Sequence record: PZ452610.1 | DNA: 64,000 bases | Reading direction: 5' to 3' (one strand) | From: a phage | Shown here: one piece after another, positions 1 through 64,000 of the stretch | Layout of the letters: every line of letters begins with the position of its first letter | How positions within the stretch are numbered: the first letter of the stretch is position 1 | Made by a program: the position numbers and the translations under genes | The notes under the pieces: model-generated | What the model saw: only the letters and a program-made list of their open reading frames with translations | The model's database searches: none | What the model was told of the DNA's origin: nothing

Positions 1-1739
1 TTAACTACGTCGTACACAGGGTTCTGAATCATTTCACGATATTCTGACTTTTCAAGGGAGCCTAATCCCTTGATGTATCGAATACTATGCTTAGGCAGTG
101 TATCTTTAACTTCTTCATACTCAGCTACAGTATAAAACCATTTTTGAGCTTTGCCAATTTGTGCAATAATTACAGGCGTTTTAACAAAGCGAATACGTCC
201 TTGTTCAAACAATTCAGGCCAATTACTAAAGAAAGCAAGCAAAGCCGGATAGATACTTCCAAGACCGTCGTGATCTGCATCAGTCATAATTGCAATATTA
301 CGATAGTTCGTATTCTCTGCCTTTTCACCAAGAATAAGACCTGTGATAGCACAGATATCAAAGAGCTCTTTGTTCTTCATCATATCAGCATATGACATAC
401 CCCAGCTATTCATCACCTTACCACGTAATGGGAATCCGCCGTGTAGTTCACGGTCACGAACATCAATGAGATAACCAATTGCAGAATCACCTTCTGTTAA
501 GAACAATGTCGTATCTGCATCTTTACCACATTGGTTAGCTTTAATATGCTTATGAACCTTAGCTTTAGTTGCCTTTTTAGCTGCTTTAGTTTCTGCAGCC
601 TTTTCTGCTGCCAATTTACGAGCTAATGCTGCTTCAACAATAGGCATAATCAAGGCTTCGTTTTTAAGAAGTGCCTGAGCAATTTTCTTAGCATCTAATT
701 GGATATGATTACGAATATCACCATACGTTGACGTTAAACGTTCTTTAGTCTGAGAATCAAAACGCATGTTGCTCATGTCTCTAATAAACATCAACATTGT
801 GAGGCATTCTTTAACACGAGCTTTAGTGACTTCAATACCCTTATATTTCTTTTTAATACCCGGCAAAAGATGTTCGCAGATATCGTCCATTACACATTCA
901 ACATGATGACCACCATTTTTAGTATGGATGTTATTCACATAAGTTAAATGACGGAAGCCATCTGGTGATGTTGTGAATGCTATAGAGACTTTATCATTTT
1001 CTTGAATGATGTTATCTTCACCAAATTGTTTAGCAAATCGTTTAAAATTACCATCAACCTTTTTACCATTAAATGTGAACTTGATATCAGGATAAACGAC
1101 TGCCAATGTTTGAAGTCGGTCTAAAGTAATATCTAAATAAATTTGAGATAAATTATGCTCTTCAAATGAAGAGAAATCAGGAGTGAAGATTACTTTAGTG
1201 CCTTTACCTTTAGATTTCTTAGAAGACCATGATTTGTTTTCCATTCCGTTTGAACAGTTAACAGTGATTTCATTTTCGCCATCTGACGTGATGCCTGTAA
1301 ACAACGTAGAGAAGATATTAGTTAAACTACTCCCGACGCCGTTCATACCACCAGTCTTGCGTTCAGAATCATCGCCAAAGTTACCACCAGCTTTTGGAAT
1401 AGTCCAGGCTGCTACAGGCCCAGGAATTTGTTCACCTGTTTGGTCGGTAACTAAACCTTGAGGAATACCACGTCCGTTATCTTCCACCGAAACTTGATTA
1501 TTTTTAATTTGCACATCAATTTTATTTGCAAACTTAAATGATGTACGAATAGCTTCATCAACCGAGTTGTCAATAATCTCATCGATTAATTTAACCAGAC
1601 CAGGAACATATTCAACTTGTTGATATTTACCAAACAAAAAACGCTCGTGGGCTTCTTTGGCCGAAGAACCAATATACATGCCACTACGTTTCTTAATATG
1701 TTCTACATCTGACAGTACCTTAATTTCATTTTTAATCAT
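1..1739 (-). CDS. 39: DNA topoisomerase II large (ATPase) subunit gp39, partial; C-terminal part runs off the window
   Basis: ATG at 1739 with SD GAGGAG; translation MIKNEIKVLSDVEHIKKRSGMYIGS... is a GyrB/ParE-type ATPase N-terminus; no in-frame stop to window edge. Confidence 0.85.
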   Translation of the reverse strand, partial: MIKNEIKVLSDVEHIKKRSGMYIGSSAKEAHERFLFGKYQQVEYVPGLVKLIDEIIDNSVDEAIRTSFKFANKIDVQIKNNQVSVEDNGRGIPQGLVTDQTGEQIPGPVAAWTIPKAGGNFGDDSERKTGGMNGVGSSLTNIFSTLFTGITSDGENEITVNCSNGMENKSWSSKKSKGKGTKVIFTPDFSSFEEHNLSQIYLDITLDRLQTLAVVYPDIKFTFNGKKVDGNFKRFAKQFGEDNIIQENDKVSIAFTTSPDGFRHLTYVNNIHTKNGGHHVECVMDDICEHLLPGIKKKYKGIEVTKARVKECLTMLMFIRDMSNMRFDSQTKERLTSTYGDIRNHIQLDAKKIAQALLKNEALIMPIVEAALARKLAAEKAAETKAAKKATKAKVHKHIKANQCGKDADTTLFLTEGDSAIGYLIDVRDRELHGGFPLRGKVMNSWGMSYADMMKNKELFDICAITGLILGEKAENTNYRNIAIMTDADHDGLGSIYPALLAFFSNWPELFEQGRIRFVKTPVIIAQIGKAQKWFYTVAEYEEVKDTLPKHSIRYIKGLGSLEKSEYREMIQNPVYDVV

Positions 1740-1777
1740 GTTGTCTCCTCGTTATGAAGGTATTCTATCATCCGAAA

Positions 1778-1800
1778 TCTAAAGCAAAAAGGGCCGAAGC
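1778..1800 (-). terminator. Hairpin AAGGGC-TTCG-GCCCTT followed by T-rich tract
   Basis: Perfect 6-bp stem with UUCG-type loop, TTTGCTTT tail on minus strand, right after the 1803..2225 gene. Confidence 0.5.
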
Positions 1801-1802
1801 CC

Positions 1803-2225
1803 TTATTTAAATTTAATTTTCTGAAGTGCATCAATTGCAGCCAAACGCCCTTGTTCACTTTTAACTGTAATGACCACATCACCTGATACGATCACCGAAC
1901 CATCAACAAATTCTATAGAGCCTTTTTTGAAATCGACAGCTGTATCTGGTTCCGGAACTTCTTCAAAGAATTTAAATTCTGCACCATAAATCAGAATATC
2001 ACCTTGCATACTAATGATTGTACGTCCAGGTCCATCGGTTTCAGCGGCAATCATTGAAACACCGTAGCCAATCATCTCTTCTACAATAAAATCTCTTGAT
2101 AATAAAACCGTATGCAGAGTAGTGTTAAGACGTTTACCAGTCGTATTAAGAATTCTCAAGAAATTATCTTCCTGTCCTTTGATAATACGATATTTCTTAC
2201 CAACTTCAAAACCTTTAAAAGCCAT
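1803..2225 (-). CDS. Hypothetical protein, 140 aa (39.x/goF region of T4 map)
   Basis: ORF with ATG start, tightly packed after the upstream gene; position only. Confidence 0.55.
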   Translation of the reverse strand: MAFKGFEVGKKYRIIKGQEDNFLRILNTTGKRLNTTLHTVLLSRDFIVEEMIGYGVSMIAAETDGPGRTIISMQGDILIYGAEFKFFEEVPEPDTAVDFKKGSIEFVDGSVIVSGDVVITVKSEQGRLAAIDALQKIKFK

Positions 2226-2227
2226 AA

Positions 2228-2407
2228 TTAACCCTTCTTAAGTAAGTCGTAAAAACCACCGTTCACATGTTTAGGAGCAGAAACCCGACGAGTAGACAGA
2301 CGATGACATTCAGGGCAAACATCGTTTTCTCGTTCAGAAATCCTTTTAATTTTTTCATATTCATGACCACAATCTTCAGATTGACATTTATAATCGTATA
2401 ACGGCAT
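2228..2407 (-). CDS. FmdB-family zinc-ribbon protein, 59 aa (below ORF-track cutoff)
   Basis: Hand translation MPLYDYKCQSEDCGHEYEKIKRISERENDVCPECHRLSTRRVSAPKHVNGGFYDLLKKG; CxxC...CPxC ribbon; SD AAGGAA before ATG 2407. Confidence 0.6.
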   Translation of the reverse strand: MPLYDYKCQSEDCGHEYEKIKRISERENDVCPECHRLSTRRVSAPKHVNGGFYDLLKKG

Positions 2408-2409
2408 TA

Positions 2410-2820
2410 TTATTCCTTAAAATGTGCTTTCAACATTTGATACAAAGACCATGCCTGGTCATTATTTTTGATAGTAATCGTCATCACAGGAAATTCAGAC
2501 AATTCATCAAGTTCACCAGAATCTTGCTCTTCGGACGCTTGATATGGATTTCCAACTTCGTCAAAGAACTCTGCTTCATTAGTGGAGAGCCAAATAAAGT
2601 TTTCATCAAGAATATCACCGCCTGTTGCGTATCCAACTGTGCCAGTAGATGTCACAATTTTAGTAGGACGACCAAGATGGTCAACATCTAATACTTTAAA
2701 TGGTTCCATGCCAAGACGTCGTGCATAAATCCCATTATCAGTGTGGTCTTTAATAAACTCTTCTTGGGCACGTTTATCTTTAAATTGGTACCATGAGTTA
2801 ACGCGGAATTTATTAGCCAT
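2410..2820 (-). CDS. Hypothetical acidic protein, about 136 aa
   Basis: Track ORF starts at TTG 2838; ATG at 2820 (MANKF...) has SD GAAGGAAA, preferred start. Confidence 0.55.
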
Positions 2821-3047
2821 TAGTAAGTTTCCTTCCAATAAGTTGTACCGTTTTCAGTGATTTCACGGAAGATACCATAGATGGGCATTTCATCGCCAAG
2901 TTTTTCGTAAACGTAAACCACTTCGGTGTAGCATAAAAATTCGGTCCAGTTTTTCTGTACAACAACTAAATCAGGATTAAACAGAACATCTTCAAACTCA
3001 TCGATGTTTGAATCGGTAGTTACGTTTTTAATGATTTGACGTTTCAT
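2820..3047 (-). CDS. Hypothetical protein, about 75 aa
   Basis: ATG at 3047 (MKRQIIKN...) preceded by SD AGAGGAGA; stop overlaps next start. Confidence 0.5.
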
Positions 3048-3104
3048 AATATTCTCCTCTTGTTTTGATAGGTCTATAGTATCATAGACCATAGTTGTTG
3101 TACA

Positions 3105-3629
3105 TCATTTTAGCAAAATAAAATCAACTTGTTCTGCCAATGAACGTCTAAACATTAATTGACAACTTCCGAGTATGAAATCAGGTGCTTCATAGACCGC
3201 GATGTAGTATCCTTTAGCTTTCAAGAGTTCAACATCCACTTGGTCATCAAACCATGCATAAACCGCGTCAACACTTTCAAATCCAAAATAGAACCCTTGA
3301 GCCCAATCTTCACTCAATTCAAATGTGTACTCAATTCTATGGTATCTTAAGATATTTTGTTCAAGGAGTTTGTCTTCATTTACTGTAGGACGATTAGGGA
3401 CATTATAGTTGTCGCCGTGATGGTAGAAGTTACCTGAGAGTATTCCATGCTTATCAAGGAATTCCCATGTTTCTTCAGAGTTGTCGGTGCCTGACCAACC
3501 GTACGGCGAGCGAGGTTCTTTATTCCAAGAGGTTTCCCAAATTCTGACGGCTTTACCGTCTTCGATAGCAATTCCTGGTAATGATTCACGTTGAGTACAA
3601 AAACTACGTTCTACGCGGTAAACTAACAT
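3105..3629 (-). CDS. Hypothetical protein, 174 aa
   Basis: ATG 3629 with SD GAGGAG; early promoter immediately upstream. Confidence 0.6.
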   Translation of the reverse strand: MLVYRVERSFCTQRESLPGIAIEDGKAVRIWETSWNKEPRSPYGWSGTDNSEETWEFLDKHGILSGNFYHHGDNYNVPNRPTVNEDKLLEQNILRYHRIEYTFELSEDWAQGFYFGFESVDAVYAWFDDQVDVELLKAKGYYIAVYEAPDFILGSCQLMFRRSLAEQVDFILLK

Positions 3630-3655
3630 ATTATTCTCCTCTGGTTGATATGGTT

Positions 3656-3684
3656 ATAATATCAAATCCAGAGGAGAAGTAAAC
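3656..3684 (-). promoter_or_regulatory. T4-type early promoter (GTTTAC - 17 nt - TATTAT)
   Basis: Minus strand GTTTACTTCTCCTCTGGATTTGATATTAT; spacer TCCTCTGG is complementary to the downstream SD region CCAGAGGAG. Confidence 0.55.
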
Positions 3685-3688
3685 AACT

Positions 3689-4108
3689 TTATGCGAAAGC
3701 AGCTGGGCTATATTTTTTAATTTGGAATTCAGGAACTACCATGAACTGTCCAGCGAAAACAATGTTATAAAGCTTAACACCATCTTCTACCCAACGGTCG
3801 CTAATAAATCCGGCGATTTGCTTAGTTTTCCACGGTGTTCCATCAGTTGCCGCAGCAATAGTGAATTCATGGTCTTTTTCAACAGAAACTGATCTGCATA
3901 ATCCCCATTTGAACGCTTTTTCTTCCGGTTCAATGAATTGGCTTTTAACGTAACCAATGTTACCATCAGCGTCACGAACTTTAACTTCGTTACGTCCAAA
4001 AACAGGATCACTCACAGAAAGAACTTCAACCAACTTCCCGGCAACTTTAGAGCGAGAAGCAACAGATACATATACGTAATCACCTGTAGAGAGATTTACA
4101 ATATTCAT
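3689..4108 (-). CDS. Hypothetical protein, 139 aa; member A of a 3-gene tandem paralog family
   Basis: Shares C-terminal motif GFISDRWVEDGVKLYNIVFAGQF with the next two ORFs; SD AAGGAA. Confidence 0.6.
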   Translation of the reverse strand: MNIVNLSTGDYVYVSVASRSKVAGKLVEVLSVSDPVFGRNEVKVRDADGNIGYVKSQFIEPEEKAFKWGLCRSVSVEKDHEFTIAAATDGTPWKTKQIAGFISDRWVEDGVKLYNIVFAGQFMVVPEFQIKKYSPAAFA

Positions 4109-4117
4109 AATAATTCC

Positions 4118-4573
4118 TTAAGCTTTACGAGGAGACACATAGCGAGTGATTTCAGATTCTTTAACAACTCGGAAGTCACCTAAGAATACGATATTGTATA
4201 ACTTTTCACCATCTTCAACCCATTGGTCACTAATGAAGCCACACATGGTATCAGTTGTGCTTGGATAGCCGTATTCATCGATGAAGTCAAATTCTTTATC
4301 AGTCTGGAATTCAACACCTTTACACAAGGCCCATTTGAACTGTGCATTAGGTTCAGTAGAAGCAAAATGAGCGCTCACATGAGTTTCCAAGAATTTAGGA
4401 CTTACGTAAGCATATTGAGTATCCTGACGTCCAAAACTAGGAATGATTCGAACTTTAACTTCTTTAATACGTCCCATGCCATTTGTGCGAAGTCCGACAA
4501 CTTCAACCAGACGACCTGCGGCTTTAGAACGGGATGCAGTTGATACACGCTTAATTTCACCAATAGTAATCAT
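4118..4573 (-). CDS. Hypothetical protein, 151 aa; paralog B
   Basis: C-terminal motif GFISDQWVEDGEKLYNIVFLGDF; ATG 4573 with SD AAGAGAGA; own promoter. Confidence 0.6.
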   Translation of the reverse strand: MITIGEIKRVSTASRSKAAGRLVEVVGLRTNGMGRIKEVKVRIIPSFGRQDTQYAYVSPKFLETHVSAHFASTEPNAQFKWALCKGVEFQTDKEFDFIDEYGYPSTTDTMCGFISDQWVEDGEKLYNIVFLGDFRVVKESEITRYVSPRKA

Positions 4574-4601
4574 AATTTCTCTCTTTGTTTAAATTGAATT
4601 C

Positions 4602-4630
4602 ACTATACTCCATCCATCCTTGGATGTACA
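4602..4630 (-). promoter_or_regulatory. Early promoter variant (TGTACA - spacer - TATAGT) for paralog B
   Basis: Minus strand GTACATCCAAGGATGGATGGAGTATAGT; same CCAAGGATGG spacer family as the 5159, 47180 and 48200 promoters. Confidence 0.45.
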
Positions 4631-4633
4631 ACA

Positions 4634-5128
4634 TTAATTTAGAATATTAACCACAGCACTACGTGGAACTACACTAAAATCACCTGCATGAACAACGTTC
4701 AGAAGTTCAACACCGTCTTCAATCCACTGGTCAGTTACCCAGCCACTTACCGGTCCAGCGAATGGTCGACGAATTGAAACTGCTTTACACAACAAGTCTG
4801 TAGGCTCGATAGGTTTAACTAAAGTACCGTACATAGAAGCGATGTCCATATCAAAGTGGAGACCATCTTTAACAGGTGCTTCTCCAATCAACAGTTCAAA
4901 GTCGGTGCTTGGAAGGGCGGTAGTAGAAATTGTACCATATGAATTTTTAATTTCTAAGAATAACCAAGGGCCTTCAGCTTGTTTGATGAAGTTAACAATA
5001 GTGAAACTATTACCTTGAGTGGCACCTAAAATTTCACAAAACTTTTCATAAGCTCGCACTGAAGCACCGTACCAGTTGATTTGTTTTTCGTCTTTCAGGA
5101 TGTAAGTGGCCGTAGTATTGATATTCAT
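4634..5128 (-). CDS. Hypothetical protein, about 164 aa; paralog C
   Basis: C-terminal motif GWVTDQWIEDGVELLNVVHAGDF; track start is TTG 5170, ATG 5128 (MNINTT...) preferred. Confidence 0.55.
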   Translation of the reverse strand: MNINTTATYILKDEKQINWYGASVRAYEKFCEILGATQGNSFTIVNFIKQAEGPWLFLEIKNSYGTISTTALPSTDFELLIGEAPVKDGLHFDMDIASMYGTLVKPIEPTDLLCKAVSIRRPFAGPVSGWVTDQWIEDGVELLNVVHAGDFSVVPRSAVVNILN

Positions 5129-5158
5129 AATGGTTTCCAGTTTGGTTAAGATAGAAAG

Positions 5159-5188
5159 ATTATACTCCAACCATCCTTGGTTGTAAAC
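5159..5188 (-). promoter_or_regulatory. T4-type early promoter (GTTTAC - 18 nt - TATAAT)
   Basis: Minus strand GTTTACAACCAAGGATGGTTGGAGTATAAT; near-identical copies at about 47180 and 48200. Confidence 0.55.
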
Positions 5189-5193
5189 TGTTT

Positions 5194-5871
5194 TTATCGC
5201 TGTTTTACACTTAACGGGTCAGGATTCTCAGGGACATCTTCAAGGCCAAGCGCATAACGCTGAGCATATTTTAACATCAAAATATCTTTAGCACAATCAT
5301 GAATACTATCATGGGCAACGAATCCTTTTAGCGTACCCATCGGTAATGGACACATACTTAATCCTCGTGTCAACGAGTAAGCTTCGATTGCTGTACGAAT
5401 ATCACGTTGAGCCCAGAATTTAACCGGTTCTAATTTATCAGTATCAATATCTGGTTCAAGAACACCTTCATCACGATAGAGGTCACGAATCAAATCGACC
5501 AAGATCGGGAAGTCAAAGCTCATACCACGGCACCACATCTGTGATTTCCATTGGTCAACTTTATTAGCTCGACAATAATCTAAAAAGATTTTAATGCCTT
5601 CAAGCGTAGTGACATCGTCTTCAGACGGAGCCAAGTTTTTACGTGCTTCAGCCGATTGTTCTTTCCACCATTTCATAGTGGATTTAGCGAAAACTCGCTT
5701 CCCTTTCTGAGAAGCTAAATTAAATTTAATTCGCTTACCTCGTTGAACAAGTTCTTCAAATGATTCAACAACTTCAGGGTCGGAATTATATGCAATAACC
5801 GCAAGGTCAATAACAGCCGCTTTTGATGTATTGCCGAATGTTTCAAAGTCTATAATAACATCAGTGCTCAT
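5194..5871 (-). CDS. dexA: Exonuclease A (DexA), 3'-5' exonuclease
   Basis: 225 aa, N-terminus MSTDVIIDFETFGN (DEDD exonuclease motif I); immediately downstream of dda as in T4. Confidence 0.85.
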   Translation of the reverse strand: MSTDVIIDFETFGNTSKAAVIDLAVIAYNSDPEVVESFEELVQRGKRIKFNLASQKGKRVFAKSTMKWWKEQSAEARKNLAPSEDDVTTLEGIKIFLDYCRANKVDQWKSQMWCRGMSFDFPILVDLIRDLYRDEGVLEPDIDTDKLEPVKFWAQRDIRTAIEAYSLTRGLSMCPLPMGTLKGFVAHDSIHDCAKDILMLKYAQRYALGLEDVPENPDPLSVKQR

Positions 5872-5880
5872 AATTTTCTC

Positions 5881-7194
5881 TCAAATAAAATGGACGTCAA
5901 AACGACCACGAGTCGTGCCGACATACAATAACTGTTTAGCTAATTCTGAATCGGCATAATGGATACACGGTGTATAAACAAAGGCCGTGTCAACAGACAT
6001 ACCCTGGGCCTTATGGAAGGTTGATACAGGTAGTGCCTTCACCTTAGTGAACATACGTTTAGCATCCCAGAATTCGCTCCATGGAGCTTTACCGCCTTTA
6101 TTCCAGAATTTATATGTTTCTGCGGTCTTAGCCAAAAACAAATTGAATTTATAAAGCTCTTCTTCAGAAGAAATAACCTTTATATCTTCACGGATGTATT
6201 CTTCATCATCACTATATGTTTCTACTGTAAGATTCCAGTATCGTATCATATATTCGCCTGAAACACCGCGTGCTTTAACGAATGTAGACGTTTCTACAGC
6301 ATCTCGAATACGAACGAATTGCCCGTTATTGAAAAGCATTTCGGTCATATTTTTGCCATCTAGCTTATATGTCTTAGTAAATGGCTCTTGTAGAACAATG
6401 ACTTCGTCTTTAATAAATGGCTTTTCTGTTTCGAGAAGTTTTCGGCGAATAATTGAATTTAACTTGTCCACCGACTTATTTGTGAATGCCATCATTCGAT
6501 TTTCGAAAAGGTCTTCAGGAGTTTTAACGACGTTAAAATAGTTCATCATATACGATTTAAGGTCTGTATATCCATGAACACCGTGCCCATCAACTACTTT
6601 ATCGTAAATCCATTTGCCATTACGAATATCAGTCGCAACATCAATAATTGGCGCATTGCTACGTTTAACTTCTGTAAGGTTGCATTGCACGAAGTCTTTG
6701 TGAGTGAAGAAAGGACTTAGATACGCAGTTGATTCGCCTGGGTCTACCGGACGAATCTGGCATCGGTCGCCGATTCCAATTACTGTGCACCATTTAGGGA
6801 TACTAGCTAACATTATTTTAAACAGAGGACGGTCGCACATTGACGCTTCATCAAATAACAGTACACGACACAAGGCTAAGTCGGGAACCTTTTTCTGTTC
6901 AAACAATACGTTTTCTTCGTATGTAGTTGGGTTGATTTTAAGAATGCTATGAATAGTCGATGCTTCTTGACCCGCAAGTTTGCTTAGAACCTTTTTAGCA
7001 GCATGTGTAGGGGCTGCTAAAATAATACCTGATTCTCCGGCAGAAATAAGAGCTTCAACGATGAATCTAGTAAGGGTTGTTTTACCTGTACCAGCAGGCC
7101 CATTAATAGTTACGTGATGTTTCTTTTCTTTAATAGCGTTCATAACAACGTTGAAGGCGTTTTTCTGGCCTTCAGTCAAATCATCAAATGTCAT
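5881..7194 (-). CDS. dda: Dda DNA helicase (SF1B)
   Basis: 437 aa; N-terminus MTFDDLTEGQKNAFNVVMNAIKEKKHHVTINGPAGTGKTT closely matches T4 Dda as I recall it; Walker A present. Confidence 0.95.
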   Translation of the reverse strand: MTFDDLTEGQKNAFNVVMNAIKEKKHHVTINGPAGTGKTTLTRFIVEALISAGESGIILAAPTHAAKKVLSKLAGQEASTIHSILKINPTTYEENVLFEQKKVPDLALCRVLLFDEASMCDRPLFKIMLASIPKWCTVIGIGDRCQIRPVDPGESTAYLSPFFTHKDFVQCNLTEVKRSNAPIIDVATDIRNGKWIYDKVVDGHGVHGYTDLKSYMMNYFNVVKTPEDLFENRMMAFTNKSVDKLNSIIRRKLLETEKPFIKDEVIVLQEPFTKTYKLDGKNMTEMLFNNGQFVRIRDAVETSTFVKARGVSGEYMIRYWNLTVETYSDDEEYIREDIKVISSEEELYKFNLFLAKTAETYKFWNKGGKAPWSEFWDAKRMFTKVKALPVSTFHKAQGMSVDTAFVYTPCIHYADSELAKQLLYVGTTRGRFDVHFI

Positions 7195-7502
7195 CGTAAA
7201 GTCCCTGCAATTGGAATACTAACAATACGGCCTGTGTCCAGGATTCGTTGATACAATCTTTGCGTCTCCGCATCTAGTTTAACGTGTTTCATTTCAAGCT
7301 TATTAAACCAGAACTTACGCGGAGTTTCGACCATTCTTAGAACTCCCATTTTTAAATCTGTTTTATACTGTGTTTTCAAAGTATCGAAAACTTTATCTGC
7401 AATATCCTTTCTAAAAAATACTGCAGGACGATGCTCATCAAGTGGAACCGGGACAGTAAATCCTTCCATATCTCGATAAACTATTGCATATACATAAACC
7501 AT
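7191..7502 (-). CDS. Hypothetical protein, 103 aa (dda.1 position)
   Basis: ORF between dda and the srd-like gene; start overlaps dda... stop. Confidence 0.5.
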   Translation of the reverse strand: MVYVYAIVYRDMEGFTVPVPLDEHRPAVFFRKDIADKVFDTLKTQYKTDLKMGVLRMVETPRKFWFNKLEMKHVKLDAETQRLYQRILDTGRIVSIPIAGTLR

Positions 7503-7504
7503 AA

Positions 7505-8251
7505 TTAACCTTTAATCAGTTGGAATAATGATGCGCTAAGTGGTAAGCCACGTTTCAATTTTAATTTACCAATGAAACCAATCTTTTCAAAACGTTGCAG
7601 ACCTTGGATAACTTTATCATATGTATCGAAAAGCGATTCAGCGTCAGTTAATTTAGTTTTAGTTTTCCAGTCAGAGCCTTTAAGAAGAACGTTGAGTTTA
7701 GTAAGTTCATGGCCTTCTGCTTGATGTGAGCCATTAATGCGTGCTTTCAAAGCAACAATTCTAAGTTTAGATTCGTTAGATAAAGGTTGATTTTTCATCA
7801 TGTTCGCCATATGCTTAACACGATTTTCACGTTTTGCTCGGATTTTTAAAATAGTACCATAAACCTTTTTGATTTGGGCCCATTTCTTCTCGTCGAGATT
7901 AAGTTTCTCTACTTTACGGGCCGAAGGATTGGCGATACGTCTTGCAATGGCATCGCGTTTCCCAATAAGCTCTTCTAATGTTAAATCAGAACGAGCGGTG
8001 TTATATTTTTTCTTAACCGGGATAACATTACCTTTAATGTAGCCTATATCATTATTAAAACGTTCTAAGGATAATTTCTCACCTTCAACAGAGTTATTAA
8101 AAGATTCACCTGAGTAAGCGCAGACCTTTTGATCAAGAATGTTTTTAAGGTAATTAAAGTCTAAGTTAAAATCCTTAGAGCGTCTCTTCGCAGAAGCTCT
8201 GGTGTGGTCAAGACGACGATTGATTTTGTTAATTTTATTATTTGATAACAT
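7505..8251 (-). CDS. Basic 248-aa protein at the T4 srd position; possible Srd-like factor
   Basis: Lys/Arg-rich; size and position match T4 srd (about 250 aa); contains a CxYSG...N..K segment resembling a degenerate HNH motif. Confidence 0.4.
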   Translation of the reverse strand: MLSNNKINKINRRLDHTRASAKRRSKDFNLDFNYLKNILDQKVCAYSGESFNNSVEGEKLSLERFNNDIGYIKGNVIPVKKKYNTARSDLTLEELIGKRDAIARRIANPSARKVEKLNLDEKKWAQIKKVYGTILKIRAKRENRVKHMANMMKNQPLSNESKLRIVALKARINGSHQAEGHELTKLNVLLKGSDWKTKTKLTDAESLFDTYDKVIQGLQRFEKIGFIGKLKLKRGLPLSASLFQLIKG

Positions 8252-8304
8252 AATATTTTCCTCTGTCTTACGGACGTTAAGGTCATTTAGCTGATAAGCT
8301 TATA

Positions 8305-8335
8305 ATATCATGCCCTCAGGTAGTGTACACTCTTT
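8305..8335 (-). promoter_or_regulatory. Early promoter variant (GTGTAC - 17 nt - TATTAT) upstream of the srd-like gene
   Basis: Minus strand GTGTACACTACCTGAGGGCATGATATTATAAG. Confidence 0.4.
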
Positions 8336-8404
8336 TTTCGTAAAATGCTTTAATTTTTTATGTGTTATAATGGTTCTGAGTTCCATCCGGTTATTCCAAT
8401 TCAG

Positions 8405-9013
8405 TCAGTAACTGACAATAGACAGATTCCAGATTGTATAACGTCCATCTTGAATAATAGAATCTACACGCAGTGTAGTCCCTATAGGGAGCATAAATTC
8501 ACATTCGTCAGATATAAGTCTAGCATTAGACCGTCTTGTCGCTTCAGGGAAAGCTCCATTGAACTCACAAGATGGCGCAGCCAGAATCATGTTAAGCATA
8601 TGTTCACGGAAGTTGAAAGCAAATGGTGCATCTTTGATGCAGAACATATTAAATGTTCCGTAAAAATTATACGAAGCAAAGTTACGTGCTACACCGAACA
8701 CTGGACTGAAGCTCATTACTCTGTCAAATTTAATAATACTACCAATGCCTTTATCATCAAGTGTAGCCATAGTTTTCTTAGAGATTCCACGATACATTGT
8801 CTCAGGAACAGAAGACGACCAATTTCTACGAACAATTGCACTTAAATCTTTTTGGATGCTATCAGGCTTGTTTTCCATACACTGCCATAGTACACTTTGT
8901 TCAATGTCACTGAATTGCTCATCGATTTTGTACTGAAGCATATCTTGATAATCCGGGCATTGAGCACGACGAACCATTTCTTCAATTTCACACTCGTTAT
9001 ACGGCATAAACAT
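8405..9013 (-). CDS. modA: ADP-ribosyltransferase ModA-like
   Basis: 202 aa; R (YRGIS) ... S (SFSP) ... E-x-E (DECEF) arrangement of R-S-E ARTs; paralog of next gene; T4 map position. Confidence 0.6.
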   Translation of the reverse strand: MFMPYNECEIEEMVRRAQCPDYQDMLQYKIDEQFSDIEQSVLWQCMENKPDSIQKDLSAIVRRNWSSSVPETMYRGISKKTMATLDDKGIGSIIKFDRVMSFSPVFGVARNFASYNFYGTFNMFCIKDAPFAFNFREHMLNMILAAPSCEFNGAFPEATRRSNARLISDECEFMLPIGTTLRVDSIIQDGRYTIWNLSIVSY

Positions 9014-9070
9014 TTAGGTTTCTCCTGTGGTTGATAAAGGTATAGTATCATCATCGGAAGAGTTTGTACA

Positions 9071-9652
9071 CTAAAAATTCAACATTTTCAAATGAATGAT
9101 TTTGTATAATCGAGATAAAGGGTCATATTCTAAGTCTTCAATTTCCACAATCTCAAATCTAGAGATACCTGAGACCATGTACTCTTGTTCAGATTCAATC
9201 ATATCTAGGACGTCAACACGCGTTTCTTCCATAACATGCTTAGGGTTCTTTCCGGCGAGTACAATGTTAATCATGTTTTGGTAGTAATCAAAAATGAATG
9301 GAGCATTCCTGAGACTAAGAATAGTGTACGTCTGATACTCCCAACTCCCAGAGAATTGACGAGCTGTACTGAAATCAGTTGTGAACGATGTTACTCGTCC
9401 AGGAGACCAATGGCATCCAACAGAAAGAAGGGAAAGACGTTCTACTTCTTCTGGAGTTACACCACGGTAGAGTTCTACTGGTACTGTAGAAGACATATGC
9501 TTACGAACAAGATGGTCTAATTCATAGTGGAAATCCGGGTCTTCCTTAGAATCGGTGCAAGCCCAGAGAATGTTTTGTTCTTGGCGGGTGAATTTGCTAT
9601 CAATCAGATTTGTTAGGTATTCGCGTTCTTGAAGTTCAGATTGACATGTCAT
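9071..9652 (-). CDS. modB: ADP-ribosyltransferase ModB-like
   Basis: 193 aa; YRGV ... SFTTDFS ... SEQEY motifs; paralogous to modA-like ORF. Confidence 0.6.
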   Translation of the reverse strand: MTCQSELQEREYLTNLIDSKFTRQEQNILWACTDSKEDPDFHYELDHLVRKHMSSTVPVELYRGVTPEEVERLSLLSVGCHWSPGRVTSFTTDFSTARQFSGSWEYQTYTILSLRNAPFIFDYYQNMINIVLAGKNPKHVMEETRVDVLDMIESEQEYMVSGISRFEIVEIEDLEYDPLSRLYKIIHLKMLNF

Positions 9653-9679
9653 GATAGACCTCCATTTAAAGATAAGCCT

Positions 9680-9708
9680 ATCATAACACGAGAGGAGGGA
9701 ATGTAAAC
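9680..9708 (-). promoter_or_regulatory. T4-type early promoter (GTTTAC - 17 nt - TATGAT) for modB
   Basis: Minus strand GTTTACATTCCCTCCTCTCGTGTTATGAT. Confidence 0.45.
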
Positions 9709-9872
9709 TACTTTTTAAGCTTTCCTACTAAAGGTCCATCAGGACCAGGTTGTTCTAACATGAATAACGATGCTTTAAAAAGCAATGCCAACCCTTTCAC
9801 CATTCGATACCATGTCTCAAAGTCTTTTTCCTTGATTTCTAGTAAGAATTTCTCTTTCAATTTCTCTTTCAT
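9708..9872 (-). CDS. Possible small ORF, 54 aa (not in ORF track)
   Basis: ATG overlaps stop of upstream ORF (ATGA coupling); translation MKEKLKEKFLLEIKEKDFETWYRM... Confidence 0.3.
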   Translation of the reverse strand: MKEKLKEKFLLEIKEKDFETWYRMVKGLALLFKASLFMLEQPGPDGPLVGKLKK

Positions 9873-10057
9873 TTCCAAGGACTCCATGGCGGAGGGTCGT
9901 CATAATAAGAGGCAAGGTCTTTCAGGGCTTCAACAGGTAAACTAAAGCCGTGTCGTTGTATAATACTATCTAGTTCATCGACAAGTTCACTACGATGAAC
10001 TTTAGGAGCCTCAACTTCAGGCTCATCAAACATACTCATCAAGTCCATATTATTCAC
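9869..10057 (-). CDS. Hypothetical acidic protein, 62 aa
   Basis: ORF in operon context. Confidence 0.45.
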   Translation of the reverse strand: MNNMDLMSMFDEPEVEAPKVHRSELVDELDSIIQRHGFSLPVEALKDLASYYDDPPPWSPWK

Positions 10058-10514
10058 CGAGATAAAAACTAGCCGGTTCAGAAAATGTTTCTAGTGCTAC
10101 ACCTTTTGTCTTAAAAAATTTCCAAATAGCTCGTTGCAAATGGATTAAATCTGCTAATGACGTAATAAAGTATTTTTTGGCAAAATACTTATGGTCTCGC
10201 TTTTCAAACAAGTCTAAACGCTTTTCAGGATTCACATAAACGGCATTTTCCGTAGATTCATAACCTAAGTCCTTTATGCCTTCTTCAAGACTAAACGGAG
10301 AATTTTTAGAATGAGTAATAGCTCCAACTCGCTCTACACGAATTTTGTAACCTTTAGGAATCTGCAATTTGCAGAATTCTTCTACGATATATTGCGGATT
10401 ATTTAGACTTTTGTTAATGAGAATAGCTATTTCTAGTGGAGTCTTATCTTCCACTGGTATATGTTTAAATGACTTGGCTTCAAGCAAATACATTTTAAAT
10501 AGCATAGCATCCAT
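10050..10514 (-). CDS. Hypothetical protein, 154 aa (mrh region of T4 map)
   Basis: ORF in operon context; start overlaps upstream stop. Confidence 0.5.
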   Translation of the reverse strand: MDAMLFKMYLLEAKSFKHIPVEDKTPLEIAILINKSLNNPQYIVEEFCKLQIPKGYKIRVERVGAITHSKNSPFSLEEGIKDLGYESTENAVYVNPEKRLDLFEKRDHKYFAKKYFITSLADLIHLQRAIWKFFKTKGVALETFSEPASFYLGE

Positions 10515-10720
10515 TATAATTTCCTCGATGGTTCACCCATATAAAGTTTTACAATACGTTCGCCTTCATCTTCGACGAGCTTTTCTTCATGTTTCTGGAA
10601 TTCTTTAGCCATATTCTCTTCAAGAACATCCAGCCAATCTTCTGGACCGACACCATCGTCCCAGCTTTTAAACCATTTAACTATCTTGTTCATTCGCAGC
10701 TCCCTGAGCTTGAACCACAA
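10514..10720 (-). CDS. Hypothetical protein, 68 aa
   Basis: ORF in operon context. Confidence 0.45.
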   Translation of the reverse strand: MWFKLRELRMNKIVKWFKSWDDGVGPEDWLDVLEENMAKEFQKHEEKLVEDEGERIVKLYMGEPSRKL

Positions 10721-10938
10721 TCAGAATAACTTGACCCGGAATCACCAGGCCAAGACGATACGTATGAATGATTATAACTTGAAGAGCTTGAAGCATTAAC
10801 CTGTTTTGTTTTTTGACGAACAACTTCTTCCATCATGCCGTCACCGATATATTCCCAACTTTTTTCGTGTGTATCAGGAATAGGCATCATACCTTCGCCT
10901 GGTTTAACAGCAAACAACTTCTTCAGTATCGTAAGCAT
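10690..10938 (-). CDS. Hypothetical protein with Ser-rich C-terminal tail, about 82 aa
   Basis: ATG 10938 after SD GAGGAA; C-terminus SSSSSYNHSYVSSWPGDSGSSYSDCGSSSGSCE; overlaps upstream gene by 35 nt. Confidence 0.4.
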   Translation of the reverse strand: MLTILKKLFAVKPGEGMMPIPDTHEKSWEYIGDGMMEEVVRQKTKQVNASSSSSYNHSYVSSWPGDSGSSYSDCGSSSGSCE

Positions 10939-11131
10939 TAATTGTTCCTCGAACAAAACGAACACCACCGTCATCCCAGCGGATTTCAGCATTAAATTTG
11001 ACGTCTTCACCATCCATCATGAATGAGTGTACGACTACATCATCGTAATATCCAAGACCGTATTTCAACGAAACTTCTTGAGCAATCAAAGCACCTAATG
11101 TGTTATTAGGTTTAATCCAACGATTTAACAT
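10904..11131 (-). CDS. Hypothetical protein, about 75 aa
   Basis: ATG 11131 (MLNRWIKPNN...) with SD AGAGGAG; track ORF extends upstream to a non-ATG start. Confidence 0.5.
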   Translation of the reverse strand: MLNRWIKPNNTLGALIAQEVSLKYGLGYYDDVVVHSFMMDGEDVKFNAEIRWDDGGVRFVRGTINAYDTEEVVCC

Positions 11132-11189
11132 ATTGTTCTCCTCTTGAGTAAGTAAGAATATCTTAACACAGTTTTTAGTGGTTGTAAAC

Positions 11190-11216
11190 TGTAGAAACAA
11201 AAAAAAAGGAATCCCG
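11190..11216 (-). terminator. Rho-independent terminator after soc
   Basis: Minus strand GGAATCC-TTCG-GGATTCC followed by TTTTTTTTT. Confidence 0.7.
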
Positions 11217-11234
11217 AAGGATTCCTTAAATTAT

Positions 11235-11471
11235 TTAACCACTTACTGGTGTAGGGGTAAACATTGCAGCGTTCTTAGTTTTCCAAGTTGCTGCATCAGA
11301 AACGACATCAGAATAAGCTGCCTTTTCTGACGGAAAGATTTGGTAATGAGAATCAGCAATCCGATGTTCGTTTGAATAAATCTCAAACGGAACAGAAACT
11401 TCCATACCTTTAACTTCTTTGCCTTCACCAGCAGGATGCGTAAAGGTTTTTATGTTTACATAACCACCCAT
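11235..11471 (-). CDS. soc: Small outer capsid protein Soc
   Basis: 78 aa; GYVNIKTF...HYQIFPSEKAAYS matches T4 Soc as I recall it; late promoter upstream. Confidence 0.85.
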   Translation of the reverse strand: MGGYVNIKTFTHPAGEGKEVKGMEVSVPFEIYSNEHRIADSHYQIFPSEKAAYSDVVSDAATWKTKNAAMFTPTPVSG

Positions 11472-11473
11472 AA

Positions 11474-11812
11474 TTAACTCCTTTGTTGTTTAATTACAGG
11501 TGTATTTATAATGAATTCCTGTGGAACAGTAAAATATCCGAATTTAGCTAATACAACAACATCACCATTAATGATTACTGGAGAATAATCATCTGAGTTA
11601 TTAAATTTCCAATGAAGCCTGTCATCATATCCATCAGAACCAAATGCTCGAGTAGCCGGTCTCCCGGCTTTTTGCCATGCATAAAAATCAAGTTTCATTT
11701 GCAACCCAATCAACCATATGTAGATGGTCTGATAATTGACTAACATGCTGAAGCTGATTAGACAGGAGCTTACAAATAAGCTCACTGTTATCATTTTTAA
11801 ATAGTTGGTCAA
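11474..11812 (-). CDS. Possible hypothetical ORF (soc.1/soc.2 region); start unclear
   Basis: Open frame only; internal ATGs lack clear SD; overlaps soc late promoter. Confidence 0.3.
   Translation of the reverse strand: MTNYLKMITVSLFVSSCLISFSMLVNYQTIYIWLIGLQMKLDFYAWQKAGRPATRAFGSDGYDDRLHWKFNNSDDYSPVIINGDVVVLAKFGYFTVPQEFIINTPVIKQQRS
11503..11510 (-). promoter_or_regulatory. T4 late promoter TATAAATA for soc
   Basis: Exact TATAAATA on minus strand about 32 nt upstream of soc ATG, followed by SD AAGGAG. Confidence 0.65.
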
Positions 11813-11860
11813 TACGTTTCTTATGAGCTTTCTTAAGCTGACGTTTATTTAAACGAGCCA

Positions 11861-12382
11861 TTAATAACCTCGGTCTTGACGAGCAAAGTTTTCAGCATTC
11901 TTCAGATAATACAGTTTAAAGATTTCTTCAGCAGAAAGACCCAGACCTTGGAACATGTTCAGAACGAAGTGCAGAATATCAATCATTTCGAATTTAATTT
12001 CGAGCTGGTCTTCGGGAGACAGTTCATCAATACGACGATTACGATATTCAGCATGTTGTGCTTTCCATGGCTTCCACACAGAGCTGGCAGCTTTTTCACC
12101 GTTGGACATACCACCAAGTGAAGTCAGCAGTTCACGGAATTCATCATCAATATAATCTTTCTGATTACGCAGCCAATCAACAACATCGCCAGCAGTAGCC
12201 AATTCATCAGGATGTTTGTTATGTTCAGGCTTGTCATTTGCCAGACGAACCTGTAAAGATTTCTGCATATCAAGCATTACCTGCAGTGGGTCTTTATCTT
12301 CGTGAATCAGAGCATTAAAATAAGCTTCTTCTGCTTTATCAACACCAGAAATAAGTTGTGAACATTCGTTAAAGTGTGCCAT
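11861..12382 (-). CDS. 56: dCTP pyrophosphatase gp56 (MazG-like dCTPase/dUTPase)
   Basis: MAHFNECSQL... with C-terminus EIFKLYYLKNAENFARQD matches T4 gp56; ATG 12382 with SD AAAGGAAAAA. Confidence 0.9.
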   Translation of the reverse strand: MAHFNECSQLISGVDKAEEAYFNALIHEDKDPLQVMLDMQKSLQVRLANDKPEHNKHPDELATAGDVVDWLRNQKDYIDDEFRELLTSLGGMSNGEKAASSVWKPWKAQHAEYRNRRIDELSPEDQLEIKFEMIDILHFVLNMFQGLGLSAEEIFKLYYLKNAENFARQDRGY

Positions 12383-12470
12383 TATTTTTCCTTTCAATTC
12401 AGTATAAGAGAATTAATTCTAACATTAATTTTATAAAGCGTAATAAATAATAGGTAACTAAGGAGATATT

Positions 12471-12668
12471 ATGTTTAAACTTCCATCGTTAATCAACGCT
12501 ATTAAAGGCAATAAAAAGAAAACTGCTATCGCTGCAATAGTTGTAGGTGGCATTATTTCATGGAACTTCGGGATTGCACCATTGTTAGTTGCCCATGGTA
12601 TTATAGTTCCTTCTGTTCCATTGGATACTGTAGTTGATTTGGCCTTTGCTATTATAGGGCTTGTTTAA
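12471..12668 (+). CDS. Small hydrophobic protein, 65 aa; only plus-strand gene candidate
   Basis: ATG preceded by strong SD AAGGAG at 5-nt spacing; predicted TM segment; stop overlaps the stop of convergent gene 61. Confidence 0.45.
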   Translation: MFKLPSLINAIKGNKKKTAIAAIVVGGIISWNFGIAPLLVAHGIIVPSVPLDTVVDLAFAIIGLV

Positions 12669-13687
12669 ATCTTCGAATAACGAGATAATCTCATTTTAGC
12701 ATGCAACCCACTTGAAATATTCTGTTTCATATATTCTAAAATTTCTTGTGGTGTTGCATTTTCTTTCATTACCATATCATTCACATCCTTTGATCTCCAT
12801 GGAGCTCGATCCCAGAACATGACACGTTCGCCTGCATCAACTAATCGCTTCATGCGAGCTATAGTATCTGGATGCCTAGGTTCATTATCCATTACCCATA
12901 CCCGACGTTCTTTAAATGGTACCACATCTAAATCTATTGAGCCGCCTGTAATAGCGATTGCATTGGGTATGAATAAACTATCAATAGGGCCTTCCATTAC
13001 CCAGACGTCTCCTTCCTTAACACGTTCAACACCATAAATTTTTGTTGCAGACTCAAACGCTTTAATAGTGATATATTTCTGAGGAGCATCTTTGCGAAGT
13101 GCACGTCCTTGAAATGACTCAGCCTTCCCGTCTTTATTAAAAATAGGAATCACTAAACGTGGTTCGGGAATCTCTTTCTTATACGTACCAGGTTGAATCT
13201 TGTTGACCAATTTAGGCCATTCTAATGTGAACCATAATCTGTTCCACGATTCTTTAGGAATACACCGAGACTTAACATATTTCACAATAGGATGCTCTTC
13301 AGGCAGCTTGTCCAGACGAGAACAAGACGGCAAAGAATTTATAGTCTTTTTCTCCGGTTCTGGTTTATGTTCAGGAACCTTTTCAATCTTTGGTTCCATT
13401 CTAGCTTTTTCTTTACGAACTTCCATTAGATATTCGCGATAAAGCTCTTCATCATACTCTTTTAAGTATCCAGAAATTGTATTGTGGTATTGACAGTTAT
13501 AGCAATGCACATTACCTGGAGTACCACCGTAATACCATCCGCGAGCTTTCATTGCATCTGTCTGGGAGTCGCCACAAACTGGACAACGAAACGTTAATTT
13601 AAATGTGCTTGAATTATTGATTTGTCTAAAACGAGGGAGGTGAGAAAACGCACGATAAGCAAATTCATTATCTATCCATTCAGCCAT
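12665..13687 (-). CDS. 61: DNA primase gp61
   Basis: 340 aa; N-terminal zinc ribbon (CPVCGDS...CYNCQYH), primase core; SD GGAGAAT before ATG 13687. Confidence 0.95.
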   Translation of the reverse strand: MAEWIDNEFAYRAFSHLPRFRQINNSSTFKLTFRCPVCGDSQTDAMKARGWYYGGTPGNVHCYNCQYHNTISGYLKEYDEELYREYLMEVRKEKARMEPKIEKVPEHKPEPEKKTINSLPSCSRLDKLPEEHPIVKYVKSRCIPKESWNRLWFTLEWPKLVNKIQPGTYKKEIPEPRLVIPIFNKDGKAESFQGRALRKDAPQKYITIKAFESATKIYGVERVKEGDVWVMEGPIDSLFIPNAIAITGGSIDLDVVPFKERRVWVMDNEPRHPDTIARMKRLVDAGERVMFWDRAPWRSKDVNDMVMKENATPQEILEYMKQNISSGLHAKMRLSRYSKI

Positions 13688-13726
13688 AGTATTCTCCAGA
13701 GGCCTTAAATTAATAAGGCCATCATA

Positions 13727-14221
13727 TCACAACTTATTAATATTTACTTTAATTCGCTTTCTTTTCTTGGAAGGAATTTGTTCTGGACCTTTATTTACGA
13801 CTGCACCTGTAGTTGTTCCTGATGCAATAGCTTGAGGGCTGCCACCTGAATCACCAGCCACCATATCCTCAAATAAAGGGAGTTCTTTAAATATTTCTTT
13901 CTGTTGTTCTTCTGTAATGTTATAGCGGGATGCTACGGCACTCCAGGCAGACATCATTGAGGCCATTCCATTAAGACCTGGAACAGTGCTCATCATTCGC
14001 TTCATTGAACGAACTGAAGCATGAAAAGGTGTATAAGCCGCTTTCTCTTCAGGAGTGGAAGGACGTTTAAGAACACTTCCACGTTCATCGATGATTTTGG
14101 CTTCGTATGCTTTCCATTCGGTAAAAGGTTTTTGCATTAGTCGAATAAACTTATATGCATAAACAGAATCTATTGCAGTGTTAATAATACCCATAGGTAC
14201 CTCCTGAGTATATTTAATCAA
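13727..14221 (-). CDS. Hypothetical protein, 164 aa (61.1 position)
   Basis: ORF; basic C-terminal tail KKRKRIKVNINKL. Confidence 0.5.
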   Translation of the reverse strand: MIKYTQEVPMGIINTAIDSVYAYKFIRLMQKPFTEWKAYEAKIIDERGSVLKRPSTPEEKAAYTPFHASVRSMKRMMSTVPGLNGMASMMSAWSAVASRYNITEEQQKEIFKELPLFEDMVAGDSGGSPQAIASGTTTGAVVNKGPEQIPSKKRKRIKVNINKL

Positions 14222-14411
14222 TTACAAAGATTGCTTTGTCACCATTTATATCTGTGACTTCATATGTAGTGCCTTCATACTGTGGAATATTCCAAATTAC
14301 ACCGTCATTAGCTTTTACGCTAATATGGCATTGGTGTTTTGAAACAACTTCATAATCTTCAAAACTTGTAAAAACACTAATTTTAGAACCAGTGCAAATT
14401 GCAGTAGTCAT
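14214..14411 (-). CDS. Hypothetical protein, 65 aa
   Basis: ORF in operon context. Confidence 0.4.
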   Translation of the reverse strand: MTTAICTGSKISVFTSFEDYEVVSKHQCHISVKANDGVIWNIPQYEGTTYEVTDINGDKAIFVID

Positions 14412-14412
14412 T

Positions 14413-15072
14413 TTAACCTCGATTCATAAATGCATTAAATATTTGGTCATCAACAGAAATTTCTAATTCGACTTCAATTGCTTCGGCCTTTTCTTCAGGT
14501 GGTAATTCGTATCCACACACTACAATTTTTTCATCGATATCAAAATATACAGAAGCAATACGATTAATGTTATTTTCAGTTAAGTCCAAATCAACATCAA
14601 CATCTTTTTGGCCTACACTTAGAGGATAACTAATACGGGTTATTTTATTATCTTTAACAAAGAGTCCACCAACATACTCTGTACTACGTTTGAAGTTTAC
14701 ACGTTTCCGAATTGAAAGATATGATACATCTTTACCGTGAGCTCGGCTCATAGGACATAATGAATAGCTAGAATAAGAGATGTCAAATCCTACACCTTCA
14801 ATATGAGCCAACGCGTCATGATTAAACCAATTATAATCATATGCCAAATCCATTATATTGTAATATGTGAAAGGCACAGGATTAACATCATATGTTGTAC
14901 CTTTAAAATCTGCCCAGGCAACGATTTCGTTATCTTTAACAATTACAAAAATTACACCAATATGGTATCCTTTATTATTTTCATTCGGCGTTATATTATA
15001 ACATTGTGCATTAGGAAATTTACCATATTTAAATGGTGCGTTTTTGTGCATATAATAAATCATATTATTCAC
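14413..15072 (-). CDS. Hypothetical protein, 219 aa (61.2 position; candidate AdfA-like anti-DarT factor by synteny only)
   Basis: Position between 61 and sp as for T4 61.2; no motif recognised. Confidence 0.5.
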   Translation of the reverse strand: MNNMIYYMHKNAPFKYGKFPNAQCYNITPNENNKGYHIGVIFVIVKDNEIVAWADFKGTTYDVNPVPFTYYNIMDLAYDYNWFNHDALAHIEGVGFDISYSSYSLCPMSRAHGKDVSYLSIRKRVNFKRSTEYVGGLFVKDNKITRISYPLSVGQKDVDVDLDLTENNINRIASVYFDIDEKIVVCGYELPPEEKAEAIEVELEISVDDQIFNAFMNRG

Positions 15073-15358
15073 CTGTGATTTCGGTTACGATATCTTTGTT
15101 ATCGAAATTAGGGTCACAATACAAAACATAGTTGTACTGCATGATACCGCCAGACTTAAGTTGTTCAACAACTTTATTAACCATATTAGGACGGTCTCGT
15201 TTAGTGATGTTCATGATATCAGAGAAGATTTGTTGTTCAACATCTTCTTGATTTGCAGTCATTGACCACTCACAGAGGTCTTTATCATAACCTGCCGTAA
15301 CTGGAGCCGGTGCACATGATACTGCAAGTAAGATTGCTGCCAATGATAACTTTTTCAT
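15065..15358 (-). CDS. sp: Spackle-like periplasmic protein
   Basis: 97 aa with N-terminal signal peptide MKKLSLAAILLAVSCAPAP; length and position match T4 sp (61.3). Confidence 0.55.
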   Translation of the reverse strand: MKKLSLAAILLAVSCAPAPVTAGYDKDLCEWSMTANQEDVEQQIFSDIMNITKRDRPNMVNKVVEQLKSGGIMQYNYVLYCDPNFDNKDIVTEITGE

Positions 15359-15387
15359 TTTAACTCCTTAGTTGATTTGATAGGACT

Positions 15388-15417
15388 ACTATACTATAGT
15401 CCATCTATAATGTAAAC
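15388..15417 (-). promoter_or_regulatory. Early promoter (GTTTAC - 18 nt - TATAGT)
   Basis: Minus strand GTTTACATTATAGATGGACTATAGTATAGT then SD AAGGAG. Confidence 0.45.
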
Positions 15418-15421
15418 AAGT

Positions 15422-15670
15422 TTATTCTTTTTCGCGAATAATAATTACTTGTTGAGGCTGCTGAGCCGATTTCTTTTCGGCAACGATAGACCAAATTAAA
15501 GTTCCAATCCAACCAATCATCGTCCAGTTAAAGAGTAAAGATACAAAGAAGATTGCTGTTGTGCTTTTTGTGCCACGAATAAGTGCGATTACCCAAGGCA
15601 ACATGTAAATGATGATTGAACCAATACCTGCGATTAAAACTGCTACTGAACTAGCTACGAATAATTCCAT
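15422..15670 (-). CDS. Imm_superinfect-family small membrane protein (superinfection immunity-like)
   Basis: 82 aa, two TM segments; motif AIFFVSLLFNWTMIGWIGTLIW resembles the GWxGIGWI signature of the superinfection-immunity family. Confidence 0.55.
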   Translation of the reverse strand: MELFVASSVAVLIAGIGSIIIYMLPWVIALIRGTKSTTAIFFVSLLFNWTMIGWIGTLIWSIVAEKKSAQQPQQVIIIREKE

Positions 15671-15697
15671 GTTAATTTCCTCTTGATTTGTTATGTT

Positions 15698-15727
15698 TAT
15701 AATATCTTGTTTTAACTTTGGCGTAAA
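15698..15727 (-). promoter_or_regulatory. Early promoter (GTTTAC - 18 nt - TATTAT)
   Basis: Minus strand GTTTACGCCAAAGTTAAAACAAGATATTAT. Confidence 0.5.
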
Positions 15728-15731
15728 CCAA

Positions 15732-16100
15732 TTAATTAAATTTGTTTAAACGTTCAATACACTGGACGTAGTTATTCGCGATTTGTTTCTGGGTAGGCTC
15801 TTTACCAGTTGTTTCAACATAACGAATGAATGCGATTTCAGTAGCCTGTAGACAATGTTCTTTAACGCGTTGTTCTTTTGACAATGCTACAGTATCAGAG
15901 TCACGATAACGTTGAGCATGGGCATCAGCTTGAATCATTCGATTACCTACAGTAACCGGGTCTTCCACTTCAACTTTAGGTTGGTCGTACTGTTTAACAT
16001 TCGGATTGTAAATCAATTGGCCAACGTTATTAGGGATAAAGCCATGGGCACCACATCCGGTTAATCCAAATACCATTGCTAAAGCGATTAATTTTTTCAT
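15732..16100 (-). CDS. Putative lipoprotein, 122 aa
   Basis: Signal peptide with lipobox LTGC (MKKLIALAMVFGLTGCGA). Confidence 0.55.
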   Translation of the reverse strand: MKKLIALAMVFGLTGCGAHGFIPNNVGQLIYNPNVKQYDQPKVEVEDPVTVGNRMIQADAHAQRYRDSDTVALSKEQRVKEHCLQATEIAFIRYVETTGKEPTQKQIANNYVQCIERLNKFN

Positions 16101-16128
16101 TTCAATTTCCTCTGTAGTTGATAGAAAG

Positions 16129-16158
16129 ATAGTAACACAGTATGTGGGGCTTGTAAAC
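16129..16158 (-). promoter_or_regulatory. Early promoter (GTTTAC - 18 nt - TACTAT)
   Basis: Minus strand GTTTACAAGCCCCACATACTGTGTTACTAT. Confidence 0.45.
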
Positions 16159-16171
16159 AGTTATTTTAAAA

Positions 16172-16381
16172 TTATCGAAAATCTGCTTCGAAAACTTTCT
16201 CGTCATTAACAAATGCTTTAACTAATGCTTTGTTCACTTCAGCAAGTTGTACCGTAACCCACTCGATTTCTTCGCGATCACCTGATAACATGATATCTTT
16301 AGTGAACATCTCACCGCTTTTAAACCAACCGATAAAAGTAACTTTAGTTAATTTGCTCATATTTCCTCGCAAAATGCCCAT
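16172..16381 (-). CDS. Hypothetical protein, 69 aa
   Basis: ORF; likely true start at internal Met MSKLTKV. Confidence 0.4.
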   Translation of the reverse strand: MGILRGNMSKLTKVTFIGWFKSGEMFTKDIMLSGDREEIEWVTVQLAEVNKALVKAFVNDEKVFEADFR

Positions 16382-16674
16382 TCAGCGTGATAAACTGTAG
16401 CGCCTTTAGTATCATTCATTTGAACTACATCTACCGGAGAAATTACTCGATAGAGACGTGGTTCACCTCCATAAGAGCGTGCTGCTCGTCCTGCATAAAT
16501 CTTTGCTAAACCGATATCTTCAGTAAAGAATACACGATCCAAGTTTTTCTTACGTCCAGTTTCAGACAGAACTCCTGTTTCTTCAGGAGGACAAAGCATG
16601 TTTTCGATGTTAGCTGAACTACTTGAACCGTGATAAAAAATCTTAAATTCTGCTTTACAATCAATGGTTTTCAT
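16357..16674 (-). CDS. Hypothetical protein, 105 aa, with H-G-S ... IYAG motif (possible minimal ART-like fold)
   Basis: ATG 16674 with SD GGAG; FYHGSSS followed about 40 aa later by GLAKIYAGRAA. Confidence 0.5.
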   Translation of the reverse strand: MKTIDCKAEFKIFYHGSSSSANIENMLCPPEETGVLSETGRKKNLDRVFFTEDIGLAKIYAGRAARSYGGEPRLYRVISPVDVVQMNDTKGATVYHAEWAFCEEI

Positions 16675-16700
16675 TTTGTTCTCCGGTAGTTGATAGGTCT

Positions 16701-16729
16701 ATAATAACACAACTACCGGAGAAGTAAAC
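16701..16729 (-). promoter_or_regulatory. Early promoter (GTTTAC - 17 nt - TATTAT) with spacer/SD inverted repeat
   Basis: Spacer CTCCGGTAGTTG is the exact complement of leader CAACTACCGGAG, which contains the SD. Confidence 0.6.
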
Positions 16730-17104
16730 TTAAAAACGTAATTTAGATATATCTGCGTTGATTTCGTTTTGGTTTGCGTCGTATGCAATTAAACGAACCG
16801 CTTTAGATGGGTCATTCAATGCATAGAAATGATGGAACATTGCTCGAACGATATCACCATTTACGAGTTCTACCTGGATAGGAGAACCTTTTTCGAGTTG
16901 GAAATGTTCATAAGCTTTGATGGTTCGCAGATAATCAAGTTTTTGATTTCCAGCTCCAACAATTTGTACGATACGTTTGCCCATGTTTTCCATACGAGAT
17001 ACAATAGTTTTAGGAGCAAGAATAACGTAGGTTGCCAGTGGAGAAACTACTTCAACAGTTGTGTTTTCGGTGATTGCAGTAAAAATTGCTTGAGACATAT
17101 TCAT
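16730..17104 (-). CDS. Hypothetical protein, 124 aa
   Basis: ATG with SD AAGAGGAAAAC; own early promoter. Confidence 0.55.
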   Translation of the reverse strand: MNMSQAIFTAITENTTVEVVSPLATYVILAPKTIVSRMENMGKRIVQIVGAGNQKLDYLRTIKAYEHFQLEKGSPIQVELVNGDIVRAMFHHFYALNDPSKAVRLIAYDANQNEINADISKLRF

Positions 17105-17164
17105 AATGTTTTCCTCTTGGTTGGTGTAAGTACATCATATCATGCCTAGAGGAAGATGTAAACC

Positions 17165-17195
17165 CAGAAAGGAGACCGAAGTCTCCTTTTTATTA
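17165..17195 (-). terminator. Hairpin GGAGAC-TTCG-GTCTCC after gene 41
   Basis: Perfect 6-7 bp stem with UUCG loop; T-rich flank on both strands. Confidence 0.55.
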
Positions 17196-18635
17196 AAATT
17201 TTAACTCATTGGCTAAGCTATCTAGGTCAGCACGTGTTGCTTTGGCTTTACCTACGCGTTCCGTACGATTCACCTCTGCCTGACGCATCTGAGCACCTGC
17301 GTTTTCATTTACTGTGTTAGGTGTGTTCATGCCTTCTTGCTCAATCTCAATCCATTTCTGGTTGCCTTTACGTACACCCATCAGGAATTTATTCCACTTA
17401 TTCTTATCGCCGTATCGTGATTTGATTTGTTTGATAAGTTGTTGTTCAGCTTGTGCAAGTTCTTCGGTTTCAATTACAGCCAACATGAAATCCGCCGTTG
17501 CTGGTAAACCTGCTGATTCTGCAATATCACTCATGTTCATGTCTGAAGCATCCCATGCTGCACGTCCTACTTGAGCTGCAGTCCATAGAACTGTTTCAGA
17601 TTCTACTGCTAATGCACGAAGTTCTTCTGCGATAGCTTTAACTAATGTGTAGCTATTTTCAGTGTAAACTCTGATACGACAAGACCCACAAATACCTAAG
17701 TAATCAACCATGATTACAGATGGTACAAAGTTCTTCTTAAGTTTTAACTCATTAAGCAATGCACGAAATGTATTAGCATTAGCTCCACCAGTAGGATACT
17801 GTTTAACTACTAAACGTCCTAATGTTGTTTTTGAACGCCATTTTTCCATCTTGGCTTTATATTCAGCATAAGATACGTTACCATCATCAATATCATCAAG
17901 TGATACGTCAAGCATGTTTGCATCTATACGCTTAGCACAAACTTCTTCAGCCATTTCCATAGAAATATAAAGAACGTTATGACCTGTTTGAAGATAATCT
18001 GCAGCAAGTGAACAAAGGCCTAAAGATTTACCAACGTTAACACCGGCCATTAAAACGTTCAGTGTACCTGTTTCTGCACCACCTTTGGTGATTTTATTCA
18101 GAATGTTTAATTTGAACGGGACCTTACGTGCTTTATTTAGATAAGAAAGCCAGCGTGCTTCATAATCTTCCATCCAGTCATGGCCAACATAACTATCAAA
18201 CGAAATTGAAAGTGCTTGACGCATAATATCAGGAATAGCTCCTACGTCAGGCATTTTCTTGTTACGTTGTTCTGGAGGTAGTTCAGCATTAGACTGAATC
18301 TCAATGATTTTGGATGTAGCATTATACATCGCTTTTTGCTGGACATATTTCTCAGTTTCTTTAACCAACCATTCATGGTCTTCAGGAGTATCAGCCAATT
18401 TTTCAATTAGGTCTGAAGTTCCTTTATATTCGGCTTCAGTTAAAGAACTGTTATCTAAAGCCACCTTTAACGCATTGATAGATGGCATTGCATTATATTC
18501 GTTAACGTGGCTCTTTATAATTTTAAAGACATTTTTTGCCGGTCCACGCTCAAAATACTCAGAATCCATATAAGGCCAGACCTTAGAAAAATAAGCCTGG
18601 TCATATACGAGATGAGACAAAATAATTTCTACCAC
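17193..18635 (-). CDS. 41: Replicative DNA helicase gp41 (DnaB family)
   Basis: 480 aa; MVEIILSHLVYDQAYFSKVWPYMD... and Walker A GVNVGKS match T4 gp41; start codon appears to be GTG. Confidence 0.95.
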   Translation of the reverse strand: MVEIILSHLVYDQAYFSKVWPYMDSEYFERGPAKNVFKIIKSHVNEYNAMPSINALKVALDNSSLTEAEYKGTSDLIEKLADTPEDHEWLVKETEKYVQQKAMYNATSKIIEIQSNAELPPEQRNKKMPDVGAIPDIMRQALSISFDSYVGHDWMEDYEARWLSYLNKARKVPFKLNILNKITKGGAETGTLNVLMAGVNVGKSLGLCSLAADYLQTGHNVLYISMEMAEEVCAKRIDANMLDVSLDDIDDGNVSYAEYKAKMEKWRSKTTLGRLVVKQYPTGGANANTFRALLNELKLKKNFVPSVIMVDYLGICGSCRIRVYTENSYTLVKAIAEELRALAVESETVLWTAAQVGRAAWDASDMNMSDIAESAGLPATADFMLAVIETEELAQAEQQLIKQIKSRYGDKNKWNKFLMGVRKGNQKWIEIEQEGMNTPNTVNENAGAQMRQAEVNRTERVGKAKATRADLDSLANELKF

Positions 18636-18644
18636 GATAACTCC

Positions 18645-19007
18645 TTAAAAGAATTTAAATTTTTTCTTGGTTCGTTCATTAAAAGCTTGTTGTACTTGCA
18701 TTGTAACACATTTTTCAACATGTGGTGCAAGTTCTGCTTTTCTGTCCTGGTCAAGAACTGCAAAGTCCATTACGATTTTACCATCAACCCAGTCTAGTTT
18801 TGTAATATAGACTATATGATGAGAACCATCTTCAAGTGTAATCAGAATCTCTTGAATGACATTTTCCATTGCTGAACGGATAATTTTAAGAGATTCATTA
18901 AACACTCGTTCTTTGCGAATGTCTTCCCCTTCCGAAGAAGGGGATTCATCAACGATTTCTAGATTTAAATCATCGAGATTATTCATCGAAATCTTCCATT
19001 TCGTCAA
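18645..19007 (-). CDS. 40: gp40-like head vertex assembly protein
   Basis: 120 aa ORF between uvsX and 41 as in T4; start may be internal Met overlapping uvsX stop. Confidence 0.5.
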   Translation of the reverse strand: MTKWKISMNNLDDLNLEIVDESPSSEGEDIRKERVFNESLKIIRSAMENVIQEILITLEDGSHHIVYITKLDWVDGKIVMDFAVLDQDRKAELAPHVEKCVTMQVQQAFNERTKKKFKFF

Positions 19008-20151
19008 GGTCGTTTTCTATATCTGCTGCAGACGGAGCATCAGAAGTTTTAACCGGAACTTTAGTTGTTGCTTTGCAATTAATAAGGTCGTTAACAGCGT
19101 CATCAACTTCTTTAATAGAAGAGATAGCACCTAGTTTATATTTAGTTTCAATTGCATCTCGGAAAGGTTTGTGTTTAAACAAAGGTCCCCAGAATTCTAC
19201 ACAATCGGTAGCTTTAGCACGCCATGATTTCTCTTCACGAATCATTTCGCCTGTTTCTTCGTCAAGGAATTCGCGAGCATACCACCCGGCTTTAGGCTTA
19301 ACAACAAATCCAATTTCAGTTGCCATTTCTAACAAGCCACTGAATGGGTCAATACCGCCATCAAAATTAACCGTGATCGGGAAAGTAGATTTCTCTTTAA
19401 CTGTACGAGATTTTTCCGCTTTCAACGTAAAGTCATAACCGGTCAATTCTGTACCTTCTTTAACCTGACGTTTAGAGATAAAAAATACCGTGTTGGCAGA
19501 ATAAAGAATACCTGTACCACCGCCCATAATCTCTTTAGGATACAATCCGCCGATTTCCATTGCTGTATGGTTGATTGCAACACATGGAATATCTTTAATA
19601 GTCAGATAAGGAGTCACAATGCGGAACAGAGATTTAAGTGCCTTAGCACGAGACATATCACCTACAACTTTCTCGTTCAATGCATCTTCGGTTTCTTTCT
19701 TAGATGCAGTATTACCAATCGAGTCAATAAAGATAATAACTTTATCACCGCGTTCAATAGCGTCAAGCTGATTAGTCATATCAACTTTAAGTTGTTCGAC
19801 AGATTGAATCGGAGTATGAACTACACGGTCTAAATCAACACCCATTGAACGAAAATAAGATTCCGAAGCACCGAATTCTGAGTCATAAAACAAACAGATT
19901 GCATCTTTATATTTCTTCATATACGCTGCAACCATAGTTAGTCCAAACAACGTTTTAAAGTGTTTAGAAGGAGCAGCAAAAATAGTTAAGCCTGATTGCA
20001 ACCCGGCATTCAGTGCACCACCTAATGCAATATTCAACATCGGAATACGAGTAGGGACTTCATCGCGATTATTAAACAGCTTAGACTTAGTCAAGTCTGC
20101 AGTCATTTTAGAAGTAGAAGCTTTAATCAGACGAGATTTTAAATCAGACAT
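18979..20151 (-). CDS. uvsX: UvsX recombinase (RecA-like)
   Basis: 390 aa; RecA-fold ATPase (Walker A in FAAPSKHFKT region); acidic C-terminal tail; T4 position. Confidence 0.95.
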   Translation of the reverse strand: MSDLKSRLIKASTSKMTADLTKSKLFNNRDEVPTRIPMLNIALGGALNAGLQSGLTIFAAPSKHFKTLFGLTMVAAYMKKYKDAICLFYDSEFGASESYFRSMGVDLDRVVHTPIQSVEQLKVDMTNQLDAIERGDKVIIFIDSIGNTASKKETEDALNEKVVGDMSRAKALKSLFRIVTPYLTIKDIPCVAINHTAMEIGGLYPKEIMGGGTGILYSANTVFFISKRQVKEGTELTGYDFTLKAEKSRTVKEKSTFPITVNFDGGIDPFSGLLEMATEIGFVVKPKAGWYAREFLDEETGEMIREEKSWRAKATDCVEFWGPLFKHKPFRDAIETKYKLGAISSIKEVDDAVNDLINCKATTKVPVKTSDAPSAADIENDLDEMEDFDE

Positions 20152-20249
20152 TGTATTTTTCCATAGGCATCATTATATTTTACTCATGTTTAAAAGATAA
20201 GATGATTATATACTAAGGGTTATACAGCATTTAAAACTTTAAATGACTC

Positions 20250-20798
20250 TTAACGAGCCCATTTGATGATTTCTGTAATCAAATCATTACGTTCGCTTGC
20301 ATTAAATCCTATAACTTTGTTAGCACCATCATGATTAAGTAATTGATACGTTTGGATTTTGTTATGAATTGCAAACTCTTCAAAATGTGAAATGACTGTA
20401 TTAAAACCGAATGAAGACAAAGTGATAAGGTCGTCTTCAAAACTTTCAGTCATTTCGTTACGTGTTAAAATAATTGTGAACACATCATGGTTTTGGCAAA
20501 GACGAACATAATCCTGTTCATAAACGTCAAGAACCGAGTCCGCATCTTGTCGAATACGTCCATAAACCCAGTTACTAATATATCCACGGTCTAACAGATA
20601 AATCTTAGTAGGGTCTAAATAATTCAACATCGTTTCGAAACAGCCAACTTCATTTCGAGACTTAACATCGAAACGTCCATCAACTGTTCGTTTAGGGAAA
20701 TCAATCTTTACATATCTTTCACTAATTTCCATTATGTCATTAATGAAAGTTGTTTTACCAGCATTATCCGGGCCATCTACTAAAATAATTTTAGCCAT
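20250..20798 (-). CDS. P-loop nucleotide kinase, thymidylate-kinase-like
   Basis: 182 aa; Walker A GPDNAGKTT and downstream LDRGYISNWVYG resembling the TMK DRY...S motif. Confidence 0.55.
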   Translation of the reverse strand: MAKIILVDGPDNAGKTTFINDIMEISERYVKIDFPKRTVDGRFDVKSRNEVGCFETMLNYLDPTKIYLLDRGYISNWVYGRIRQDADSVLDVYEQDYVRLCQNHDVFTIILTRNEMTESFEDDLITLSSFGFNTVISHFEEFAIHNKIQTYQLLNHDGANKVIGFNASERNDLITEIIKWAR

Positions 20799-20799
20799 T

Positions 20800-21699
20800 T
20801 TATTCCTCGATTACGACATCTTCATATTTAGGTATATTATACGGTGAAGAAATTAAAGCATTAAAGTAGATGAACTCACCAAGACCTGGATGAAATACTT
20901 CTTCAGGATTTTCGAAATATTGAATCTTCGGACGTCCTTTAAGAATTTGATAGTACTCAGTTTTAGTTGGTTTAAAAATTCGAATCAACGCTTCTTCAGG
21001 ATACTTATTTCTGTCGAAGCTATTATTTGGATCGGTTATATAAAGCGGTTGACCTAATTGAATTGCGCATTCAACAACTTGTTCAAAACGATAGCATGGG
21101 TCACTAATTCGAAATGGATGAAAAATACCATCTAGATGAATAGGAGCCAAATCACCTACAAGACGCTGCATGATGGAAGGACGTATAACTTTCTGCGTTA
21201 CGATAATCTTATTACCATCTGCACCTGCGTTAACCAGCACTTCTTTTTGACGTTCATTCAACACAGTAGTTTGAAGTGAACGATTAACCGACAACATATC
21301 AGTTTTTAAGAATTCGTCAATATAAAAACGTGGTTTATTAGGGTCTGCAGTGATATTGAAATTGAATTCCACATCAAAAGCGCCGTCATATCCAGTGATA
21401 TCTGTGATTAAAAAATCACAATCATAATAAGCAATTAATGAATCAACAACAAATTCATTTTCAGACCAGAAATATTTACGAGTGTTATACGCGTTATCTT
21501 TATACCATAATGGAACAAACTTAAATTCTGGAAAAAGACGTTCGCATTCTTTAATATCAGATGCATTACGTGGATATGTAATCACATCACCCGGATTAGC
21601 ACGGTGCAAATGAAGTTGGAAGTTGCCATCCTTAAGGATAGCATACTGTCCAGTTTCATAAGACCGCATACTCAAGATTGGTACGCGGAAAATAGCCAT
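20800..21699 (-). CDS. Hypothetical protein, 299 aa, at the T4 beta-gt position
   Basis: ORF between uvsX and 42 where T4 encodes beta-glucosyltransferase; no similarity to beta-gt recognised. Confidence 0.55.
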   Translation of the reverse strand: MAIFRVPILSMRSYETGQYAILKDGNFQLHLHRANPGDVITYPRNASDIKECERLFPEFKFVPLWYKDNAYNTRKYFWSENEFVVDSLIAYYDCDFLITDITGYDGAFDVEFNFNITADPNKPRFYIDEFLKTDMLSVNRSLQTTVLNERQKEVLVNAGADGNKIIVTQKVIRPSIMQRLVGDLAPIHLDGIFHPFRISDPCYRFEQVVECAIQLGQPLYITDPNNSFDRNKYPEEALIRIFKPTKTEYYQILKGRPKIQYFENPEEVFHPGLGEFIYFNALISSPYNIPKYEDVVIEE

Positions 21700-22415
21700 T
21701 AGTCAAGGAATCCTTTAACATAATCAAAATCACGTTCAAACACATGGGCACTTACCATGGTATGAGTATAATCACCAACTTCTACCCCACATTCGTTAGC
21801 GATATAATGAAGTAATTTTCCTTGGAGATAAAAATCCAACTGCATAACAACAGCACAGTTCTGAGAACGCATATGACAGTGGGTATAAAGCTTACCATCA
21901 CGAATATAATAAGTCACTGAGTCAGTACATGGATATTCAAGCGTTTCGTCCGAATCAAGCAAAGCCTGATCAGAACTTTCTAGAATTTGGAACACAACTC
22001 TTCGAGAGTTAGGCTTCTCTTTAAGTTCTTTTAGAAGAGCTGGTAATTGGGCCGCAATGCGAGGACCATAGAAAGTGTTGAAGTTCGCCGGCAAAACATC
22101 TGATTTTGGTTTAGAAATAAATTTAGCGACATTAGGATATGCCTTAAACGCTTCTTCTGCGTTGGTACCACCAGAAATCATAAACTTCCAGAAGTCTTCG
22201 GCATATTCATAAGAGATGCGGTTAATACGTGGGTCGGTCATTTTGAATGATGATGGAGTGTCAACAACTACTGTCATAGACCCAATTTCATTACAACGTC
22301 CAATACGAGAATCAGTTACGAATTCCGGGTTTTCTAAAATTTCACGATTGACTGCTTTAAATGCGGTTTGAAAATCTGCGGCTTTGATATATTTCATTGT
22401 GTTATGTTTTCCCAT
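21699..22415 (-). CDS. 42: dCMP hydroxymethylase gp42 (thymidylate synthase family)
   Basis: 238 aa; TS-family motifs SRRVVF, active-site PC (EYPCTDS), MRSQN; T4 position. Confidence 0.8.
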   Translation of the reverse strand: MGKHNTMKYIKAADFQTAFKAVNREILENPEFVTDSRIGRCNEIGSMTVVVDTPSSFKMTDPRINRISYEYAEDFWKFMISGGTNAEEAFKAYPNVAKFISKPKSDVLPANFNTFYGPRIAAQLPALLKELKEKPNSRRVVFQILESSDQALLDSDETLEYPCTDSVTYYIRDGKLYTHCHMRSQNCAVVMQLDFYLQGKLLHYIANECGVEVGDYTHTMVSAHVFERDFDYVKGFLD

Positions 22416-22457
22416 GTTTACCTCAATACAATTTATTATATACTCAATTCGTAAAGC

Positions 22458-22697
22458 TTATTTGAATTTCTTGACAATGTTGATATAACGTAAAGCTTCA
22501 GCATCGATACTTCCAAGAACACTATGAAGAAATGCATCAGCGTAGTATTCCAATTGAACAGGTTCTTTAATCACTTTAGCCGCTTTAGTTTCAAACAGGC
22601 CCATCAGGGCCTTTTTAAGAATTTGTTCGTTGCTGTTAATTTTCATAGTCAAAATCTCTTCATTAAGTTGGTGGTTAAAAGTTTTTCTAGAAATCAT
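22458..22697 (-). CDS. Hypothetical protein, 79 aa
   Basis: ORF in operon context. Confidence 0.45.
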   Translation of the reverse strand: MISRKTFNHQLNEEILTMKINSNEQILKKALMGLFETKAAKVIKEPVQLEYYADAFLHSVLGSIDAEALRYINIVKKFK

Positions 22698-23869
22698 TCC
22701 GGGTACCTCAAAGCGTCATCAGAGTTAGTTATATCAATAATAGATATAGAGTTTTCTGCTAACCCGTTTTTAGATAATTGACGTTTATAATATCTTTCAC
22801 AATATGTACACGTCGTCCCGCAGATTTCATTAGCACAATCGAAATCTGGATGTCTGAACCACCTTTTTTCTAAAAAGCCATCTAACAAAGAGGTTTCAAT
22901 ATTTACTGTATGTGAAAACTCAGTTTCGTTTTCAAGAGTGAAAATAGTCTCTAAAGGCTTCCACAGTTCTAACAAATTACCTTCAAACTTTTCAGAAGCG
23001 TATGCTTCAAGAACTTTCAAAATGTAGTCTGTGCTACCTGTACGTCCTGAAACTTTGAATTGAGTGATACCAATATCATTATAAAGTTTCAAATCTTGAG
23101 GACGAACAAAACGAGTTCTCAACCAGTTAAATGGGTCTGTATCACGAGCTTTAATACAGTGCTGCATAGGATATCCGTTTAAGGATTTAGCATCATCAGC
23201 TGTAACATCAGTACTATGGAAAATATAGCAAGAGTCACGATAGCTACAATGTGTTGTATACCCTTTACCAGCATTAGAACAGAACTCATTTACAAGAACT
23301 TCAAATATTATATTGTTCTTATTGCAAAACTCTGCTGCACGCTTCAGGAAAGAAACTGAACGGTTCTTATGAATTCCACAGCAGACCTTTTTGATATTAT
23401 ACTGGTCATGCAAGTATTTGATTTGAGTTACAGCATCGACATGTAGAATTGTTGAAACTTCAATCTCAATGTCTTTATTGACTTCACGAACAATTTCCAT
23501 AACAACAGGGTTAGCGATAGTAATACGCCATACGCCTATTGACCAAAGATACTGAACATAATCCTGAATAGCTTTCTTCTTCCACCCAACTAGTTCTCTT
23601 TTTGAACCAGGATTTATCGTGTTGAGTGTATAGTTAAAGCAAATACCTAATTCGTTACAACGTTTAACGTAATCTTCTAACATCTTTTTGTCAACGTCAG
23701 GAAGCCTAAAATCAGGTCTGGCTGCTACAAAAGCCATTTCTCTTGTAGAGCCGTATACTTCGTTTATCAAGCTATTAGGATAAGTTTTATTGAGCTCTAC
23801 GATTTTATCAAGAAGAGCTAAATCAAAATTCGTTCCAATTTTAAAAGTATTCATTTTTTTGCATCTCAC
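22694..23869 (-). CDS. Hypothetical protein, 391 aa, with C-terminal Cys cluster
   Basis: C-terminal CANEICGTTCTYC (C-x4-C-x3-C-x2-C); family not recognised; sits inside the sugar-nucleotide cassette. Confidence 0.6.
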   Translation of the reverse strand: MRCKKMNTFKIGTNFDLALLDKIVELNKTYPNSLINEVYGSTREMAFVAARPDFRLPDVDKKMLEDYVKRCNELGICFNYTLNTINPGSKRELVGWKKKAIQDYVQYLWSIGVWRITIANPVVMEIVREVNKDIEIEVSTILHVDAVTQIKYLHDQYNIKKVCCGIHKNRSVSFLKRAAEFCNKNNIIFEVLVNEFCSNAGKGYTTHCSYRDSCYIFHSTDVTADDAKSLNGYPMQHCIKARDTDPFNWLRTRFVRPQDLKLYNDIGITQFKVSGRTGSTDYILKVLEAYASEKFEGNLLELWKPLETIFTLENETEFSHTVNIETSLLDGFLEKRWFRHPDFDCANEICGTTCTYCERYYKRQLSKNGLAENSISIIDITNSDDALRYPE

Positions 23870-23910
23870 GTTAATTGATGCGATGGTTTTTGCAGGTCTT
23901 ACTTAAATTA

Positions 23911-24312
23911 TTATAGATTCGGTTTATATGATTTAAATGTTTCGAATTCGCCTTTATTCATAAGAGCTTTGAATTCGTCAGGACGCATAGCTTTGTCGTC
24001 GATAATCCAATCATATACTGGTTTATGTGTTAGCAAATTATGGTACTTCAAACCAATGTTTTCCAAGTTCTGAATCAGACTTGGGAGAATGTCAATTGCT
24101 ATACGACCAGGACCTACTGACTTCATACCGCGAGCAGTGTAAAGCGTTATGGTATGCCCTGCATCATACAGGGCATTAATAGCAGTCACCATTTCGACGT
24201 CTGGTTTGAAGTTCACGTAATCACGATTGTTATTCCACTCTGTTATACAATCATCGACATCAAAACAAAGATTAAGCATGTTTTCTACACGGTGCATTAG
24301 ATTCGTTCCCAT
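23911..24312 (-). CDS. HAD-superfamily phosphatase-like protein, 133 aa
   Basis: N-terminal FDVDDCIT (HAD motif I-like), TLYTARG (motif II), KPVYDWIIDD (motifs III/IV). Confidence 0.6.
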   Translation of the reverse strand: MGTNLMHRVENMLNLCFDVDDCITEWNNNRDYVNFKPDVEMVTAINALYDAGHTITLYTARGMKSVGPGRIAIDILPSLIQNLENIGLKYHNLLTHKPVYDWIIDDKAMRPDEFKALMNKGEFETFKSYKPNL

Positions 24313-25982
24313 TGATGAGTGATATCGCCACCGATTGGACGATAAGAAACACCAGTTTCTTTATCAGTTAGTACCCATTTACCAGGATTTTTTGTAATCA
24401 GAGTAGCCGTTACAGGTTCTGCTACGTCATAACTAATAGAGCCGTCCTGAAGTACACGGCCCATGTTACGTAATTGCTTAGTCAGAAGTTCCATACCTTT
24501 ATAATATGCGGCTACCGCTTTAAGTGGATTATTCTTGAAATAACCACCTAATGCAATCCAGATAATTGCTACAGCCAAATGATGATACTCGTTAAACGAA
24601 CTCATCTTTCCATATTTGTAAACTAATGGATTGATGTTAATAGTCACATTACAAGTTGTTTCGTCAATAGTAAACTGTCCCCAGGTCGGATTAGCGTTGA
24701 ATTCATCATAACCTGAAACAGCATAAAGCACTTTAGCTTCATCATACAATTTTGGCCCGTAAATCTTGGTTTCGCCAAAATATCCACGAGGGTCGATAAA
24801 CTTGACTTCGCCGTTATCAGTAATCATAGTATTACTGAAGTTCGGGTCACCGTGAATAACAGAGTACTGTCCCTGAGAACGGGTATGATAACGAATAAGA
24901 TGTTCTAAAGCTTGCTTCAGCATTGGCTTCAGACGTCCAATCTTAGTGTAGTTCACGTGTGTGATTTTACCAAATGAATCAATCAATGGCTGAATGCTTT
25001 CACAACGATCAATAACTTTCGTATAGAACTCTTTAGTGAAATCACGGCGAACAGTTTCAGGACTTACAAAATAAGTGTCTGTGCTGAATTTCAGTGCATC
25101 TAAAATTGCATCAACAATTTGTGGACGAGCAAGACTTGATTTGGATTTAATATATTCAAATGCTGGCTTACCTTTAATACGTTCCATTTCAAAATTATTT
25201 TCATTTACCGAAACTAACTGAGGAACTGAATCTGATTTCACTTTCAAATACCATGAAATCTCATCTTTTTGAAGAGCTCGACCTTGTTCGGTTAACGCGA
25301 ATTTAGTTACAGTTTCTTCGCCAATTTCAACTGCATTAAAACTACGATTAAGTTCACGAACTTCATGAGCTTTTTCAAGTTTAGGCATATCACCTAAATC
25401 AATTAGATTCATAAGCTCTGATTTATTGAATGCACTGCCGTAAAGGAATTCTACGAAATCACGTCCTTTGCAGTATTCATGAATTTCCTCATCAGTAGAA
25501 CCCATGTAGAATTCCCAGTCTTTGAACTGATAAATTCCTACAACATTACCGCCTGTTGAACCTACGTTAGTGATATTTTCACCATCGAAATTATATCGAC
25601 ATTCATCACCCTTAACATAGATTGCGTTAACATTCCAAGACCATGAACCAAAATCAGGAATAATATCACACCAGTTAACAATTACGTTATGGCCATCTAA
25701 ATCTTTGTATAATTTAGCAAGAGCATAAGCAGAACCATACGCTTCATCAACTGTACGAATAGTCACATTGAACCCTTCTTGCTCGCAATAAGCTCGAACA
25801 GTTTCAGCAAATTTTGAATGAACTACTACAATAATTTCATCTGCGCCAAGGTCAGAATAAATTGTATACAAATTGCTCAGAATAGTGTCTTGTTTATAGT
25901 TAACAAGAACTTTTGGAATATGATGCGTTATTGGATACAAACGAGTTGCCAGTCCAGCACCAAGAATAACAGCTTTTTTCAT
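24297..25982 (-). CDS. Bifunctional sugar-1-phosphate nucleotidyltransferase / APH-type sugar kinase
   Basis: 561 aa; N-terminus KAVILGAGLATRLYPITHHIPKVLV (NTP-transferase G-x-G-x-R-L); C-terminus HGDPNFSNTMITDNGEVKFIDPRGYFG (APH/ChoK catalytic loop). Confidence 0.75.
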   Translation of the reverse strand: MKKAVILGAGLATRLYPITHHIPKVLVNYKQDTILSNLYTIYSDLGADEIIVVVHSKFAETVRAYCEQEGFNVTIRTVDEAYGSAYALAKLYKDLDGHNVIVNWCDIIPDFGSWSWNVNAIYVKGDECRYNFDGENITNVGSTGGNVVGIYQFKDWEFYMGSTDEEIHEYCKGRDFVEFLYGSAFNKSELMNLIDLGDMPKLEKAHEVRELNRSFNAVEIGEETVTKFALTEQGRALQKDEISWYLKVKSDSVPQLVSVNENNFEMERIKGKPAFEYIKSKSSLARPQIVDAILDALKFSTDTYFVSPETVRRDFTKEFYTKVIDRCESIQPLIDSFGKITHVNYTKIGRLKPMLKQALEHLIRYHTRSQGQYSVIHGDPNFSNTMITDNGEVKFIDPRGYFGETKIYGPKLYDEAKVLYAVSGYDEFNANPTWGQFTIDETTCNVTININPLVYKYGKMSSFNEYHHLAVAIIWIALGGYFKNNPLKAVAAYYKGMELLTKQLRNMGRVLQDGSISYDVAEPVTATLITKNPGKWVLTDKETGVSYRPIGGDITHQWERI

Positions 25983-26023
25983 GTTGTGGTCCTCATTGGT
26001 AAGTAGGTGTATTGTACACTATT

Positions 26024-26167
26024 CTAGTTAAAGCATTCATACTTTGCTTGTAGTCCAATCATAATCCATCCAATTACAAGTGTTGGAATCATTACTGGAG
26101 CCGTTAAGCTCCAGTAGATAGTCATGACAAGCATCAATAGTAAAAGTCCTATTGTTATTGCTTTCAT
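26024..26167 (-). CDS. Possible small membrane peptide, 47 aa (not in ORF track)
   Basis: ATG overlaps the TGA of the SIS gene (ATGA coupling); MKAITIGLLLLMLVMTIYW... hydrophobic. Confidence 0.3.
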   Translation of the reverse strand: MKAITIGLLLLMLVMTIYWSLTAPVMIPTLVIGWIMIGLQAKYECFN

Positions 26168-26799
26168 TGTTCGCCTCGTAACATGGCACCTAGTGCACCG
26201 CCTGGATGGAACTTAAGAAAGTCATTAGAGGTAAATCCACGTTCAGACGAAAGGTTGATAGCAAACGTATCGATAAGCGCTAACAACAATGTAGTGGACA
26301 TAGTCGGAGCCAGAGAATTCTCATCAACCTCTACCGCGATGCCTGTACAGAAAGAGTAATCAAAAAGGGCTTCATTTTCTTGCGGAATGTCTGGGTTACA
26401 ATGCAACAGAATCTGTTTGACATTTGGACGAATCATTTTAAGATGCTTAGCCACGCCTATCATTTCTTCAGTCTTACCAGAACGACTAATATGAATCAAC
26501 ACATCATTAGGCGCAATGAATCCTGCATCACCGTGAGAATAATGCCCAGTGTTCAAGTACATACTCGGGATACCGAGTGAAGCAAATGTCTCAGAAGCTT
26601 TAGTTGCAATATTAGCATTCTTACCAACACCTGTAATAATTACTCGGCTTTCATAATTACTAAGTCCAGGGCGTCGAAGAGTTTCTAGAATAGCATTATA
26701 ACGAGCAGGGTTTTGACTAATTACTTTGGCCATAGCGGCCAAAGAAGAAGCTTGTTTTATGATTGCGTCAATAGCGATAGTAATAGGAGTAGTTTTCAT
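26164..26799 (-). CDS. Arabinose-5-phosphate isomerase-like SIS-domain protein (KdsD/GutQ type, no CBS domains)
   Basis: 211 aa; VIITGVGKNANIATKASETFASLGIPS...HGD...HISRSGKT and C-terminal HPGGALG parallel the E. coli KdsD SIS domain. Confidence 0.8.
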   Translation of the reverse strand: MKTTPITIAIDAIIKQASSLAAMAKVISQNPARYNAILETLRRPGLSNYESRVIITGVGKNANIATKASETFASLGIPSMYLNTGHYSHGDAGFIAPNDVLIHISRSGKTEEMIGVAKHLKMIRPNVKQILLHCNPDIPQENEALFDYSFCTGIAVEVDENSLAPTMSTTLLLALIDTFAINLSSERGFTSNDFLKFHPGGALGAMLRGEQ

Positions 26800-26839
26800 A
26801 TTTCTCTCATTTAATTAGTTTACCGTCCATGACATTATA

Positions 26840-29551
26840 TCAAAAATCGAACATATCGAACAGAGATGCTTTCTTCTCGTAATCGAGTTTCGCTGCTGAT
26901 GTGAATCCTTCAAGTGGTTTAATAAATGTCTTCTCAAGGAGAACAGTGTAGTCCATCCAATGAAGTACGTCATCTTTAATTAAATCTGTGATTTCAGTAC
27001 CAGAAGGCCATGCGATACATTTATCACCGAACGGGTTTCCTTCACGTAAAGGCAGAACATATACTTTTTCACCTTCTACAACTTGTGGAGCATCAATATT
27101 ACCTTTGATAGCTCTGTTATATGTCAGAATTCCACGAATATGGAACGGACATTTAGGACCAGGGAATCCACCTACATCATATTTAGCAATGTTATTCGCA
27201 GAAGATACCGACGCGATGCTAATATAATTCAATTGACGGAATTCTTTTTCAAACTCTTTAAAATATTCTTGTAATGATTCTTCACCTTCTTGAAGCATAC
27301 GACGAATACATTCTTTAAGAGCTTTCTGTACTGCTTTAGGGGTCGAAGATTTCTGAGTCTCTAGACCCATGATTTTGAGTTTAGGCTCAGCGTAACGAGT
27401 ACCTTCCATATCCCACACGTTTAATGCGTAACGTTTCTTACCAGTCCAGAATCCACCAATACCTTTAGAACCGAGCGGAGGACCAGCGATAGCTTCTCGG
27501 TCCATGAACATTAAGTGTTGTTTATTGTTCATGTATTCACACATTTCACGGAAACCTCTATCAATAGCAGGTTCCATACGTTCACGAGCGAACTTATCTA
27601 AGAAGTCTACCCAATGGTTGGTATCACGGAATTTAGATTCACCAACCTTATCGATAATTTTATCAGCAGATACGTAAATAGAGTCTGTATCACCATAAAG
27701 AACGAAAGCTTCACCTTCTGTACCACAAACTTCGTTCAGATATTCATTAACTTTACGTTCAATCCACTGTAAAGCCATTTGACCAAATGTTGTGATTGCA
27801 GTAGCATTACGCAAATCGTAATAACGGAACCAAACGTTGCCAAGTGCACCATAAAGTGAGTTGATAAGCAATTTACGGTTAATTTGTGCAGTCATACCTG
27901 CAACTTCAGTACGTTGAGCTCTAAACAACATTTCATTAAGAGATTTAGCAGACAACTTTTTAATCTTTTCTTTAATCTCGTCAGTGAAGTCGAAACGATA
28001 ATCAACATCTAATGGTTCGTCAACAGAAAGATTAGGATTATGCAACGCCTCTTTAATTATTTCACCATTACGTTGAGCCGCAAGCATATAACCTTTATGT
28101 TCTTTACGTTGATTAAAGACCTTAGTGATTTCAGTTGGAACTACACCATCACGGTCTTTATAATACATCATGCCATTAGGAGAACAACTGTACACATCTG
28201 AAGGACGTTCAGCGATTGCGTTAATATAATCATGCAGTGGAGCTACTTTAAACGTTCCTGCTATTGTTTCCGGGCTAATATTCACTTGGCGAATAATACT
28301 TGGATACAGAGATGTAAGGTCGAAACTCATTACATATTTGTATCGATTTGGAATAGGTTCCTTAACAAAAGCGCCAGGATAAGGTTGAACCGGGTGAGAA
28401 CGACCTTGTGGAATCACCTTGTTCTGCTCTTTAAGGCTATTAAAAATAATAGCATCCCATGTTTTAATTGGGCTAAACACAGATTGAATCTGTATCTTAG
28501 CATAATAACCCATGTCCAAACTCAAGTTGATGAACTGACGCTTAGCATCAATTTGCAATACACGATACACGTCGATAATGTTATAAGAAATATATCGTTG
28601 GTGATTGCTTTCACGAAGCTTAGAAATAGGGCCGTCATATTTCAGTTTACCAACGTTCAATTCAAATTCTGAAATGTAATCTAGAGAATACGACGGTTGA
28701 TTGGTAAAAGAGAATTTTTTGTAAAGGTCGATATAATCAAGAACAGAGATACCGAACAATGTAATGATTTCACGAGAACCATACATGTTTTCGATAACTT
28801 TAACACGAGTTTTACGATGCGGTGATAAACGTTTCGCAGTAGATTCGCCAAAAATATTCTTGATTCGGTTATACACATATGGAATATCAAATGACTCAAC
28901 GTTCCATCCAGTCAAAATGACAGGAGTTTTCTGTTGCCAGAAGTTGAGATATTCCATCAACAATTCTTTTTCGTTATCGAACGGCATATAAATGATTTTA
29001 TCGATAATTTCAGATGGAACTTCATCACCGCCTTGTTCTTGAAGCTTAGCAGCGATTTCAATAGACCATTCTTCTACATTACCATATGGAGAATTCAATA
29101 GATCAAATACGTAGAACCTGTCGTCAATTGAGTCATAATGGGTGATAGCATCAATCGGATGTTTTGCTTGTGATGGCTCAGGGAACCCATCCGGAGATGT
29201 TACTTCGATGTCGAAGTTAGCCACACGAATTTTTGTATGGTCGTATTTGATTTCATAGTTATAAGTGTCAGACAAATACGCCAATTTGAAATCGTCCATG
29301 CCAAGTGCTTCAAGTCCGATATCTTCCATGCGTTTAATCCATTGGGAGGCATCACGCATATTAGCGAACAACTTACGAGTACACGGCTTACCGTAGATAT
29401 CGAAATATTTCGTAGCCTGACTTTCCGGACAATGAGCAAACAGTGATGGTTTATATTCTACTTCACGAGTACGTTCACGGCCATTAGAATCGATGTAACG
29501 TTCAAAAATTGAATCACCAATCTGTTCAACCGTTAAGTAAAATTCTTTCAT
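26840..29551 (-). CDS. 43: DNA polymerase gp43 (family B); matches RB69 gp43 from memory
   Basis: 903 aa; N-terminus MKEFYLTVEQIGDSIFERYIDSNGRERTREVEYKPSLFAHCP..., exo motif FDIEV, pol motifs DTDS and KKRY. Confidence 0.98.
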   Translation of the reverse strand: MKEFYLTVEQIGDSIFERYIDSNGRERTREVEYKPSLFAHCPESQATKYFDIYGKPCTRKLFANMRDASQWIKRMEDIGLEALGMDDFKLAYLSDTYNYEIKYDHTKIRVANFDIEVTSPDGFPEPSQAKHPIDAITHYDSIDDRFYVFDLLNSPYGNVEEWSIEIAAKLQEQGGDEVPSEIIDKIIYMPFDNEKELLMEYLNFWQQKTPVILTGWNVESFDIPYVYNRIKNIFGESTAKRLSPHRKTRVKVIENMYGSREIITLFGISVLDYIDLYKKFSFTNQPSYSLDYISEFELNVGKLKYDGPISKLRESNHQRYISYNIIDVYRVLQIDAKRQFINLSLDMGYYAKIQIQSVFSPIKTWDAIIFNSLKEQNKVIPQGRSHPVQPYPGAFVKEPIPNRYKYVMSFDLTSLYPSIIRQVNISPETIAGTFKVAPLHDYINAIAERPSDVYSCSPNGMMYYKDRDGVVPTEITKVFNQRKEHKGYMLAAQRNGEIIKEALHNPNLSVDEPLDVDYRFDFTDEIKEKIKKLSAKSLNEMLFRAQRTEVAGMTAQINRKLLINSLYGALGNVWFRYYDLRNATAITTFGQMALQWIERKVNEYLNEVCGTEGEAFVLYGDTDSIYVSADKIIDKVGESKFRDTNHWVDFLDKFARERMEPAIDRGFREMCEYMNNKQHLMFMDREAIAGPPLGSKGIGGFWTGKKRYALNVWDMEGTRYAEPKLKIMGLETQKSSTPKAVQKALKECIRRMLQEGEESLQEYFKEFEKEFRQLNYISIASVSSANNIAKYDVGGFPGPKCPFHIRGILTYNRAIKGNIDAPQVVEGEKVYVLPLREGNPFGDKCIAWPSGTEITDLIKDDVLHWMDYTVLLEKTFIKPLEGFTSAAKLDYEKKASLFDMFDF

Positions 29552-29562
29552 TTAATTTCCTT

Positions 29563-29578
29563 TAGACGAGTTATTGTC
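29563..29578 (-). promoter_or_regulatory. Candidate gene 43 translational operator hairpin
   Basis: Minus strand AGAC-AATAACTC-GTCT (4-bp stem, 8-nt loop) directly abutting SD AAAGGAAA and the gp43 ATG. Confidence 0.5.
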
Positions 29579-29600
29579 TTTTGTTTGTTGATGAACTTAT

Positions 29601-29626
29601 TATACTCCAAATGGGACCGAAGTCCC
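29601..29626 (-). terminator. Hairpin ATGGGAC-TTCG-GTCCCAT after regA
   Basis: 7-bp stem with UUCG loop; weak T tail. Confidence 0.4.
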
Positions 29627-29632
29627 ATTGCT

Positions 29633-30001
29633 TTAATTACCAATTGTATATTTTGCTTTCAAAGTCCAGTCATCTTTCTGTTTAAAAGAGATAACACGGA
29701 AGTTATTAGTCAGGCCAAACAGATCTTCACGAGCAGAGTCTTCAATAACAATCAATCCCCAGTCTTCAAGCAACTGAGCAATCGAATCACGTCGCTGATA
29801 GTCTTCACCATCAATATCAACCTGACGTCCGTCCATACGCAGCATTTCTTTAAAGTGGACGATGTAATATTTACCTTGCTTTTGGAGGATATGACAAGAC
29901 TGGTAAAGGACTTTATCCTTGTTATTAGCGATGCCCATACGGGTTAGAGTCTCTTTGACTTTCAGAAAATCTTCAGGGTTCTTCAATTTAATTTCAATCA
30001 T
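29633..30001 (-). CDS. regA: Translational repressor RegA
   Basis: MIEIKLKNPEDFLKVKETLTRMGIANNKDKVLYQSCHILQK... closely matches T4 RegA; start at internal Met of track ORF. Confidence 0.9.
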   Translation of the reverse strand: MIEIKLKNPEDFLKVKETLTRMGIANNKDKVLYQSCHILQKQGKYYIVHFKEMLRMDGRQVDIDGEDYQRRDSIAQLLEDWGLIVIEDSAREDLFGLTNNFRVISFKQKDDWTLKAKYTIGN

Positions 30002-30003
30002 TT

Positions 30004-30567
30004 TTACCATTCCAATGCTAATTTTTTAAATTGTTTTTGTTCTTTTACGTTTTTAGTAACTTCTTTGAGAAATTCATCAGTGACCATGGCCTTCAGTTCT
30101 TTAAGGACTATTGGCAGCTTGTTATTTTTTTCAAGGAGCCGCTTATACTCGGTAGCATCATTCATGTTGATTGTGTAATGTTTCATCAACAGTTTGATAA
30201 CTAGTAACTCTGAAGTGTCTTCGACTAGTTTAGCCCATTTAGAGAATCGACGACCACGCGGAATTGCCGCCATCATATAGTTGAAGTGCGCTTCATCACT
30301 TAATTCAGAACCGACTAAGTTCATCATGTAAACGGCTGGCATACATTCTGGAAACTGGGATAACGAGTTCTCAACCATAAATTTTGAGTAGTCGACCTGA
30401 GCAATTGACATAGATTTCTTTTCATTAATAGCATTAATGATTTTAAAGAATTCATTCTCAGGTTTTTCTTTAAACATATCAGCACATTTTTGAATCGCAT
30501 CAGCGTCATTAGACTTCCATGCAATTTGGTGCTCGTTAAGCTGGACGTCATCATCGAATAAGTTCAT
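30004..30567 (-). CDS. 62: Clamp loader small subunit gp62
   Basis: 187 aa, same length and position as T4 gp62, adjacent to gp44. Confidence 0.85.
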
Positions 30568-30568
30568 A

Positions 30569-31531
30569 TTATTTCCAAGTCAGTTCACAGGTCAGTTGAA
30601 GAAGCATATACATAACATGTAATTCAATATTACTTGCTAGTCCATGAAACTTATTATTTTCGCCTGCAATTTCGTAAAGCGAAATAATACTTTTACCAGG
30701 TGCAACTTGGTCATAACATTCTGAAACTAATTTATCTATGAACCATGAATAATCTGCAGCATATTTTGGAGCTAATGCACGAAGTTGTTTGATATCTTTG
30801 TTCTTCATTGCTTCGATAACATCAGAGACTGTGCCACGGTCATTAGTTACGATAGACAGAATACCTGCATCAAGAACACCTTTAGACGAGTACTGGTCTA
30901 ATTGGCCAATTGTACGACGAAAGTCTGGGAAGTTCTTTTTAACCAGAGCTGCAACAACTTTCATATCAGCGATTTCGATATTTTCGTTCTTACAGATTTC
31001 AACCATACGATGAATCATTTTCTTCATCATCGAGATTTTATCTTCTTCAGTCGGACGACCGAATTCTATAACTCGACAACGGCTACGTAATGGTTCAATA
31101 ATTCCATCAATGTTGTTGGCAGTAATAATAATAGAACAGTTACTAGAGAATTCTTCCATAAACGTACGAAGGTGACGTTGTGATTCGGCGAGGCCACTAC
31201 GGTCAAATTCATCAATAACAATAACTTTAGGCTTGCCTTCCATTGAGACTGAACGAGCGAATGCAGTTAACGGACCACGCACAAAATCAATCTTACAATC
31301 AGAACCGTTGACGAACATCATTTCGGCATTGATATCATTACATAATGCTTTTGCTACGGTTGTTTTACCTGTACCAGGAGAAGGAGAGTGCAAAATAATA
31401 TGAGGAAGTTTTCCTTTAGATACTAAAGACTTGAATGTTTCATGGTCATACGCAGGCAGAATACATTCGTCAATGGAAGAAGGACGATATTTCTGTTCTA
31501 GAATGTGTTCTTTGGAATTGATAGTAATCAT
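30569..31531 (-). CDS. 44: Clamp loader large subunit gp44 (AAA+)
   Basis: 320 aa; Walker [11 protein letters not shown], Walker B VIVIDEFD. Confidence 0.95.
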
Positions 31532-31606
31532 GTAATTTTCCTCATTATCATTAAACTGGAGGATTTCTCCTCCATAATCGTATCACATTAAACGTAAATC
31601 TTTGTC

Positions 31607-32293
31607 TTAGAAGTCGTGAGTAGAATCGGCTTCCATTGCAATAACATAACTTACTTGAGAGCTTTCAAACTTGGCTGCAACTTTATCACCAGCTCCCCAC
31701 AACATTACTTTATAGTTACCTGGCTGGATTTTCATATTAGCCATATTGATTACAAAGTTAAAGTTATTAGAACCATCATAATCGGTAAGAGTCAAAGAAT
31801 ACTTAGGACGAGTTAGTCCGGAATCTTCAACTTTATTGTAACCGTTGATAACAATTTTACCATCTTTATTTGTAATAGCAATTGTATCAATCTGGAGACC
31901 ACGTGAAACTCGAAGCAATTGTTGAAGGTCTTCAGCTTTAATTTCAGTAATCACAGAAGCCACCGGGAATTGAATTGGCTTATTAGGAAAAACAATGGTG
32001 CTCTTGTCGGCAGCAGGCCAATAAACTGTGGAACGTGTATCTGCAATTTTAATATTGCCATCGGTGTGCATTGAAATTTCAGCATCATCAGACACTAGAC
32101 TCAAAATGCTTAAGAAGCTATTCAAATCATAAAGTGCTACGTCAAAATCAATTTCATCGGAGATATTTGCTTCTGCATAAGTGGTGCCATTAACTGCACG
32201 GGTCATAATAAATTTACCTTGACTCAGCAGAATGCCGGAGTTAATAGAGGCAAAGTTTTTCAGAATAGCGATAGTATCTTTAGACAGTTTCAT
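31607..32293 (-). CDS. 45: Sliding clamp gp45
   Basis: MKLSKDTIAILKNFASINSGILL matches T4 gp45 N-terminus; ATG 32293 with SD AAAGGAAA. Confidence 0.9.
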   Translation of the reverse strand: MKLSKDTIAILKNFASINSGILLSQGKFIMTRAVNGTTYAEANISDEIDFDVALYDLNSFLSILSLVSDDAEISMHTDGNIKIADTRSTVYWPAADKSTIVFPNKPIQFPVASVITEIKAEDLQQLLRVSRGLQIDTIAITNKDGKIVINGYNKVEDSGLTRPKYSLTLTDYDGSNNFNFVINMANMKIQPGNYKVMLWGAGDKVAAKFESSQVSYVIAMEADSTHDF

Positions 32294-32335
32294 TTTATTT
32301 CCTTTCAAGACAATTCAAAGTTTATAACAAATTTA

Positions 32336-32752
32336 TTATGCAGCAACCATCTGCTTTTTAATAGCTTCAGGCAGTGATTCAATATATTCTGGAATTTTAG
32401 AAGCAACAATTTCGCCAGCTGCAATTAATTGTTCATCGGCATCAACACAGTAGAAATCTTCCAGACGCTCAGAACCATCTTTATCAAGAACGATTTTTCC
32501 ACCTGCTTCAATAGAATCTTTATAGTGCTTACGCATCAGATGAATCCACATATCAGATACATCGTTATCAATAAAACCATAAATCATAAAACGAGTTTCT
32601 TGTGGCAAAGATTGAAGCTTTTTAGCACTTGCGTCATCACAATGCAGGACCCATGCTTTACGAACACGATTATGGTTATGCGGGTTAGCGTCAGTACGGA
32701 TAGAAGTAACTTTCAGATCAGCAGCAGTGAAACCTTTAGCAGTAGTAAACAT
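32336..32752 (-). CDS. rpbA: RpbA-like RNA polymerase-binding protein
   Basis: 138 aa ORF at the T4 rpbA position between 45 and 45.2. Confidence 0.5.
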   Translation of the reverse strand: MFTTAKGFTAADLKVTSIRTDANPHNHNRVRKAWVLHCDDASAKKLQSLPQETRFMIYGFIDNDVSDMWIHLMRKHYKDSIEAGGKIVLDKDGSERLEDFYCVDADEQLIAAGEIVASKIPEYIESLPEAIKKQMVAA

Positions 32753-32764
32753 ATTATTTCTCTC

Positions 32765-32965
32765 TTATTCGTAGAAGTCAGTAACTGTCCATGCGGAATT
32801 GCGATTAGACATTATTTTATTATACTCATCTTTAAAAGCAGATTTGAGCATTTGTTCAGTAACAATATGTTCTTCACCTGAAAACGTATTGGTCAAAACA
32901 TATTTTTTAATTTCAGGGACAACAAGAAGATGTTGTCCGGTTGAATACTCCATGTTGTTCTCCAT
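32765..32965 (-). CDS. Hypothetical protein, 66 aa (45.2 position)
   Basis: ORF in operon context. Confidence 0.5.
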   Translation of the reverse strand: MENNMEYSTGQHLLVVPEIKKYVLTNTFSGEEHIVTEQMLKSAFKDEYNKIMSNRNSAWTVTDFYE

Positions 32966-33007
32966 TTAATTTGATGTGGTCATTATAACCACATCGTGTT
33001 AAAGCGT

Positions 33008-34696
33008 TTATGAAACAGTCATTACAGTAAATCGTCCAACTTTGCTCATTTGAAGATGTTGTCCATAACGTTGAGGGTCATGGTCTCTATGAGAAATAAT
33101 GAACACGTTAGTATTTTGTAAACTTCCAAGAATGGTATCTATAGCCTTAACAGCCTCAGAATCTACAGCGCCGTCAAAAACTTCGTCAAGAATAAGAGTG
33201 TTGATTTTAACACCAGAGACCTTTTCAGCAATATCTCGCCATGTAAACAACAATGCGATATCGATACGTGCCTTTTCACCTTGACTAAATGAAGCATAAC
33301 TAAAATCTTCACGACCACGTGATTTTATAGATTCATTGAATTCTTCATCAATAGAAAACACGTAATCGGCTTCCATGATTTTAAGATAATGGTTAATCTG
33401 CTTGTTGAACAGAGGCACATATTTTTTAATGATAGCACCTTTAATACCAGAATCTTTTAACATATCTGTGATAATACCACGATGGTATTTTTCAAGAACG
33501 ATATCCGATTTTGTTTTAATGATTTTATCAAGTTCTTTTTGAAGCAAAGCTATCTCATCGGCATGGTCGATAAATTCCGCCGAGGCTTGTTCTATTGCAG
33601 CTTTAACTTTCTTAGCTTTATCAATAGTGGCAATCATTGCTTGTTTCTTGGTACGAATATCAGATGCAAGGTCCTGCTTAGTCTTAACATTAGCTCTATA
33701 TTCGTCCACTAGGACACTCAGATTATCTCTGTGGCAGGTAAGTTGCTCGAATGAGTGATTACATTCATGAAGCTTATCGGTAATCTTAGAGACAATAGGG
33801 TCACCCTGGTGCAACTGTGATGCGCAAGTAGGACATGTACCGCCATCATGATACATCTTAATAACTTTGTTATATGAGTCAATTTTAGATTTAATCAAGA
33901 ATGCTTCTTGTCCTATCTTGTTGAATGCCTCAGTAGGGTCTTCGTCAAGAACGATATTAAGTAGACGCTCGTTAGCTTCTTCGATTTCTGCTTTTAATGA
34001 CCGAGCTTCTTTGGCTAGGTCGTCGTACATATTCTGTAGACGCGCTACATTATCACCAGATAATTTCTTTTGACGTTCGATGTTCTCATTATAAATCTTA
34101 ATTTGTTGGATAATACCATCTTTCTTGGCATCGAGAACTTGTCCCTGGGAATTAAGTTCTCGAACTTGAGACTTATTGATTTTATCCATTTCAGCGAGTG
34201 TGCCAACTTCTAATAAGTCTTCAACAAGCTTTCTGCGAGCAGGGGTGCTAAGAGCCATGAAAGGGGTATACCCTGCCGTCCCAAGCACAACGATTTGTTT
34301 AAAAGACGCGTATGACATTCCGATGCTACGTTCAAATTCTTCTTGGAAGTCACGACTGCTGGCAGATTCATCAAGACGAACACCGTCAACGGAGATTTCG
34401 AAAATATTGGGCTTTTGGCCACGTTTAATGAAGTATTTTTTACCATCGAATTCCATCCAAAGCTCAACTAAGAGCTCTTTCTTGTTCGTGCTATTAATGA
34501 TTTGTCCTTTCTTAACATCACGAAATGGTTTACCGAAAAGTCCGAAAGTGATGGCTTCTAACATCGTAGATTTACCACCGCCGTTTTTACCAGTGATTAA
34601 TGTCTTTTGGACTTTATCTAATTGGATATCAATAGGATTCCCACCTACCGACATGATGTTTTGATAACGAACACGATTTAATTTAAATGATTTCAT
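33008..34696 (-). CDS. 46: Recombination endonuclease subunit gp46 (Rad50/SbcC-like ATPase)
   Basis: 562 aa; Walker A GKNGGGKST, central coiled-coil with CPTC zinc hook, Walker B LILDEV. Confidence 0.95.
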   Translation of the reverse strand: MKSFKLNRVRYQNIMSVGGNPIDIQLDKVQKTLITGKNGGGKSTMLEAITFGLFGKPFRDVKKGQIINSTNKKELLVELWMEFDGKKYFIKRGQKPNIFEISVDGVRLDESASSRDFQEEFERSIGMSYASFKQIVVLGTAGYTPFMALSTPARRKLVEDLLEVGTLAEMDKINKSQVRELNSQGQVLDAKKDGIIQQIKIYNENIERQKKLSGDNVARLQNMYDDLAKEARSLKAEIEEANERLLNIVLDEDPTEAFNKIGQEAFLIKSKIDSYNKVIKMYHDGGTCPTCASQLHQGDPIVSKITDKLHECNHSFEQLTCHRDNLSVLVDEYRANVKTKQDLASDIRTKKQAMIATIDKAKKVKAAIEQASAEFIDHADEIALLQKELDKIIKTKSDIVLEKYHRGIITDMLKDSGIKGAIIKKYVPLFNKQINHYLKIMEADYVFSIDEEFNESIKSRGREDFSYASFSQGEKARIDIALLFTWRDIAEKVSGVKINTLILDEVFDGAVDSEAVKAIDTILGSLQNTNVFIISHRDHDPQRYGQHLQMSKVGRFTVMTVS

Positions 34697-34941
34697 ATGT
34701 ATTCTCTTCGAATGAAGTCCTCTACATATTTTAACATGTCATCTCTATCAGCAAAATACTCATCTAGTTCTGCATACATAACAACACCCGGTGCGTACTC
34801 ACAGGTAACATACATTGTTCCAAAGAAACGAGGAGTTGTCTCCTCATAATTCTCAGTCCATTCAACGATACCAATATAACCGTCACCAATACTAAATTCG
34901 TGACGATGGATTTCATAGTCAGTCTTCGTCATTATACGCAT
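34693..34941 (-). CDS. Hypothetical protein, 82 aa
   Basis: ORF between 46 and 47. Confidence 0.5.
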   Translation of the reverse strand: MRIMTKTDYEIHRHEFSIGDGYIGIVEWTENYEETTPRFFGTMYVTCEYAPGVVMYAELDEYFADRDDMLKYVEDFIRREYI

Positions 34942-35176
34942 CCTCGATACATGCTTCAGCCATTTTAAGAATAGAGCCAGGAGTATCGTTGTCCATTATA
35001 TTAAAGCTAAATTCAATAGCCCAGTCGGTACAGACATGAACGGCTTTAACTTCATTGCCTTCAACGCGTAATGGCTCAATCCAATACTTGATAGTGTTCT
35101 CGAATCCATCATCATCTTTAACGTCTATTTCAACTTCAAGCCCAAGCCCGGCATTGTTAAATTCATCTAAAGTCAT
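34919..35176 (-). CDS. Hypothetical acidic protein, 85 aa
   Basis: ORF between 46 and 47. Confidence 0.5.
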   Translation of the reverse strand: MTLDEFNNAGLGLEVEIDVKDDDGFENTIKYWIEPLRVEGNEVKAVHVCTDWAIEFSFNIMDNDTPGSILKMAEACIEDAYNDED

Positions 35177-36192
35177 TGTGTTGCCTCAATATAAAGTTCG
35201 TTAGAATATTTGACCAGCGCTTCTCTGTCTTCGTCTGAGATATCTGGAATCGCGTCAATATATTCTTTAATGATATCTTGAAGTGATTTAATCTCGATTT
35301 CCTGGTCGTCATCAGATTCAACACTGTTATCAACTTTAGAAACCATACGAAGAGAGTGAACTACTTTTTCAAGTTCAGATTCAAACTTAGTCAACTCTGA
35401 ATCAATTTCTGATACTATAACACGTACGGCTAGATTAGTATAATCAGAATAATTGATTTTGCCTTTAAACGGATAAGTGATTCTTCGATGCCATGTTGTT
35501 TCATTAGGAATAAATTCCATACGTTCAACATCAGTGTCAAATACCCAGAATCCACGCGGGTCGTTCTCATCACCTGCAGTAAGGGTCCACGGTGTTCCAA
35601 TATATTTGACGTTAGCAGCTTCAGAGATTGTGTGGAAGTGGCCTGACCAGACTTGTTTATAAGTCTTTAAGAAATCAGGTTCAAGCCCATGAGACTTCAT
35701 CCCTTTATAGAAATAAAAGCCGTTCAGTTCCCAGTGCCCAACACAATACGCAGCAGAAGAAGTCTTGATGTGCTCTAAGATTTCACCTGTATTTTCTTCA
35801 CACATCCATGGAACGATATCAATCAGACATCCGTCAAAATCTACAGTAGTCGGATGCTCATAAATAGTAAAGTTTTCAAATTGAGTTAACAATTCAGAAA
35901 CAGTGTTAGGTGTTATTGTATTCTTAAACGCCATGTCATGGTTTCCTATCGTGACATGAACGTGAATGCCTGCTTTAGAAATCATATCAACGATTTCACG
36001 ATTGAATTCCATTGTACGATGTGTTATTGCTTTACGGACGTCAAACCAATCACCGTACTGAATCCAAGTTTTAATCCCGTGTTTCTTAGAGTATTCAATT
36101 GCTTGTCGAATACCATCACGTTGAATATCTTGAACCCATGGGTCGTCTTGTTTGACTCCGATATGGAAGTCGCCTAAGTGCAAAATTTTCAT
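35173..36192 (-). CDS. 47: Recombination nuclease subunit gp47 (Mre11/SbcD-like)
   Basis: 339 aa; phosphoesterase motifs LHLGDFH, GNHD, GHWE. Confidence 0.95.
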   Translation of the reverse strand: MKILHLGDFHIGVKQDDPWVQDIQRDGIRQAIEYSKKHGIKTWIQYGDWFDVRKAITHRTMEFNREIVDMISKAGIHVHVTIGNHDMAFKNTITPNTVSELLTQFENFTIYEHPTTVDFDGCLIDIVPWMCEENTGEILEHIKTSSAAYCVGHWELNGFYFYKGMKSHGLEPDFLKTYKQVWSGHFHTISEAANVKYIGTPWTLTAGDENDPRGFWVFDTDVERMEFIPNETTWHRRITYPFKGKINYSDYTNLAVRVIVSEIDSELTKFESELEKVVHSLRMVSKVDNSVESDDDQEIEIKSLQDIIKEYIDAIPDISDEDREALVKYSNELYIEATQ

Positions 36193-36230
36193 ATTATTTC
36201 CTCATTAGTTAATTCATTTTATCATCCGTT

Positions 36231-36262
36231 TATAAAGCAAAAAAGGAACTCCGAAGAGTTCC
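36231..36262 (-). terminator. Rho-independent terminator
   Basis: Minus strand GGAACTC-TTCG-GAGTTCC followed by TTTTTTGCTTTAT. Confidence 0.65.
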
Positions 36263-36435
36263 TATCCACATAGTACACCGTACAGAGGCTCATTTGAACT
36301 TTTAAATCGAATTGGCTTGTACGTAATAGTTCCTTCGGCTTTAGCTTTATCATAAGACTCTTTAAAACGTCTCATTCTTTCTGCTTTGCCTTTACGGATT
36401 TTATCGAAATTTTCAGAAGTCGGGATGTTCGTCAT
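36262..36435 (-). CDS. Small basic protein, 57 aa (below ORF-track cutoff)
   Basis: Hand translation MTNIPTSENFDKIRKGKAERMRRFKESYDKAKAEG...; SD GAGAGG; stop abuts terminator. Confidence 0.45.
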   Translation of the reverse strand: MTNIPTSENFDKIRKGKAERMRRFKESYDKAKAEGTITYKPIRFKSSNEPLYGVLCG

Positions 36436-36474
36436 GCATAAGCACCTCTCAGAAAATGCCTAAATCAATTTCTC

Positions 36475-36696
36475 TCATCGTTTCCACCATTTCTTAACTT
36501 GAAATGAATCGGCCCACACGAGTTGTTTTGGGTCTGCCTTTACAATAGGCGGACAAATTTCTGTAATAGAACCGTCGTGATATTCCTTTTCAGAAATTTT
36601 AACACAAAGAGGACCTCCCAATTTAAGGGTGAACCCTGCGTTCAGCTTCAGACGTTTAAACTTTGTTTGAACTAGCGCCATTAATGATGTCCTCAA
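36475..36696 (-). CDS. Hypothetical protein, 73 aa
   Basis: ORF in the 47-55 interval where T4 carries alpha-gt. Confidence 0.45.
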   Translation of the reverse strand: MRTSLMALVQTKFKRLKLNAGFTLKLGGPLCVKISEKEYHDGSITEICPPIVKADPKQLVWADSFQVKKWWKR

Positions 36697-36979
36697 TAGC
36701 CTGACGAGTAGTAACCCACTGGATTTTAATTAACTTGTCATTGTATGGTTGTCGTAGAATATCCCGAGATTTCTTAATAGCATATTCGTAAGCTTCGAAG
36801 TTGTTTTGAATTGCTGCTTCTTGAGCATGAGCATAAAGACGGTTTAGTTCAAAACGATTCTTTTTAAGAATCTTTTCGGATTTTTTACGTGCTTCAGCTT
36901 CATTTTTCTTTTGGATTTCTTGTAGCATTTTAGCTACTGCATCTTCTGCTTCTTTATTTTCAATAATCTCGGTAGTCAT
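36656..36979 (-). CDS. Hypothetical protein, 107 aa
   Basis: ORF; charged, helical composition. Confidence 0.5.
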   Translation of the reverse strand: MTTEIIENKEAEDAVAKMLQEIQKKNEAEARKKSEKILKKNRFELNRLYAHAQEAAIQNNFEAYEYAIKKSRDILRQPYNDKLIKIQWVTTRQAIEDIINGASSNKV

Positions 36980-36980
36980 A

Positions 36981-37196
36981 TTATCTCATTAAATTAAAAT
37001 AAAAACGTCCATCCTCTTCAATACAGAACTCATACTCAACTGGAGTCCCATTTATCGAAAATGACACGTCATGTGGGTTCAAAGGGTCGATGTCAAAATT
37101 AATTTTAAATTCACGACCCAACAGTTTTACCAAATAAGGGATTGCTTCGTCAAAAGGTTCTTCTAAGTAGTTAGAGATGTCAATTGTCATCCTCAT
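36981..37196 (-). CDS. Hypothetical protein, about 71 aa
   Basis: Track ORF overlaps the gp55 C-terminus; internal Met start about 37196 minimises the overlap. Confidence 0.45.
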
Positions 37197-37755
37197 ATAA
37201 AAAATCCAAACTAGGCGAATCGCTAACAACTTCCTTCTTTTCAGCCCCAGGAGCTTTATAAGCGGATTCTTCATAATGCGTCATTTTATCGTAGATGTCT
37301 TGAATAAACGTTTCATCTACTAACGCTACCATATCATCGTCATGACTGTCGTAGACATTATGAACGAAGTAACTATATTTCTTTGCAACTTCCTTACGTT
37401 CTTTTTTGATACGTTGGACAAAAGCATTAAAACAAGCTCGAGTTATGTATGCATGTGGGTTATTGTACTTAGTTTCGTCGAAATTATGAAGTCCCTTAAT
37501 AGAGGCTTCAATCCCATCTGCAATCATCTCCTGCTTCCAAGACTGGGTATATCCTGAAAAGTTGAAACGTTTGGACAGGCCTTCGGCGATAAGCATAATT
37601 GCTAAACCGATGGTATCATTCTGACGAATAATTTTGTTTGGGTCTTTATTATTTAAGAGCTCCTTTTTCCACTCGATTATAGCGGCGAGAAGCTCTTTAT
37701 TATTCACATAGTTATTTTTAGGTTTTTGTTCAGTCATAAGTACCTCTTGGCTCAA
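37180..37755 (-). CDS. 55: Late-transcription sigma factor gp55
   Basis: 191 aa; [69 protein letters not shown] matches T4 gp55. Confidence 0.95.
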
Positions 37756-37809
37756 TTCATAGGTCTATTATATCATAATATTTAGAGACCTATCTTAAAG
37801 CACGAGATA

Positions 37810-38079
37810 CTATCGGAGCAAACAATAAGCCTGAAACACTTTTTCCATTAAACGTTTGAACTCATGGATATCGATATAAAGCTCAGTAAGACCTGCATTA
37901 TAAAGAAAATCTAAAAAGTTCTCATGTGTTTCGTTATAGTCGCCTTCGTTTAATTGAGATACATGAGTTTCCCAAAAACCAACACCTTTAACGAATGGAA
38001 AATACGTGACTTTCATGTATTCGTCAACATAAAATTCGCCCAGCTTTTCTTCAGTTATACTGATTCGAGTTAATTTCAT
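37810..38079 (-). CDS. Hypothetical protein, 89 aa
   Basis: ORF in 55-nrdH small-gene array. Confidence 0.45.
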   Translation of the reverse strand: MKLTRISITEEKLGEFYVDEYMKVTYFPFVKGVGFWETHVSQLNEGDYNETHENFLDFLYNAGLTELYIDIHEFKRLMEKVFQAYCLLR

Positions 38080-38303
38080 TCTAGTTCCTTTGCTGCTTCA
38101 AGAGCAGCATCCAGCGAATCAAATTGGTCAACGAAATCAATATTCAACGCATCGTCAACCGTAGCATATAACCACCATTGTTTGAATTCGTATTCAAGAA
38201 TAAATCCAGGACCTTCAATCTGAGGAAGACCTAGGCTATTTGTACCAACTTCGTAACCAGCTAGACGCAGGTCATTAATCAAAGTTTCTGTTAATACGCT
38301 CAT
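38076..38303 (-). CDS. Hypothetical acidic protein, 75 aa
   Basis: ORF, start overlaps upstream stop. Confidence 0.45.
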   Translation of the reverse strand: MSVLTETLINDLRLAGYEVGTNSLGLPQIEGPGFILEYEFKQWWLYATVDDALNIDFVDQFDSLDAALEAAKELE

Positions 38304-38671
38304 TTTGCCGCCTTAACAATTTTCAGGTCAACGAATTTTTTCTTACGTTGATTTTTCATACGACGGATAGTCTTTTCAGAGATTTCATGTTTCTGATAAG
38401 CTTTAGATTCAACACCAAATGCAGCAACGTCAAATTCAGAAAGAATATATTGTACTAGAATTTCACGAATAGAATTACGTCCAATTTTCTGGTCGTGTTT
38501 TTGCATGATTTCATAAAGACGGAATTCCCACGCATCAAGAACTTGAGGAGTAACAATATTGCCAGATTCCAGAAGAGCAACAACTTTATCGAAAGCGAAA
38601 GAATTAACTACGTTTTTGATTTTAGTAGACATATTATTTTCCTCGGTTATTTTATTATCCAACGAGGGCAT
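38300..38671 (-). CDS. Hypothetical protein, 123 aa
   Basis: ORF; likely start at internal Met MSTKIKNV. Confidence 0.45.
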   Translation of the reverse strand: MPSLDNKITEENNMSTKIKNVVNSFAFDKVVALLESGNIVTPQVLDAWEFRLYEIMQKHDQKIGRNSIREILVQYILSEFDVAAFGVESKAYQKHEISEKTIRRMKNQRKKKFVDLKIVKAAK

Positions 38672-38698
38672 TATACTCTGCTCTCAAGAGTCTGTACA

Positions 38699-38938
38699 CT
38701 ATTTTTTAAGCATGAAAAGCAAGTAATTTGTATCGCGTGGGCTGATATCGACACCCATATCAAAGATACCTTTATATATTGGGTATTTGTTTTCGGTTGT
38801 ATCGAAGCTGAAACTATTTCCATCACAACTAACAGTAATAGCATCTGTTAAAATGTCATACTCAATCCTAACAATTGAATCCCCAATTTTAACGTCGAGG
38901 TGTTTTTTGAATTTGATAAAATCTAATTCTTGGGCCAT
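38699..38938 (-). CDS. Hypothetical protein, 79 aa
   Basis: ORF. Confidence 0.45.
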   Translation of the reverse strand: MAQELDFIKFKKHLDVKIGDSIVRIEYDILTDAITVSCDGNSFSFDTTENKYPIYKGIFDMGVDISPRDTNYLLFMLKK

Positions 38939-39001
38939 GATATTTTCCTCATTTTAAGACGATAGGAAGTCATGTTATTATCTTCCTATCGTTGTATATT
39001 A

Positions 39002-39202
39002 TTAACCGAACTTTTTAGCGCCTTTCCAGCCTTCGTACATAACTGCGCAAGTCAATAGCACGGCATGTTGGCATTCTTTGTATTTGTAAATCCAGAACCA
39101 GCGTAAAAAGTCTTCATCCTCAACACCGTTGAGTTTCATATTGGCAAAGAATTCGGCACGTTCTTCACGAAGTTGCCATGACACAATATTTTCAGGATTC
39201 AT
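39002..39202 (-). CDS. Hypothetical protein, about 66 aa
   Basis: ATG 39202 overlaps upstream TGA (ATGA coupling). Confidence 0.45.
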   Translation of the reverse strand: MNPENIVSWQLREERAEFFANMKLNGVEDEDFLRWFWIYKYKECQHAVLLTCAVMYEGWKGAKKFG

Positions 39203-39333
39203 TTTGTGTTCCACGCCCCATTTTCATCGATGAACTTAATCCAGTCATTTACAGACCATTTAGTTGTATCACCCTTTGGATTAACATTTAAAGTATATAA
39301 TCCCTGCTTAAAAAGCATTCGTTTGATATTCAT
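39199..39333 (-). CDS. Hypothetical protein, about 44 aa
   Basis: ATG 39333 with SD GAGGAA; track ORF extends upstream in overlap with neighbour. Confidence 0.4.
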   Translation of the reverse strand: MNIKRMLFKQGLYTLNVNPKGDTTKWSVNDWIKFIDENGAWNTK

Positions 39334-39340
39334 AATTTCC

Positions 39341-39661
39341 TCAACTGTAACGATAACATTCGTTAGCTTTACGTTTGGCTTCAGTATGAGAAGTATTATA
39401 ATCATACTCTTCTTTACTGTAAACATCTTTTTTCAACTTACGAACTTCTTTGCGGAGTTGTCGATTCATTTCGTTCTTGACTTCAGAATCAACGCCTTTC
39501 ATACGCTTCCATTTATCAGAGCGGAATATGTTTTCAACCATGTCTTTGTGGCTAACACCGTCAGGAGCTTTACGTTTACCAAAATAGTCATAATCGCGAA
39601 CTTTCAAATCTTTACGACGATACGTTTTACCCATAAGTACCTCAGAGGTTGATTGATACAA
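39341..39661 (-). CDS. Hypothetical basic protein, 106 aa
   Basis: ORF; Lys/Arg-rich. Confidence 0.5.
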   Translation of the reverse strand: MYQSTSEVLMGKTYRRKDLKVRDYDYFGKRKAPDGVSHKDMVENIFRSDKWKRMKGVDSEVKNEMNRQLRKEVRKLKKDVYSKEEYDYNTSHTEAKRKANECYRYS

Positions 39662-39890
39662 CGCGTTTGATAAAATTCACTTCACTTACTGAAAGGTCTT
39701 TAAGACCGATTGATTCTAAACGCTGAGTAAGCGTCAACATCGGGATATAATCCCAATGAGTTTTATTTGCTTGATAAGTACGAACGCCATTAGCAATTTC
39801 AACATGCAAATCGGAAATGGTAACGAATACCGGACGTTCGTCATTAACTTTAAGGGTTAGAACAACTTTCTTTGAATCTAAACTAATCAT
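39642..39890 (-). CDS. Hypothetical protein, 82 aa
   Basis: ORF. Confidence 0.45.
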   Translation of the reverse strand: MISLDSKKVVLTLKVNDERPVFVTISDLHVEIANGVRTYQANKTHWDYIPMLTLTQRLESIGLKDLSVSEVNFIKRVVSINL

Positions 39891-40108
39891 GACTTAATTT
39901 CCTTCGCAATTGAACAGAAGATACCACGGTCACAAAGCATTTCACCAATTTCTGGATATTTGATTGAACGGTACCAAACATCCAGGCTTGAAACTCTGGT
40001 TATCTGTACTGCATTACCGTTGACAGAATAGTACTGGTCAACCTTAATTTCTTTATCTTCAATTGTCATTTTATTTTCCTCTGTGGTAGATGGTGTTAAT
40101 CTTAACAT
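39887..40108 (-). CDS. Hypothetical protein, 73 aa
   Basis: ORF. Confidence 0.45.
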   Translation of the reverse strand: MLRLTPSTTEENKMTIEDKEIKVDQYYSVNGNAVQITRVSSLDVWYRSIKYPEIGEMLCDRGIFCSIAKEIKS

Positions 40109-40236
40109 ATCTATCGAGGATGTAAACTGGTTTTATGAAAATATTTTTGATTTGAGAGGGGCACAAGGAGATAGTGAAGTGAAGATTCCAATGGATTATA
40201 TTAGAAATGAGATAAAGAAGACCAGGCGGCACCTGG

Positions 40237-40560
40237 TCAATCTTCTATGATATCAGAGTCGTATCCTAATGAAATCAAGGACTTTTTAAACTCTGCAATA
40301 TTCTTTTGTTTCTTATCATTTAAAAATATGACAGGATAACGAATATTAAGTGAAGTGAATCCTGCACGTTTAGCAAGAGATACGATTAAAGGTCGGTCAT
40401 ATTCAATCTTACCATTATTAGTGAGGACTTTATAAAATGTATAAGGAGCATTGAGCTCCTTTAAAAGTTTTGTAACAGTATAACATCCTGGACAACGTCC
40501 TACTTCTTCAGGGATGCCATAAATTTCAATCTTGTTCTTTAAGTTCGAGTTTTGTTCCAC
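40237..40560 (-). CDS. Glutaredoxin/NrdH-like redoxin; start uncertain
   Basis: Thioredoxin-fold segment KIEIYGIPEEVGRCPGCYTV (CPGC active site); likely GTG start near 40560 after AAGGA; track ORF extends to 40689. Confidence 0.55.
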   Translation of the reverse strand: MEQNSNLKNKIEIYGIPEEVGRCPGCYTVTKLLKELNAPYTFYKVLTNNGKIEYDRPLIVSLAKRAGFTSLNIRYPVIFLNDKKQKNIAEFKKSLISLGYDSDIIED

Positions 40561-40843
40561 GAGAAATAATTCCTTGGTAAGCCCAATAAGGAGGATTAAC
40601 AGAATCCTCGCCAGAGTTTTCTTCAGGAAAATAAACCTGGATAACAAATCCAGATGCATCAAAGGTAAAATAAACCGTAGGCAGTTCACCTAACAATTCG
40701 GCACGAGCATTAATTTCTTCGAGATCTCGTTCACGTCCAGCCCAAAAACTAGGATTTAGATTACATTCGTAAAAATAATAGTCATTACCGAACATATCAA
40801 ACCCCTTCCAACTCTCTACCACATACCGCTCAAAACTAATCAT
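40526..40843 (-). CDS. Hypothetical protein, 105 aa
   Basis: ORF. Confidence 0.5.
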   Translation of the reverse strand: MISFERYVVESWKGFDMFGNDYYFYECNLNPSFWAGRERDLEEINARAELLGELPTVYFTFDASGFVIQVYFPEENSGEDSVNPPYWAYQGIISRGTKLELKEQD

Positions 40844-40845
40844 AA

Positions 40846-41061
40846 TTAAGCCTTTTTATCAAGAACAGAATTCAGTTTATTAGTAATTTTGTCCAAACGT
40901 TCATTGAATTCGCTGGAGGATAAACCCTTTTCCGGAGAAATTAAACTAATCACGAAAAATACACCAGTAAAAGGAATAAGAAAAATAGCTCCAACTGCCA
41001 TAAACAAAAAGAACGTTACAGTTGTAAGAAAATCAGCTAAACCTTTACGAAATTTATACAT
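40846..41061 (-). CDS. Small membrane protein, 71 aa
   Basis: Hydrophobic TM segments FLFMAVGAIFLIPFTGVFFVISLI. Confidence 0.45.
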   Translation of the reverse strand: MYKFRKGLADFLTTVTFFLFMAVGAIFLIPFTGVFFVISLISPEKGLSSSEFNERLDKITNKLNSVLDKKA

Positions 41062-41172
41062 ATTTACCCTTAATTAATTAACCAAGCATTGATAAGCAAA
41101 CCATATTGCGAATAAAATTCTGGACCAAAATGAAAAATCATATCATTTATAGTATCCATAATGTAGTTCAAT

Positions 41173-41643
41173 TTAATCATGTTTCCACACCCCATTGGTA
41201 TTCGACCAAAGTCGCTGATTATCTGATCCTCGCCACAGTTTTTTGGTCGGAAGATTTTTCTCATACTTCCCATCAATAATAACATCAACATATTTAAGCA
41301 TTTCTAGTTGTTTAATATCTTCAAACTTATATCCTGTCCACAACCAAATGCTTTTATTGGGATAAATATTTTTTACTGTTTGAACAATGCAATGAACAAC
41401 ATCTCTATTATCAGGATAGAGAGGGTCGCCTCCGGTTATAGTCAATCCTTCTATATAATCATTATTCAAACATTCAATTAATTGTTCTAGTGTCTCTCCA
41501 GTGAATGGAGCACCATTTCTAGCGTTCCATGTTGATTTATTATAACACCCTTCACATTTATGCAAACAACCTGTAACGAAAAGAACGACCCTGCAACCAG
41601 GGCCATTCACAAAATCGCAAGGATAAAATCTATCATAATTCAT
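41173..41643 (-). CDS. nrdG: Anaerobic ribonucleotide reductase activating protein NrdG (radical SAM)
   Basis: 156 aa; Cys cluster CLHKCEGCYN; immediately downstream of nrdD. Confidence 0.9.
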   Translation of the reverse strand: MNYDRFYPCDFVNGPGCRVVLFVTGCLHKCEGCYNKSTWNARNGAPFTGETLEQLIECLNNDYIEGLTITGGDPLYPDNRDVVHCIVQTVKNIYPNKSIWLWTGYKFEDIKQLEMLKYVDVIIDGKYEKNLPTKKLWRGSDNQRLWSNTNGVWKHD

Positions 41644-43457
41644 TGGTGTTTAACCCTATGCATGATTTCTTTATTTTTACCGAGATTAAATCCGCGTTCG
41701 TTCGGATTTCCCAAATAACCGCATGTTCTTCTTATGGTGTTCATCTTTTTAGGATCAGTTTCTCCGCAAACTGAACAAACAAATCCGTTTTCAGTAGGAG
41801 TCATTTCATGGGTACTTCCACATGTAAAACATTTATCTACTGGCATATTAACACCAAAATAATCTAAATGTTGTGCAGCATAATCCCAGACAGCCTCAAG
41901 TCCCTTTAAATTGTTTTTCATATCTGGAAGTTCAACATAAGAAATGTGACCACCTGTCGCAATGAAATGATATGGCGCTTCACGAGAAATCTTTTCAAAC
42001 GGAGTAATATTTTCTTCTACTGAAACATGGAAACTATTAGTGTACCAGCCTTTATCTGTAACATCTTTTACACTTCCATATTTTTCTGTGTCTAGTTTAC
42101 AGAAACGATAACAAAGGTTTTCAGCAGGTGTAGAATACAAGCTAAAAGCAAACCCAGTTCTTTCAGTCCATTGTTTAAGAAGAGCATTCATTTTAGTTAA
42201 AATTTCTTGTCCAATATCACGTCCGACAAGAATATTCAATTCGTGGATACCAATGTATCCTAAAGACACTGAACTTCTACCGTTTTTAAATAACTCAATT
42301 ATGTCGTCATCAGGTTTAAGACGAACCCCGAATGCACCTTCTTGGTAAAGAATAGGAGCAACAGTCGCTTTAACTCCTTTTAAGGAACTAATTCTACACA
42401 TCAAGGCTTCAAAACACAGATCCATACGTTCATTGAATAATTCAACAAATTTCTGTTCATTGAACTGTGTTCCAATATAAGAATCTAATGCGATACGAGG
42501 AAGATTCAGTGTTACAACACCGAGATTATTACGTCCATCAAGAATTTCATTACCAGTCGAATCTTTCCATACGCTCAAGAAACTACGGCAACCCATTGGA
42601 GAAACTGGAACTGAAGAACCAGTAATAGCTTTATTATTCTTAGCTGAAATAATATCAGGATACATTCTTTTGCTTGCGCACTCTAGAGCAAGCTGCTTAA
42701 TATCATAGTTCGGATCGTCTTTATAAAGATTAACACCTTCTTCAACGAACATAACAAGCTTAGGGAAAATAGGAGTTATTCCATCACGACCAAGACCTTT
42801 AATGCGGTTTTTAAGAATTGCCTTCTGAATCATTCGTTCAGTCCAATCGGCCCCCGTACCAAATGTAATTGTTACAAAAGGTGTTTGTCCGTTTGAACTA
42901 AAGAGAGTATTTACTTCATATTCATAAGCTTGGAACGCGTCATAGACATCTTTTTCTGTTTTGGATTGAGCATAATTCAACGCATCAGCGATTTGCCATT
43001 TTTCCGCATCTTCAACATGTTTAGCGTATGTGCGTTTAACATAAGGAGAAAGAACTTTATCGACATTTGCAAATGTAGTTCCGCCATACTGATGTGAAGC
43101 AACTTGTGCAGTAATTTGTGCCATAATTGCAGTAGCAACACCAATCGATTTAGGCGTTTCAATTTGAGCATTGCCTAATTTAAATCCGTTCTCAAGCATC
43201 CCCTTTAAATCGACTAAACAACAATTAGTAAACGGAAGAGCAGGAGAATAATCAATATCATGCATGTGGATAATTCCACTTTCATGCGCATTCATAATAA
43301 AAGACGGGACCATATTTTTGGCAATGTGCTTAGACACAATACCAGCCATAAGGTCCCGTTGAGTTGGAAAAACACGAGAATCTTTATTAGCATTCTCGTT
43401 TAAAAGGTCTTTATTAGTTTTATGAATTAATCCTTCAATTTCTTTTTCAATTTTCAT
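41640..43457 (-). CDS. nrdD: Anaerobic ribonucleoside-triphosphate reductase NrdD (glycyl radical enzyme), uninterrupted
   Basis: 605 aa; C-terminal zinc ribbon CFTCGS...CSVCG and glycyl radical motif RRTCGYLGNP; no intron-like interruption. Confidence 0.95.
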   Translation of the reverse strand: MKIEKEIEGLIHKTNKDLLNENANKDSRVFPTQRDLMAGIVSKHIAKNMVPSFIMNAHESGIIHMHDIDYSPALPFTNCCLVDLKGMLENGFKLGNAQIETPKSIGVATAIMAQITAQVASHQYGGTTFANVDKVLSPYVKRTYAKHVEDAEKWQIADALNYAQSKTEKDVYDAFQAYEYEVNTLFSSNGQTPFVTITFGTGADWTERMIQKAILKNRIKGLGRDGITPIFPKLVMFVEEGVNLYKDDPNYDIKQLALECASKRMYPDIISAKNNKAITGSSVPVSPMGCRSFLSVWKDSTGNEILDGRNNLGVVTLNLPRIALDSYIGTQFNEQKFVELFNERMDLCFEALMCRISSLKGVKATVAPILYQEGAFGVRLKPDDDIIELFKNGRSSVSLGYIGIHELNILVGRDIGQEILTKMNALLKQWTERTGFAFSLYSTPAENLCYRFCKLDTEKYGSVKDVTDKGWYTNSFHVSVEENITPFEKISREAPYHFIATGGHISYVELPDMKNNLKGLEAVWDYAAQHLDYFGVNMPVDKCFTCGSTHEMTPTENGFVCSVCGETDPKKMNTIRRTCGYLGNPNERGFNLGKNKEIMHRVKHQ

Positions 43458-43927
43458 TTTAAACTCTTTCTAAGCTGCTTTTTGAATGAAGCTATTAATT
43501 GTGTTTTAGTATCAGATTCATTATATTCAAATCCTCTTTGAAGCATCTCAGTCATCATTTCCTCTTTACCTAGTCTTGAGAACTCTTTAGTTTTGTCTGG
43601 AACAAAATTAGGATGGATATTATTATCAGAATAATCTTGTTTCAAATAAGCAAGAAGAGCTTCAAGCCATTCGAGGTAATCAACGTTTTGACCTTTAAGA
43701 CCAGAACGGTTGAACTTATGCTTCATTTGACCTTCTGCTGCATTGCACAGGTTACATAGTAAACCACGAACCTTACCAGCTTTTGGCCCGTTTAATTCAT
43801 GGTCGTGGTCAAGATGGTTACCTTGAACATCAGGGTCTAATTCACGGTGGCAAATAGGACACTTACCATTCTGTGCATCATAAAATTTTTGTTTTTCTTC
43901 TTTATATTTTGCGCCTGATAATAACAT
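43454..43927 (-). CDS. 49: Endonuclease VII gp49 (Holliday junction resolvase)
   Basis: 157 aa; Cys/His cluster CPICHRELD...HLDHDH...CNLCN. Confidence 0.9.
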   Translation of the reverse strand: MLLSGAKYKEEKQKFYDAQNGKCPICHRELDPDVQGNHLDHDHELNGPKAGKVRGLLCNLCNAAEGQMKHKFNRSGLKGQNVDYLEWLEALLAYLKQDYSDNNIHPNFVPDKTKEFSRLGKEEMMTEMLQRGFEYNESDTKTQLIASFKKQLRKSLK

Positions 43928-43964
43928 GATAAACCCTTACCTTAAATAGATAAGGGTATTTATA
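43928..43964 (-). promoter_or_regulatory. Late promoter TATAAATA plus hairpin upstream of gene 49
   Basis: Exact TATAAATA (minus) 30 nt upstream of ATG; inverted repeat CCCTTA/TAAGGG spans the leader. Confidence 0.6.
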
Positions 43965-44154
43965 ATTTAGTAAACGTTATAAAAGTCTCGATGGAAACGC
44001 TTATACTGACGAATCATTCTTTTAGTAGGACGAGTTTCTGAAATAATTGAAGTCCTCATATTTGGATTGTTTGGGGCCCAATCATAATAAATTTCCAGGA
44101 TTTTTGCCCATTTTTTCTTTCGCCATAAAATAGTTCAGTTTTCATAATAAGCCC

Positions 44155-44568
44155 TTAACTTAAACGTCTTTCTAAATATTCAATGTATTCCGCGGCGGCT
44201 TGCATCAGATTACCTTCATAACCGTCATTATTTTCTTGACCGGCTAATTTAGCTAAAGCATAAGAAATACGTTCACCTTCGAATTCGCCAAGACCACCAT
44301 CACAAACTACTTGGTCAATTTCTTCGAGTTCATCTATTGAATGGGATTCCCAGAAGCACCAAAGAGAAGTATCACGGTCATAGATGCAAAGTTTCTCACC
44401 TGTGTTCAACATCACTTCGATAATGCCATGGTCGCCATAACCATCTTCGGTAGTAGTACCAATTACCTTGATGATTGTTCCTTTCTTTAATTCAGGAAAC
44501 TTGACTTGTAGTTCTTCATCTTCTTTAACAATCTTGAACCATTTACCGCGAGTTTCAGAAATATTCAT
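44155..44568 (-). CDS. Hypothetical acidic protein, about 137 aa
   Basis: ATG 44568 (MNISETRGKWF...) one nt after upstream stop; track ORF extends upstream in overlap. Confidence 0.5.
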   Translation of the reverse strand: MNISETRGKWFKIVKEDEELQVKFPELKKGTIIKVIGTTTEDGYGDHGIIEVMLNTGEKLCIYDRDTSLWCFWESHSIDELEEIDQVVCDGGLGEFEGERISYALAKLAGQENNDGYEGNLMQAAAEYIEYLERRLS

Positions 44569-44569
44569 A

Positions 44570-44740
44570 TCAATATTCTCTATAAAAGTTACGATGAGAA
44601 CGTTTAGCTTTGCGAAGCTGACGTTTAGTAGGACGAACTGTAAATGGTTGTCCAGAGAAAAAATTCGGATCGGTTTTAATAAGCAAATACCAATCATGTT
44701 TGCCATTTTTTAATAAACGGTACAATAATTTAACTTGCAT
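44570..44740 (-). CDS. Small basic protein, about 56 aa
   Basis: Track start is TTG 44767; ATG 44740 with GGGAAGAG upstream; basic tail RQLRKAKRSHRNFYREY. Confidence 0.4.
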   Translation of the reverse strand: MQVKLLYRLLKNGKHDWYLLIKTDPNFFSGQPFTVRPTKRQLRKAKRSHRNFYREY

Positions 44741-44868
44741 AATAATCTCTTCCCATTTCCATATCAATTAATTCATTTATTGAAGGTTCATCATAACACG
44801 TTTCTTCGTCGTTGTAAACTGTTTCGACGTCTGGCTCGACCGTCTCCCATCGAGCCGAATACCACGGT

Positions 44869-45225
44869 TTAACCGCGGAGTTTATTGATCTCTTCATAAT
44901 CAACCCAGGATTCTAGCCCAGATGGCAAATCAGATTCAATTTCCCAAAGAAGCTCTTCAATGGCTTGCAGGCGATTATATTCTTCAACGGTAATGGTAAC
45001 CATTGGTGCAACCGGTTCTGCCTTTTTAACAATCATATCGTTCATCAGGATGTAAAGGTCATCACGAACGACAGTGTCGTTCCAACCCCATGATTTGGCT
45101 TCATAAGCTAATGATGAAGGGAGCACATTTAAAACTTCAATAATAGTTGGAGCATCAGGACCAAGTTCATTGGCACAAACTTCGTATACATCTTGGAAAT
45201 CTTTAAGATTTAATGAATATGTCAT
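44869..45225 (-). CDS. Hypothetical acidic protein, 118 aa
   Basis: ORF. Confidence 0.5.
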   Translation of the reverse strand: MTYSLNLKDFQDVYEVCANELGPDAPTIIEVLNVLPSSLAYEAKSWGWNDTVVRDDLYILMNDMIVKKAEPVAPMVTITVEEYNRLQAIEELLWEIESDLPSGLESWVDYEEINKLRG

Positions 45226-45485
45226 TTAAAATATTCTCGTAGTTGGTCAAAGCCACCGATCGAAGTTCCATCAGGAGCAAACACTTGAGGCATAGTCAAT
45301 CCAACTTGTGATTCACGTCCAAGCTTAACCAGAAGCTCAGCAATTTTCTCATCATCAAAAACACCTTTTTCTGGCATAACGTTAATGAATTCGAATGGTT
45401 GTTTCTTAACAGTCAGCAATCGTTTCGCATTATCACAATAAATGCATTTATGAATAGTAGAGTCATACCCGTACACTTTAAACAT
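45222..45485 (-). CDS. nrdC: Glutaredoxin/thioredoxin NrdC
   Basis: MFKVYGYDSTIHKCIYCDNAKRLLTVKKQPFEFINVMPEKG... closely matches T4 NrdC; CIYC active site. Confidence 0.9.
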   Translation of the reverse strand: MFKVYGYDSTIHKCIYCDNAKRLLTVKKQPFEFINVMPEKGVFDDEKIAELLVKLGRESQVGLTMPQVFAPDGTSIGGFDQLREYFK

Positions 45486-45891
45486 TATTTTTCCTTTCAT
45501 CGATTAAATATGCAACGCCAAATACAATACATGTAATAAAACCTGTGATACAGATAGAAACCAACAACACTGTACCAAAGAACCAAATCAGGTTATCTTT
45601 AGTAGTTTGTTTTATATCCATCTCACGAATTTCTATAGCTATAGTATCACCTTTATTCAGAAGCGTATAAAACGACGGTGATACATGCCTGTCAAAAACT
45701 CGTCCTTGCTCATCTTTATAGACTGCAATAAATTCTAATTTAGAATATTTTCCTGTAGATTGACCTGAGATTAATTCCACTACCTCCACAGGAATTACTT
45801 TAGTTTCCATGTAAGTATTCTGACTGTTCCAAATGAATGGAATAATAGCAAAAACTAAAGCTGCGATAAAACAACGAAGGCTATATCTCAT
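45478..45891 (-). CDS. Membrane protein, 137 aa
   Basis: N- and C-terminal TM segments. Confidence 0.5.
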   Translation of the reverse strand: MRYSLRCFIAALVFAIIPFIWNSQNTYMETKVIPVEVVELISGQSTGKYSKLEFIAVYKDEQGRVFDRHVSPSFYTLLNKGDTIAIEIREMDIKQTTKDNLIWFFGTVLLVSICITGFITCIVFGVAYLIDERKNNV

Positions 45892-46196
45892 TATAATGTT
45901 CTCTCAAATTTGTGGAAGCATTTACGGCATTTCAATTTCAAGTTATCACTGGTCCAGTTAACCAGTTGGACTTGGATAGTTCCACATTCCGGACATGGAT
46001 GTTTTGCTGCCGATTTGGCAGCATTTTCACGTCGTTCAACCATTTTCATGATTTCGTTCCATGCTGGAGGAACGAACTCTTCTTCACCGTGGATTTTATC
46101 TCGCTGAACAAATTCAATCTTTGAACTATCGTCAATAAACTTAACCAAGCGGTGATTAGTGTTCATATCAATATCCTCTAAAAGACGTAGTTTCAT
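45891..46196 (-). CDS. Zinc-ribbon protein, 101 aa
   Basis: C-terminal CPECG...CRKC. Confidence 0.5.
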   Translation of the reverse strand: MKLRLLEDIDMNTNHRLVKFIDDSSKIEFVQRDKIHGEEEFVPPAWNEIMKMVERRENAAKSAAKHPCPECGTIQVQLVNWTSDNLKLKCRKCFHKFERTL

Positions 46197-47140
46197 TATA
46201 ACACCTCAATGGCATTTCGTAAACCATCCGCTTTCGCATTCAGAGCTTTTAACGATTTAGTCTGTTCTTTAATCTGGGCTTCGACTTCTTTCAGACGAGA
46301 TTTGAGATATTCGCGTTCTTCGGCCATGATATCGACCTTTTCTGCTTTAGGTTCTTTAATAGGCTTAAACACATTAGGGTTCTTCAGTTTAATTTTAATT
46401 CGAGAACTGAATAACATTGAACCGTTATCTTCGGTTTCGTCGAACATTTCAACAACATCCATAGTCTGTAACATCATGCGAAGTTTATAAGACAGAGAAC
46501 GAATGGTTTTGTTGCGCTTATTAATTTCTTCGGCTTTCATGGTACCGAGATTACGTGAGTAATAATAAGGAACCTGGATATCAATTGATAACGATGCGTT
46601 ACCATTACCAGTTGGTTTGAATACTGCAGTAACCCAATCTTTAACATGAACTTTATTTGTACGACCATCGCCGCCTGTGAATAATTTACGTGAATGTTTA
46701 AAAAGCATATTCACTTGGTTATTGAATTCACAAGCAAATTTATCAGCAAATTTAGTTTCAGGAATGGTGGAGAACCAATCAGCTAAATGAGTCTTTTTAA
46801 CATCATTAACAATAGTGAATTCAACCAAATCGGTTTTAGATGTCACAGATTTAATAAAGCTCGGTTTCATAAAGTTTTTAATGTTATCACGAGCCACAGT
46901 AGAAGATAATAAACGAGAACGTTTGAACCATTGAAGCAACGTCCCTAATGAATGAGAATATGCATTTTGAGTATCTTTACAGATATGATTTTCTTGGCCT
47001 GTGTATGTACCAAAATCGCGAAGAATACCACTTACTACATCTCGGTGTGGAACATCAAATCCTAATGAACCAGAAGCACGTTGGGCATGAACGTTAGCGA
47101 TAAGACCTGCAAAGTATTCAATGTAATGTGAACGTGTCAT
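46196..47140 (-). CDS. Hypothetical protein, 314 aa, C-terminal coiled coil
   Basis: First of three consecutive 314-331 aa ORFs, each behind a near-identical early promoter. Confidence 0.6.
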   Translation of the reverse strand: MTRSHYIEYFAGLIANVHAQRASGSLGFDVPHRDVVSGILRDFGTYTGQENHICKDTQNAYSHSLGTLLQWFKRSRLLSSTVARDNIKNFMKPSFIKSVTSKTDLVEFTIVNDVKKTHLADWFSTIPETKFADKFACEFNNQVNMLFKHSRKLFTGGDGRTNKVHVKDWVTAVFKPTGNGNASLSIDIQVPYYYSRNLGTMKAEEINKRNKTIRSLSYKLRMMLQTMDVVEMFDETEDNGSMLFSSRIKIKLKNPNVFKPIKEPKAEKVDIMAEEREYLKSRLKEVEAQIKEQTKSLKALNAKADGLRNAIEVL

Positions 47141-47179
47141 AATATTTTCCTCTCGTTAAGATAGATTCATTATACTCCA

Positions 47180-47210
47180 ACCATCCTTGGTTGTAAACTA
47201 TTTTATGATT
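47180..47210 (-). promoter_or_regulatory. Early promoter (GTTTAC - CCAAGGATGG spacer - TATAAT)
   Basis: Plus strand attatactccaaccatccttggttgtaaac; same as the 5159 promoter. Confidence 0.55.
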
Positions 47211-48162
47211 TTAACGCATTCATTGCGTTAAAAAGTTTAGAATACTGCAACTGGAGATTCGTTACAACACTTTGAGCATCACGAAGCTTAGCTTGTGCTT
47301 TGTCAAGTTCAACAGACAGTTGGTCCATAGTGGCCTTGATTTGATTGTAATGGTAATCTTCGGCCGGAAGAAGGTCATTAGAAACATTTAGTTTTACTGC
47401 AGACAGTTTGCACACATTTGGCAAACCTTTAAACATTGATTTACCCGAAGTAGAATAAGCACTTAGGACTTCGGCCTGTTCAATTGGGGTCCCAGTAAGC
47501 GATGCTTCAAACAATGCATTTTCCTTTTTAAGATTTTGATAATATTCGGAGTCTTTGTGCCACCATGGCGCAGGAACCTTTTTACCAATAGATACACGAG
47601 CCTGGATAGCGATATGGCCCTTATTCTTGATAAGGTCGATAATATTAAGCTCACGAGAATAAATCGCTTTAATCTGGTGGATATTATCACCTAAAACTTC
47701 CAACGCTTGGTGGAATACACGAGCGACATTATCATTCTTAGGTTTATACGTAAGAGTGAACTCATTCTCACTGATAACCATGATTTCCAACTTATCGTAA
47801 GTATATTTCAAATGTTTCATGTTAATTGCTTGAGGACGAATACGAGAAGCAATGGCCATCAGATTGTTAAGGTTATTCCGGAACTGCTTAGCGAAATATT
47901 GTCCTTCACCGCCAATACAAAAATTACGAAGTTTCTGTTTGGCCAATAAACGGCTGAACTCACCATTTTTAATGAACTCTTTAACGGGTGTGTTAGTAAC
48001 GCATTCAAATTGAGTAAACTTACGAGAAGTAATCCCATAATATGAACAGATTTCCTCAATCTCTTCAGGAGTCTTTACAGGCATACGGATAGGATTAGGT
48101 CCTGGAGTATATGCGTTCGAGGTAAATTCTTTGATAAGTTCTCTACGTGTAATAAAAGCCAT
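47203..48162 (-). CDS. Hypothetical protein, 319 aa, C-terminal coiled coil
   Basis: ORF with own promoter. Confidence 0.6.
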   Translation of the reverse strand: MAFITRRELIKEFTSNAYTPGPNPIRMPVKTPEEIEEICSYYGITSRKFTQFECVTNTPVKEFIKNGEFSRLLAKQKLRNFCIGGEGQYFAKQFRNNLNNLMAIASRIRPQAINMKHLKYTYDKLEIMVISENEFTLTYKPKNDNVARVFHQALEVLGDNIHQIKAIYSRELNIIDLIKNKGHIAIQARVSIGKKVPAPWWHKDSEYYQNLKKENALFEASLTGTPIEQAEVLSAYSTSGKSMFKGLPNVCKLSAVKLNVSNDLLPAEDYHYNQIKATMDQLSVELDKAQAKLRDAQSVVTNLQLQYSKLFNAMNALKS

Positions 48163-48199
48163 TTTATATTCCTCATGTTGAAAAATTTATTATACTCCA

Positions 48200-48230
48200 A
48201 CCATCCTTGGTTGTACATCATTCCTTAAGA
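48200..48230 (-). promoter_or_regulatory. Early promoter of the same family (TGTACA variant)
   Basis: Plus strand ttatactccaaccatccttggttgtacat. Confidence 0.5.
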
Positions 48231-49213
48231 AGTTTTACTACCTGAATAAGATTAGCTCGTTCTGTTTTATTTTTACCGTTTAAGCCTGCTAATCGTGAGA
48301 TTTCATCGTCAGTCTGTTGAATAGTTACATTAAGTTCGTTAATCAAAGCTTCAAAGTATTTGATTTGCTCAGCATGTTTTGATTCAAATTTCTGAACCGG
48401 AATAACGTCTTGGTTCAGTTCATCAATAAGGTCTTTAAGAGCATCTTCTTGGTTGATATCATATTCAACTTCTTTTATTTCTTCAACGAGCTCGTCTTTA
48501 TATCTAACGTCTTTTAGTCCTGGAGCTGGTCCTGAAATCTCTTCTTTAAGAGTACAAACATACCCAATACGGTATCCAACGCCGTCTCGCTTGATATCAA
48601 CTTCGTCGATAAATCCACAATGTTTAAGTCCAGAGCCGATTATGTCAAAATATCCTTGACGTCGTCCTTCAAACGTTACACGAACTACTAAGACGGTTTT
48701 GCCACCGACCTTTTGAAGCTCACATTTATAAAAGTTTGTTGAACCTGAATAACATGGATGAGTTTTAAAGTTCATCTGACGATCTAGGCCCATTTGTAAA
48801 CGTGCTGTTACGGCCATAAAACGTGTTTGGTTCTCGTTAAGATGAGCAACAATCCATTTCAAAGGCATTTTACCCTGTTCACGGCCGAACAAATCAGTAC
48901 GTCCTAGATTACGCAGGATGTTGTTAGAGTTAATCATCGACAGAACGTTAAGTTTATTCAGCGCGCTGAAGATTCCATCAGCCATTGATTTTCCATAACC
49001 TTTACACGCTTTAATAAGTGCTCGCGGCAGATTAGTATAGATTTCAGACGGCATATGAAAATCAAATTTACTAGTCAGTAATTGATGAACTTGGATAGCA
49101 ATTTGCTCATAATTAAGTGCTCTGCGATCGTTATGGTCTTTAAACCATACTTTAATCTGTGAAGCACATAAACCGTTAATTTCATGTTTTACCGCATCAG
49201 ATGTAATGCTCAT
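48218..49213 (-). CDS. Hypothetical protein, 331 aa, C-terminal coiled coil
   Basis: ORF with own promoter. Confidence 0.6.
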   Translation of the reverse strand: MSITSDAVKHEINGLCASQIKVWFKDHNDRRALNYEQIAIQVHQLLTSKFDFHMPSEIYTNLPRALIKACKGYGKSMADGIFSALNKLNVLSMINSNNILRNLGRTDLFGREQGKMPLKWIVAHLNENQTRFMAVTARLQMGLDRQMNFKTHPCYSGSTNFYKCELQKVGGKTVLVVRVTFEGRRQGYFDIIGSGLKHCGFIDEVDIKRDGVGYRIGYVCTLKEEISGPAPGLKDVRYKDELVEEIKEVEYDINQEDALKDLIDELNQDVIPVQKFESKHAEQIKYFEALINELNVTIQQTDDEISRLAGLNGKNKTERANLIQVVKLLKE

Positions 49214-49275
49214 AACTATTTCCTCGGATTGAATTGGAACTCAAAACCATTATAACCCGTCCTTGGGTAAAGCGT

Positions 49276-49803
49276 TTATGCGTGAACCGACTTTAAACGT
49301 TCTTCAAATTTCCGAAGAGTACTAATACGTTCTGCTTTCTGTTTTGTATAGTTTGCAATACGTTCTGAAGTGAGAGCGTATCGTTCGTTTACTGTTTCTT
49401 TCATGAAGTCAGGGATTTCACGAGAAGCTTTAATTTCATCAAACTTATCGAGTACTGCCTGGTCTTCAGCAATTAAATTTTCGTACATCTCGATATCTTT
49501 CTTGATGAAGTCGATATCTTCCTGGGTTACTTTGGATAAACGAGATGCTTTATCCTTTTTGTACTGCTCGTTAGTTTCACGAGACCAGAATAATGTACGT
49601 TTTTTGTTAGTGTTTTTGTAGACTTCCACAATTCCAACTGAATCGATGATAACAATCCAATTCCAGCGAGATTTGAAAATCTGACCTCCGTCCACGGTAA
49701 TCTCGTTACCATAAGCAATGTCATTAAAGAACTTACTTTGTGCTTCGGATTTAAATTTACCGTCGTTATAATTTACCAGGTTGAAAATATCTTTAGCGTT
49801 CAT
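49276..49803 (-). CDS. Hypothetical protein, 175 aa
   Basis: ORF; promoter GTTTAC - 17 nt - TATTAT at 49824-49858 upstream. Confidence 0.55.
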   Translation of the reverse strand: MNAKDIFNLVNYNDGKFKSEAQSKFFNDIAYGNEITVDGGQIFKSRWNWIVIIDSVGIVEVYKNTNKKRTLFWSRETNEQYKKDKASRLSKVTQEDIDFIKKDIEMYENLIAEDQAVLDKFDEIKASREIPDFMKETVNERYALTSERIANYTKQKAERISTLRKFEERLKSVHA

Positions 49804-49823
49804 GTTTTACCTCCAGTAGTTGA

Positions 49824-49858
49824 TAGGTCTATAATAACATAACCATAGACCTTGTAAA
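49824..49858 (-). promoter_or_regulatory. Early promoter (GTTTAC - 17 nt - TATTAT) with inverted repeat AGGTCTAT/ATAGACCT
   Basis: Minus strand GTTTACAAGGTCTATGGTTATGTTATTATAGACCTATC. Confidence 0.55.
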
Positions 49859-49861
49859 CAA

Positions 49862-50149
49862 CTAAAAGAAACTTTTTTCGGTATTTTTTCCACTGAACCA
49901 AACAGACTTCGGGATTTTTTGTAATTTTTCAGATTTAAGTTTCTCTTCCTGTTCTTTCTTATATACACCCTTGTCGTACTGGAGCATCTCTATGACATTC
50001 TTTTGCAAACGATCTAAGGTAATTAAGGCTTTAGTTTTTCCTTTCAAGGAAGAGTCCTGGCGAACCTCCTCGCTATATTGCATTGTAGAACTAACCATAC
50101 GATGAGCATAGAGTTCGACTGCGGCTTTAATTTTTTGCATAAAATCCAT
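49862..50149 (-). CDS. Hypothetical protein, 95 aa
   Basis: ATG 50149 with SD AGAGGA. Confidence 0.5.
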   Translation of the reverse strand: MDFMQKIKAAVELYAHRMVSSTMQYSEEVRQDSSLKGKTKALITLDRLQKNVIEMLQYDKGVYKKEQEEKLKSEKLQKIPKSVWFSGKNTEKSFF

Positions 50150-50287
50150 AACATATCCTCTTTGATTTGTACATCATTATTTTTAAATATTTCTATGCCC
50201 TCAGTAGGTTCCTGGTGTCCTTCTTTGAGGTAAGCCATATGATTATTCATCTTTATGGCTTTTGTTACCTCAGAACTTCCTATAAGC

Positions 50288-51289
50288 TTATTTCAGTAAA
50301 GTAACTTCCGAGATTTCTTCCCAACCATCTTTATCAGTTGAAATAAAATCTGCTACATAAAGAGCCGTACGTAATGATACATTGCGAAGACGAGATACGT
50401 TAGCCTTCATCCAGGACAATGCTTTATACGTTTCTGCATCCGTCAGACCACGTTTCTGCATCATGTCAGTAGATAATATTACATCTTCAACTCGAACCAT
50501 AATCTCTTCATTAGAGTGTACTCCAAGGTCGAGATACACTGAACGAGATACTAAAGCTTGAAGGTGTGGAGCAAGTTTCGAACCCCGTTCTAACTCTTTA
50601 TCGATATCAACGTTTGTAATGAAAACGATAGTACCTTCAAACTCAAATTCTTTATCAATACCCTTATCCTCGAGATAAGATGACGCAGTGCTCCAACAAA
50701 CTTTGCGTTTATCTCCGGTATCTAATGCTGCTTTAAGAAGGTTCAGGATGTCCATATCTGAGAATACGTCAACGTCATCGATTAAGAGAACGCTGTCTTC
50801 ATCACGGTTGAGCCAAAGTTGTTCGTAAAGGCCAATACCAGAGATTTTACCATTAATGCTTTTGTATTTGATGAAACCATTATCATTAGCATTATTAAGT
50901 GCTTTATCCAGAGAATACGTCTTACCAATACCAGCTGCACCTGAAATAATGAGTGAACGAATTTTGCCATCGATAATGCCATTCGTCATCATGTTCATTA
51001 CTTTAAAGCGTTTGTTGATACGGGTTTTCATATCTTCAGTGCTTTCAACAACTGCAACTGGTGATGTCTCAACTCCTTCCATTACGATGTCTGATTTGAA
51101 GACCCATACTCCACGTTCAGAACCATCAATCATAACGAAAATTTTACCATCACCTAAGTGGGAACATTCAGGATTAAGCTTTGCCGGGAACCAGGTCTTT
51201 GTGGCAACATAAGAACCAGAGATTTCGTTATTACGATAGATACCTTTTTTGATTTGAACGTTGAACATTTTATTCTCCAATTTACTCAT
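50288..51289 (-). CDS. P-loop ATPase, 333 aa
   Basis: Walker A GAAGIGKT, Walker B VLLIDDVD. Confidence 0.65.
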   Translation of the reverse strand: MSKLENKMFNVQIKKGIYRNNEISGSYVATKTWFPAKLNPECSHLGDGKIFVMIDGSERGVWVFKSDIVMEGVETSPVAVVESTEDMKTRINKRFKVMNMMTNGIIDGKIRSLIISGAAGIGKTYSLDKALNNANDNGFIKYKSINGKISGIGLYEQLWLNRDEDSVLLIDDVDVFSDMDILNLLKAALDTGDKRKVCWSTASSYLEDKGIDKEFEFEGTIVFITNVDIDKELERGSKLAPHLQALVSRSVYLDLGVHSNEEIMVRVEDVILSTDMMQKRGLTDAETYKALSWMKANVSRLRNVSLRTALYVADFISTDKDGWEEISEVTLLK

Positions 51290-51357
51290 TTCGTTTCGAT
51301 AGGTCTATAGTATCATATCCTAAAAGCATGTACACTACTTTTTAAAAATATTTTAAC

Positions 51358-51385
51358 CCCCTAAAGGGACCCGAAGGTCCCCACA
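51358..51385 (-). terminator. Hairpin GGGACC-TTCG-GGTCCC
   Basis: Perfect 6-bp GC stem with UUCG loop after the 51387..51653 gene. Confidence 0.55.
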
Positions 51386-51386
51386 T

Positions 51387-51653
51387 TTACTTATCACACT
51401 TAGCAACATAATTAGGCATATCACAGAATACAGAGCGAGTAACTACTCGACCCTTTGACCATGCTTCAGTTGCTTGTCCGGCCGTGCTATTAATATAGCT
51501 TGATTTAATGTTCTCAATACCCTGAGAATGTGATGCATTTACCGAACCGTTAGAAGGCCCAGAAGACTGGTTACCACCAGCTCCTGCGCCCGTGGTAGCA
51601 CCAACAGAGAATGCCATCATTACTGCGAATAAACCAATTACTAATTTTTTCAT
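51387..51653 (-). CDS. Secreted small protein, 88 aa
   Basis: Signal peptide MKKLVIGLFAVMMAFSVGA; Gly/Ser/Asn-rich mature region. Confidence 0.5.
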   Translation of the reverse strand: MKKLVIGLFAVMMAFSVGATTGAGAGGNQSSGPSNGSVNASHSQGIENIKSSYINSTAGQATEAWSKGRVVTRSVFCDMPNYVAKCDK

Positions 51654-51684
51654 ATTTACCTCAAGTTAATGGTTATTTATCTAT

Positions 51685-52674
51685 TTATTTATAGTAAGAA
51701 TTATGATTTTCGAGATAGACTTGCTCAAGGAAGTCATCCCAGAAACTCATATCTACTTTTTGTTGCATACCGTTCTTAGCGGCTTGTTCTGACGCATGTT
51801 CAACTTGGTCAACGATATCTTCTAGGAATTCTTGCACAGTTTTAAACGTATGTTTACCAAGCTTAACATCGAGAATAAATGGAGCATCCTGAAGTGGGTA
51901 AACCAGGTCGCCGGTTTTGTAAATTTCCAATAATTGAAGTCCACCACGACATGCATGACTCAATGCTTTCCAGTCAATACCTTCGTTAGCTTCTGCCTTA
52001 CGAGCACGTTCGCCATAGTTCTCTTCCAGTTTAACCAGGATGGCATTGAACTCTTTATTGGTTAACGTATCTTGGAATTTACGGTCTAACAGATTATAGA
52101 ATGTTTGCTTACCTGTTTTCTCGTTTTCGGTTTCAACCCATGAAGCAAATTCACCTACAGGCAGAACATTCTTCATATGTGATAAACGAATTACTGCACC
52201 ATTATCAAAGTATTGTCCCCATTCATTAGAACGTTTAAGGGCTTGACGAAGAACAGCCAGTCGAGAACCCTTGACACCGTATTTAGAAGCTTGCTTACGG
52301 ACATACCCTAAATAAGATTTCATGTTAGTGGTATAGAAACGAGACCTGTTATCTTGAATATACTTCCATACATCAGGCAAATCAGATTTAACTACTAGAC
52401 TTTGTGGAGTGTGAAGCATATCTAATGCGACGGTTTCACCATCTGCAGCTAGTTTAAAGAAATATTTGAGACTATATAACTCATGGTCCACGTCGTCTTT
52501 TGTGTTCTTAGAAGATGTGTTATTCGTGTTCTTGCTCATGTGTTCTTTAACGTTACCGGTCAAGATATCACGAGCATGAGGGACATAAATTTCTTTAAAA
52601 TCGACGTCAGATTCAGGAGTAGACGTTCCATAAAGGTGGCTACCAAAGTAGCCTTTCATAATTGTTTTCATCAT
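51685..52674 (-). CDS. Pol-beta-superfamily nucleotidyltransferase-like protein, 329 aa
   Basis: N-terminal GSHLYGTSTPESDVDF fits the G-S-x9-13-D-x-D nucleotidyltransferase signature. Confidence 0.6.
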   Translation of the reverse strand: MMKTIMKGYFGSHLYGTSTPESDVDFKEIYVPHARDILTGNVKEHMSKNTNNTSSKNTKDDVDHELYSLKYFFKLAADGETVALDMLHTPQSLVVKSDLPDVWKYIQDNRSRFYTTNMKSYLGYVRKQASKYGVKGSRLAVLRQALKRSNEWGQYFDNGAVIRLSHMKNVLPVGEFASWVETENEKTGKQTFYNLLDRKFQDTLTNKEFNAILVKLEENYGERARKAEANEGIDWKALSHACRGGLQLLEIYKTGDLVYPLQDAPFILDVKLGKHTFKTVQEFLEDIVDQVEHASEQAAKNGMQQKVDMSFWDDFLEQVYLENHNSYYK

Positions 52675-53144
52675 TTAGCCTTATATTCAAGAGTAGGACA
52701 GACTTTTTCTTTACGAGCTTTAAGGTATTCGCCTATTAATGATTTCTTACGTTCAATAGGCTCAAGTCCATTTTTAATTCGTTCTTGGTTTTGCGCAATG
52801 AGCTCAATTTCTTTATAATATTTTCTGTCGTTATATTTGTCTAACAACCAAGACGGACCAATTACCAACCCGGTAGCAATAAAAGCCATGACTGCTACAA
52901 TTAAAATGCCTACACCAATTGAGGCTGGAACTAATGTCCATAGACTGCTAAAAACAAAGAATTTAGTTAAAATTTCCTGGCCAATGATTGTGACTGCTGC
53001 TAAAATCGCAAATCCAATAATTGAAACAGCCAATACCGGGATTAACGTTTTCCAAAAATAAGCACACAACGTTTTCGGACGATTCCATGTACTATTGAAC
53101 GCGGCATAAATTTTAAAGTGCCAAGAGTTTTCATTGATAATCAT
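52671..53144 (-). CDS. Membrane protein, 157 aa
   Basis: Two or more TM segments. Confidence 0.5.
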   Translation of the reverse strand: MIINENSWHFKIYAAFNSTWNRPKTLCAYFWKTLIPVLAVSIIGFAILAAVTIIGQEILTKFFVFSSLWTLVPASIGVGILIVAVMAFIATGLVIGPSWLLDKYNDRKYYKEIELIAQNQERIKNGLEPIERKKSLIGEYLKARKEKVCPTLEYKAK

Positions 53145-53153
53145 AATAATTCC

Positions 53154-53696
53154 TTATTTCAAAGTTGGGATAATAGAATCGAGATAAGCTTTAAGAGCAA
53201 CTGCTTCATCTTTGTCTAATGTAACGATATGTTGACGAAGGTCATCAATTTGACGAATAACTACAACATCGCCATCTTCATAAGAAGGATTAACGCCTAG
53301 GACCGTTGTATAGTCAGGGCGGTCCTGATTTGTAATAAAAGCATTACGGCATTTAGCCCATTGAAGTTTGGCCTTTTTGGCTATTTCAGATTCCATTAAT
53401 TCTTTCACCTTAGTGACGAATGTTTTCCAATTATTGATAGAAAGGCATTCATCTTCTGTTTCGATATTAACCCCACTATAAAGACCGTGATAAAAACGAA
53501 CTTGAAGGTCTTCATCGATGTTAATTACAGATGCATGGCCTGGCGGATTGAGTTTCAAAATCTTGTCCAGTTCCATAGGAAGAATAGTAACAGAATCATC
53601 TTCTTGTGTCAGAACGTAAGCATAACCACGTTTTTCGATACATAAATCACCAAACAACTCGGTTGTTTCAATTACAATTTTCATATTATTCACCAA
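53154..53696 (-). CDS. Hypothetical protein, 180 aa
   Basis: ORF. Confidence 0.5.
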   Translation of the reverse strand: MVNNMKIVIETTELFGDLCIEKRGYAYVLTQEDDSVTILPMELDKILKLNPPGHASVINIDEDLQVRFYHGLYSGVNIETEDECLSINNWKTFVTKVKELMESEIAKKAKLQWAKCRNAFITNQDRPDYTTVLGVNPSYEDGDVVVIRQIDDLRQHIVTLDKDEAVALKAYLDSIIPTLK

Positions 53697-53869
53697 TTAA
53701 AGTTTCAACAAAATTCACCAAAGCATTCTGGCACGCATCAACCTGATTTTCATAAAAGTCTCCGTTATCATTTACCGCGTGATAAGCTACATCATTCAAA
53801 TCTGAATCGGCTTCACGTAGGTCACGGATAAGGTCCATCAATTTATTAGCTTGTTCACGGGTCATTTTA
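53690..53869 (-). CDS. Small acidic protein, 59 aa (below ORF-track cutoff)
   Basis: Hand translation MTREQANKLMDLIRDLREADSDL...; ATG overlaps stop of an upstream 36-aa ORF. Confidence 0.35.
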
Positions 53870-53980
53870 CCATACTCGTTTCAATAAGATTCACTATGCC
53901 GTTTACCATGTTATAAGTAAACATCGGATAATTGTATTGTACTACAACATAAGCGATAAGCAAAAGTTTCATTTTGTTCT
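53870..53980 (-). CDS. Possible 36-aa hydrophobic peptide with own early promoter
   Basis: Promoter GTTTAC - 18 nt - TATAGT at about 53985-54015, SD ACGGAGAA, MKLLLIAYVVVQYNYPMF... Confidence 0.3.
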
Positions 53981-54029
53981 CCGTTTGTTTTGGTAGGACT
54001 ACTATAACATAGTCCTACCAAGATGTAAA

Positions 54030-54236
54030 CTACCGATTGTGTTTTAAATGTTGATAAAGTTCTTCAACTTGTTTTGGGTCTAAAACAATTAGGTCATTTT
54101 CTTGGCGAAGATAAATCCATCCCTTATCCCCAGGACCATTTTTACAAAACATTGCCACCATATCATCATCTTCAGCGCTTTCAGGTAAAAGTTCAAGCAC
54201 ACCGTCTTCAGATTTTCTAGTATAATCGTAAAGCAT
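54030..54236 (-). CDS. Hypothetical acidic protein, about 68 aa
   Basis: ATG 54236 (MLYDYTRK...); track ORF starts at non-ATG upstream. Confidence 0.45.
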   Translation of the reverse strand: MLYDYTRKSEDGVLELLPESAEDDDMVAMFCKNGPGDKGWIYLRQENDLIVLDPKQVEELYQHLKHNR

Positions 54237-54246
54237 AATATCCTCA

Positions 54247-54423
54247 CATAATCTCGTTAACATACATTTGCAATTCAGTGTGGGCGTCGGCCATCTTTTT
54301 CATAGCTCTGTTAATGTCGATGTCTCCATCTTCGCACCCATGAGCATTTTCCCAATCAGATACCGCATTAGCATACTCTTCAATCAAAAACATCAACTTA
54401 GAAATCTTTTCTTTACGTGTCAT
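54247..54423 (-). CDS. Small protein, 58 aa (below ORF-track cutoff)
   Basis: SD AGGAGA before ATG 54423; MTRKEKISKLMFLIEEYANAVSDWENAHG...; own promoter and upstream terminator. Confidence 0.45.
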
Positions 54424-54489
54424 AGCGTTCTCCTATAGTAAGTAAGGACTACTATAACACAACCTGAGGAGAAGTAAACTGATAGATGC

Positions 54490-54520
54490 CAAAAAGCCCC
54501 AACCATAAGGAAGGGGCTAG
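54490..54520 (-). terminator. Terminator after rI
   Basis: Minus strand AGCCCC-loop-GGGGCT followed by TTTTTGG; early promoter GTTTAC - TATAGT just downstream. Confidence 0.55.
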
Positions 54521-54524
54521 TAAA

Positions 54525-54827
54525 TTAGATAGATGTAGGCTCTAATTTTATTTTCATGAACTCGGCAAATTGTCTGGCAGTTTTTATGCCTTGTTCATGA
54601 CATTCAAATGCATCATCACAGGGACTATTTTTGTAATGCTTTGCCATATACTTATAGAATTTTTCAGAATTCTCGACATTTTGAATTTCAAACAAAGTAT
54701 ATACGTTTTTAATCCCTGATTCCATAAAGTTATCAAAATATGGGTCGATATATGCAGTACCAACGATAGGAGTTGTTGCTGCAAAAAACCCCAGCATCGC
54801 CATGACAGCTATCGCTCTTAAGGCCAT
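54525..54827 (-). CDS. rI: Antiholin RI (lysis inhibition)
   Basis: 100 aa; MALRAIAVMAMLGFF... signal-anchor and DPYFDNFMESGI closely match T4 RI. Confidence 0.85.
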   Translation of the reverse strand: MALRAIAVMAMLGFFAATTPIVGTAYIDPYFDNFMESGIKNVYTLFEIQNVENSEKFYKYMAKHYKNSPCDDAFECHEQGIKTARQFAEFMKIKLEPTSI

Positions 54828-54839
54828 ATAGGCCTCCTG

Positions 54840-55052
54840 TTAATTTTGGCCAGTATTTATTTTTCGCCTTTGGACGGCCTTAACATCTGTGAGGTATTTT
54901 TCCAGCTTGCGCTTGCGTGTATAATCAGCTTTAGAACCAGTTTGACGGATATCCTCGTTTAAATGAGAAATAGAATGTCCTAATTCTCTTCGGATTTCAT
55001 CCAATTGGGTTACAGTAAGATTACGAAGTTGTCTTTCGTTTAATTGCTGCAT
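54840..55052 (-). CDS. Hypothetical protein, 70 aa
   Basis: ORF between rI and tk. Confidence 0.45.
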
Positions 55053-55079
55053 ATATACCTCTTGGTTAGATATTAGTAT

Positions 55080-55661
55080 TTATAACAACCCTGTCAAATC
55101 ATTCCAATGCTTCCGGCATAATGACACGTATCTATCGGTATCACCAATTTCAATTTGACTGCCATCTGTAATTGGAAGTCCGTCTTCCGTGACTCTAGCT
55201 ACCATTGTGGCCTTTTTACCGCAATGACAGACACCTTTAAGTTCAACAAGCTTATCGGCAATAGCCATTAATGCTTGAGAACCTTCAAATAGATTACCTT
55301 TAAAATCTGTTCGTAGTCCATATGCCATTACTGGCACATTGTATACGTCAACAATACGACTAAGTTGATACACCTTTTCAGTAGTTAAGAACTGAGCTTC
55401 GTCAACAAATACACAGTGAATATCCTTTTGTGCTGCAGCCCATTTATAGAATTCAAAGATATCCATGTCTTTTGTAATTATATTGGCATCCTGACGAATA
55501 CCAATACGAGAGACTATTTCACCTTTTGAATCACGAGTATCAATAGCCGGTTTAAGAACTAATACACCCATGCCACGTTCTTTATAGTTATGTGCGGCAG
55601 TAAGTAATGAAGAAGACTTACCAGCGTTCATAGCGGCATATGTAAAAATTAAACTAGCCAT
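55080..55661 (-). CDS. tk: Thymidine kinase
   Basis: 193 aa; Walker A AAMNAGKSS, zinc ribbon CHCGKK...CRKHW. Confidence 0.95.
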   Translation of the reverse strand: MASLIFTYAAMNAGKSSSLLTAAHNYKERGMGVLVLKPAIDTRDSKGEIVSRIGIRQDANIITKDMDIFEFYKWAAAQKDIHCVFVDEAQFLTTEKVYQLSRIVDVYNVPVMAYGLRTDFKGNLFEGSQALMAIADKLVELKGVCHCGKKATMVARVTEDGLPITDGSQIEIGDTDRYVSLCRKHWNDLTGLL

Positions 55662-55670
55662 AAGAGTCCC

Positions 55671-55853
55671 TTATAGTGAATTCACGTAGTCAATGAGTTC
55701 TTGTTCTTTCCTGTCAAATGATTCCAACAATGCTTGATATTCTTCATCTGTTAAAGGAGCATATTCATCGTACGCATTGGTGGCTGCTTGCTCATCCAAT
55801 AGGTCATGGATAAGTTCGAATAGTTTAGCTTTCTCTTCTTTAGTTAATTTCAT
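55671..55853 (-). CDS. Hypothetical acidic protein, 60 aa (tk.1 position)
   Basis: ORF. Confidence 0.45.
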   Translation of the reverse strand: MKLTKEEKAKLFELIHDLLDEQAATNAYDEYAPLTDEEYQALLESFDRKEQELIDYVNSL

Positions 55854-56056
55854 TTAGGTTCACCTTCTTTAACGAAATCTGGGTAAGGGTAAAATCCTGA
55901 GTAAAACCCTTCACCTTTATGATTGCTACAACCTTTGTTCGAACAGTAACACCAATAATCAAAATCACAAGCCATTTCGTCATTGCATAAAGCAAAAACT
56001 ACAGGCCATTCGCATTTTTCGCATTTAGCACCTGTAAGAATTTTTGTTTGACTCAT
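55850..56056 (-). CDS. Cys-rich small protein, about 68 aa (tk.2 position)
   Basis: CEKCEWP...CNDEMACDFDYWCYCSNKGCSNH; ATG 56056 overlaps upstream stop. Confidence 0.45.
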   Translation of the reverse strand: MSQTKILTGAKCEKCEWPVVFALCNDEMACDFDYWCYCSNKGCSNHKGEGFYSGFYPYPDFVKEGEPK

Positions 56057-56265
56057 AACCATGTCACCTTTAAGCAATATTCTTCTACATGTTGTTTACG
56101 GCCTTTCTTATCAATAAAGGTATATTCAACGAATGTTCCGATGTAGTCTTTATCTACATCATGTGGACTATTAATTGGACATTTGGTACGACAAATGCGT
56201 TCCCATTGACGAATAATTACTGCCTTATTCTTTGGGTCATATGGATGTGGATAATGTATATTCAT
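56053..56265 (-). CDS. Hypothetical protein, about 70 aa (tk.3 position)
   Basis: ATG 56265 overlaps stop of the macro-domain gene. Confidence 0.45.
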   Translation of the reverse strand: MNIHYPHPYDPKNKAVIIRQWERICRTKCPINSPHDVDKDYIGTFVEYTFIDKKGRKQHVEEYCLKVTWL

Positions 56266-56759
56266 AATAACGGTTCCCAATCAACAATCACAATTTCTAG
56301 TTTAGTGGAATACGTATCTAAAATCTCTTCGATGACATCCCAGTTTCCGCCACCGATACCTGCACCAATTCTTGGCATATAAATTACAGGCTTTGTTATC
56401 TTATTCTTTCCGAATTCATTTAATTCTATTATACAATTCATTAAAGCAGAGTACTCAAAATTAGGTCCCGGCTCAAACTGCGTATAAAGATTAAAGCAAT
56501 AAGCTTTATGGGTCTTAAAATATTTTTCATAAACCGAATAAGTCCCGAGTTTAGACTCGTCTCCGAATTCGGTTTGAAGTTTATCGGCTTCCAGAATTTT
56601 TGGATAAGCCTTTGCTAATTGTCCTGCCACACCGGCGCCCATTGTATGAAAACAATTACACCCATGAGCAATATTATTACCTTTAGAAAACAGGGCGACA
56701 ATATCGCCCTTGATATAGTTTTTAATCACTTGCTGCAAGTCCTCTAGTATAAGAGTCAA
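56262..56759 (-). CDS. Macro-domain protein, putative ADP-ribose binding/hydrolase (tk.4 position); non-ATG start
   Basis: 165 aa; Gly-rich motifs NIAHGCNCFHTMGAGVAGQL and PRIGAGIGGGNW typical of macro domains. Confidence 0.65.
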   Translation of the reverse strand: MTLILEDLQQVIKNYIKGDIVALFSKGNNIAHGCNCFHTMGAGVAGQLAKAYPKILEADKLQTEFGDESKLGTYSVYEKYFKTHKAYCFNLYTQFEPGPNFEYSALMNCIIELNEFGKNKITKPVIYMPRIGAGIGGGNWDVIEEILDTYSTKLEIVIVDWEPLL

Positions 56760-57069
56760 CTAGACGGTCCACCATAGAATTGCATGCTGCCTTATCTTTA
56801 GGTTCCGCCACCGAGCATTCTAATATTTGCCATTTTTTATAGTATCTTTTAATTAAGGTAGACGCCTTGAACCTACTAGACGCCCCATCTTTTTCTCCGT
56901 CTTTATACGCGTATAACAATTTTTGTGAAAAATCTACTTTACACTCTTGACTTTTACCACAATAATCAGACGCCGTTCTGTTTGTATACTCCGTTACATC
57001 AGTATATGTAGTATTAGCAAGAGCGTTAAATGAAACCAAGCTAACTATTAAAGCCAACATTTTGGTCAT
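56722..57069 (-). CDS. vs: Secreted protein, 115 aa, at the T4 vs position
   Basis: Same length as T4 Vs; N-terminal signal peptide MTKMLALIVSLVSFNALA. Confidence 0.45.
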   Translation of the reverse strand: MTKMLALIVSLVSFNALANTTYTDVTEYTNRTASDYCGKSQECKVDFSQKLLYAYKDGEKDGASSRFKASTLIKRYYKKWQILECSVAEPKDKAACNSMVDRLVDSYTRGLAASD

Positions 57070-57608
57070 TCTTTTATTTCCAGTAGTTTATTTGATTTAA
57101 GGTAATTAGCCTTTTCTAGGACTTCAGAAGCATATTTACTTCCAGCACTTGTCTTCCATCCCGCATTATATGAGGATATGGCTTTTCTTATATCCCCGTT
57201 ATGTATATTTAACCAATAAGAAAATTCGATATAAGCCCATCTGGCTGAATTAGACCGCTTAGATAGCATTTTCTTAATTTGGGCATCAGTCATATTATAA
57301 CCAAGCTGGTTAATTCTTGCCCTCATTGTTGGTAGATAGTTTTGGAACATTCCATACGCATGGTGACCTTTCTTATCTTTAAGATTAATACCGGCAGATG
57401 ATTCTTGCCATAGTATTGCGGCCATTATGTATCCAAGTCCTTTCTTATGCATATTTTCATGCGTTTTAAATTTTCCATCCTTAGAAAACTGTTCCCCAAA
57501 CTGATAAGCATAATTCAAGTTATCGAGTTGGACATTACTAAAAGTATGCTCGGAGCTATGTGCTGATAACGAAAGAGCAAATAGACCAGCGAGTAGTGCT
57601 TTTCTCAT
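57066..57608 (-). CDS. vs.1: Secreted lytic-transglycosylase-like protein (vs.1 position)
   Basis: Signal peptide MRKALLAGLFALSLSA; SLT-like catalytic segment AAILWQESSAG. Confidence 0.6.
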   Translation of the reverse strand: MRKALLAGLFALSLSAHSSEHTFSNVQLDNLNYAYQFGEQFSKDGKFKTHENMHKKGLGYIMAAILWQESSAGINLKDKKGHHAYGMFQNYLPTMRARINQLGYNMTDAQIKKMLSKRSNSARWAYIEFSYWLNIHNGDIRKAISSYNAGWKTSAGSKYASEVLEKANYLKSNKLLEIKE

Positions 57609-57616
57609 GTTTACCT

Positions 57617-58075
57617 CTAGATTTTAATCACTGCTTTAGAAGCTTTTCCTGGTAGTCGTTTACTGTTAATAATAGCCATTCTGCATTGAAGAGTCTTCAT
57701 TTTGAATGCTGGATTTTCGCGACAAACTGTAAGTCCTAACCAAAGATTTCCATCAGTTATTTCTAAACGGCCTGGGCGATATTCGACACCTTCGACAAAA
57801 TCTTCATCAACATCTGGACGGGCTGGCATTGATAAAAATTCTGCAACTTCTTTAACATGATTTTTTACTTTATGAAATAATTCAAAAACGTAATTCTCAT
57901 CTATTTCTCTCTGGATGGCACGATCTAAGAGATGTTGAGAATACTTGATATGAAAGCCTGGTAGTCCAAGAGACTTTGCAGCATCTTTTATACTGGCATT
58001 TATTTTGCGGAACTCCGTTTCAAAGATTCGACGGAGTTTATTGCGGCGGATAAAAACGTCTGAATTGATAGTCAT
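57617..58075 (-). CDS. regB: RegB site-specific endoribonuclease
   Basis: 152 aa; MTINSDVFIRRNKLRRIFETEFRKIN... and C-terminal RLPGKASKAVIKI match T4 RegB. Confidence 0.9.
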   Translation of the reverse strand: MTINSDVFIRRNKLRRIFETEFRKINASIKDAAKSLGLPGFHIKYSQHLLDRAIQREIDENYVFELFHKVKNHVKEVAEFLSMPARPDVDEDFVEGVEYRPGRLEITDGNLWLGLTVCRENPAFKMKTLQCRMAIINSKRLPGKASKAVIKI

Positions 58076-58103
58076 TTTGATTTCTCCTCTAGTTGACAGG
58101 TCT

Positions 58104-58132
58104 ATAGTAACACAACTAGAGGAGAAGTAAAC
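58104..58132 (-). promoter_or_regulatory. Early promoter (GTTTAC - 17 nt - TACTAT) for regB with spacer/SD inverted repeat
   Basis: Spacer TCTCCTCTAGTTG is the exact complement of leader CAACTAGAGGAGA; covaries with the 16701-16729 promoter. Confidence 0.6.
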
Positions 58133-58431
58133 TACTCTTTGAAAGGAATTAACTTTTTAACTGCTTTAGATACTTCGTCACGAACCTGGTGGAAGTTCTT
58201 GAGCTGTTCAAGGCGTTGTTCGTAATACGCAATCTCATCTTCTTCAAGACAATCGTCAGCGTCTTCTTTCAGATATGCCTTGTACTCATTAAAGAGGGCC
58301 CATAGGCGGTTCTCAAAGTCATCAAGGCTTTGAATTTTCTTGTGCTTCGGAACAAGGCCAAAAGGATTGCTTTCAGTTATGCGTCGAGATGCTTCATAAT
58401 GAGTTCCAAAGCCTGATAGGATTTGAGCCAT
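58132..58431 (-). CDS. Hypothetical protein, about 99 aa
   Basis: ATG (MAQILSGF...) overlapping upstream stop; track ORF begins further upstream. Confidence 0.45.
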
Positions 58432-58676
58432 TAGTATTTTTCCTCTGGTTGAAATACCGCACGACAAGCCCACATACTAGCTTCCTTTAGGCGTTCTTTA
58501 GCACAGTTCAATTGGGACAAAGCTGTCAAAGCTTCAGGAGTATTCGCAGACGACGCTTCTTCCGCCAAGGCATCGAAAATAAGCCCTAATCGAACTTCTG
58601 CATCTTTAATAGCGTTCACTTTACCGATTTTATCATCGGTATGCGGCTTGTAGCCTTTGATGTCTTCAATCGACAT
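58431..58676 (-). CDS. Hypothetical protein, about 81 aa
   Basis: ATG 58676 with SD GAGGAA; track ORF extends upstream in overlap. Confidence 0.45.
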
Positions 58677-58890
58677 AAGGAATTTCCTCATCGGTGGCAA
58701 GGTCATATTCGACCAATTGGATAGGCTCATTAATACCATATCCACGTACAGTGATATCGGTTGTCGGATATTTTCCAGTAATATCACCCATTCTAAATGC
58801 TTCAGTGAATGATTGCTCGCCTGAGCAACTAAACCAGGCGGCAAAACATTTTAAAACATCTTCAGACCCTTCTATAATCAATTTAGCCAT
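58666..58890 (-). CDS. Hypothetical protein, 74 aa
   Basis: ORF immediately after the GrcA-like gene. Confidence 0.45.
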   Translation of the reverse strand: MAKLIIEGSEDVLKCFAAWFSCSGEQSFTEAFRMGDITGKYPTTDITVRGYGINEPIQLVEYDLATDEEIPYVD

Positions 58891-59252
58891 TATAGACTCT
58901 CAGTAAAGGTACGAGCGATAACGTCGCGCTGCTGTTCCGGGGTCAGAGAGTTAAAGCGAACTGCATAACCGGATACACGGATGGTCAGCTGTGGATATTT
59001 TTCCGGATGCTTAACTGCATCTTCCAGAGTTTCGCGACGCAGAACGTTAACGTTCAGATGTTGACCACCTTCAATTTTAACTTTAGGTTGATGTTCAATT
59101 TCAATTTCACGGGCATTCAAACCGTAGAAAATTTCCGGGTCTACAATAGCGTCTTCTTTAAAAGTCTTAGAGACGATAATCCGGGCTTGAGTACCGTCTT
59201 CAAAATAAATAGTGCCTTTATGTGCACCTTCAAGAATTTGATATGCTTTCAT
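58890..59252 (-). CDS. GrcA/YfiD-like autonomous glycyl radical cofactor
   Basis: 120 aa; C-terminal [25 protein letters not shown] is the glycyl-radical signature; SD GAGGT. Confidence 0.75.
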
Positions 59253-59258
59253 ATAACC

Positions 59259-59567
59259 TCAATTAGAAAATAAATTTATCCAAGTTTTTTCTTTAATCAA
59301 AAATGGGTCAGAACTAAACGCCATTAAACTTTGAGTGATTAATCCCTTAAATGGCCCATCAATAAATTCCATTTTGAAATGCGGAATACTAGTCATCAAC
59401 CGTGCGTTAGGAGCAGTACAAAGAACCTGCTGCCCTGCGAACGGACCTTTAGTCAAACGGTATCGTTTAGGTTTAAAATGGTAAATCTCGTAATTTTCTA
59501 CAAGAGCCCTTTTATTGCATACTGGGCTGTTATAACAATATTCAAAAACTTCAATAGTGGTCATCAT
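59259..59567 (-). CDS. Hypothetical protein, 102 aa
   Basis: ORF. Confidence 0.45.
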   Translation of the reverse strand: MMTTIEVFEYCYNSPVCNKRALVENYEIYHFKPKRYRLTKGPFAGQQVLCTAPNARLMTSIPHFKMEFIDGPFKGLITQSLMAFSSDPFLIKEKTWINLFSN

Positions 59568-60103
59568 TGCATTCCAATCACAAAAAATTGAGGACGAGCA
59601 TTACCGCCGATGCAATATTTGCTTTTGCAGCAGTACTGTACTGTTTTAATATGGACATTGTAAATCTTATCCATATCAGGAGCTTTAATAGGCTCGTCAA
59701 TTATATACAGAATACGAGAAAGCGTTAATCCACGGAATTTAGAACCTTCATTGCCAATAAAACTACGAACAGAATCAGTAAATAAACGGAATCGAATATC
59801 ATCGCTAGAATAACGAGAAAATTCTTTTTCAATGTTACCAGCAGAAATTTTAGCATAAGCTGAAGTATTAGAAAGAACAATAACTGTTCCGCCATCATAC
59901 AGCCAATTAGCAGCAAAGTTAGTCACAGCAATTGATTTACCGGATTGTCTGCCACCGTCTAAACGAAGTGTACAGTACTGCTTGAGTACGTCTTCAAACG
60001 GTGGGATATAACCGTTCTTACAAATTTCTTCTACTCTAGCATCAGAATGGTGTGTAAAAGCATTCATCAGGGATAGATAAGGTCCAGTTAAAAATGTTCT
60101 CAT
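59564..60103 (-). CDS. Hypothetical protein, 179 aa, possible P-loop
   Basis: GGRQSGKS Walker-A-like and ILYIIDEP Walker-B-like segments. Confidence 0.5.
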   Translation of the reverse strand: MRTFLTGPYLSLMNAFTHHSDARVEEICKNGYIPPFEDVLKQYCTLRLDGGRQSGKSIAVTNFAANWLYDGGTVIVLSNTSAYAKISAGNIEKEFSRYSSDDIRFRLFTDSVRSFIGNEGSKFRGLTLSRILYIIDEPIKAPDMDKIYNVHIKTVQYCCKSKYCIGGNARPQFFVIGMQ

Positions 60104-60276
60104 TTAGTTTCTCTTTTATGTTGGGCCATTCCGTGGCACATGTTAGGTCCTTCGACTCGCTATGTAAACCCATTACCGCACTTGGGCTCGACATTATTAC
60201 AGGTTGGAAAAGGTACATCACTCAGAGGACTCGACGTTCATGAGGAGAGGTTGCGTTTCCCTTTATTAGGCAAGAA

Positions 60277-60606
60277 TTATACTCTAGGCTTTTGAGCTTG
60301 TTTGGTATTGGATTCCCATGCGGCTTTGGTAATTTTGTTAGTGGCATAACCAAAGGCATTAGATAGAACACCTTTAGAGTTGAATACATCCAATCCAATA
60401 AGTACACCGGCTGTGTTAAATTTAGGAGCAAAGTACGCATTAGTTTTAGAAAGAGCTTTTTTCAATTCAGGGTCTTGAACCAAACCATCAAAAACGCCTT
60501 TACTATTTACTTTATATGTTACTTTGGGATTTTTACCTTCTTCGATAGCAGCTTTCTGTTCCGCAGATAATGTAACTTCAGTGATAAACTCCTGATATGT
60601 TTTCAT
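60277..60606 (-). CDS. Internal-protein-like head protein with capsid targeting sequence
   Basis: 109 aa; N-terminus MKTYQEFITE matches the T4 IPII/IPIII capsid-targeting leader; adjacent to denV. Confidence 0.65.
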   Translation of the reverse strand: MKTYQEFITEVTLSAEQKAAIEEGKNPKVTYKVNSKGVFDGLVQDPELKKALSKTNAYFAPKFNTAGVLIGLDVFNSKGVLSNAFGYATNKITKAAWESNTKQAQKPRV

Positions 60607-60614
60607 TTTGTTCC

Positions 60615-61028
60615 TTAGTAAATTGATTTACCATAGTATTTGTACCAAGTCGGACGTTGAGCAATTTTTTCATCTAAGCGTGCTTGACTTATCGCAATGG
60701 ACGCTTCGGACGGGACGTAATTATTACGAAATTCTACAGGAATGTCGGAAATATCCTGGACTGTCGTGTCCTTGATTTTGAAACCACGTTTCAAGCATTC
60801 GGCGATTAGCTCGATTTGACGTAAACGTAAAAATTCGAGTTTGTCGTAAAAGAATGTTACGTGACCTGTGCCTAAGATAAATGTTGGAGAGATTTTAAAA
60901 TCCTTTACACGTTTACCGTTTTGAACATGTTTACGGACTGCACCAAATACGCGTGGTAATTCACGATACTCAGCCATAAGATGTTGGTCGGACAGTTCAG
61001 AAACAAGTGTTAAATTGATACGAGTCAT
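60615..61028 (-). CDS. denV: Endonuclease V (DenV), pyrimidine-dimer DNA glycosylase
   Basis: [35 protein letters not shown]... matches T4 DenV; ATG 61028 with SD GGAGGAAA. Confidence 0.95.
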
Positions 61029-61086
61029 AATTTCCTCCAAGTAGTTGATGAATGTATAGTATCAAAACTCTTGGAGGAAGTAAACA

Positions 61087-61368
61087 CTATTTTTCTGAAG
61101 CGCCTGAAATATATTTTTCAAGACGTTGTTTCATCAGCGAGCCGTTCTTAGCGATTTCTTCCGGTTTATCGCACATACGCAACAAGGCTTCAAGCTTAAC
61201 GATATCACTGGTGCGCTCAAATTTGCGAGTATCTATCTTACTGGCAAGTTCAGAAATACGTGCTAATAGACTTTCAGCTTCAACCAAAGCTGCACCTAGC
61301 TTAGTTGCAAATGTGTCAGTAGCTTCGTTAAGAATAGATTCTGATAAAAATTCACTATATGTTTTCAT
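61087..61368 (-). CDS. Internal-protein-like protein, about 93 aa, with capsid targeting sequence
   Basis: ATG 61368 gives [10 protein letters not shown]...; overlaps lysozyme stop (ATGA). Confidence 0.55.
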
Positions 61369-61853
61369 ATATACGCTTTCCAAGTTCCTGTTTTAAATGT
61401 TGAGATTACGCGTTTCGCTCGATTAGGTGTCTGACGGTACCATTTAGATTGGGCTAGATTTACTGCCGCTTCATCCCAACGTTTCTGTTGAAGCATACGA
61501 AGAGAATTAGTAAAACCAGCGACGCCTGCTACACCCATTTGGAAGACCATATTGACCAATGCACATCGACGAACCGCATCTAAAGAATCATATACCGGTT
61601 TAAGTTTAGCATTACCCAAGATTCCGCGAACGGCTTTATCAACGTCTTCATTAAATAGCTTTTCAGCCTCATCAAGGGTAATTGTACCGTTGCATTTACG
61701 TCCGATCATTCTGTCAAGTTCAGCTTTAGCTACGGCTAAAGACGGGTTCTTTGTTACTAAATGGCCTATGCCAATCGTCCAAAAGCCTTCAGTGTCTTTG
61801 TATAAAGTCAGTCTAAGACCTTCGTCATTACGAAGCATTTCAAATATATTCAT
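61365..61853 (-). CDS. e: Lysozyme e (endolysin)
   Basis: [32 protein letters not shown]... matches T4 lysozyme; catalytic E11/D20/T26 context present. Confidence 0.97.
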
Positions 61854-61882
61854 AATACCTCCCACGTTTATAGGAGGTATTT
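61854..61882 (-). promoter_or_regulatory. SD-sequestering hairpin upstream of gene e
   Basis: Minus strand ACCTCC-TATAAACGTG-GGAGGT places SD GGGAGGT in a stem; same arrangement described for T4 gene e. Confidence 0.5.
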
Positions 61883-61887
61883 ATTAC

Positions 61888-62346
61888 TTATAGGATGGTA
61901 GTGAGCACCTTATATAATGATTTACCCATTACATATTCCCATTGAGAAGGTTTAATTAAAGCGAATGCATCAAATTCAGGAATCTGTCGTCCGTCTGGGA
62001 ATGTATGATAGGAATTACAAACACTGTTTCTGAATTGCTCGTGCTCTACAGGGATGGTATATAGGAACAGATGAATATTCTTATTGTCTGAGTAATGATG
62101 TTCACCTAGGTCTTTCAGGAAGGCAGGGTCATATTGTGTAAACCCAGTTTCTTCTTCGCATTCACGAATAGCGGCTTCAATAGGAGATTCGCCAGGTTCG
62201 ACACGGCCTTTAGGAATATCCCACCGATGAGTTAATGCACCTTTAGGACGAGAACCAGTTACACGCCCCATGAATAACTCTTTATCTTCGGTAAGGAAAA
62301 TAATACCGGCTGATAGCTCTTTCACTTTATTTTTCTTACTCATCAT
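61888..62346 (-). CDS. nudE: Nudix hydrolase NudE (e.1)
   Basis: 152 aa; Nudix box GRVEPGESPIEAAIRECEEETG. Confidence 0.9.
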   Translation of the reverse strand: MMSKKNKVKELSAGIIFLTEDKELFMGRVTGSRPKGALTHRWDIPKGRVEPGESPIEAAIRECEEETGFTQYDPAFLKDLGEHHYSDNKNIHLFLYTIPVEHEQFRNSVCNSYHTFPDGRQIPEFDAFALIKPSQWEYVMGKSLYKVLTTIL

Positions 62347-62587
62347 CTCGGTCCCATGATTTGGCCATTAATTCGGACATAAATTCTTCAATGCGCGTTT
62401 CTTTAGATGGACTTTCACTATTAGAGACCGCAAGTTTGTAATCTGCAATAGGACAGAACATATCAAGGTCCGTATTAAGGTCGTCTTTGATTTTTTCTTC
62501 TGACACATCTTTATCGTATGTGTACAGATAACTATCACATGATTCTGATTTAATGTAAATTGCTATACTCATCTCAAATTCCTGCAT
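62336..62587 (-). CDS. Hypothetical acidic protein, 83 aa
   Basis: ORF. Confidence 0.45.
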   Translation of the reverse strand: MQEFEMSIAIYIKSESCDSYLYTYDKDVSEEKIKDDLNTDLDMFCPIADYKLAVSNSESPSKETRIEEFMSELMAKSWDRDDE

Positions 62588-63060
62588 TCGGTAATAAAAC
62601 GTTCAACTTCATTATTCTTGGCCTTTATCTTGTCTTTATGTTCTTGTAAACTACTTTTAATAAGATTAATAATGATGGCGGCGGTACCGCCGCCAATGAT
62701 GCCACCAACAACACTTATGATACTAGATGCTAATAAGATAGCAATAATATCAACAAAACTGAAAGAACTCACCTTAGTACTAAAAAACCATACCGACGGT
62801 GCAAATATAATCCATCCTGTTATCCATTGGCACTTATTGAAAAACTTTTCAAGATCAGCTTGAGTTGTTCGTATTACTTCATCGATAGGTTGATATCCAT
62901 TAATGTATCTGTTCACAATAATACCTGCTGGCTGGTCGATTTTAAATTCTTGGCAAATACGTTTCACTAAGTAGGATGGACATCCTGTCCAATCTACTGA
63001 ATAGTATGAAATACCTTCATTGCCATCGTCTATATTAGACCAATATGTTTTGTTAATCAT
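62569..63060 (-). CDS. Membrane protein, 163 aa
   Basis: Central TM segments IIFAPSVWFF and IIAILLASSIISVVGGIIGGG. Confidence 0.5.
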   Translation of the reverse strand: MINKTYWSNIDDGNEGISYYSVDWTGCPSYLVKRICQEFKIDQPAGIIVNRYINGYQPIDEVIRTTQADLEKFFNKCQWITGWIIFAPSVWFFSTKVSSFSFVDIIAILLASSIISVVGGIIGGGTAAIIINLIKSSLQEHKDKIKAKNNEVERFITECRNLR

Positions 63061-63746
63061 TACCAGCCTTCCATAGGGAATTCCAGATAAACTTGGGTAT
63101 TGACACGAATTTCATTGGTAATCTTTTTAACTCGGTCTGTATTACGAGATACACGTCCGAACCAACGCCATCCATTACTAATTGCACGAGAACCAGTGTG
63201 CCATGTTTGCCAATCAAACTGAAGAAGAGTACGATCTGGAGCTTCCCATTTCTCTAGTTCGCCTTTTTCGATTTTTTCGAGGACTTCTTTGTGCCACTGG
63301 CGATAGATAAGTTCGCCATCAGGAATCTGACTGAACTCTGCAGTTCCTGTTGCAAAATGAGTAGGACACACATCAGCGTTAACAAGACCAAGAATATGTT
63401 CAGACAAATAGCGAGGATTGTCATAGTCAGGTTGTCCTGCAGTAATAAAATGTTGACCAACCGGAATATCCGGGCGTGGTACGTCATCATGGTGATAACC
63501 AGGAATAGCAGGATACCAACCAGGCATCAGCATATGGACTCGTGAATCAAATACTACATCCGAGTCTTTCCAATCGTCAGGGAGATTTTGGATAAAGCTA
63601 CGAGTAATTGGACCGCCGTTATCAAAAGCAAAATTCAAATCGCAATTAAAGAACATAGGCTCGTTTTTAATCTGGTCATTTTTAATCGCATGAGCAAAAC
63701 CACCTACTGCACGAGCTTGACTATTAAACACTTTAGAACTATTCAT
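63060..63746 (-). CDS. Hypothetical protein, 228 aa
   Basis: ORF; Trp/His-rich, no family recognised. Confidence 0.55.
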   Translation of the reverse strand: MNSSKVFNSQARAVGGFAHAIKNDQIKNEPMFFNCDLNFAFDNGGPITRSFIQNLPDDWKDSDVVFDSRVHMLMPGWYPAIPGYHHDDVPRPDIPVGQHFITAGQPDYDNPRYLSEHILGLVNADVCPTHFATGTAEFSQIPDGELIYRQWHKEVLEKIEKGELEKWEAPDRTLLQFDWQTWHTGSRAISNGWRWFGRVSRNTDRVKKITNEIRVNTQVYLEFPMEGW

Positions 63747-63747
63747 A

Positions 63748-63954
63748 TTATTTTCCTCGACATTCTTTAATGAAATTTTCTAGATTGGTAGATTCAATAG
63801 CTTTTTTACGAGCTTCTGCGTGTTCTTCTTCAGACAATTTACATTTATAATTGACCCAGACGTTATGGTCGAAACTAGTCGTGGCATATAATAACAATGC
63901 TCCAACGAATAGCAAAAACGGCGATAAGAATACAAAACCAGGAACACCATCCAT
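63748..63954 (-). CDS. Small membrane protein, 68 aa
   Basis: ATG 63954; N-terminal TM FVFLSPFLLFVGALLLYA. Confidence 0.45.
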   Translation of the reverse strand: MDGVPGFVFLSPFLLFVGALLLYATTSFDHNVWVNYKCKLSEEEHAEARKKAIESTNLENFIKECRGK

Positions 63955-64000
63955 ACTGTAAGCCTTTTGTAATACTGCAACAGAAAGAGCTGCGTAAAAA

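Follow-up and report, generated by a model that had tools for sequence, protein, structure and literature searches.

A probable RB69-type form of the hyperplastic 41-61 region, with exclusion and anti-toxin genes and a relocated imm.1-imm pair

Background

The replication genes 41 and 61 enclose a region that belongs to what has been described as the hyperplastic regions of T4-like phages (PMC4122927). The T4 order is 61, 61.1, 61.2, sp, 61.4, dmd, 41, and imm.1-imm lies between 43 and 42. The T4 genes dmd-tifA-sp-adfA-61.1 have been studied under the name of 'anti-TA island' (Srikant, Guegler and Laub 2022, PMC9391042), a term for the 41-61 region that covers dmd, tifA and adfA. Dmd acts against RnlA/LsoA (as cited in PMC9391042), and two AdfA alleles are distinguished by their action on DarT1, H164 being reported as neutralising and R164 as non-neutralising (PMC11257639). 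The mechanism of T4 Sp and the Spackle-gp5 complex have also been described (PMC7677548). In RB69 (AY303349 / NC_004928), the genes between 61 and 41 are 61.1, ORF032c, ORF033c, 61.2, sp, imm, imm.1, 61.4, dmd, ORF040c and ORF041c; their annotation dates from 2003, and sp, imm, imm.1 and dmd are already annotated at these positions in AY303349. Promoter-early stem-loop (PeSL) cassettes and the shuffling that they mediate in hyperplastic regions were defined in earlier work (Arbiol 2010; Comeau, Arbiol and Krisch 2014, PMC4122927).

Results and discussion

Gene content and closest relatives

The window, i.e. the whole 64-kb stretch of phage DNA that was analysed, has exactly nine consecutive minus-strand ORFs filling the gp61-gp41 interval (13727-17104; Table 1), the number of small genes given in the earlier note; RefSeq NC_041863 has these nine genes in its annotation as well. 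From the 41 side, their order is ORF041c, ORF040c, dmd, imm.1, imm, sp, adfA (61.2), ORF033c and long-form 61.1, followed by 61. The DNA of the interval is 100% identical to that of the E. coli O157 typing phages 3/6/13 and ~98% identical to that of RB69 (Mosigvirus), with which it shares genes, order and strand; it differs from RB69 in the absence of 61.4/tifA, in having 61.1 and ORF032c as a single ORF and in a few amino-acid changes. Our reading, with a probability of about 0.88, is that the interval represents the hyperplastic stretch between replication genes 41 and 61 of T4-like phages in the form that RB69 (Mosigvirus) has, containing exclusion and anti-toxin genes and a relocated imm.1-imm pair. 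This arrangement is already known: the accessory genes of this region have been annotated in RB69-like phages of the T4 type, so that the finding is right but unremarkable.

The Pfam matches to AdfA, T4_Spackle, Imm_superinfect, DUF5481 and Dmd are all above the curated cut-offs, and the PHROGs agree with these families. The activities of the products were transferred from T4/RB69 orthologues that are 57-98% identical, with only 32-35% in the case of Imm.1. The GC content of the interval genes (0.32-0.39, versus 0.372 for the window) reveals no compositional anomaly.

Table 1 Features of the 41-61 interval, its flanks and the former imm site (window coordinates)
Feature	Position	Strand	Remarks
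gp61 DNA primase	12665..13687	-	340-aa ORF; conserved flank; 99% identity to RB69 gp61, 74% to T4 gp61
61.1, long form	13727..14221	-	155 aa from ATG 14194; phrog_2086 1.2e-73
ORF033c homologue	14214..14411	-	65 aa; phrog_3249 3.2e-33
adfA (gene 61.2), anti-DarT factor A, R164 allele	14413..15072	-	PF23813 AdfA 1.1e-119
sp (gene 61.3), Spackle	15065..15358	-	PF25676 T4_Spackle 1.1e-42
Early-promoter-like element upstream of sp	15388..15417	-	GTTTACA-17-TATAGT; small hairpin overlaps
imm, superinfection immunity membrane protein	15422..15670	-	PF14373 Imm_superinfect 1.5e-15
Early-promoter-like element upstream of imm	15699..15728	-	GTTTACG-17-TATTAT; absent in T4
imm.1, predicted lipoprotein, imm partner gene	15732..16100	-	PF17578 DUF5481 3.7e-09
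imm.1 promoter	16129..16158	-	TGTTTACA-17-TACTAT; homologous to T4 imm.1 promoter
tifA (61.4) indel junction	16170..16171	.	206-bp indel versus RB69 (pairwise alignment)
dmd (gene 61.5), antitoxin-like RnlA/LsoA inhibitor	16172..16381	-	PF17587 Dmd 7.2e-21; likely start ATG 16360
ORF040c homologue	16357..16674	-	105-aa stand-alone protein, Arr/KptA-like ADP-ribosyltransferase fold
Early-promoter-like element upstream of ORF040c	16675..16729	-	GTTTACT-16-TATTAT inside 14-bp hairpin
ORF041c homologue	16730..17104	-	124 aa; phrog_10668; Mosigvirus-restricted ORFan
Stem-loop and early promoter, PeSL-like	17105..17192	-	9-bp UUCG hairpin, then GTTTACA-17-TATGAT
gp41 replicative helicase	17193..18635	-	480-aa ORF; conserved flank; 99.6% identity to RB69 gp41, 85% to T4 gp41
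Ancestral imm site footprint	26024..26167	-	47-aa hydrophobic ORF homologous to T4 'imm-42 intercistronic region'

Predicted early promoters and hairpins

Early promoters were sought as matches to the consensus GTTTAC-N16-18-TAnnnT, which has 21 matches on the minus strand of the window and one on the plus strand. Five copies (15417, 15728, 16158, 16729 and 17163) fall in the 3.4-kb interval, where 1.1 would be expected (Poisson P ~0.006), and each of its five sizeable intergenic gaps has one. This density is ~5x the window average, and these predicted T4-type motifs are in line with the earlier proposal that several of the genes have their own early promoters. The hairpin at the sp promoter is small (-15 kcal/mol, z -2.25), while the one upstream of ORF040c, which holds the Shine-Dalgarno sequence of this gene in its 3' arm, reaches -23 kcal/mol (z -5.8) and was equalled by none of 200 shuffles. 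The gaps resemble PeSL cassettes in that promoters of the TTTACW-N17-TAYWAT type recur, with a Shine-Dalgarno sequence and a start codon downstream, and in their clustering at places where relatives differ in gene content. Nevertheless, the stem-loop precedes the promoter in the 41>ORF041c gap only; of the other gaps, two have a hairpin overlapping with the -10 element and two are devoid of hairpins.

ORF040c, 61.1, ORF033c and ORF041c

ORF040c is a minimal Arr/KptA-like ADP-ribosyltransferase-fold protein and a predicted enzyme. As in the comparison with Arr, the NAD-binding lobe of KptA/Tpt1 and AcrF11, its strand 1 carries the YHG[ST] motif and its C-terminal Glu is invariant. Its relatives pass the Pfam Arr-ms threshold; ORF040c itself falls below it and has no match in PDB sequence searches. 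In being a small phage protein that stands alone, it resembles the anti-CRISPR ADP-ribosyltransferase AcrF11, but it is shorter than the rifampin ADP-ribosyltransferase Arr (105 aa versus ~140 aa), lacks the N-lobe of KptA and has Phe instead of Tyr as the aromatic residue of strand 2. The same domain also occurs in polyvalent proteins, fused to counter-defence-type domains. ORF040c may be a further host-directed or counter-defence enzyme. This assignment, together with the very strong conservation of ORF040c, is the only modestly new point of the analysis.

The C-terminal 50 aa of the long-form 61.1 match phrog_1823, which is of the T4 gp61.1 type. The T4 protein, a remnant of the 155-aa form, is no longer than 54 aa and can be aligned with the C-terminal part of the long form (70-75% identity). 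RB69 splits the long form into two annotated ORFs (61.1 and ORF032c), whereas the window has one uninterrupted ORF; the long form also adjoins gene 61 in phiR1-RT and in the Acinetobacter phage Apostate. The long-form 61.1 and ORF040c are found at unchanged positions in distant genera and may belong to the conserved genes, not to the accessory ones. ORF033c is 100% identical to its RB69 homologue and 69% identical to the JS10 ORF at the same position, and has no match in Pfam, NCBIfam or PADLOC. ORF041c falls in 2 clusters only among 5.8 billion proteins and has no match in T4, JS10, phiR1-RT, PEi20 or Apostate. As regards 61.1, ORF033c, ORF041c and Imm.1, membership of a defence-related island is unproven.

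Variation of the interval among T4-like phages

The comparison of T4-like genomes suggested in the earlier note shows that the interval varies between genera, with 4 genes in phiR1-RT, 5 in T4, 7 in JS10 and in PEi20, 9 in the window, 10 in RB69 and 15 in Apostate. The flanks, orientation and early expression of the T4 anti-TA island recur in the window, as do dmd, sp, adfA and 61.1 (57-70% protein identity), but the five-gene island of T4 lacks ORF040c, ORF041c, ORF033c and imm/imm.1. Conversely, T4 has tifA and the window does not: relative to RB69 this gene is cleanly missing, the indel being directly past the dmd stop codon. RB69-type tifA is found in ~69 of ~155 Mosigvirus records (~45%).

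One could suppose that there is no functional island here, only a dumping ground that the phage tolerates between two essential genes, with defence genes co-located by coincidence. The range of gene numbers, the patchy tifA, the ORFan ORF041c and the homing endonuclease mobE in the PEi20 interval would all fit this explanation. Yet the experimentally characterised dmd, tifA and adfA cluster here with Sp in several genera, and both the promoter density and the fusions of the ORF040c domain to counter-defence-type domains argue against it, so that we consider it unlikely.

Exclusion and anti-toxin genes

Sp is 66% identical to T4 Sp over 97 aa without gaps, with Cys15, Cys29 and Cys81 conserved and an N-terminal signal sequence, and is predicted by orthology with T4 Sp to inhibit the gp5 tail lysozyme in the periplasm. 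Imm, which has two long hydrophobic stretches, is 65-66% identical to T4 Imm (69% for the DNA). The N-terminus of Imm.1 is MKKLIALAMVFGLTGC, with a LTGC lipobox where T4 Imm.1 has LAGC, and its two C-terminal Cys are also present in P0124 and T4 Imm.1; its matches are confined to Mosigvirus and Tequatrovirus records. The AF2 model of Imm.1 is of low confidence overall (pLDDT 60); in it a tether is disordered and the C-terminus forms a helical hairpin (~87). Together with the Pfam matches, these features bear out the Spackle, Imm and lipoprotein calls of the earlier note, which had left AdfA and Dmd unrecognised. AdfA is 98% identical to RB69 gp61.2 and 68% to its T4 counterpart; at RB69 position 164 it has Arg (NINRIAS), and the T4 protein has His. 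For Dmd, the identity is 97% with the RB69 protein and 57% with that of T4.

The earlier note saw in the interval mainly an envelope-targeted island whose products shut out other phages at the periplasm and membranes. Sp, Imm and Imm.1 are indeed neighbours, each with its own promoter-like element, and Imm and Imm.1 stay paired in two different genomic contexts. Nevertheless, signal peptides, lipoboxes or transmembrane segments are present in only these three of the nine products, the fold of ORF040c is of a soluble enzyme type, AdfA and Dmd counter toxins in the cytoplasm, and Sp is the sole envelope protein in the T4 interval. The proposal thus holds for three genes, and as a reading of the whole interval it is quite improbable; the presence of AdfA and Dmd makes the region at least equally a cytoplasmic counter-defence island.

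In the RB69-type reading that we favor, the interval would consist of small early genes in a row, the majority of them under a sigma-70-type early promoter of their own, and they would act independently of one another during the first minutes after infection. The exclusion group would guard the infected cell against secondary infection: Sp by inhibiting the incoming gp5 in the periplasm, Imm by stopping DNA transfer at the inner membrane, and Imm.1 as a lipid-anchored periplasmic partner of Imm. The anti-toxin group would disarm host abortive-infection toxins, Dmd being directed against RnlA/LsoA and AdfA (R164 allele) against a DarT-type toxin; the ToxN-directed TifA is missing from this group.

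Relocation of imm.1-imm

As the earlier note had pointed out, the imm gene that lies beside gene 43 in T4 is here in the 61-41 interval: imm.1-imm is placed between dmd and sp, a real change of gene order from T4. Imm has exactly one match per phage record (1041 places in 1041 records), and with a single copy per genome imm is relocated, not duplicated. The former site, which adjoins a GutQ-like gene beside gene 43, is still recognizable. The T4 imm-42 spacer matches the window at 26034-26146 (71% over 115 nt, blastn E 5.6e-09), the translations of both share a conserved small membrane peptide, and ORF054c of RB69 bears the annotation 'similar to T4 42-imm intercistronic region'. In the window, the T4 site of imm.1-imm is occupied by an arabinosyl-hmC module; such a module between 43 and uvsX has been described (PMC6024577).

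That imm/imm.1 would be an extra paralogous copy gained horizontally, as the low identity of Imm.1 to T4 Imm.1, far under that of neighbouring genes, and the occurrence of Imm_superinfect proteins in unrelated phages might suggest, is very improbable given the single Imm match per record, the T4-like spacer and small ORF kept without imm beside gene 43, the similarity of the imm DNA and imm.1 promoter to those of T4, and the unremarkable GC content.

The relocation that we favor would have taken a promoter-imm.1-imm cassette from beside gene 43 into the 41-61 interval, the arabinosyl-hmC module now standing at the old site. The most likely route would be recombination between repeated early-promoter/5'-UTR elements (PeSL-type shuffling), although the case for it is circumstantial since the canonical PeSL layout is present in one gap only. 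The promoter region of imm.1 shares AACTGTTTACAAG ... CTATCAACTAC with the T4 43>imm.1 spacer, a similarity by which the imm.1 promoter appears to have moved together with the cassette. Apart from their position, the two loci are alike in both genes, their order, their lipobox and transmembrane features and the homologous imm.1 promoter. They differ in the imm.1 to imm spacer, which has 61 nt and a promoter-like element in the window versus 11 nt in T4, and in the divergence of their products, Imm.1 having fallen to 32-35% identity while Imm was kept at ~65%.

Gene content of the interval between genes 61 and 41

The nine ORFs that the earlier note had placed between the primase (gp61) and helicase (gp41) genes were all found, consecutively and on the minus strand, which holds all the coding sequence of the interval, and the RefSeq record NC_041863 annotates the same nine genes. 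The arrangement is the published one of the Mosigvirus phage RB69: the gene set, the relocated imm and imm.1 genes and the counter-defence island are already on record, and the interval as a whole adds nothing to the published annotation. Window positions 13600-17200 are 100% identical to the E. coli O157 typing phages 3, 6 and 13 and 98-99% identical to about 150 further Mosigvirus genomes, including RB69. The GC content of the individual genes (0.32-0.39) is ordinary for a window with a value of 0.372. An origin by horizontal transfer from beyond the T4-like phages is rejected, as the composition is unremarkable and the homologues all come from T4-like phages, with the exception of the ADP-ribosyltransferase (ART) domain of ORF040c.

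Coordinates of the features in the window
Feature	Coordinates	Strand	Description
Gene 61	12665-13687		gp61 primase
Spacer between 61.1 and 61	13688-13726	minus	7-bp GC-rich hairpin GGCCUUA...UAAGGCC (-12 kcal/mol, z -2.8)
61.1, long form	13727-14221	minus	155 aa from ATG at 14194
ORF033c	14214-14411	minus	homologue also in JS10
adfA (61.2)	14413-15072	minus	Pfam AdfA, 1.1e-119
sp	15065-15358	minus	Pfam T4_Spackle, 1.1e-42; gapless alignment to T4 Sp, 66% identity
Hairpin	15359-15421		over -10 element
imm	15422-15670	minus	Pfam Imm_superinfect, 1.5e-15; two hydrophobic spans
imm.1	15732-16100	minus	DUF5481; lipobox LTGC
Indel junction	16170-16171		206-bp segment holding exactly RB69 tifA missing
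dmd	16172-16381	minus	Pfam Dmd (PF17587), 7.2e-21
ORF040c	16357-16674	minus	105 aa; Arr-type ART fold
ORF041c to ORF040c gap	16675-16729	minus	14-bp hairpin (-23 kcal/mol, z -5.8), at 16672-16732, over -10 element
ORF041c	16730-17104	minus	124 aa; lineage-restricted ORFan; two matching protein clusters in a 5.8-billion-sequence database
41 to ORF041c gap	17105-17192		9-bp UUCG hairpin, then promoter
Gene 41	17193-18635		gp41 helicase
RB69 ORF053c + ORF052c	24297-25982	minus	single 561-aa ORF
T4 imm-42 intercistronic remnant	26034-26146		71% over 115 nt, E 5.6e-09
Small hydrophobic ORF	26024-26167	minus	47 aa

The number of genes between 41 and 61 varies widely among T4-like phages. Gene 61.1 keeps its place beside 61, and in three genera (JS10, phiR1-RT and PEi20) 41 is directly followed by the ART gene; the variable part is the middle. 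In Apostate (Acinetobacter), the ART gene lies within the interval. Hyperplastic regions and their shuffling mediated by promoter-early stem-loops (PeSL) behave likewise (PMC4122927), and the T4 version of the interval has been named the "anti-TA island" (PMC9391042). The earlier suggestion of a hot spot is already in the literature. The accompanying emphasis on envelope-targeted proteins suits one third of the genes; the dominant known theme of the region combines superinfection exclusion with the countering of toxin-antitoxin systems. The mechanisms given for the interval products are all predictions by transfer from orthologues, and any function of ORF040c, Imm.1, 61.1, ORF033c and ORF041c is putative.

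Gene number between 41 and 61, and protein identity between the window and distant T4-like phages
Phage	Genes between 41 and 61	ORF040c	gp41	gp61
phiR1-RT	4	85%	66%	61%
T4	5			
JS10	7	89.5%	68%	62%
PEi20	7, including the homing endonuclease mobE	79%	64%	62%
Window	9			
RB69	10			
Apostate	15	70.5%	62.5%	53%

Scans of the unassigned proteins against NCBIfam and PADLOC returned nothing meaningful, the interval had no more than a chance-level match in Rfam, and literature searches under the RB69 ORF names returned nothing. ORF041c has no match in T4, JS10, phiR1-RT, PEi20 or Apostate. Word-index homologue searches found only 2-3 clusters for ORF041c and Imm.1, too few for a useful alignment. The 61.1 protein of T4 corresponds to the C-terminal 54 aa of the long form only, and RB69 has two ORFs where the window has a single 61.1.

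Superinfection exclusion genes and the relocation of imm.1-imm

Sp covers residues 1-96 of 96 of the T4 Spackle family (PF25676, 145 bits, cut-off 27). Its N-terminus (MKKLSLAAILLAVSCAPAPVTA, followed by GYD) aligns without gaps with that of T4, as a cleavable export signal, and it keeps Cys29 and Cys81, the pair that forms a disulfide in the exported T4 protein (PMC7677548). From orthology, it is predicted to bind and inhibit the gp5 tail lysozyme. Imm matches PF14373 (57.2 bits, gathering score 27.9) and phrog_1039, "immunity to superinfection" (9.9e-31); in a Kyte-Doolittle plot of 19-residue windows, values exceed 1.6 for those starting at residues 1-16 and at 40-41, in keeping with a small inner-membrane protein of two spans. 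The blocking of DNA entry by superinfecting T-even phages would, by transfer from the orthologue, be its predicted role. Imm.1 (37.3 bits to DUF5481, cut-off 27) has a signal peptide ending in a lipobox of the form [LVI][ASTVI][GAS]C, which reads MKKLIALAMVFGLTGC in the window protein; T4 Imm.1 has MKIAILVIALGLAGC, with LAGC as its lipobox. Its identity to the T4 protein is 32-35%, against about 65% for Imm. The AlphaFold model of Imm.1 had a mean pLDDT of 60 and was left out of the fold search.

The content and order of T4 are not retained in the interval, as the earlier note had also proposed for the immunity gene. The T4 order is 61, 61.1, 61.2, sp, 61.4, dmd, 41, with imm.1-imm between 43 and 42, whereas in the window the pair lies within the 61-41 interval and, as in RB69, an arabinosyl-hmC module stands in its place between 43 and uvsX. 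A duplication of imm is rejected, since each phage record has a single Imm match. The window and T4 imm genes share 69% DNA identity, and the spacer upstream of imm.1 has AACTGTTTACAAG ... CTATCAACTAC in common with the T4 spacer between 43 and imm.1, from which it follows that the promoter moved together with the genes. Moreover, a remnant of the T4 "imm-42 intercistronic region" survives directly after a GutQ-like gene, which itself now follows gene 43. Together, these four comparisons show that the pair was relocated and was neither duplicated nor taken up from a foreign source. In the sampled Tequatrovirus records, the Imm homologues lie at T4-like coordinates; in the Salmonella phages STP4-a and KM16 there is overlap with gene 42 as annotated (dCMP hydroxymethylase/thymidylate synthase), and imm of IME08, at ~27.4 kb, fits the T4-like site by coordinate alone. 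Given these positions, the Mosigvirus location appears to be the derived one. The relocation may have proceeded through promoter repeats. With a promoter of its own, the imm.1-imm pair behaves like a mobile unit of two genes, which argues that the lipoprotein Imm.1 works with Imm.

A small hydrophobic ORF (MKAITIGLLLLMLVMTIYWSLTAPVMIPTLVIGWIMIGLQAKYECFN) was observed after the GutQ-like gene, whose stop codon overlaps its ATG. T4 has a 49-aa homologue in its "imm-42 intercistronic region" (~8725-8876 of the T4 locus examined, minus strand), the ATG of which overlaps the imm stop codon and which is unannotated in NC_000866.4. It looks like an overlooked, conserved gene for a small membrane protein.

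Toxin neutralisation genes

AdfA clearly belongs to its family (PF23813, 397.8 bits, cut-off 27). At position 164 (RB69 numbering), it has Arg (ENNINRIASVY), as does wild-type RB69, where T4 has His. Since AdfA with R164 is reported to be unable to bind and neutralise DarT1 and AdfA with H164 to be able to do so (PMC11257639), the window protein, although a family member, is predicted to leave that particular DarT1 active. Dmd (74.7 bits to PF17587, cut-off 27) is 57% identical to its T4 counterpart. The tifA gene (61.4), which lies between dmd and imm.1 in RB69, is absent from the window. The junction immediately follows the dmd stop codon, a clean presence/absence polymorphism within Mosigvirus. 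Phage records with a recognisable RB69-type TifA number 69, compared with about 155 that have a Mosigvirus-type Imm.1 or ORF040c, so both states are common in Mosigvirus. TifA is a ToxN inhibitor, of which the RB69 version is more potent (PMC9391042). Consequently, the missing tifA predicts a higher sensitivity to ToxIN than that of RB69, and the R164 allele a sensitivity to DarTG1 equal to that of RB69. The state of both genes matters in host-range prediction for typing or therapy phages.

Another difference from RB69 lies outside the interval, where one ORF corresponds to RB69 ORF053c and ORF052c. Thomas et al. predicted these as a single ORF and the split in the RB69 record has been suggested to be a sequencing artefact.

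ORF040c, a protein of ADP-ribosyltransferase fold that T4 lacks

ORF040c has an Arr-type ART fold and would belong to the H-Y-[EDQ] clade (Arr/KptA type); its enzyme activity is putative. In a fold comparison, the matches after the first ones were, with few exceptions, ART toxins, PARPs, RES toxins and DarT in large number, and Foldseek put the same families at the top. In a viral structure library, the best non-trivial match was a 94-aa phage protein labelled "Rifampin ADP-ribosyl transferase" (34% identity, E 2e-07). Pfam, NCBIfam and PADLOC gave no match to the sequence, and neither the single sequence nor its profile found any among PDB sequences. The homologues are abundant and closely alike, and a few GenBank records label them "putative ADP-ribosyl transferase". 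Across 30 diverse homologues, the residues H15, G16, R41, F49, T51, D53, Y60, R63 and E103 never vary. With residue roles set against Arr by eye and not by superposition, H15 and E103 would be the catalytic His and acidic residue, the strand-2 aromatic is the invariant Phe49 instead of Tyr, and the invariant Y60 lies on the next helix.

Among 1.84 billion representative sequences, the ORF040c profile matched 221 proteins, many of them long multidomain proteins with the ORF040c-type domain at or near the C-terminus. Three of the ten that were scanned (P0131, P0138 and P0155; ORF040c profile 1e-23 or better) pass the threshold of Pfam Arr-ms (PF12120) with 26.9-29.4 bits (cut-off 25), on exactly the residues matched by ORF040c, which itself has no Arr-ms match. 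Other scanned proteins combine the domain with ART-PolyVal, NUDIX, GNAT, Toprim, lambda-type portal or 2H/Acb1-like domains. Such combinations are the architecture of phage and plasmid "polyvalent proteins". Among them, P0161 (ART-PolyVal and NUDIX), P0171 (lambda-type portal and 2H/Acb1-like) and P0185 (GNAT and Toprim) are giant multidomain proteins.

The gene is present in 610 phage records; no Tequatrovirus was found among the matches listed or the leading organism names, and the T4 locus examined lacks it. In several genera of the Tevenvirinae the gene comes immediately downstream of 41. In all four genera-level comparisons, ORF040c is more conserved than gp41 and gp61. It may be an active stand-alone Arr-type ADP-ribosyltransferase that serves T4-like phages in counter-defence or host takeover and has so far gone unrecognised, a tentative reading to which roughly three chances in ten are given. 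On this reading T4 has lost the gene, which would account for the lack of any study of it. As a putative mini-ADP-ribosyltransferase of very strong conservation, ORF040c offers a concrete candidate for a new effector of phages.

Expression signals

The window has 21 minus-strand copies of the T4-type early-promoter motif GTTTAC-N16-18-TAnnnT and a single plus-strand copy. Five of them fall in the interval (1.1 expected, P about 0.006), one for each intergenic gap longer than 50 nt and always with a Shine-Dalgarno sequence and an ATG after it. At the remaining junctions, neighbouring genes share 8-25 nt or have 1 nt between them. From the promoters and tight junctions, the transcription units are probably ORF041c, ORF040c-dmd, imm.1, imm and sp-adfA-ORF033c-61.1.

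The full PeSL layout, in which a stem-loop directly precedes a TTTACW-N17-TAYWAT promoter and a Shine-Dalgarno sequence and an ATG come after it, was found in one gap only, that between 41 and ORF041c. Two further gaps have hairpins over the -10 element and the other two have none. Upstream of ORF040c, the -10 element lies in the loop of the 14-bp hairpin and the ORF040c Shine-Dalgarno sequence in the 3' arm. T4 regulatory hairpins offer an analogy: read-through transcripts would hide the ORF040c ribosome-binding site and those from the proximal promoter would not, which suggests that translation may be allowed only from promoter-proximal transcripts. Separately, the GC-rich hairpin between 61.1 and gene 61 lies shortly before the Shine-Dalgarno sequence of gene 61.

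Follow-up and report, generated by a model that had tools for sequence, protein, structure and literature searches.

The closest described relatives of the gene considered here are the anti-DarT factors of T4-like phages. AdfA (gp61.2) was discovered through mutants of phage RB69 that escape the defence system DarTG1, in which the substitution R164H alone enables neutralisation of the toxin DarT1 (PMC11257639/PMC11825919). DarTG1 blocks RB69, R164H appears rapidly under DarTG1 selection, and T4 AdfA, which has His164, restores RB69 growth on DarTG1 when supplied in trans (PMC11257639/PMC11825919). In bacterial two-hybrid assays of the RB69 alleles, which make up the literature binding data for AdfA, RB69 AdfA(R164H) associates strongly with the catalytically dead DarT1(E152A) and the wild-type Arg164 protein does not (PMC11257639/PMC11825919). 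AdfA has been termed a direct DarT inhibitor (PMC13309987; PMC11481870), and its inactive variants have been suggested by the authors to target other DarT homologues (PMC11257639/PMC11825919; PMC11481870). The allele phenotypes cited here come from follow-up papers by the group of LeRoux 2022 (Nat Microbiol).

Like AdfA, the enzymes AdfN and AdfM counter DarTG in the same phage genomes, but they strip ADP-ribose off DNA rather than bind the toxin, as AdfA does according to the literature. AdfN is gp30.3, an ADP-ribosylglycohydrolase of the NADAR type that is frameshifted only in RB69 (PMC11257639/PMC11825919); AdfM, a macrodomain protein, is the name given in a 2025 preprint to T4 Tk.4, an anti-DarTG2 factor. 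A T4 transposon screen recovered adfN alone on DarTG1 and tk.4 alone on DarTG2. [quoted passage not shown] A further comparison is AdfB of the Vibrio phage ICP1 (gp145, 77 aa), which resembles AdfA in being a small presumed DarT binder whose natural alleles include active and inactive forms one residue apart, but is unrelated in sequence (<15%), belongs to another family, acts on a different DarT and is reported to mimic the C-terminal domain of DarG (PMC11481870).

Identity and setting of the gene at the 61.2 locus

The window analysed here is a stretch of phage DNA of 64,000 nucleotides (sequence record PZ452610.1), 4.6 kb of which matched Escherichia coli O157 typing phages 3, 6 and 13 at 100% identity. 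These phages are classified in Mosigvirus, the RB69-like genus of the Tevenvirinae. The open reading frame listing gave a GTG-initiated ORF of 219 aa on the minus strand (14413..15072), in a gene order that reads on that strand uvsX, 40, 41, two small ORFs, dmd, imm.1, imm, sp, adfA, a 65-aa ORF, 61.1, 61 and 56. It lies directly downstream of sp and upstream of 61.1 and 61, all on one strand, and the same sp - 61.2 - 61.1 - 61 arrangement is found in the T4 and RB69 annotations. The ORF occupies the T4 61.2 slot, where the preliminary description had placed it. Features of the locus are collected in Table 1.

Table 1. Features of the adfA locus and a second candidate anti-DarT gene, in window coordinates
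Feature	Coordinates	Strand	Basis or remark
Primase gene 61	12665..13687	-	far flank of the adfA ORF
gp61.1	13727..14221	-	between adfA and gene 61
65-aa ORF	14214..14411	-	between adfA and gene 61
adfA (gene 61.2) CDS, ATG start, 216 aa plus stop	14413..15063	-	RefSeq FDG79_gp159; Pfam PF23813; RB69 and T4 identity; dN/dS
C-terminal half, ~residues 98-216, with residue 164 and the acidic tail	14416..14772	-	homologous to stand-alone 118-aa phrog_4122 proteins
Codon 164 (RB69 numbering; residue 168 of the 216-aa protein), CGT = Arg	14560..14562	-	codon location and alignments
N-terminal half, ~residues 1-97	14773..15063	-	segment identities; missing from the 118-aa short paralogues
sp	15065..15358	-	flanks the adfA ORF
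Shine-Dalgarno-like AGGTGA	15069..15074	-	5 nt upstream of the ATG at 15063; read from the sequence
GTG opening the 219-aa ORF, unlikely to be the true start	15070..15072	-	inside the Shine-Dalgarno-like AGGTGA; overlaps the end of sp
Sigma-70-like promoter match, TTTACA-17-TATAGT	15388..15416	-	imm-sp gap; consensus scan, 10/12 matches
Tk.4/AdfM homologue	56265..56729	-	84% identity to T4 Tk.4 over 155 aa; macrodomain match to DarG

A Pfam-A search matched the family PF23813 (AdfA, Anti-DarT factor A) over its full length (E=1.1e-119; 397.8 bits against a curated cutoff of 27 bits), covering profile positions 1-211 of 211 and residues 4-219 of the 219 in the ORF, and phrog_3781 was matched at E=4e-131. 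The protein shares 98% identity over 212 aa with RB69 gp61.2 (4 substitutions) and 68% with T4 gp61.2, and it falls with the Bas46 protein in one 90%-identity cluster. The preliminary description had put the ORF forward as a candidate 61.2/AdfA by synteny alone, proposing an alignment with the published AdfA and T4 61.2 sequences as a check and counting a lack of similarity against the assignment; that alignment gave overwhelming similarity and bears the assignment out. On sequence grounds we consider the family membership certain, the ORF being adfA, an orthologue of RB69 and T4 gene 61.2.

RB69 AdfA (NP_861724), the founding member of PF23813, shares with the window protein Arg164 encoded by CGT, the place downstream of sp and the genus Mosigvirus; the two proteins differ at four places, K vs N at position 27, A vs T at 80, V vs A at 109 and G vs S at 147 (RB69 positions). 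T4 gp61.2 belongs to the same family and locus and has invariant central and C-terminal motifs, such as HIEGVGFDISYS and DDQIFNAFMN, but it carries His164 rather than Arg and lacks the RB69-type G110 and EAIEVE insertions. Full-length homologues were present in 487 phage records, exclusively from phages of Escherichia, Shigella, Yersinia, Citrobacter and Salmonella. A word-indexed search of 5.8 billion proteins returned 16 clusters, all of them PF23813, and a HMMER profile search run exhaustively over 1.84 billion representatives returned the protein's own cluster and 5 fragments, with no distant relatives. Among solved structures a sequence search found no relative, its lone match being dCMP deaminase at the level of noise (E=0.28); a structure is available for DarT1 (8BAQ), but none turned up for AdfA, alone or in complex with DarT1. 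AdfA is an orphan family restricted to Tevenvirinae of enterobacteria, and the Pfam-A search detected neither a macro nor a NADAR domain in it.

The annotations differ in where the protein begins. The RefSeq CDS (216 aa) begins at the ATG at 15063, one base past the sp stop codon, and T4 61.2 is annotated from the equivalent methionine; the RB69 annotation starts 4 codons later (212 aa) and is the source of the "R164" numbering, and the GTG start is used solely in the Bas46 annotation (219 aa). We consider the ATG the likelier start and take the CDS from there. Values of dN/dS were 0.11-0.33 across six homologues and 0.11-0.25 within Mosigvirus, and adfA is under purifying selection. The ORF is not a product of chance, because these ratios accompany the Pfam score and the 487 records with full-length homologues. 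Two plus-strand ORFs that overlap it (14803..15078 and 14867..15001) were treated as spurious antisense frames, since it is the minus-strand frame that has homologues and shows purifying selection. A sigma-70-like sequence in the imm-sp gap could, as a pattern match, tentatively be assigned a role in driving sp-adfA transcription, and a terminator-like site was sought in the interval from sp to gene 61 and not found.

Both GenBank and RefSeq label this ORF "hypothetical protein", and it can now be annotated as adfA together with its allele state. Published accounts already cover the gene, the family, the residue that matters and the occurrence of the Arg allele in RB69-like phages; what is added here is the coexistence of Arg164 and His164 and an independent C-terminal paralogue, both of which are useful for the design of specificity experiments.

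Codon 164 and probable protection from DarTG

Codon 164 in the window is CGT, encoding Arg, so the protein falls outside the His164 class of DarT1-neutralising alleles and within the class of the RB69 wild type, described in the literature as non-neutralising (PMC11257639/PMC11825919). CGT is found at this codon in RB69, the window phage, REP3 and Bas46, and CAT, encoding His, in HX01 and SHSML-52-1, at 96-97% protein identity; the change from CGT to CAT is one G>A transition. Exact allele-specific 31-mer probes applied to the phage collection in RB69-type backgrounds found 59 CGT and 30 CAT records, a count that covers the 89 of ~158 RB69-type records that are identical around the codon. An exact-match survey of IMG/VR gave 1 Arg and 4 His, too few to use. 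Both Arg164 and His164 are appreciably frequent in natural Mosigvirus genomes that are nearly identical to one another.

The genome also encodes other probable means of countering DarT. AdfN is full length (152 aa) in the same phage genome, outside the window, at 21331..21789 of NC_041863.1; it is 97% identical to that of T4 and retains E36 and K43, whereas 30.3 of RB69 is frameshifted (PMC11257639). Within the window a homologue of AdfM/Tk.4 (Table 1) supplies a second putative anti-DarT gene. From the intact AdfN and the presence of the AdfM homologue we infer that the window phage probably resists the reference DarTG1 and DarTG2 by means of these enzymes. Resistance of this O157 typing phage to the reference DarTG1 is accordingly predicted to be independent of AdfA and to depend on AdfN instead, with AdfM serving against DarTG2.

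These observations and the literature on the RB69 protein, which is 98% identical, can be combined in a proposed mechanism. What the gene is, which allele it carries, how it is selected and where it lies in the genome were established here, and DarT1 binding and the allele phenotypes are taken from the literature. The gene encodes a cytoplasmic protein of ~25 kDa without a recognisable enzymatic domain, which would act as a stoichiometric protein inhibitor by binding DarT1, the toxin of the toxin-antitoxin defence DarTG1 and a DNA ADP-ribosyltransferase specific for guanine. Phage DNA would stay unmodified and replicable when DarT1 is bound. Residue 164 would decide binding, His164 proteins binding and neutralising the tested E. 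coli DarT1 and Arg164 proteins failing to do so. Activity of the window AdfA on the reference DarT1 is not expected, because it carries Arg164, and a single G>A transition would be enough to activate it. Protection of the window phage against DarTG1 and DarTG2 would more likely come from removal of ADP-ribose by AdfN and the AdfM/Tk.4 homologue. Purifying selection has kept the Arg164 protein, whose use is presumably against a different DarT1 variant or in another role; extending this to the phage itself, we infer both its behaviour and the target of its Arg allele, which may be another DarT1 variant, unless the gene is held in reserve one mutation from activity. Taken whole, the explanation that this is an orthologue of adfA in a family of DarT1-binding inhibitors, that its Arg164 form is inactive against the reference DarT1 and that AdfN and AdfM protect the phage is, in our judgement, highly probable.

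It had been put forward in the preliminary description, as reported for T4-like phages, that 61.2 counteracts DarTG. The part that concerns inhibition of DarT1 stands, but DarTG2 is not a target of AdfA and deletion of 61.2 from T4 leaves no DarTG phenotype (PMC11257639 / PMC11825919). That T4 result, which holds in the absence of adfN as well, and the recovery of other genes only in the transposon screen are the main reasons to ask whether gp61.2 has a principal role unrelated to DarT, one that the Arg164 protein performs and to which DarT1 binding by His164 is a side activity. A dN/dS below 0.35 whichever allele is carried is consistent with such a role, as is a stand-alone paralogue of the C-terminal domain in the same slot of phages said to lack adfA. 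We nevertheless consider this reading quite unlikely, because rescue of RB69 on DarTG1 by ectopic T4 AdfA and the rapid emergence of R164H establish a direct functional link to DarT1. Decay of the gene, as a relic made redundant by AdfN and drifting towards loss, is hardly credible. The presence of AdfN and an AdfM homologue and the lack of a full-length adfA in some Tevenvirinae, including T2, would suit it, but the ORF is intact, being full length in 487 of the 487 matching records with no frameshifts or premature stops, and synonymous changes exceed non-synonymous ones per site, also within Mosigvirus.

A further reading differs from the preferred one in degree, as a refinement and not a contradiction of it: Arg164 AdfA would be fully functional and tuned to another DarT1 variant or ADP-ribosyltransferase (ART) toxin, with host-driven balancing selection keeping both alleles. 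Their abundance on near-identical Mosigvirus backgrounds, with His in HX01 and SHSML-52-1 and Arg in RB69, Bas46 and the window, agrees with this, as do the purifying selection and the authors' own proposal that inactive variants have other DarT homologues as targets. Against it, the literature reports no DarT variant to which Arg164 AdfA binds, and the polymorphism could be neutral toggling at a single site where AdfN protects, so we regard the idea as possible but doubtful. It can be taken further, to a proposal that seems to us unlikely as it stands, in which Arg164 and His164 would be alternative specificities, both maintained, of a single surface that binds toxins and lies in the acidic C-terminal domain, Arg164 would neutralise another DarT1 clade or a DNA/RNA ADP-ribosyltransferase toxin, and the 118-aa paralogues of T2-like phages would belong to the same modular inhibitor family.

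Two halves of AdfA and its short paralogues

The RB69 and T4 types of the protein diverge most in the first ~55 residues (40% identity), and the family shows mosaicism. In cluster representatives P0002-P0013, identity to the RB69 type is 87-98% in the first 55 columns and identity to the T4 type is 85-98% in the C-terminal half, and many Tequatrovirus proteins are RB69-like in their N-terminal half and T4-like in their C-terminal half. This pattern implies that recombination has probably taken place within adfA near residue ~110.

Residues 126-216 of AdfA match phrog_4122 (E=3e-9), a family of 118-aa proteins that occur in the 61.2 slot of the T2-like phage HY01 (gp032) and in tandem after 61.2 in RB32 (ORF033c). 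These proteins resemble AdfA in their locus, in C-terminal homology and in an identical SIDDQIFNAFMNRG tail, but they lack the N-terminal half and have ~33% identity over the shared part; against the Pfam AdfA profile they align at positions 113-211 with 32-33 bits. The window has no such short 61.2-like gene. Phages reported to "lack adfA" may carry the 118-aa paralogue. Separately, ~200 further phage records have only a match to the SIDDQIFNAFMNRG tail at the 61.2 locus.

An independent C-terminal paralogue suggests that AdfA may be a two-domain protein in which the C-terminal domain is the toxin-binding determinant. The AF2 model of AdfA is weak (pLDDT 64.8) and gives a binding mode no structural support; residue 168, equivalent to 164 in RB69, lies in a helix (163-174) that forms part of the best-predicted region. 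The tail of 67 residues (150-216) is acidic, with a pI of 4.05. The idea that it mimics DNA was set aside as speculation, as nothing besides this acidity supports mimicry.

Neighbouring genes

In this Mosigvirus, imm and imm.1 (DUF5481) are found between sp and dmd (15422..16100, minus strand), whereas the sp-dmd interval of T4 is without imm genes. They extend a local cluster of superinfection-exclusion and anti-defence genes made up of sp, imm, dmd and adfA. In RB69, dmd and imm.1 are separated by gene 61.4, which the window lacks, showing a clean gap of ~206 bp at 16101..16171 with conserved flanks. The T4 gene 61.4 is tifA, the ToxIN inhibitor; elsewhere in the window the sole tblastn match to T4 gp61.4 was a weak one at 43988..44110 (43% over 42 aa, E=8e-4).

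The window gp61.1 is a single ORF of 155/164 aa, and in the RB69 reference the same region is divided by a frame change into two CDS (ORF032c and 61.1), each of which is 100% identical to the window ORF as far as the junction. The split points to a frameshift or a sequencing error in RB69.

An ORF of 105 aa on the minus strand (16357..16674), between gene 41 and dmd, belongs to the RB69ORF040c family (phrog_2110). It had no match in Pfam or NCBIfam, and a literature search for it found no paper. It is predicted to adopt a minimal ART fold and is a candidate minimal ART within the anti-defence cluster. It is highly conserved, proteins with >60% identity to it forming 149 clusters from T4-like phages of Escherichia, Enterobacter, Pantoea, Serratia, Pectobacterium, Proteus, Erwinia, Acinetobacter and Vibrio.

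Follow-up and report, generated by a model that had tools for sequence, protein, structure and literature searches.

A predicted minimal ADP-ribosyltransferase-fold protein encoded directly upstream of dmd in RB69-like phages

In their conflict, phages and bacteria both use ADP-ribosylation as a central weapon, as illustrated by Alt, ModA and ModB, DarT, CmdT and AcrIF11. The closest characterised relative of the protein described here is Arr, a small ADP-ribosyltransferase (ART). In Arr, H19, Y49 and D84 are critical by mutagenesis; D84 lies in a DPN[VL] motif that is 100% conserved, and S99, H125 and V140 contact rifampin (PMC6092378). The Iyer group places Arr and Tpt1 in the H-H-h clade and the p0068 family in the H-Y-[EDQ] clade (PMC9503650). 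The same source describes a 'novel type-II T-A system' in phages of Escherichia, Shigella and Salmonella, composed of a p0068-family ART and the antitoxin Dmd. The assignment of the present protein to the ARTs is already known, as homologues are annotated as ARTs and the ART-Dmd arrangement is described in that text (PMC9503650); a literature search found no experimental study of the ART-fold protein. About 600 sequenced T4-like phages carry it in strongly conserved form, its promoter is of the early type and its gene belongs to a counter-defence cluster. The protein is a compact and easily expressed candidate for revealing a new host target, or a new ADP-ribosylation chemistry independent of the customary catalytic acid.

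Genomic locus, homology and fold

The window, by which we mean the whole stretch of 64,000 nucleotides of phage DNA that was analysed (PZ452610.1), is a Mosigvirus (RB69-like) genome. Its region 15700-17200 is 100% identical to the E. coli O157 typing phages 3, 6 and 13 and is found at 95% identity or more in about 140 further Mosigvirus genomes. The 105-residue protein pointed out in a preliminary description of this DNA is present in the list of open reading frames as an ATG-to-stop frame on the minus strand (16357..16674). It has a RefSeq counterpart in CDS FDG79_gp164, annotated as 'hypothetical protein' in the 100%-identical genome of typing phage 3. On the minus strand the genes run in the order uvsX, 40, 41 (helicase), ORF124, ORF105, dmd, ORF122, imm, sp, 61.2, 61.1, ORF164 and 61 (primase), with the ART-fold frame, ORF105, between ORF124 on the helicase gene 41 side and dmd. 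Since the equivalent T4 block (41, dmd, 61.4, sp, 61.2, 61.1, 61) passes directly from 41 to dmd, ORF124 and ORF105 represent additional genes between these two. The neighbours of the ART gene include the counter-defence and exclusion genes dmd, imm, sp and gp61.2/AdfA (our annotation; PMC11825919). RNA ligase 2 is also encoded nearby.

Searched alone, the window protein has a sole match, to phrog_2110 (E 3e-60), a PHROG without functional annotation. It has no match in Pfam (E ≤ 1), NCBIfam or PADLOC, none to Pfam Arr-ms at E ≤ 10, and none among PDB sequences, either by phmmer or with a profile of its close family. The relationship to Arr emerged only with a profile of 38 divergent domains taken from representatives at 50% identity. 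Using hmmsearch against PDB sequences, this profile retrieved Arr-ms (2HW2 and 9IAF, E 7.8e-5) and ARR-2 (E 7e-4). Using hhalign, it matched ARR-2 alone with 95% probability (E 2.7e-8) and an alignment of 23 Arr proteins with 96% probability (E 2.4e-9, 102 columns). The Pfam Arr-ms model matches the homologous domain at E ≤ 1e-3 in 33 of 54 multidomain relatives, several above the gathering score. Searched at E ≤ 10, it matches two of 23 T4-like members weakly (best E 0.12), none of the 23 reaching the threshold. As the window protein alone matches no Pfam, NCBIfam, PADLOC or PDB sequence, its link to Arr is transitive through the profile. Because the profile reaches Arr while no T4-like member passes the Pfam threshold, we regard the T4-like proteins as a diverged lineage on the margin of the Arr family and not as Arr itself. 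Against E. coli KptA alone, hhalign gave a weak match (probability 8%, E 0.004) in which only the C-lobe (97-155) was aligned, and we therefore do not claim membership of Tpt1 at the sequence level. Some GenBank homologues carry the names 'ADP-ribosyl transferase' or 'rifampin ADP-ribosyl transferase'.

An AlphaFold2 model built on an alignment of 23 sequences (pLDDT 85.2, pTM 0.77) contains a long helix spanning residues 54-68 as well as strands at 13-18, 48-51, 72-81, 84-87, 94-97 and 99-104. The loop with E38 and R41 is its lowest-confidence part (block pLDDT 65-76). Foldseek against the PDB returned Arr 9iaf as best match (probability 1.00, TMq 0.63) and Tpt1 8tg3 as second. In BFVD, the first match past close homologues was a 94-residue phage 'Ms Rifampin ADP-ribosyl transferase' (37% identity, TMq 0.73, TMt 0.81), followed by PcfJ-like and ParB-like polyvalent proteins and a putative phage RNA 2'-phosphotransferase.

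Two of the checks that the preliminary description had suggested, remote homology search and structure prediction, hence bear out the resemblance to ARTs at the level of the fold and the His motif. A confident match to a non-ART fold, which it had named as contrary evidence, was looked for, and no rival fold occurred among the Foldseek matches in PDB and BFVD. It had, however, compared the motif arrangement to that of diphtheria-toxin/PARP-type enzymes, whereas the nearest relative in the profile searches is Arr (E 7.8e-5 by hmmsearch, E 2.4e-9 by hhalign). According to the model, the window protein has the split β-sheet ART fold. The predicted core of about 95 residues is homologous to Arr, as judged by the profiles, and its modelled shape is also like the NAD-binding lobe of Tpt1/KptA. 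The scaffold is as short as had been proposed, with 105 residues compared to 143-150 in Arr.

Distribution, conserved residues and likely chemistry

A tblastn search detected the protein, mostly at 60-100% identity, in 610 out of 50,697 phage records. The commonest hosts of ART-bearing records are Escherichia, Klebsiella, Acinetobacter, Aeromonas, Enterobacter, Cronobacter and Vibrio. A search of cellular genomes, in which 185,579 bacterial and archaeal species were represented by one genome apiece, gave five loci only. Three match closely (64-71% identity), and two of these three lie on contigs of 167-178 kb, which is the size of a T4-like phage genome; the remaining two loci are in Patescibacteria. 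Judged by these searches, the domain is almost exclusively phage-borne. The neighbours of the Patescibacteria homologues, a transposase and glycoside hydrolases, are uninformative.

The domain also occurs as a module of larger proteins. Among 58 representatives of at least 160 residues with a match to it, 30 have it at the C-terminus, 22 in an internal position and six at the N-terminus, and it is often embedded in giant polyvalent, portal and tape-measure proteins. Partner domains comprise ART-PolyVal, NUDIX, DUF7178, GNAT, Toprim, LPD23 and ddrB-ParB, and further a tape-measure domain, CHAP, and a lambda-type portal with a 2H phosphoesterase after it. In mid-size fusions the flanking domains match only PHROGs without functional annotation; one such fusion is located in a replication module and not in a structural module. 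Polyvalent proteins are described in PMC9503650 as several host-injected domains joined in one polypeptide. Given this description and the polyvalent architectures with ART-PolyVal and LPD23, the module is probably delivered along with the DNA in other phages. In T4-like phages, by contrast, it is probably made instead from an early promoter.

The motifs on which the preliminary description was built are real: FYHGSSS occupies residues 13-19 and GLAKIYAGRAA residues 55-65, with 45 residues from H15 to Y60, and the protein ends in HAEWAFCEEI. We evaluated conservation in a wide set of 94 domain sequences, cut from representatives of 50%-identity clusters, and in a narrow set of 23 T4-like homologues. 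H15, G16 and Y60 are invariant in all 94 domains and residue 17 is always S or T, while P29, P30, T33, E38, R41, F49, T51, A57, A61, G69, G70, G91 and A100 are at least 90% conserved. Invariant in the narrow set are H15, G16, E38, G40, R41, K43, N44, L45, F49 and T51 as well as D53, Y60, R63, A64, G69, G70, G91, F101 and E103. This conservation, together with the profile matches to Arr, argues that the motifs are more than chance. The key residues of the coding sequence at 16357..16674 on the minus strand are H15-G16-S17, T33, E38-x-G40-R41-K-K-N-L, F49, T51, Y60, G69-G70, G91 and T93.

The HMMER alignment places H15-G16-S17 opposite H19-G20-T21 of Arr-ms, T33 opposite S37 (the S of the Arr SN[YF] motif), E38-x-G40-R41 opposite E40-x-G42-R43, and F49 of the VFFT strand opposite Y49. 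HG[ST] is the NAD-binding motif of the ARTs, and the conserved H15-G-S/T, T33 and F49 thereby fall on residues of the NAD site in Arr. Y60 of the IYAG motif sits 10-11 residues after F49/F50 and is probably the second aromatic residue of the diphtheria toxin-PARP pattern, comparable to Tyr65 of diphtheria toxin. In the model, residue 93, at the start of strand 94-97, appears to be the position of the canonical catalytic Glu of ARTs. Based on this modelled secondary structure, no Glu, Asp or Gln is found at the start of strand 5, where the window protein has Thr93. The wide set contains Thr at this position in 52 of 94 domains, Glu in 18 and Ser in 12; Thr or Ser is found across the whole T4-like subgroup, and nine of the 18 Glu93 forms occur in proteins of more than 1,000 residues. 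Conservation of E103/E104 is lost outside the T4-like subgroup in the 94-domain set, and the C-terminal acidic segment is, in these alignments, a trait of that subgroup and not of the family. The residue assignments initially proposed hence hold only in part: the histidine motif HGS stands, whereas the position of Arr Tyr49 is F49, the C-terminal Glu is not conserved in the family and Thr occupies position 93.

The catalytic Asp84 of Arr (DPN[VL]) is absent as well, since DDPNLTNK of ARR-2 faces an 8-residue gap in the phage family (hhalign). The alignment ends at residue 122 of the 150 of ARR-2, about 28 residues before the end of Arr, so that the rifampin-contacting C-terminal part of Arr (S99, H125, V140) is absent; the phage protein stops about 40 residues short of the end of Arr.

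With an ART fold, an invariant HG[ST] motif and a place among counter-defence genes, the protein is probably an NAD+-dependent ADP-ribosyltransferase that acts as an early effector on a host or defence component, an explanation in which we have fair confidence. What it would modify is a more tentative matter. Possibly, by analogy, ADP-ribose goes to a nucleic acid or nucleotide, onto a phosphate or hydroxyl group, with RNA as first candidate, rather than to a protein side chain. We lean to this acceptor because Arr modifies a small-molecule hydroxyl and Tpt1 an RNA phosphate, because the protein combines the lack of a catalytic Glu/Asp with the invariant basic loop E-x-G-R-K-K-N-L, and because NUDIX and 2H domains occur as partners and dmd and RNA ligase 2 are encoded nearby. 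A still more specific version is rather unlikely: that this core of about 95 residues, the smallest yet among ARTs, which lacks both the canonical Glu and the Asp of Arr but keeps the invariant E-x-G-R-K-K-N-L loop, ADP-ribosylates a phosphate or hydroxyl of RNA or of a nucleotide. Examples, which share the doubt, would be RNA-end capping of the Tpt1 type or modification of a nucleotide immune signal. If this were true, T4-like phages would have an early RNA-protecting or signal-quenching counter-defence encoded on the same transcript as the RNase inhibitor Dmd.

As the protein has no acid at either of the positions used by its characterised relatives, it could also bind NAD+ without transferring ADP-ribose. 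It would then be an NAD+ glycohydrolase, or a sponge for NAD+ or for immune signals derived from ADP-ribose, whose catalytic acid was lost. Such a loss fits the Thr/Ser at residue 93 in the T4-like subgroup, where 18 of 94 relatives keep Glu, and the deletion of the Arr Asp loop while the residues aligned with the NAD pocket remain invariant. However, Tpt1 and Arr transfer ADP-ribose without a Glu at the residue-93 position, as do the H-Y-I/L/T mono-ARTs of the PARP family. In addition, E38 and the invariant basic loop point to binding of a second substrate, and no contextual link connects the gene to signalling defence systems. We therefore consider a protein that does not transfer ADP-ribose unlikely and keep the transferase as the favoured explanation.

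Predicted early promoter, hairpin and the overlap with dmd

A pattern scan located an early-type sigma-70 promoter in front of the ART gene (16701..16728, minus strand), with the -35 box TTTACT at 16728-16723, the -10 box TATTAT at 16706-16701, a 16-nt spacer and a TG before the -10 box. It matches the early promoter consensus of the T4 group, TTTACW..TAYWAT (PMC4122927). Repeat scan and folding revealed a 19-nt inverted repeat around it on the same strand. The 5' arm (16710..16728) contains the anti-Shine-Dalgarno TCTCC and overlaps the -35 box and the spacer, and the 3' arm (16674..16692) covers the Shine-Dalgarno GGAG at 16684-16681 and the first base of the ATG at 16674. Folded as RNA, the repeat reaches -26.5 kcal/mol (z = -5.7) with the -10 box in the loop.

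Similar promoter sites precede ORF124, ORF122 and imm. In a generic scan, promoters are not enriched (7 sites versus 5.0 +/- 2.5 in shuffles); what distinguishes these sites is their position, 26-30 nt 5' of an ORF start, each beginning with GTTTAC. Scanning the window, we found the same layout of promoter and hairpin with different stem sequences at the -35 boxes 3683, 58131 and 61084, and weaker cases at 40126, 17162, 49858 and 54478. The preliminary description had credited the gene with its own early promoter carrying a covarying inverted repeat, and the TTTACT-16-TATTAT promoter with its 19-nt arms, in a layout that recurs with other stems, agrees with it. We rejected the classical PeSL element as an explanation of this layout; in PeSLs the stem-loop precedes the promoter (PMC4122927), but in the present layout the stem extends over both promoter and ribosome-binding site. 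A terminator-like site inside the ORF (16589-16572) was likewise dismissed as chance level (1 found versus 0.9 expected).

In the mechanism that we propose, the ART gene would be read by host RNA polymerase within minutes of the onset of infection, starting at the promoter of the gene itself. Only RNA initiated there would begin inside the hairpin loop and leave the ribosome-binding site free, while in RNA reading through from upstream the site would presumably be paired. The ART protein would then bind NAD+ and move ADP-ribose onto a host or defence component, favouring the phage.

The gene dmd (16172..16360, minus strand; 62 residues; Pfam Dmd E 7e-21) follows without a gap: the stop codon of the ART gene and the start of dmd overlap by 4 nt (ATGA). 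Its Shine-Dalgarno GAGGAA (16368-16363) is provided by the ART codons for E103-E104, GAG GAA. The promoter scan detected no promoter-like site on this strand from the ART start to dmd, so the two genes probably share a transcript.

This arrangement fits the proposal in PMC9503650 for a p0068-family ART with Dmd, by which the ART, toxic to the cell, would be the toxin of a type II toxin-antitoxin pair and Dmd its antitoxin. The ATGA overlap and the single shared promoter are in line with such a pair, as is the fact that Dmd, where it occurs near the ART gene, is always the next gene (gap -24 to +1 nt). But Dmd is found within 4 kb in only 10 of 64 ART-bearing viral loci, and otherwise the downstream neighbour belongs to many unrelated clusters, even for homologues that are 82-86% identical. 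The neighbours that replace Dmd include a small membrane protein, a Cys-rich acidic peptide, lipoprotein-like ORFs and a GIY-YIG-like ORF, among others.

T4 proceeds from 41 straight to dmd, lacking an ART gene at this place. There are 801 phage records with Dmd, and nearly all of them belong to phages that infect Escherichia, Shigella, Yersinia and Salmonella; of these, 566 carry a Dmd less than 60% identical to the one here, a band sampled by T4-group phages such as RB51 and RB32. Klebsiella, Acinetobacter and Aeromonas, which rank second to fourth in the ART records, are absent from the ten commonest names of Dmd records. Furthermore, Dmd is already established as acting against host RnlA and LsoA (cited in PMC9503650 and PMC11825919). 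ART and dmd thus assort independently, which argues against an obligate toxin-antitoxin pair, and we regard this explanation as quite improbable. The adjacency is explained more simply, and best, by promoter-equipped cassettes inserted between 41 and dmd, a variable region. Our analysis therefore bears on the published prediction of an ART-Dmd toxin-antitoxin system, to which the comparative data collected here give no support. An early ADP-ribosyltransferase effector, whose transcript probably also carries dmd, remains the preferred reading.

Comparison with known ADP-ribosyltransferases

Arr (PF12120; 2HW2, 9IAF, 9IBA) resembles the window protein most. It is a small single-domain ART, homologous by profile, and gives the best Foldseek match. 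In both, strand 1 ends in HG[ST] and the Tyr49 position is aromatic; both also have an E-x-G-R loop motif, Ser/Thr at the position of the Arr SN[YF] motif and G-G before a strand ending in V-x-P. On the other hand, Arr is 143-150 residues long and the phage protein 105, Tyr49 is replaced by Phe, the Asp84 loop is deleted, the rifampin-contacting C-terminal part is missing and the phage loop is more basic (GRKKNL). Moreover, the phage protein occurs in lytic T4-like phages, whereas Arr is found in bacterial chromosomes or integrons. In view of these differences in the Asp84 loop, the C-terminal part, the basic loop and the context, the substrate is almost certainly not rifampin.

These comparisons also decide on a true Arr orthologue, which would modify rifamycin-type antibiotics and thereby shield the host RNA polymerase that the phage needs. 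Such a role is suggested by Arr being the closest characterised relative and by the GenBank name 'rifampin ADP-ribosyl transferase' of some homologues. The D84 loop and the rifampin-binding site are absent, however, and all 23 T4-like members stay below the Pfam Arr-ms threshold, so we rejected it as very improbable. It is scarcely credible that the motifs are a coincidence in a small phage protein whose fold and function have nothing to do with ARTs, since, short as HGS and IYAG are and although the window protein alone has no Pfam, NCBIfam, PADLOC or PDB-sequence match, profile E-values, fold matches and the Arr-ms matches of relatives all indicate the ART superfamily.

Tpt1/KptA differs by an N-terminal RNA-binding lobe that is without counterpart here, where only about 12 residues precede the HGS strand. 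In Tpt1 this lobe carries most of the Arg-His-Arg-Arg catalytic tetrad.

The p0068-like ART of Iyer et al. 2022 shares the gene arrangement, being described in PMC9503650 as a predicted ART directly 5' of Dmd in phages of Escherichia, Shigella and Salmonella. No second ART adjoins dmd within the window, and from the description in that source we infer that the window ART belongs to the 'p0068' family. It differs from the account given there in that it is nearest to Arr and Tpt1, and in that the comparative data do not support a general ART-Dmd pairing.

The anti-CRISPR ART AcrIF11 has no detected relationship to the window protein at the sequence level, and its target is a protein side chain; we found no evidence that the window ART-fold protein acts on CRISPR. 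T4 Alt, ModA and ModB are likewise phage ARTs and act on host proteins at the very start of infection, as described for them in PMC9503650. They belong to the R-S-E clade, are far larger and are unrelated in sequence. Alt, finally, is packaged in the virion, whereas the window protein would be made in the infected cell from its predicted early promoter.

Residue 93 and fusions of the Arr-like domain

Thr93 of the ART occupies the position at which the predicted structure would place the catalytic glutamate. Across the 94 domain sequences compared, 18 family members carry G-[TS]-E-V at this position and so keep the canonical ART glutamate, among them the 50%-identity cluster representatives P0139, P0158, P0173, P0183, P0184, P0196, P0205, P0209 and P0225. 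About half of these Glu forms (9/18) are proteins of 1,000-3,700 residues. The Thr/Ser forms may differ in chemistry from the Glu forms.

Two relatives combine the Arr-like domain with further predicted enzymes. In P0166 (954 aa) the Arr-like ART has a lambda-type portal domain on its N-terminal side and an Acb1-like 2H phosphoesterase domain on its C-terminal side, while P0158 (1955 aa) contains ART-PolyVal, Arr-like ART and NUDIX domains consecutively. By their domain assignments, both proteins join the Arr-like ART to RNA-end or nucleotide/ADP-ribose pyrophosphate-processing enzymes.

Cellular and other phage loci

Stand-alone ART homologues of ~145 aa with 48-51% identity are found in two Patescibacteria (CPR) genomes (locus L073, 4902-5348; locus L074, 4923-5354), and one of the two adjoins an rve-family transposase. 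Among 185,579 genomes, these are the only clearly cellular copies. In Slopekvirus phages (Klebsiella; locus L002, 3001-5719) Dmd is replaced after the ART gene by a membrane protein of 58 aa. There the ART gene adjoins a zeta-toxin-like gene in opposite orientation, and RNA ligase 2 is encoded four genes downstream of the ART gene.

The ART gene within the 41-61 block

The ART gene (16357-16674, minus strand) ends in the codons GAG GAA ATA TGA (16357-16368, minus strand), in which GAGGAA is the Shine-Dalgarno sequence of dmd and the dmd start codon overlaps the ART stop as ATGA. Since the same codons hold the Shine-Dalgarno sequence and start of dmd, the acidic C-terminus that the preliminary description had compared with an ART motif is constrained by the dmd translation signal.

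ORF124 (16730-17104, minus strand) is the second extra gene relative to T4 between gene 41 and dmd. It has no match in Pfam and belongs to phrog_10668, a family of unknown function. A separate early-type promoter (17162->17134, minus strand) serves this gene, which also has a weaker Shine-Dalgarno-sequestering hairpin. The place of T4 gene 61.4 is taken by ORF122 (15732-16100, minus strand; Pfam DUF5481, phrog_1754), with a lipoprotein-like signal at its N-terminus (MKKLIALAMVFGLTGC) and no homology to the T4 gene 61.4 product detectable by BLASTP (E 0.13). Grouped with dmd, imm and sp is also a 219-aa ORF (14413-15072, minus strand) with 66% identity to T4 gp61.2, which is probably the anti-DarT factor AdfA. 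AdfA of RB69 and T4 is given by name, not by gene number, in PMC11825919. If gp61.2 is AdfA, the ART gene of this phage would have a blocker of a host DNA ADP-ribosyltransferase encoded 1.3 kb away.

Promoter-embedded inverted repeats

Many early-type promoters of the window (GTTTAC-N16/17-TAnnnT, minus strand) contain an inverted repeat, strong at the -35 boxes 3683, 16728, 58131 and 61084 and weaker at 40126, 17162, 49858 and 54478. The 5' arm lies within the promoter spacer and carries the anti-Shine-Dalgarno sequence TCTCC or TTCCTC, the loop holds the -10 box and the 3' arm overlies the next gene's Shine-Dalgarno sequence. Pairing is kept across sites despite differing stem sequences, with stem dG of -20 to -23 kcal/mol and z of -4.8 to -7.5. 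In read-through RNA this layout would silence translation. In the published PeSL elements (PMC4122927) the stem lies upstream of the promoter, whereas in the window one arm is in the spacer and the -10 box is in the loop.

Follow-up and report, generated by a model that had tools for sequence, protein, structure and literature searches.

Early promoter cassettes of the phage genome

The 64,000-nucleotide stretch analyzed herein (sequence record PZ452610.1; hereafter the window) belongs to a phage of the genus Mosigvirus (Straboviridae, Tevenvirinae); over the 4 kb compared, it showed 100% identity with E. coli O157 typing phage 3, and a window position x is equivalent to position 147740 - x of the record. 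The minus strand is the gene strand in the window, and a search for GTTTAC-N16-18-TANNNT, the hexamer GTTTAC being the T4-type early -35 consensus (PMC1524935), gave 22 matches versus 2.8 expected, 21 of which lay on the gene strand. Each match was followed by a stereotyped leader of 26-30 nt with a Shine-Dalgarno (SD) sequence and ATG, and 38 such promoter cassettes with SD and ATG were found genome-wide. The upstream ORFs were co-oriented, with their stop codons 0-4 nt 5' of the -35 element and no terminator-like site in between. The local transcription starts were predicted as the 7th base after the -10 element, according to the numbering of PMC1524935.

As for the surrounding genes, a 65-aa ORF, gp155 (12471..12668, plus strand), was found in the otherwise minus-strand early block just downstream of the primase gene. 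Furthermore, at about 23911..26799, an arabinose-5-phosphate isomerase (KpsF), a GlmU-like bifunctional protein, and a phosphoheptose isomerase are annotated beside the DNA polymerase gene, a position at which T4 has no such cluster. This cluster may have to do with the modification of DNA by sugars in Mosigvirus.

Inverted repeats joining the promoter to the SD region

At the gp164 cassette (site 1), the minus strand reads GTTTAC-TTCTCCGGTAGTTG-TGT-TATTAT-agacctat-CAACTACCGGAGAA-caaa-ATG (16729..16672), and at the regB cassette (site 2), it reads GTTTAC-TTCTCCTCTAGTTG-TGT-TACTAT-agacctgt-CAACTAGAGGAGAA-atcaaa-ATG (58132..58073). The initial annotation of this DNA had described, at 16681-16729 and 58083-58132, a promoter spacer that is the exact reverse complement of the SD-containing leader. 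Both repeats were indeed perfect, and each spans 14 bp, two more than had been counted. The pairing-preserving differences between the two sites were recovered as well, and are read here as GG/CC versus TC/GA. At both sites, the 5' arm occupies most of the -35/-10 spacer, the loop contains the extended -10 element, and the 3' arm contains the SD. In the window, repeats with the 3' arm on the SD and/or AUG were present at five sites (16729, 58132, 61085, 3684, and 9708), the cassettes at 61085 and 9708 having been absent from the initial list. Their features are as follows.

16724..16729, minus strand: -35 element GTTTAC of site 1, the early promoter of the 105-aa ORF gp164
16710..16723, minus strand: 5' arm of site 1, TTCTCCGGTAGTTG, in the promoter spacer and 5' of the predicted start
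16701..16709, minus strand: extended -10 element of site 1, TGT-TATTAT, located in the loop, with the start predicted at about 16694
16679..16692, minus strand: 3' arm of site 1, CAACTACCGGAGAA, holding the SD GGAG; ATG at 16674..16672
58073..58132, minus strand: regB cassette (site 2), with -35 at 58132..58127, -10 at 58109..58104, and ATG at 58075
58126..58113 and 58095..58082, minus strand: 5' arm TTCTCCTCTAGTTG and 3' arm CAACTAGAGGAGAA of regB; predicted start at about 58097
61026..61085, minus strand: denV cassette, with -10 at 61061..61056, predicted start at about 61049, and ATG at 61028
61079..61070 and 61041..61032, minus strand: 5' arm TTCCTCCAAG and 3' arm CTTGGAGGAA of denV, 10 bp on the SD
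3627..3684, minus strand: cassette of the 174-aa ORF gp135, with ATG at 3629 and an inner 7-bp stem TTGATAT/ATATCAA
3678..3668 and 3644..3634, minus strand: 5' arm TTCTCCTCTGG and 3' arm CCAGAGGAGAA of gp135, 11 bp
9645..9708, minus strand: RNA polymerase ADP-ribosyltransferase cassette, of a second architecture in which T4 modB is laid out alike
9690..9675, minus strand: 5' arm of the 9708 site, overlapping the -10 element (9685..9680) and ending before the predicted start at about 9673
9660..9645, minus strand: 3' arm of the 9708 site, covering the end of the SD and the AUG (9652..9650), 16+3 bp

The regB gene was identified as the 152-aa ORF at 58075..57617 (Pfam REGB_T4, 2e-69); in the public annotation, a "RegB" note is also attached to the neighboring ORFs gp246, gp245, and gp239 (about 59200..60100 and 57000..57600), the Pfam scan having covered the 152-aa ORF alone among these four. 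The denV product was recognized by Pfam Pyr_excise, and the gene immediately upstream of denV encodes an internal head protein. The ORFs gp164 and gp135 are of unknown function.

Predicted folding of read-through and local transcripts

Read-through RNA across the five SD/AUG stems was predicted to fold at -23 to -27 kcal/mol, with z-scores of -3.2 to -5.4 relative to shuffled sequences. The individual values were -26.5 kcal/mol (z -5.4) at 16729, -23.1 kcal/mol (z -3.2) at 58132, -24.2 kcal/mol (z -3.6) at 61085, and -26.1 kcal/mol (z -4.8) at 3684, the SD being inside the hairpin in each of these, and -26.8 kcal/mol (z -3.9) at 9708. The 3684 site, listed initially as a shorter version of the repeat at 3650-3690, thus proved to be a strong one, its 11 bp being supplemented by the inner 7-bp stem.

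The predicted starts fall 3' of the 5' arm and 2-10 nt 5' of the 3' arm, and the resulting local leaders of 23-25 nt had an MFE of 0 with no predicted structure. Opening of the region from -14 to +3 was predicted to cost 15-20 kcal/mol in the read-through RNA versus 2-5 kcal/mol in the local transcript, and the difference was at least 8 kcal/mol in 15 of the 72 cassettes of this genome and T4. These predictions were in good agreement with the two halves of the initial proposal, namely that the SD would be masked in transcripts reading through from upstream, and that local transcripts, starting within the repeat, would leave it free. Taking the start sites from the promoter consensus, we infer that read-through RNA crosses these cassettes and that its folding affects translation. 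We estimate a probability of roughly 60% that the SD is masked in read-through RNA only and free on the local transcript, with translation of the gene being tied to its own early promoter.

Translational coupling, in which a ribosome terminating on the upstream gene would melt the stem, was also considered. A ribosome on a stop codon unwinds about 5-7 nt beyond it, and the upstream stop codon lies 5-10 nt 5' of the 5' arm. Coupling was regarded as unlikely because at most 0-2 bp of the stem would be opened.

Pairing in excess of chance and its covariation

Since a pyrimidine-rich spacer will by default show complementarity to a purine-rich SD, each spacer was compared both with its own leader and with the leaders of the other promoters in terms of the longest perfect complement. 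Own pairs averaged 6.7 in the window versus 4.8 ± 0.3 for cross pairs, 6.1 versus 4.66 ± 0.18 for the 38 promoters of the whole genome, and 6.0 versus 4.41 ± 0.16 for 37 promoters of T4, with 0 of 20000 permutations reaching the observed value in each of these comparisons. Own pairs of at least 10 bp were found at 7 of the 38 promoters genome-wide, as opposed to 0.36% of cross pairs. The repeats were therefore more than the promoter and SD consensus would supply, the contrary of the outcome that the initial annotation had named as speaking against its own proposal.

The alignment of promoters with covariation statistics that it had suggested was made from 44 distinct cassettes, ungapped and with the invariant CTCC and GGAG cores as its sole anchors. 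For the positions flanking these cores, the covariation score was 0.285, compared with 0.117 ± 0.012 in shuffled alignments (0/500) and 0.03-0.10 in slid registers; cells changed on both sides numbered 91 versus 46 ± 4.5, and the pairs adjoining the CTCC/GGAG core occurred as 3-5 pair types. When viral contigs were scanned with no constraint other than the promoter hexamers and the head of the leader, 29 distinct cassettes were collected, among which the variable dinucleotide in SD-covering stems was AG/CT, AT/AT, TG/CA, GG/CC, or TC/GA. A protein operator was rejected as an account of the repeats, the arms covarying rather than holding a fixed sequence. When RNAalifold was applied to plain MAFFT alignments of the regB and denV promoter-to-ATG segments, almost no consensus helix was obtained, because the arms lie at varying offsets from the -35 element and the loops differ in length, which brings the alignment out of register. 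One contig cassette (L082; IMG/VR contig 641509422) combined a 5' arm, CTCCATTAG, and a 3' arm, CTACTGGAG, from different cassette types with a single U.C mismatch, and from its sequence looks like a recombinant of two cassettes.

That the repeats merely reflect chance and consensus, spacers such as TTCTCC being trivially complementary to SDs such as GGAGAA, does hold for the shortest of them. Complements of 4-6 bp between CTCC and GGAG are common between unrelated promoters and leaders (cross-pair mean 4.4-4.8), and the 7-bp stems at 17163 (z -0.1), which the initial annotation had counted among the shorter versions (17110-17160), and at 54479 folded no differently from shuffled sequences. 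This explanation, however, meets with the frequency of own pairs of 10 bp or longer and with permutation and covariation controls that were exceeded throughout. It is thus refuted for the long stems and continues to apply to those of 5-7 bp, and as an account of the whole phenomenon it is scarcely credible.

The strand on which the pairing takes place was addressed by scoring G.U and A.C alike in the helix search. The strong helices, some of which are related by descent, contained 19 G.U versus 6 A.C (p about 0.003; the G.U fraction in cross pairs was 0.47), and the SD-covering helices among them gave a ratio of 13:2 (p about 0.002). This excess of G.U over A.C favors pairing in the sense-strand RNA.

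Predicted masking hairpins in T4 and orthologous cassettes

In T4, the same three genes, regB, denV, and modB, carry predicted masking hairpins with arm sequences other than those of the window (z -3.9, -3.6, and -4.1, respectively). The regB orthologs of several genera have, beside the CTCC/GGAG core, the arms TCTAGTTG/CAACTAGA and CTTGACTG/CAGTTAAG, the latter with two G.U, and further CTTTATG/CATAAAG and TGTAAGT/ACTTACA, amounting to at least four unrelated inner-arm sequences, every one of which is paired. Likewise, four arm pairs were seen among the denV orthologs (CAAG/CTTG, TGTAG/CTACA, GTTTG/CAAAC, and TGTG/CACA).

In other lineages, the 5' arm of denV is located on the -10/+1 region (tatGATGTCTTCC...GGAGGACATC-ATG), and this second architecture is shared by some denV orthologs, the 9708 site of the window, and T4 modB. 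In both architectures, the 3' arm lies on the SD/AUG and the 5' arm lies 5' of the predicted start. Such an arrangement is to be expected from SD masking, but not from a generic hairpin model.

Variation at site 1 and the adjacent module

Site 1 was further compared among 127 related records, about 100 of which have exactly two differences from the window. One of its pairs is A.U in NBG1 (about 100 records) and G.C in the window lineage, and appears in single records as G.U (HX01) and A.C (ST0), so that all four states of this pair are found in nature. In F2, a C.A mismatch lies two pairs away from it. Over a 71-nt stretch in five Mosigvirus-type phages (the window and loci L186-L189), three positions were variable, all of them in the stem. 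These sequences suggest that the pairing at site 1 has been kept through change in the population. The long stem is lineage-specific, relatives at about 90% identity keeping a 5-6-bp core, and judged from this distribution it is a young one.

Upstream of site 1 lies the following module.

16730..17163, minus strand: gp165 module of about 434 bp, comprising the body of promoter 17163 and the 124-aa ORF gp165

The gp165 product belongs to a PHROG of unknown function. The module is flanked by two promoter cassettes and is missing from RB69-like relatives, with the junction inside a cassette; in these relatives, gp164 comes directly after a terminator, and the complement between spacer and SD is just 5-6 bp. 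Site 1 fits the idea that a stem stands in for an upstream terminator as an anecdote only, in that the terminator-bearing relatives have the short core. In this genome and T4 together, SD-covering stems showed no association with a missing upstream terminator (1/11 versus 9/61, Fisher p = 1), and the idea was rejected. Directly 5' of promoter 17163 and after the gene 41 helicase, a terminator-like hairpin with a UUCG tetraloop, GAGACTTCGGTCTC, followed by CTTTCT, was found at 17185..17164; UUCG-tetraloop hairpins with T-runs precede several other promoters here and in T4.

The location of the cassettes raises the alternative that the repeats act at the level of DNA without any RNA function, serving as patches of homology for recombination and being quasi-palindromes perfected by template-switch correction, in which case the coupled arm changes would be mutational. 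Templated mutation at quasi-palindromes is known in T4 rII. The cassettes do stand at an indel junction, the L082 cassette is apparently recombinant, and the confinement of the three variable positions of site 1 to the stem is compatible with such a process; PeSL-mediated recombination has moreover been observed experimentally (PMC2839356). Pairing in DNA, however, would not be expected to yield a strand-specific excess of G.U over A.C, loops of 17-28 nt are unfavorable to cruciform formation or hairpin templating, and the single-step intermediates G.U and A.C both occur. Nor does this alternative foresee a 3' arm that tracks the SD/AUG across unrelated arm sequences. We consider it quite improbable.

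Weaker repeats and repeats that leave the SD outside the stem

Weaker or differently placed repeats were found at the following sites.

40067..40127, minus strand: interrupted weaker stem, TCCTC/GAGGA plus TAGAT/ATCTA (z -2.4; 3 of 200 shuffles fold as well)
53990..54030, minus strand: 11-bp repeat TTGGTAGGACT/AGTCCTACCAA, in which the spacer pairs with the +1 region and the SD is outside
49825..49859, minus strand: 8-bp core repeat AGGTCTAT/ATAGACCT, which flanks the -10 element and leaves the SD outside the core

The 40127 site was marginal in the folding prediction. At 53985-54015 and 49824-49858, where shorter versions of the SD-pairing repeat had been proposed, repeats were indeed present and gave strong core stems around the -10 element, but the pairing of the SD was not borne out: the 11-bp repeat flanks the -10 element, and at 49859 it is the weak, G.U-rich outer extension of the predicted fold alone that reaches the SD.

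Genome-wide, three positional classes were distinguished, in which the spacer pairs with the SD, the spacer pairs with the +1 region, or a hairpin is contained within the spacer. In the second class, the extended -10 element is enclosed in a loop of 10-12 nt and the SD lies outside the core stem; T4 has such repeats at its record positions 65799 (ipII, 14 bp), 57990 (13 bp), and 20612 (dmd, 9 bp). These spacer/+1 stems would occur in read-through RNA only, and SD masking leaves them unexplained. As to the third class, identical 30-bp promoters, GTTTACAACCAAGGATGGTTGGAGTATAAT, are located at 47198..47169 and 5188..5159, each with a small hairpin wholly inside the spacer (CAACCA-AGGA-TGGTTG), and spacer-internal hairpins of this kind were also seen elsewhere in the genome and in RB49. 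The initial annotation was therefore right about SD pairing at several promoters and too general in extending it. Because many promoter-embedded repeats do not touch the SD, SD masking is not the sole reason for the repeats.

Comparison with known systems

The closest precedents are the T4 genes e, soc, 49, and I-TevI, whose long early transcripts are kept silent by a hairpin that covers the ribosome-binding site, translation taking place from late-promoter transcripts starting inside the hairpin (PMC3014915). The present cassettes resemble them in phage lineage, in similar stem sizes, in the sequestration, predicted for the present cassettes, of the SD and/or AUG in transcripts from far upstream, and in a promoter in or beside the 5' arm that gives rise to a shorter RNA devoid of this arm, the translation of which is known for the T4 genes and predicted here. 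In the window, the SD is contained in perfect 10-14-bp stems at 16729, 58132, 61085, and 3684, and the end of the SD together with the AUG in a 16+3-bp stem at 9708; the -10 element is in the loop or the 5' arm, as placed relative to predicted starts. The two arrangements differ in the internal promoter. In the T4 genes, it is a late one (TATAAATA), and translation is delayed until late, whereas in the present cassettes it is an early promoter of the sigma-70 type, with the 5' arm usually in the -35/-10 spacer. The use of an early instead of a late internal promoter leads to the prediction of a mirror image, in which translation would proceed only while early promoters fire. The present arrangement is also frequent, accounting for about one in five early cassettes in T4 and this phage. 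A related case of transcript-specific masking of a ribosome-binding site is mobE of Aeh1, and outside phages, sigG of B. subtilis is reportedly another.

No match to Rfam 15 was obtained at the gathering threshold in the whole window, and the literature searched, which excludes the 2003 T4 genome review and the promoter papers of the 1980s-90s, gave no earlier account of pairing between an early-promoter spacer and the SD. The principle of SD masking is already known in T4 biology, and its use with early promoters appears to be new.

In their layout, the cassettes also agree with the PeSL elements (PMC2839356, PMC4122927), which consist of an intergenic stop codon, an AT-rich stretch, an early promoter, a stem-loop, an SD, and an ATG and are repeated many times, and which flank insertions and deletions between close relatives, represented here by the gp165 module. 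A strong sigma-70-like intergenic promoter, a stem-loop in or over it, numerous copies, and the indel association were all found. PeSL stem-loops have been reported upstream of the -35 element, on it, in the spacer, on the -10 element, and just before the start (PMC2839356), and in T4/PST they were marked only upstream of the promoter (PMC2839356, PMC4122927). An SD that serves as the 3' arm, as seen here, is not among the described subclasses. Nor is it a general PeSL property, since the first 50 kb of RB49 contained no SD-covering stems, the own-versus-cross signal there being weak (p about 0.05).

The PeSL stem-loops have been interpreted as terminators or attenuators and as recombination sites (PMC2839356). 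If the stems of the present cassettes likewise terminated or attenuated upstream transcription, the overlap with the SD would be a by-product or would matter only indirectly, through Rho-dependent polarity on an untranslated gene. In addition to the PeSL layout and the indel that the cassettes flank, this is suggested by one PeSL stem-loop of RB49, which lowered the expression of lacZ in a fusion vector as a strong terminator would (PMC2839356). The SD-covering stems, however, are followed by no U-tract, their A-rich tails being caaaATG, atcaaaATG, attATG, and taatATG, their loops of 17-28 nt are unlike those of intrinsic terminators, and a terminator scan of 15000-18000 detected none at site 1. 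On these grounds, intrinsic termination was rejected. Genuine UUCG-tetraloop terminators with T-runs occur separately, upstream of other promoters, and a pure terminator model does not foresee a 3' arm that is fixed on the SD/AUG while the 5' arm shifts its position. Taken as a whole, termination or attenuation appears distinctly unlikely as the role of these stems.

RegB control has in common with the hairpins the SD motif GGAG and the genes concerned, among them regB as a conserved hairpin case. RegB is a trans-acting nuclease on free SDs, whereas the hairpin is a cis element that would be present in read-through RNA only. It is known that RegB autoregulates by cleavage of its own GGAG SD and that secondary structure blocks RegB (PMC3014915, PMC1702504), and we infer a link between RegB control and the hairpin.

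It is conceivable that the hairpin forms and serves for protection. The buried GGAG would then keep polycistronic read-through RNA safe from RegB, a nuclease whose targets are single-stranded GGAG motifs in early SDs, and from the decay that follows, so that the downstream cistrons survive. All strong 3' arms contain GGAG, regB is encoded in the window, GGAGAACAAAA of site 1 is an exact fit to the RegB consensus GGAGRAYARAA (PMC3014915), and GGAGAATAATA of gp135 fits it at all but one position. On the other hand, T4 denV has the hairpin though its GGAG is by sequence a poor RegB substrate (PMC1702504), and in the stems of the second architecture (9708 and T4 modB), the AUG is no less central than GGAG. 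We regard protection in place of silencing as unlikely; the two are nonetheless compatible, one structure yielding both, and a shield for GGAG against RegB is plausible as an additional effect of the hairpin.

Proposed mechanism and its implications

In the SD-masking mechanism that we propose, the early promoter would also encode the 5' half of a hairpin, in the -35/-10 spacer or, in the second layout, on the -10/+1 region, and the 3' half would be the SD region, sometimes with the AUG, of the promoter's own gene. A polymerase arriving from an upstream promoter would copy both halves, and the SD would be locked in a 10-19-bp stem upon its emergence, resulting in poor translation of the read-through RNA. 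A polymerase starting at the local promoter would begin in the loop and copy the 3' half only, giving a short unstructured leader with a free SD; in T4, the denV SD is accessible in vivo on the transcript from its own promoter (PMC1702504). For regB, denV, the ADP-ribosyltransferase gene, and some small ORFs, translation would thereby be tied to their own early promoters, and with these promoters being shut off within minutes of infection, the genes would be insulated from middle and late read-through. Such insulation makes sense for regB, itself under tight control and autoregulated through the GGAG of its SD, and would also make sense for denV in its position directly behind the internal head protein gene. 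A broader reading, in which each promoter-plus-ORF module is its own translational insulator by means of an anti-SD in the -35/-10 spacer, portable through recombination and general among T-even phages, is put forward tentatively, and we hold it to be possible rather than probable.

If the proposed mechanism is correct, about one-fifth of the early genes in T4 and its relatives would be translated only from transcripts of their own promoters, and RNA abundance would be a poor guide to the synthesis of the products affected, which include RegB, DenV, and the RNA polymerase ADP-ribosyltransferase. The control of regB, already tight, would gain a second layer, promoter-embedded stem-loops hitherto taken as terminators would acquire a concrete function, and synthetic biology would be offered a compact design rule, the placement of an anti-SD in the promoter spacer. 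Should the broader insulator reading also hold, PeSL-type modules would be portable, and part of the mismatch in timing between T4 transcripts and proteins (raised in PMC9697503) could be explained.
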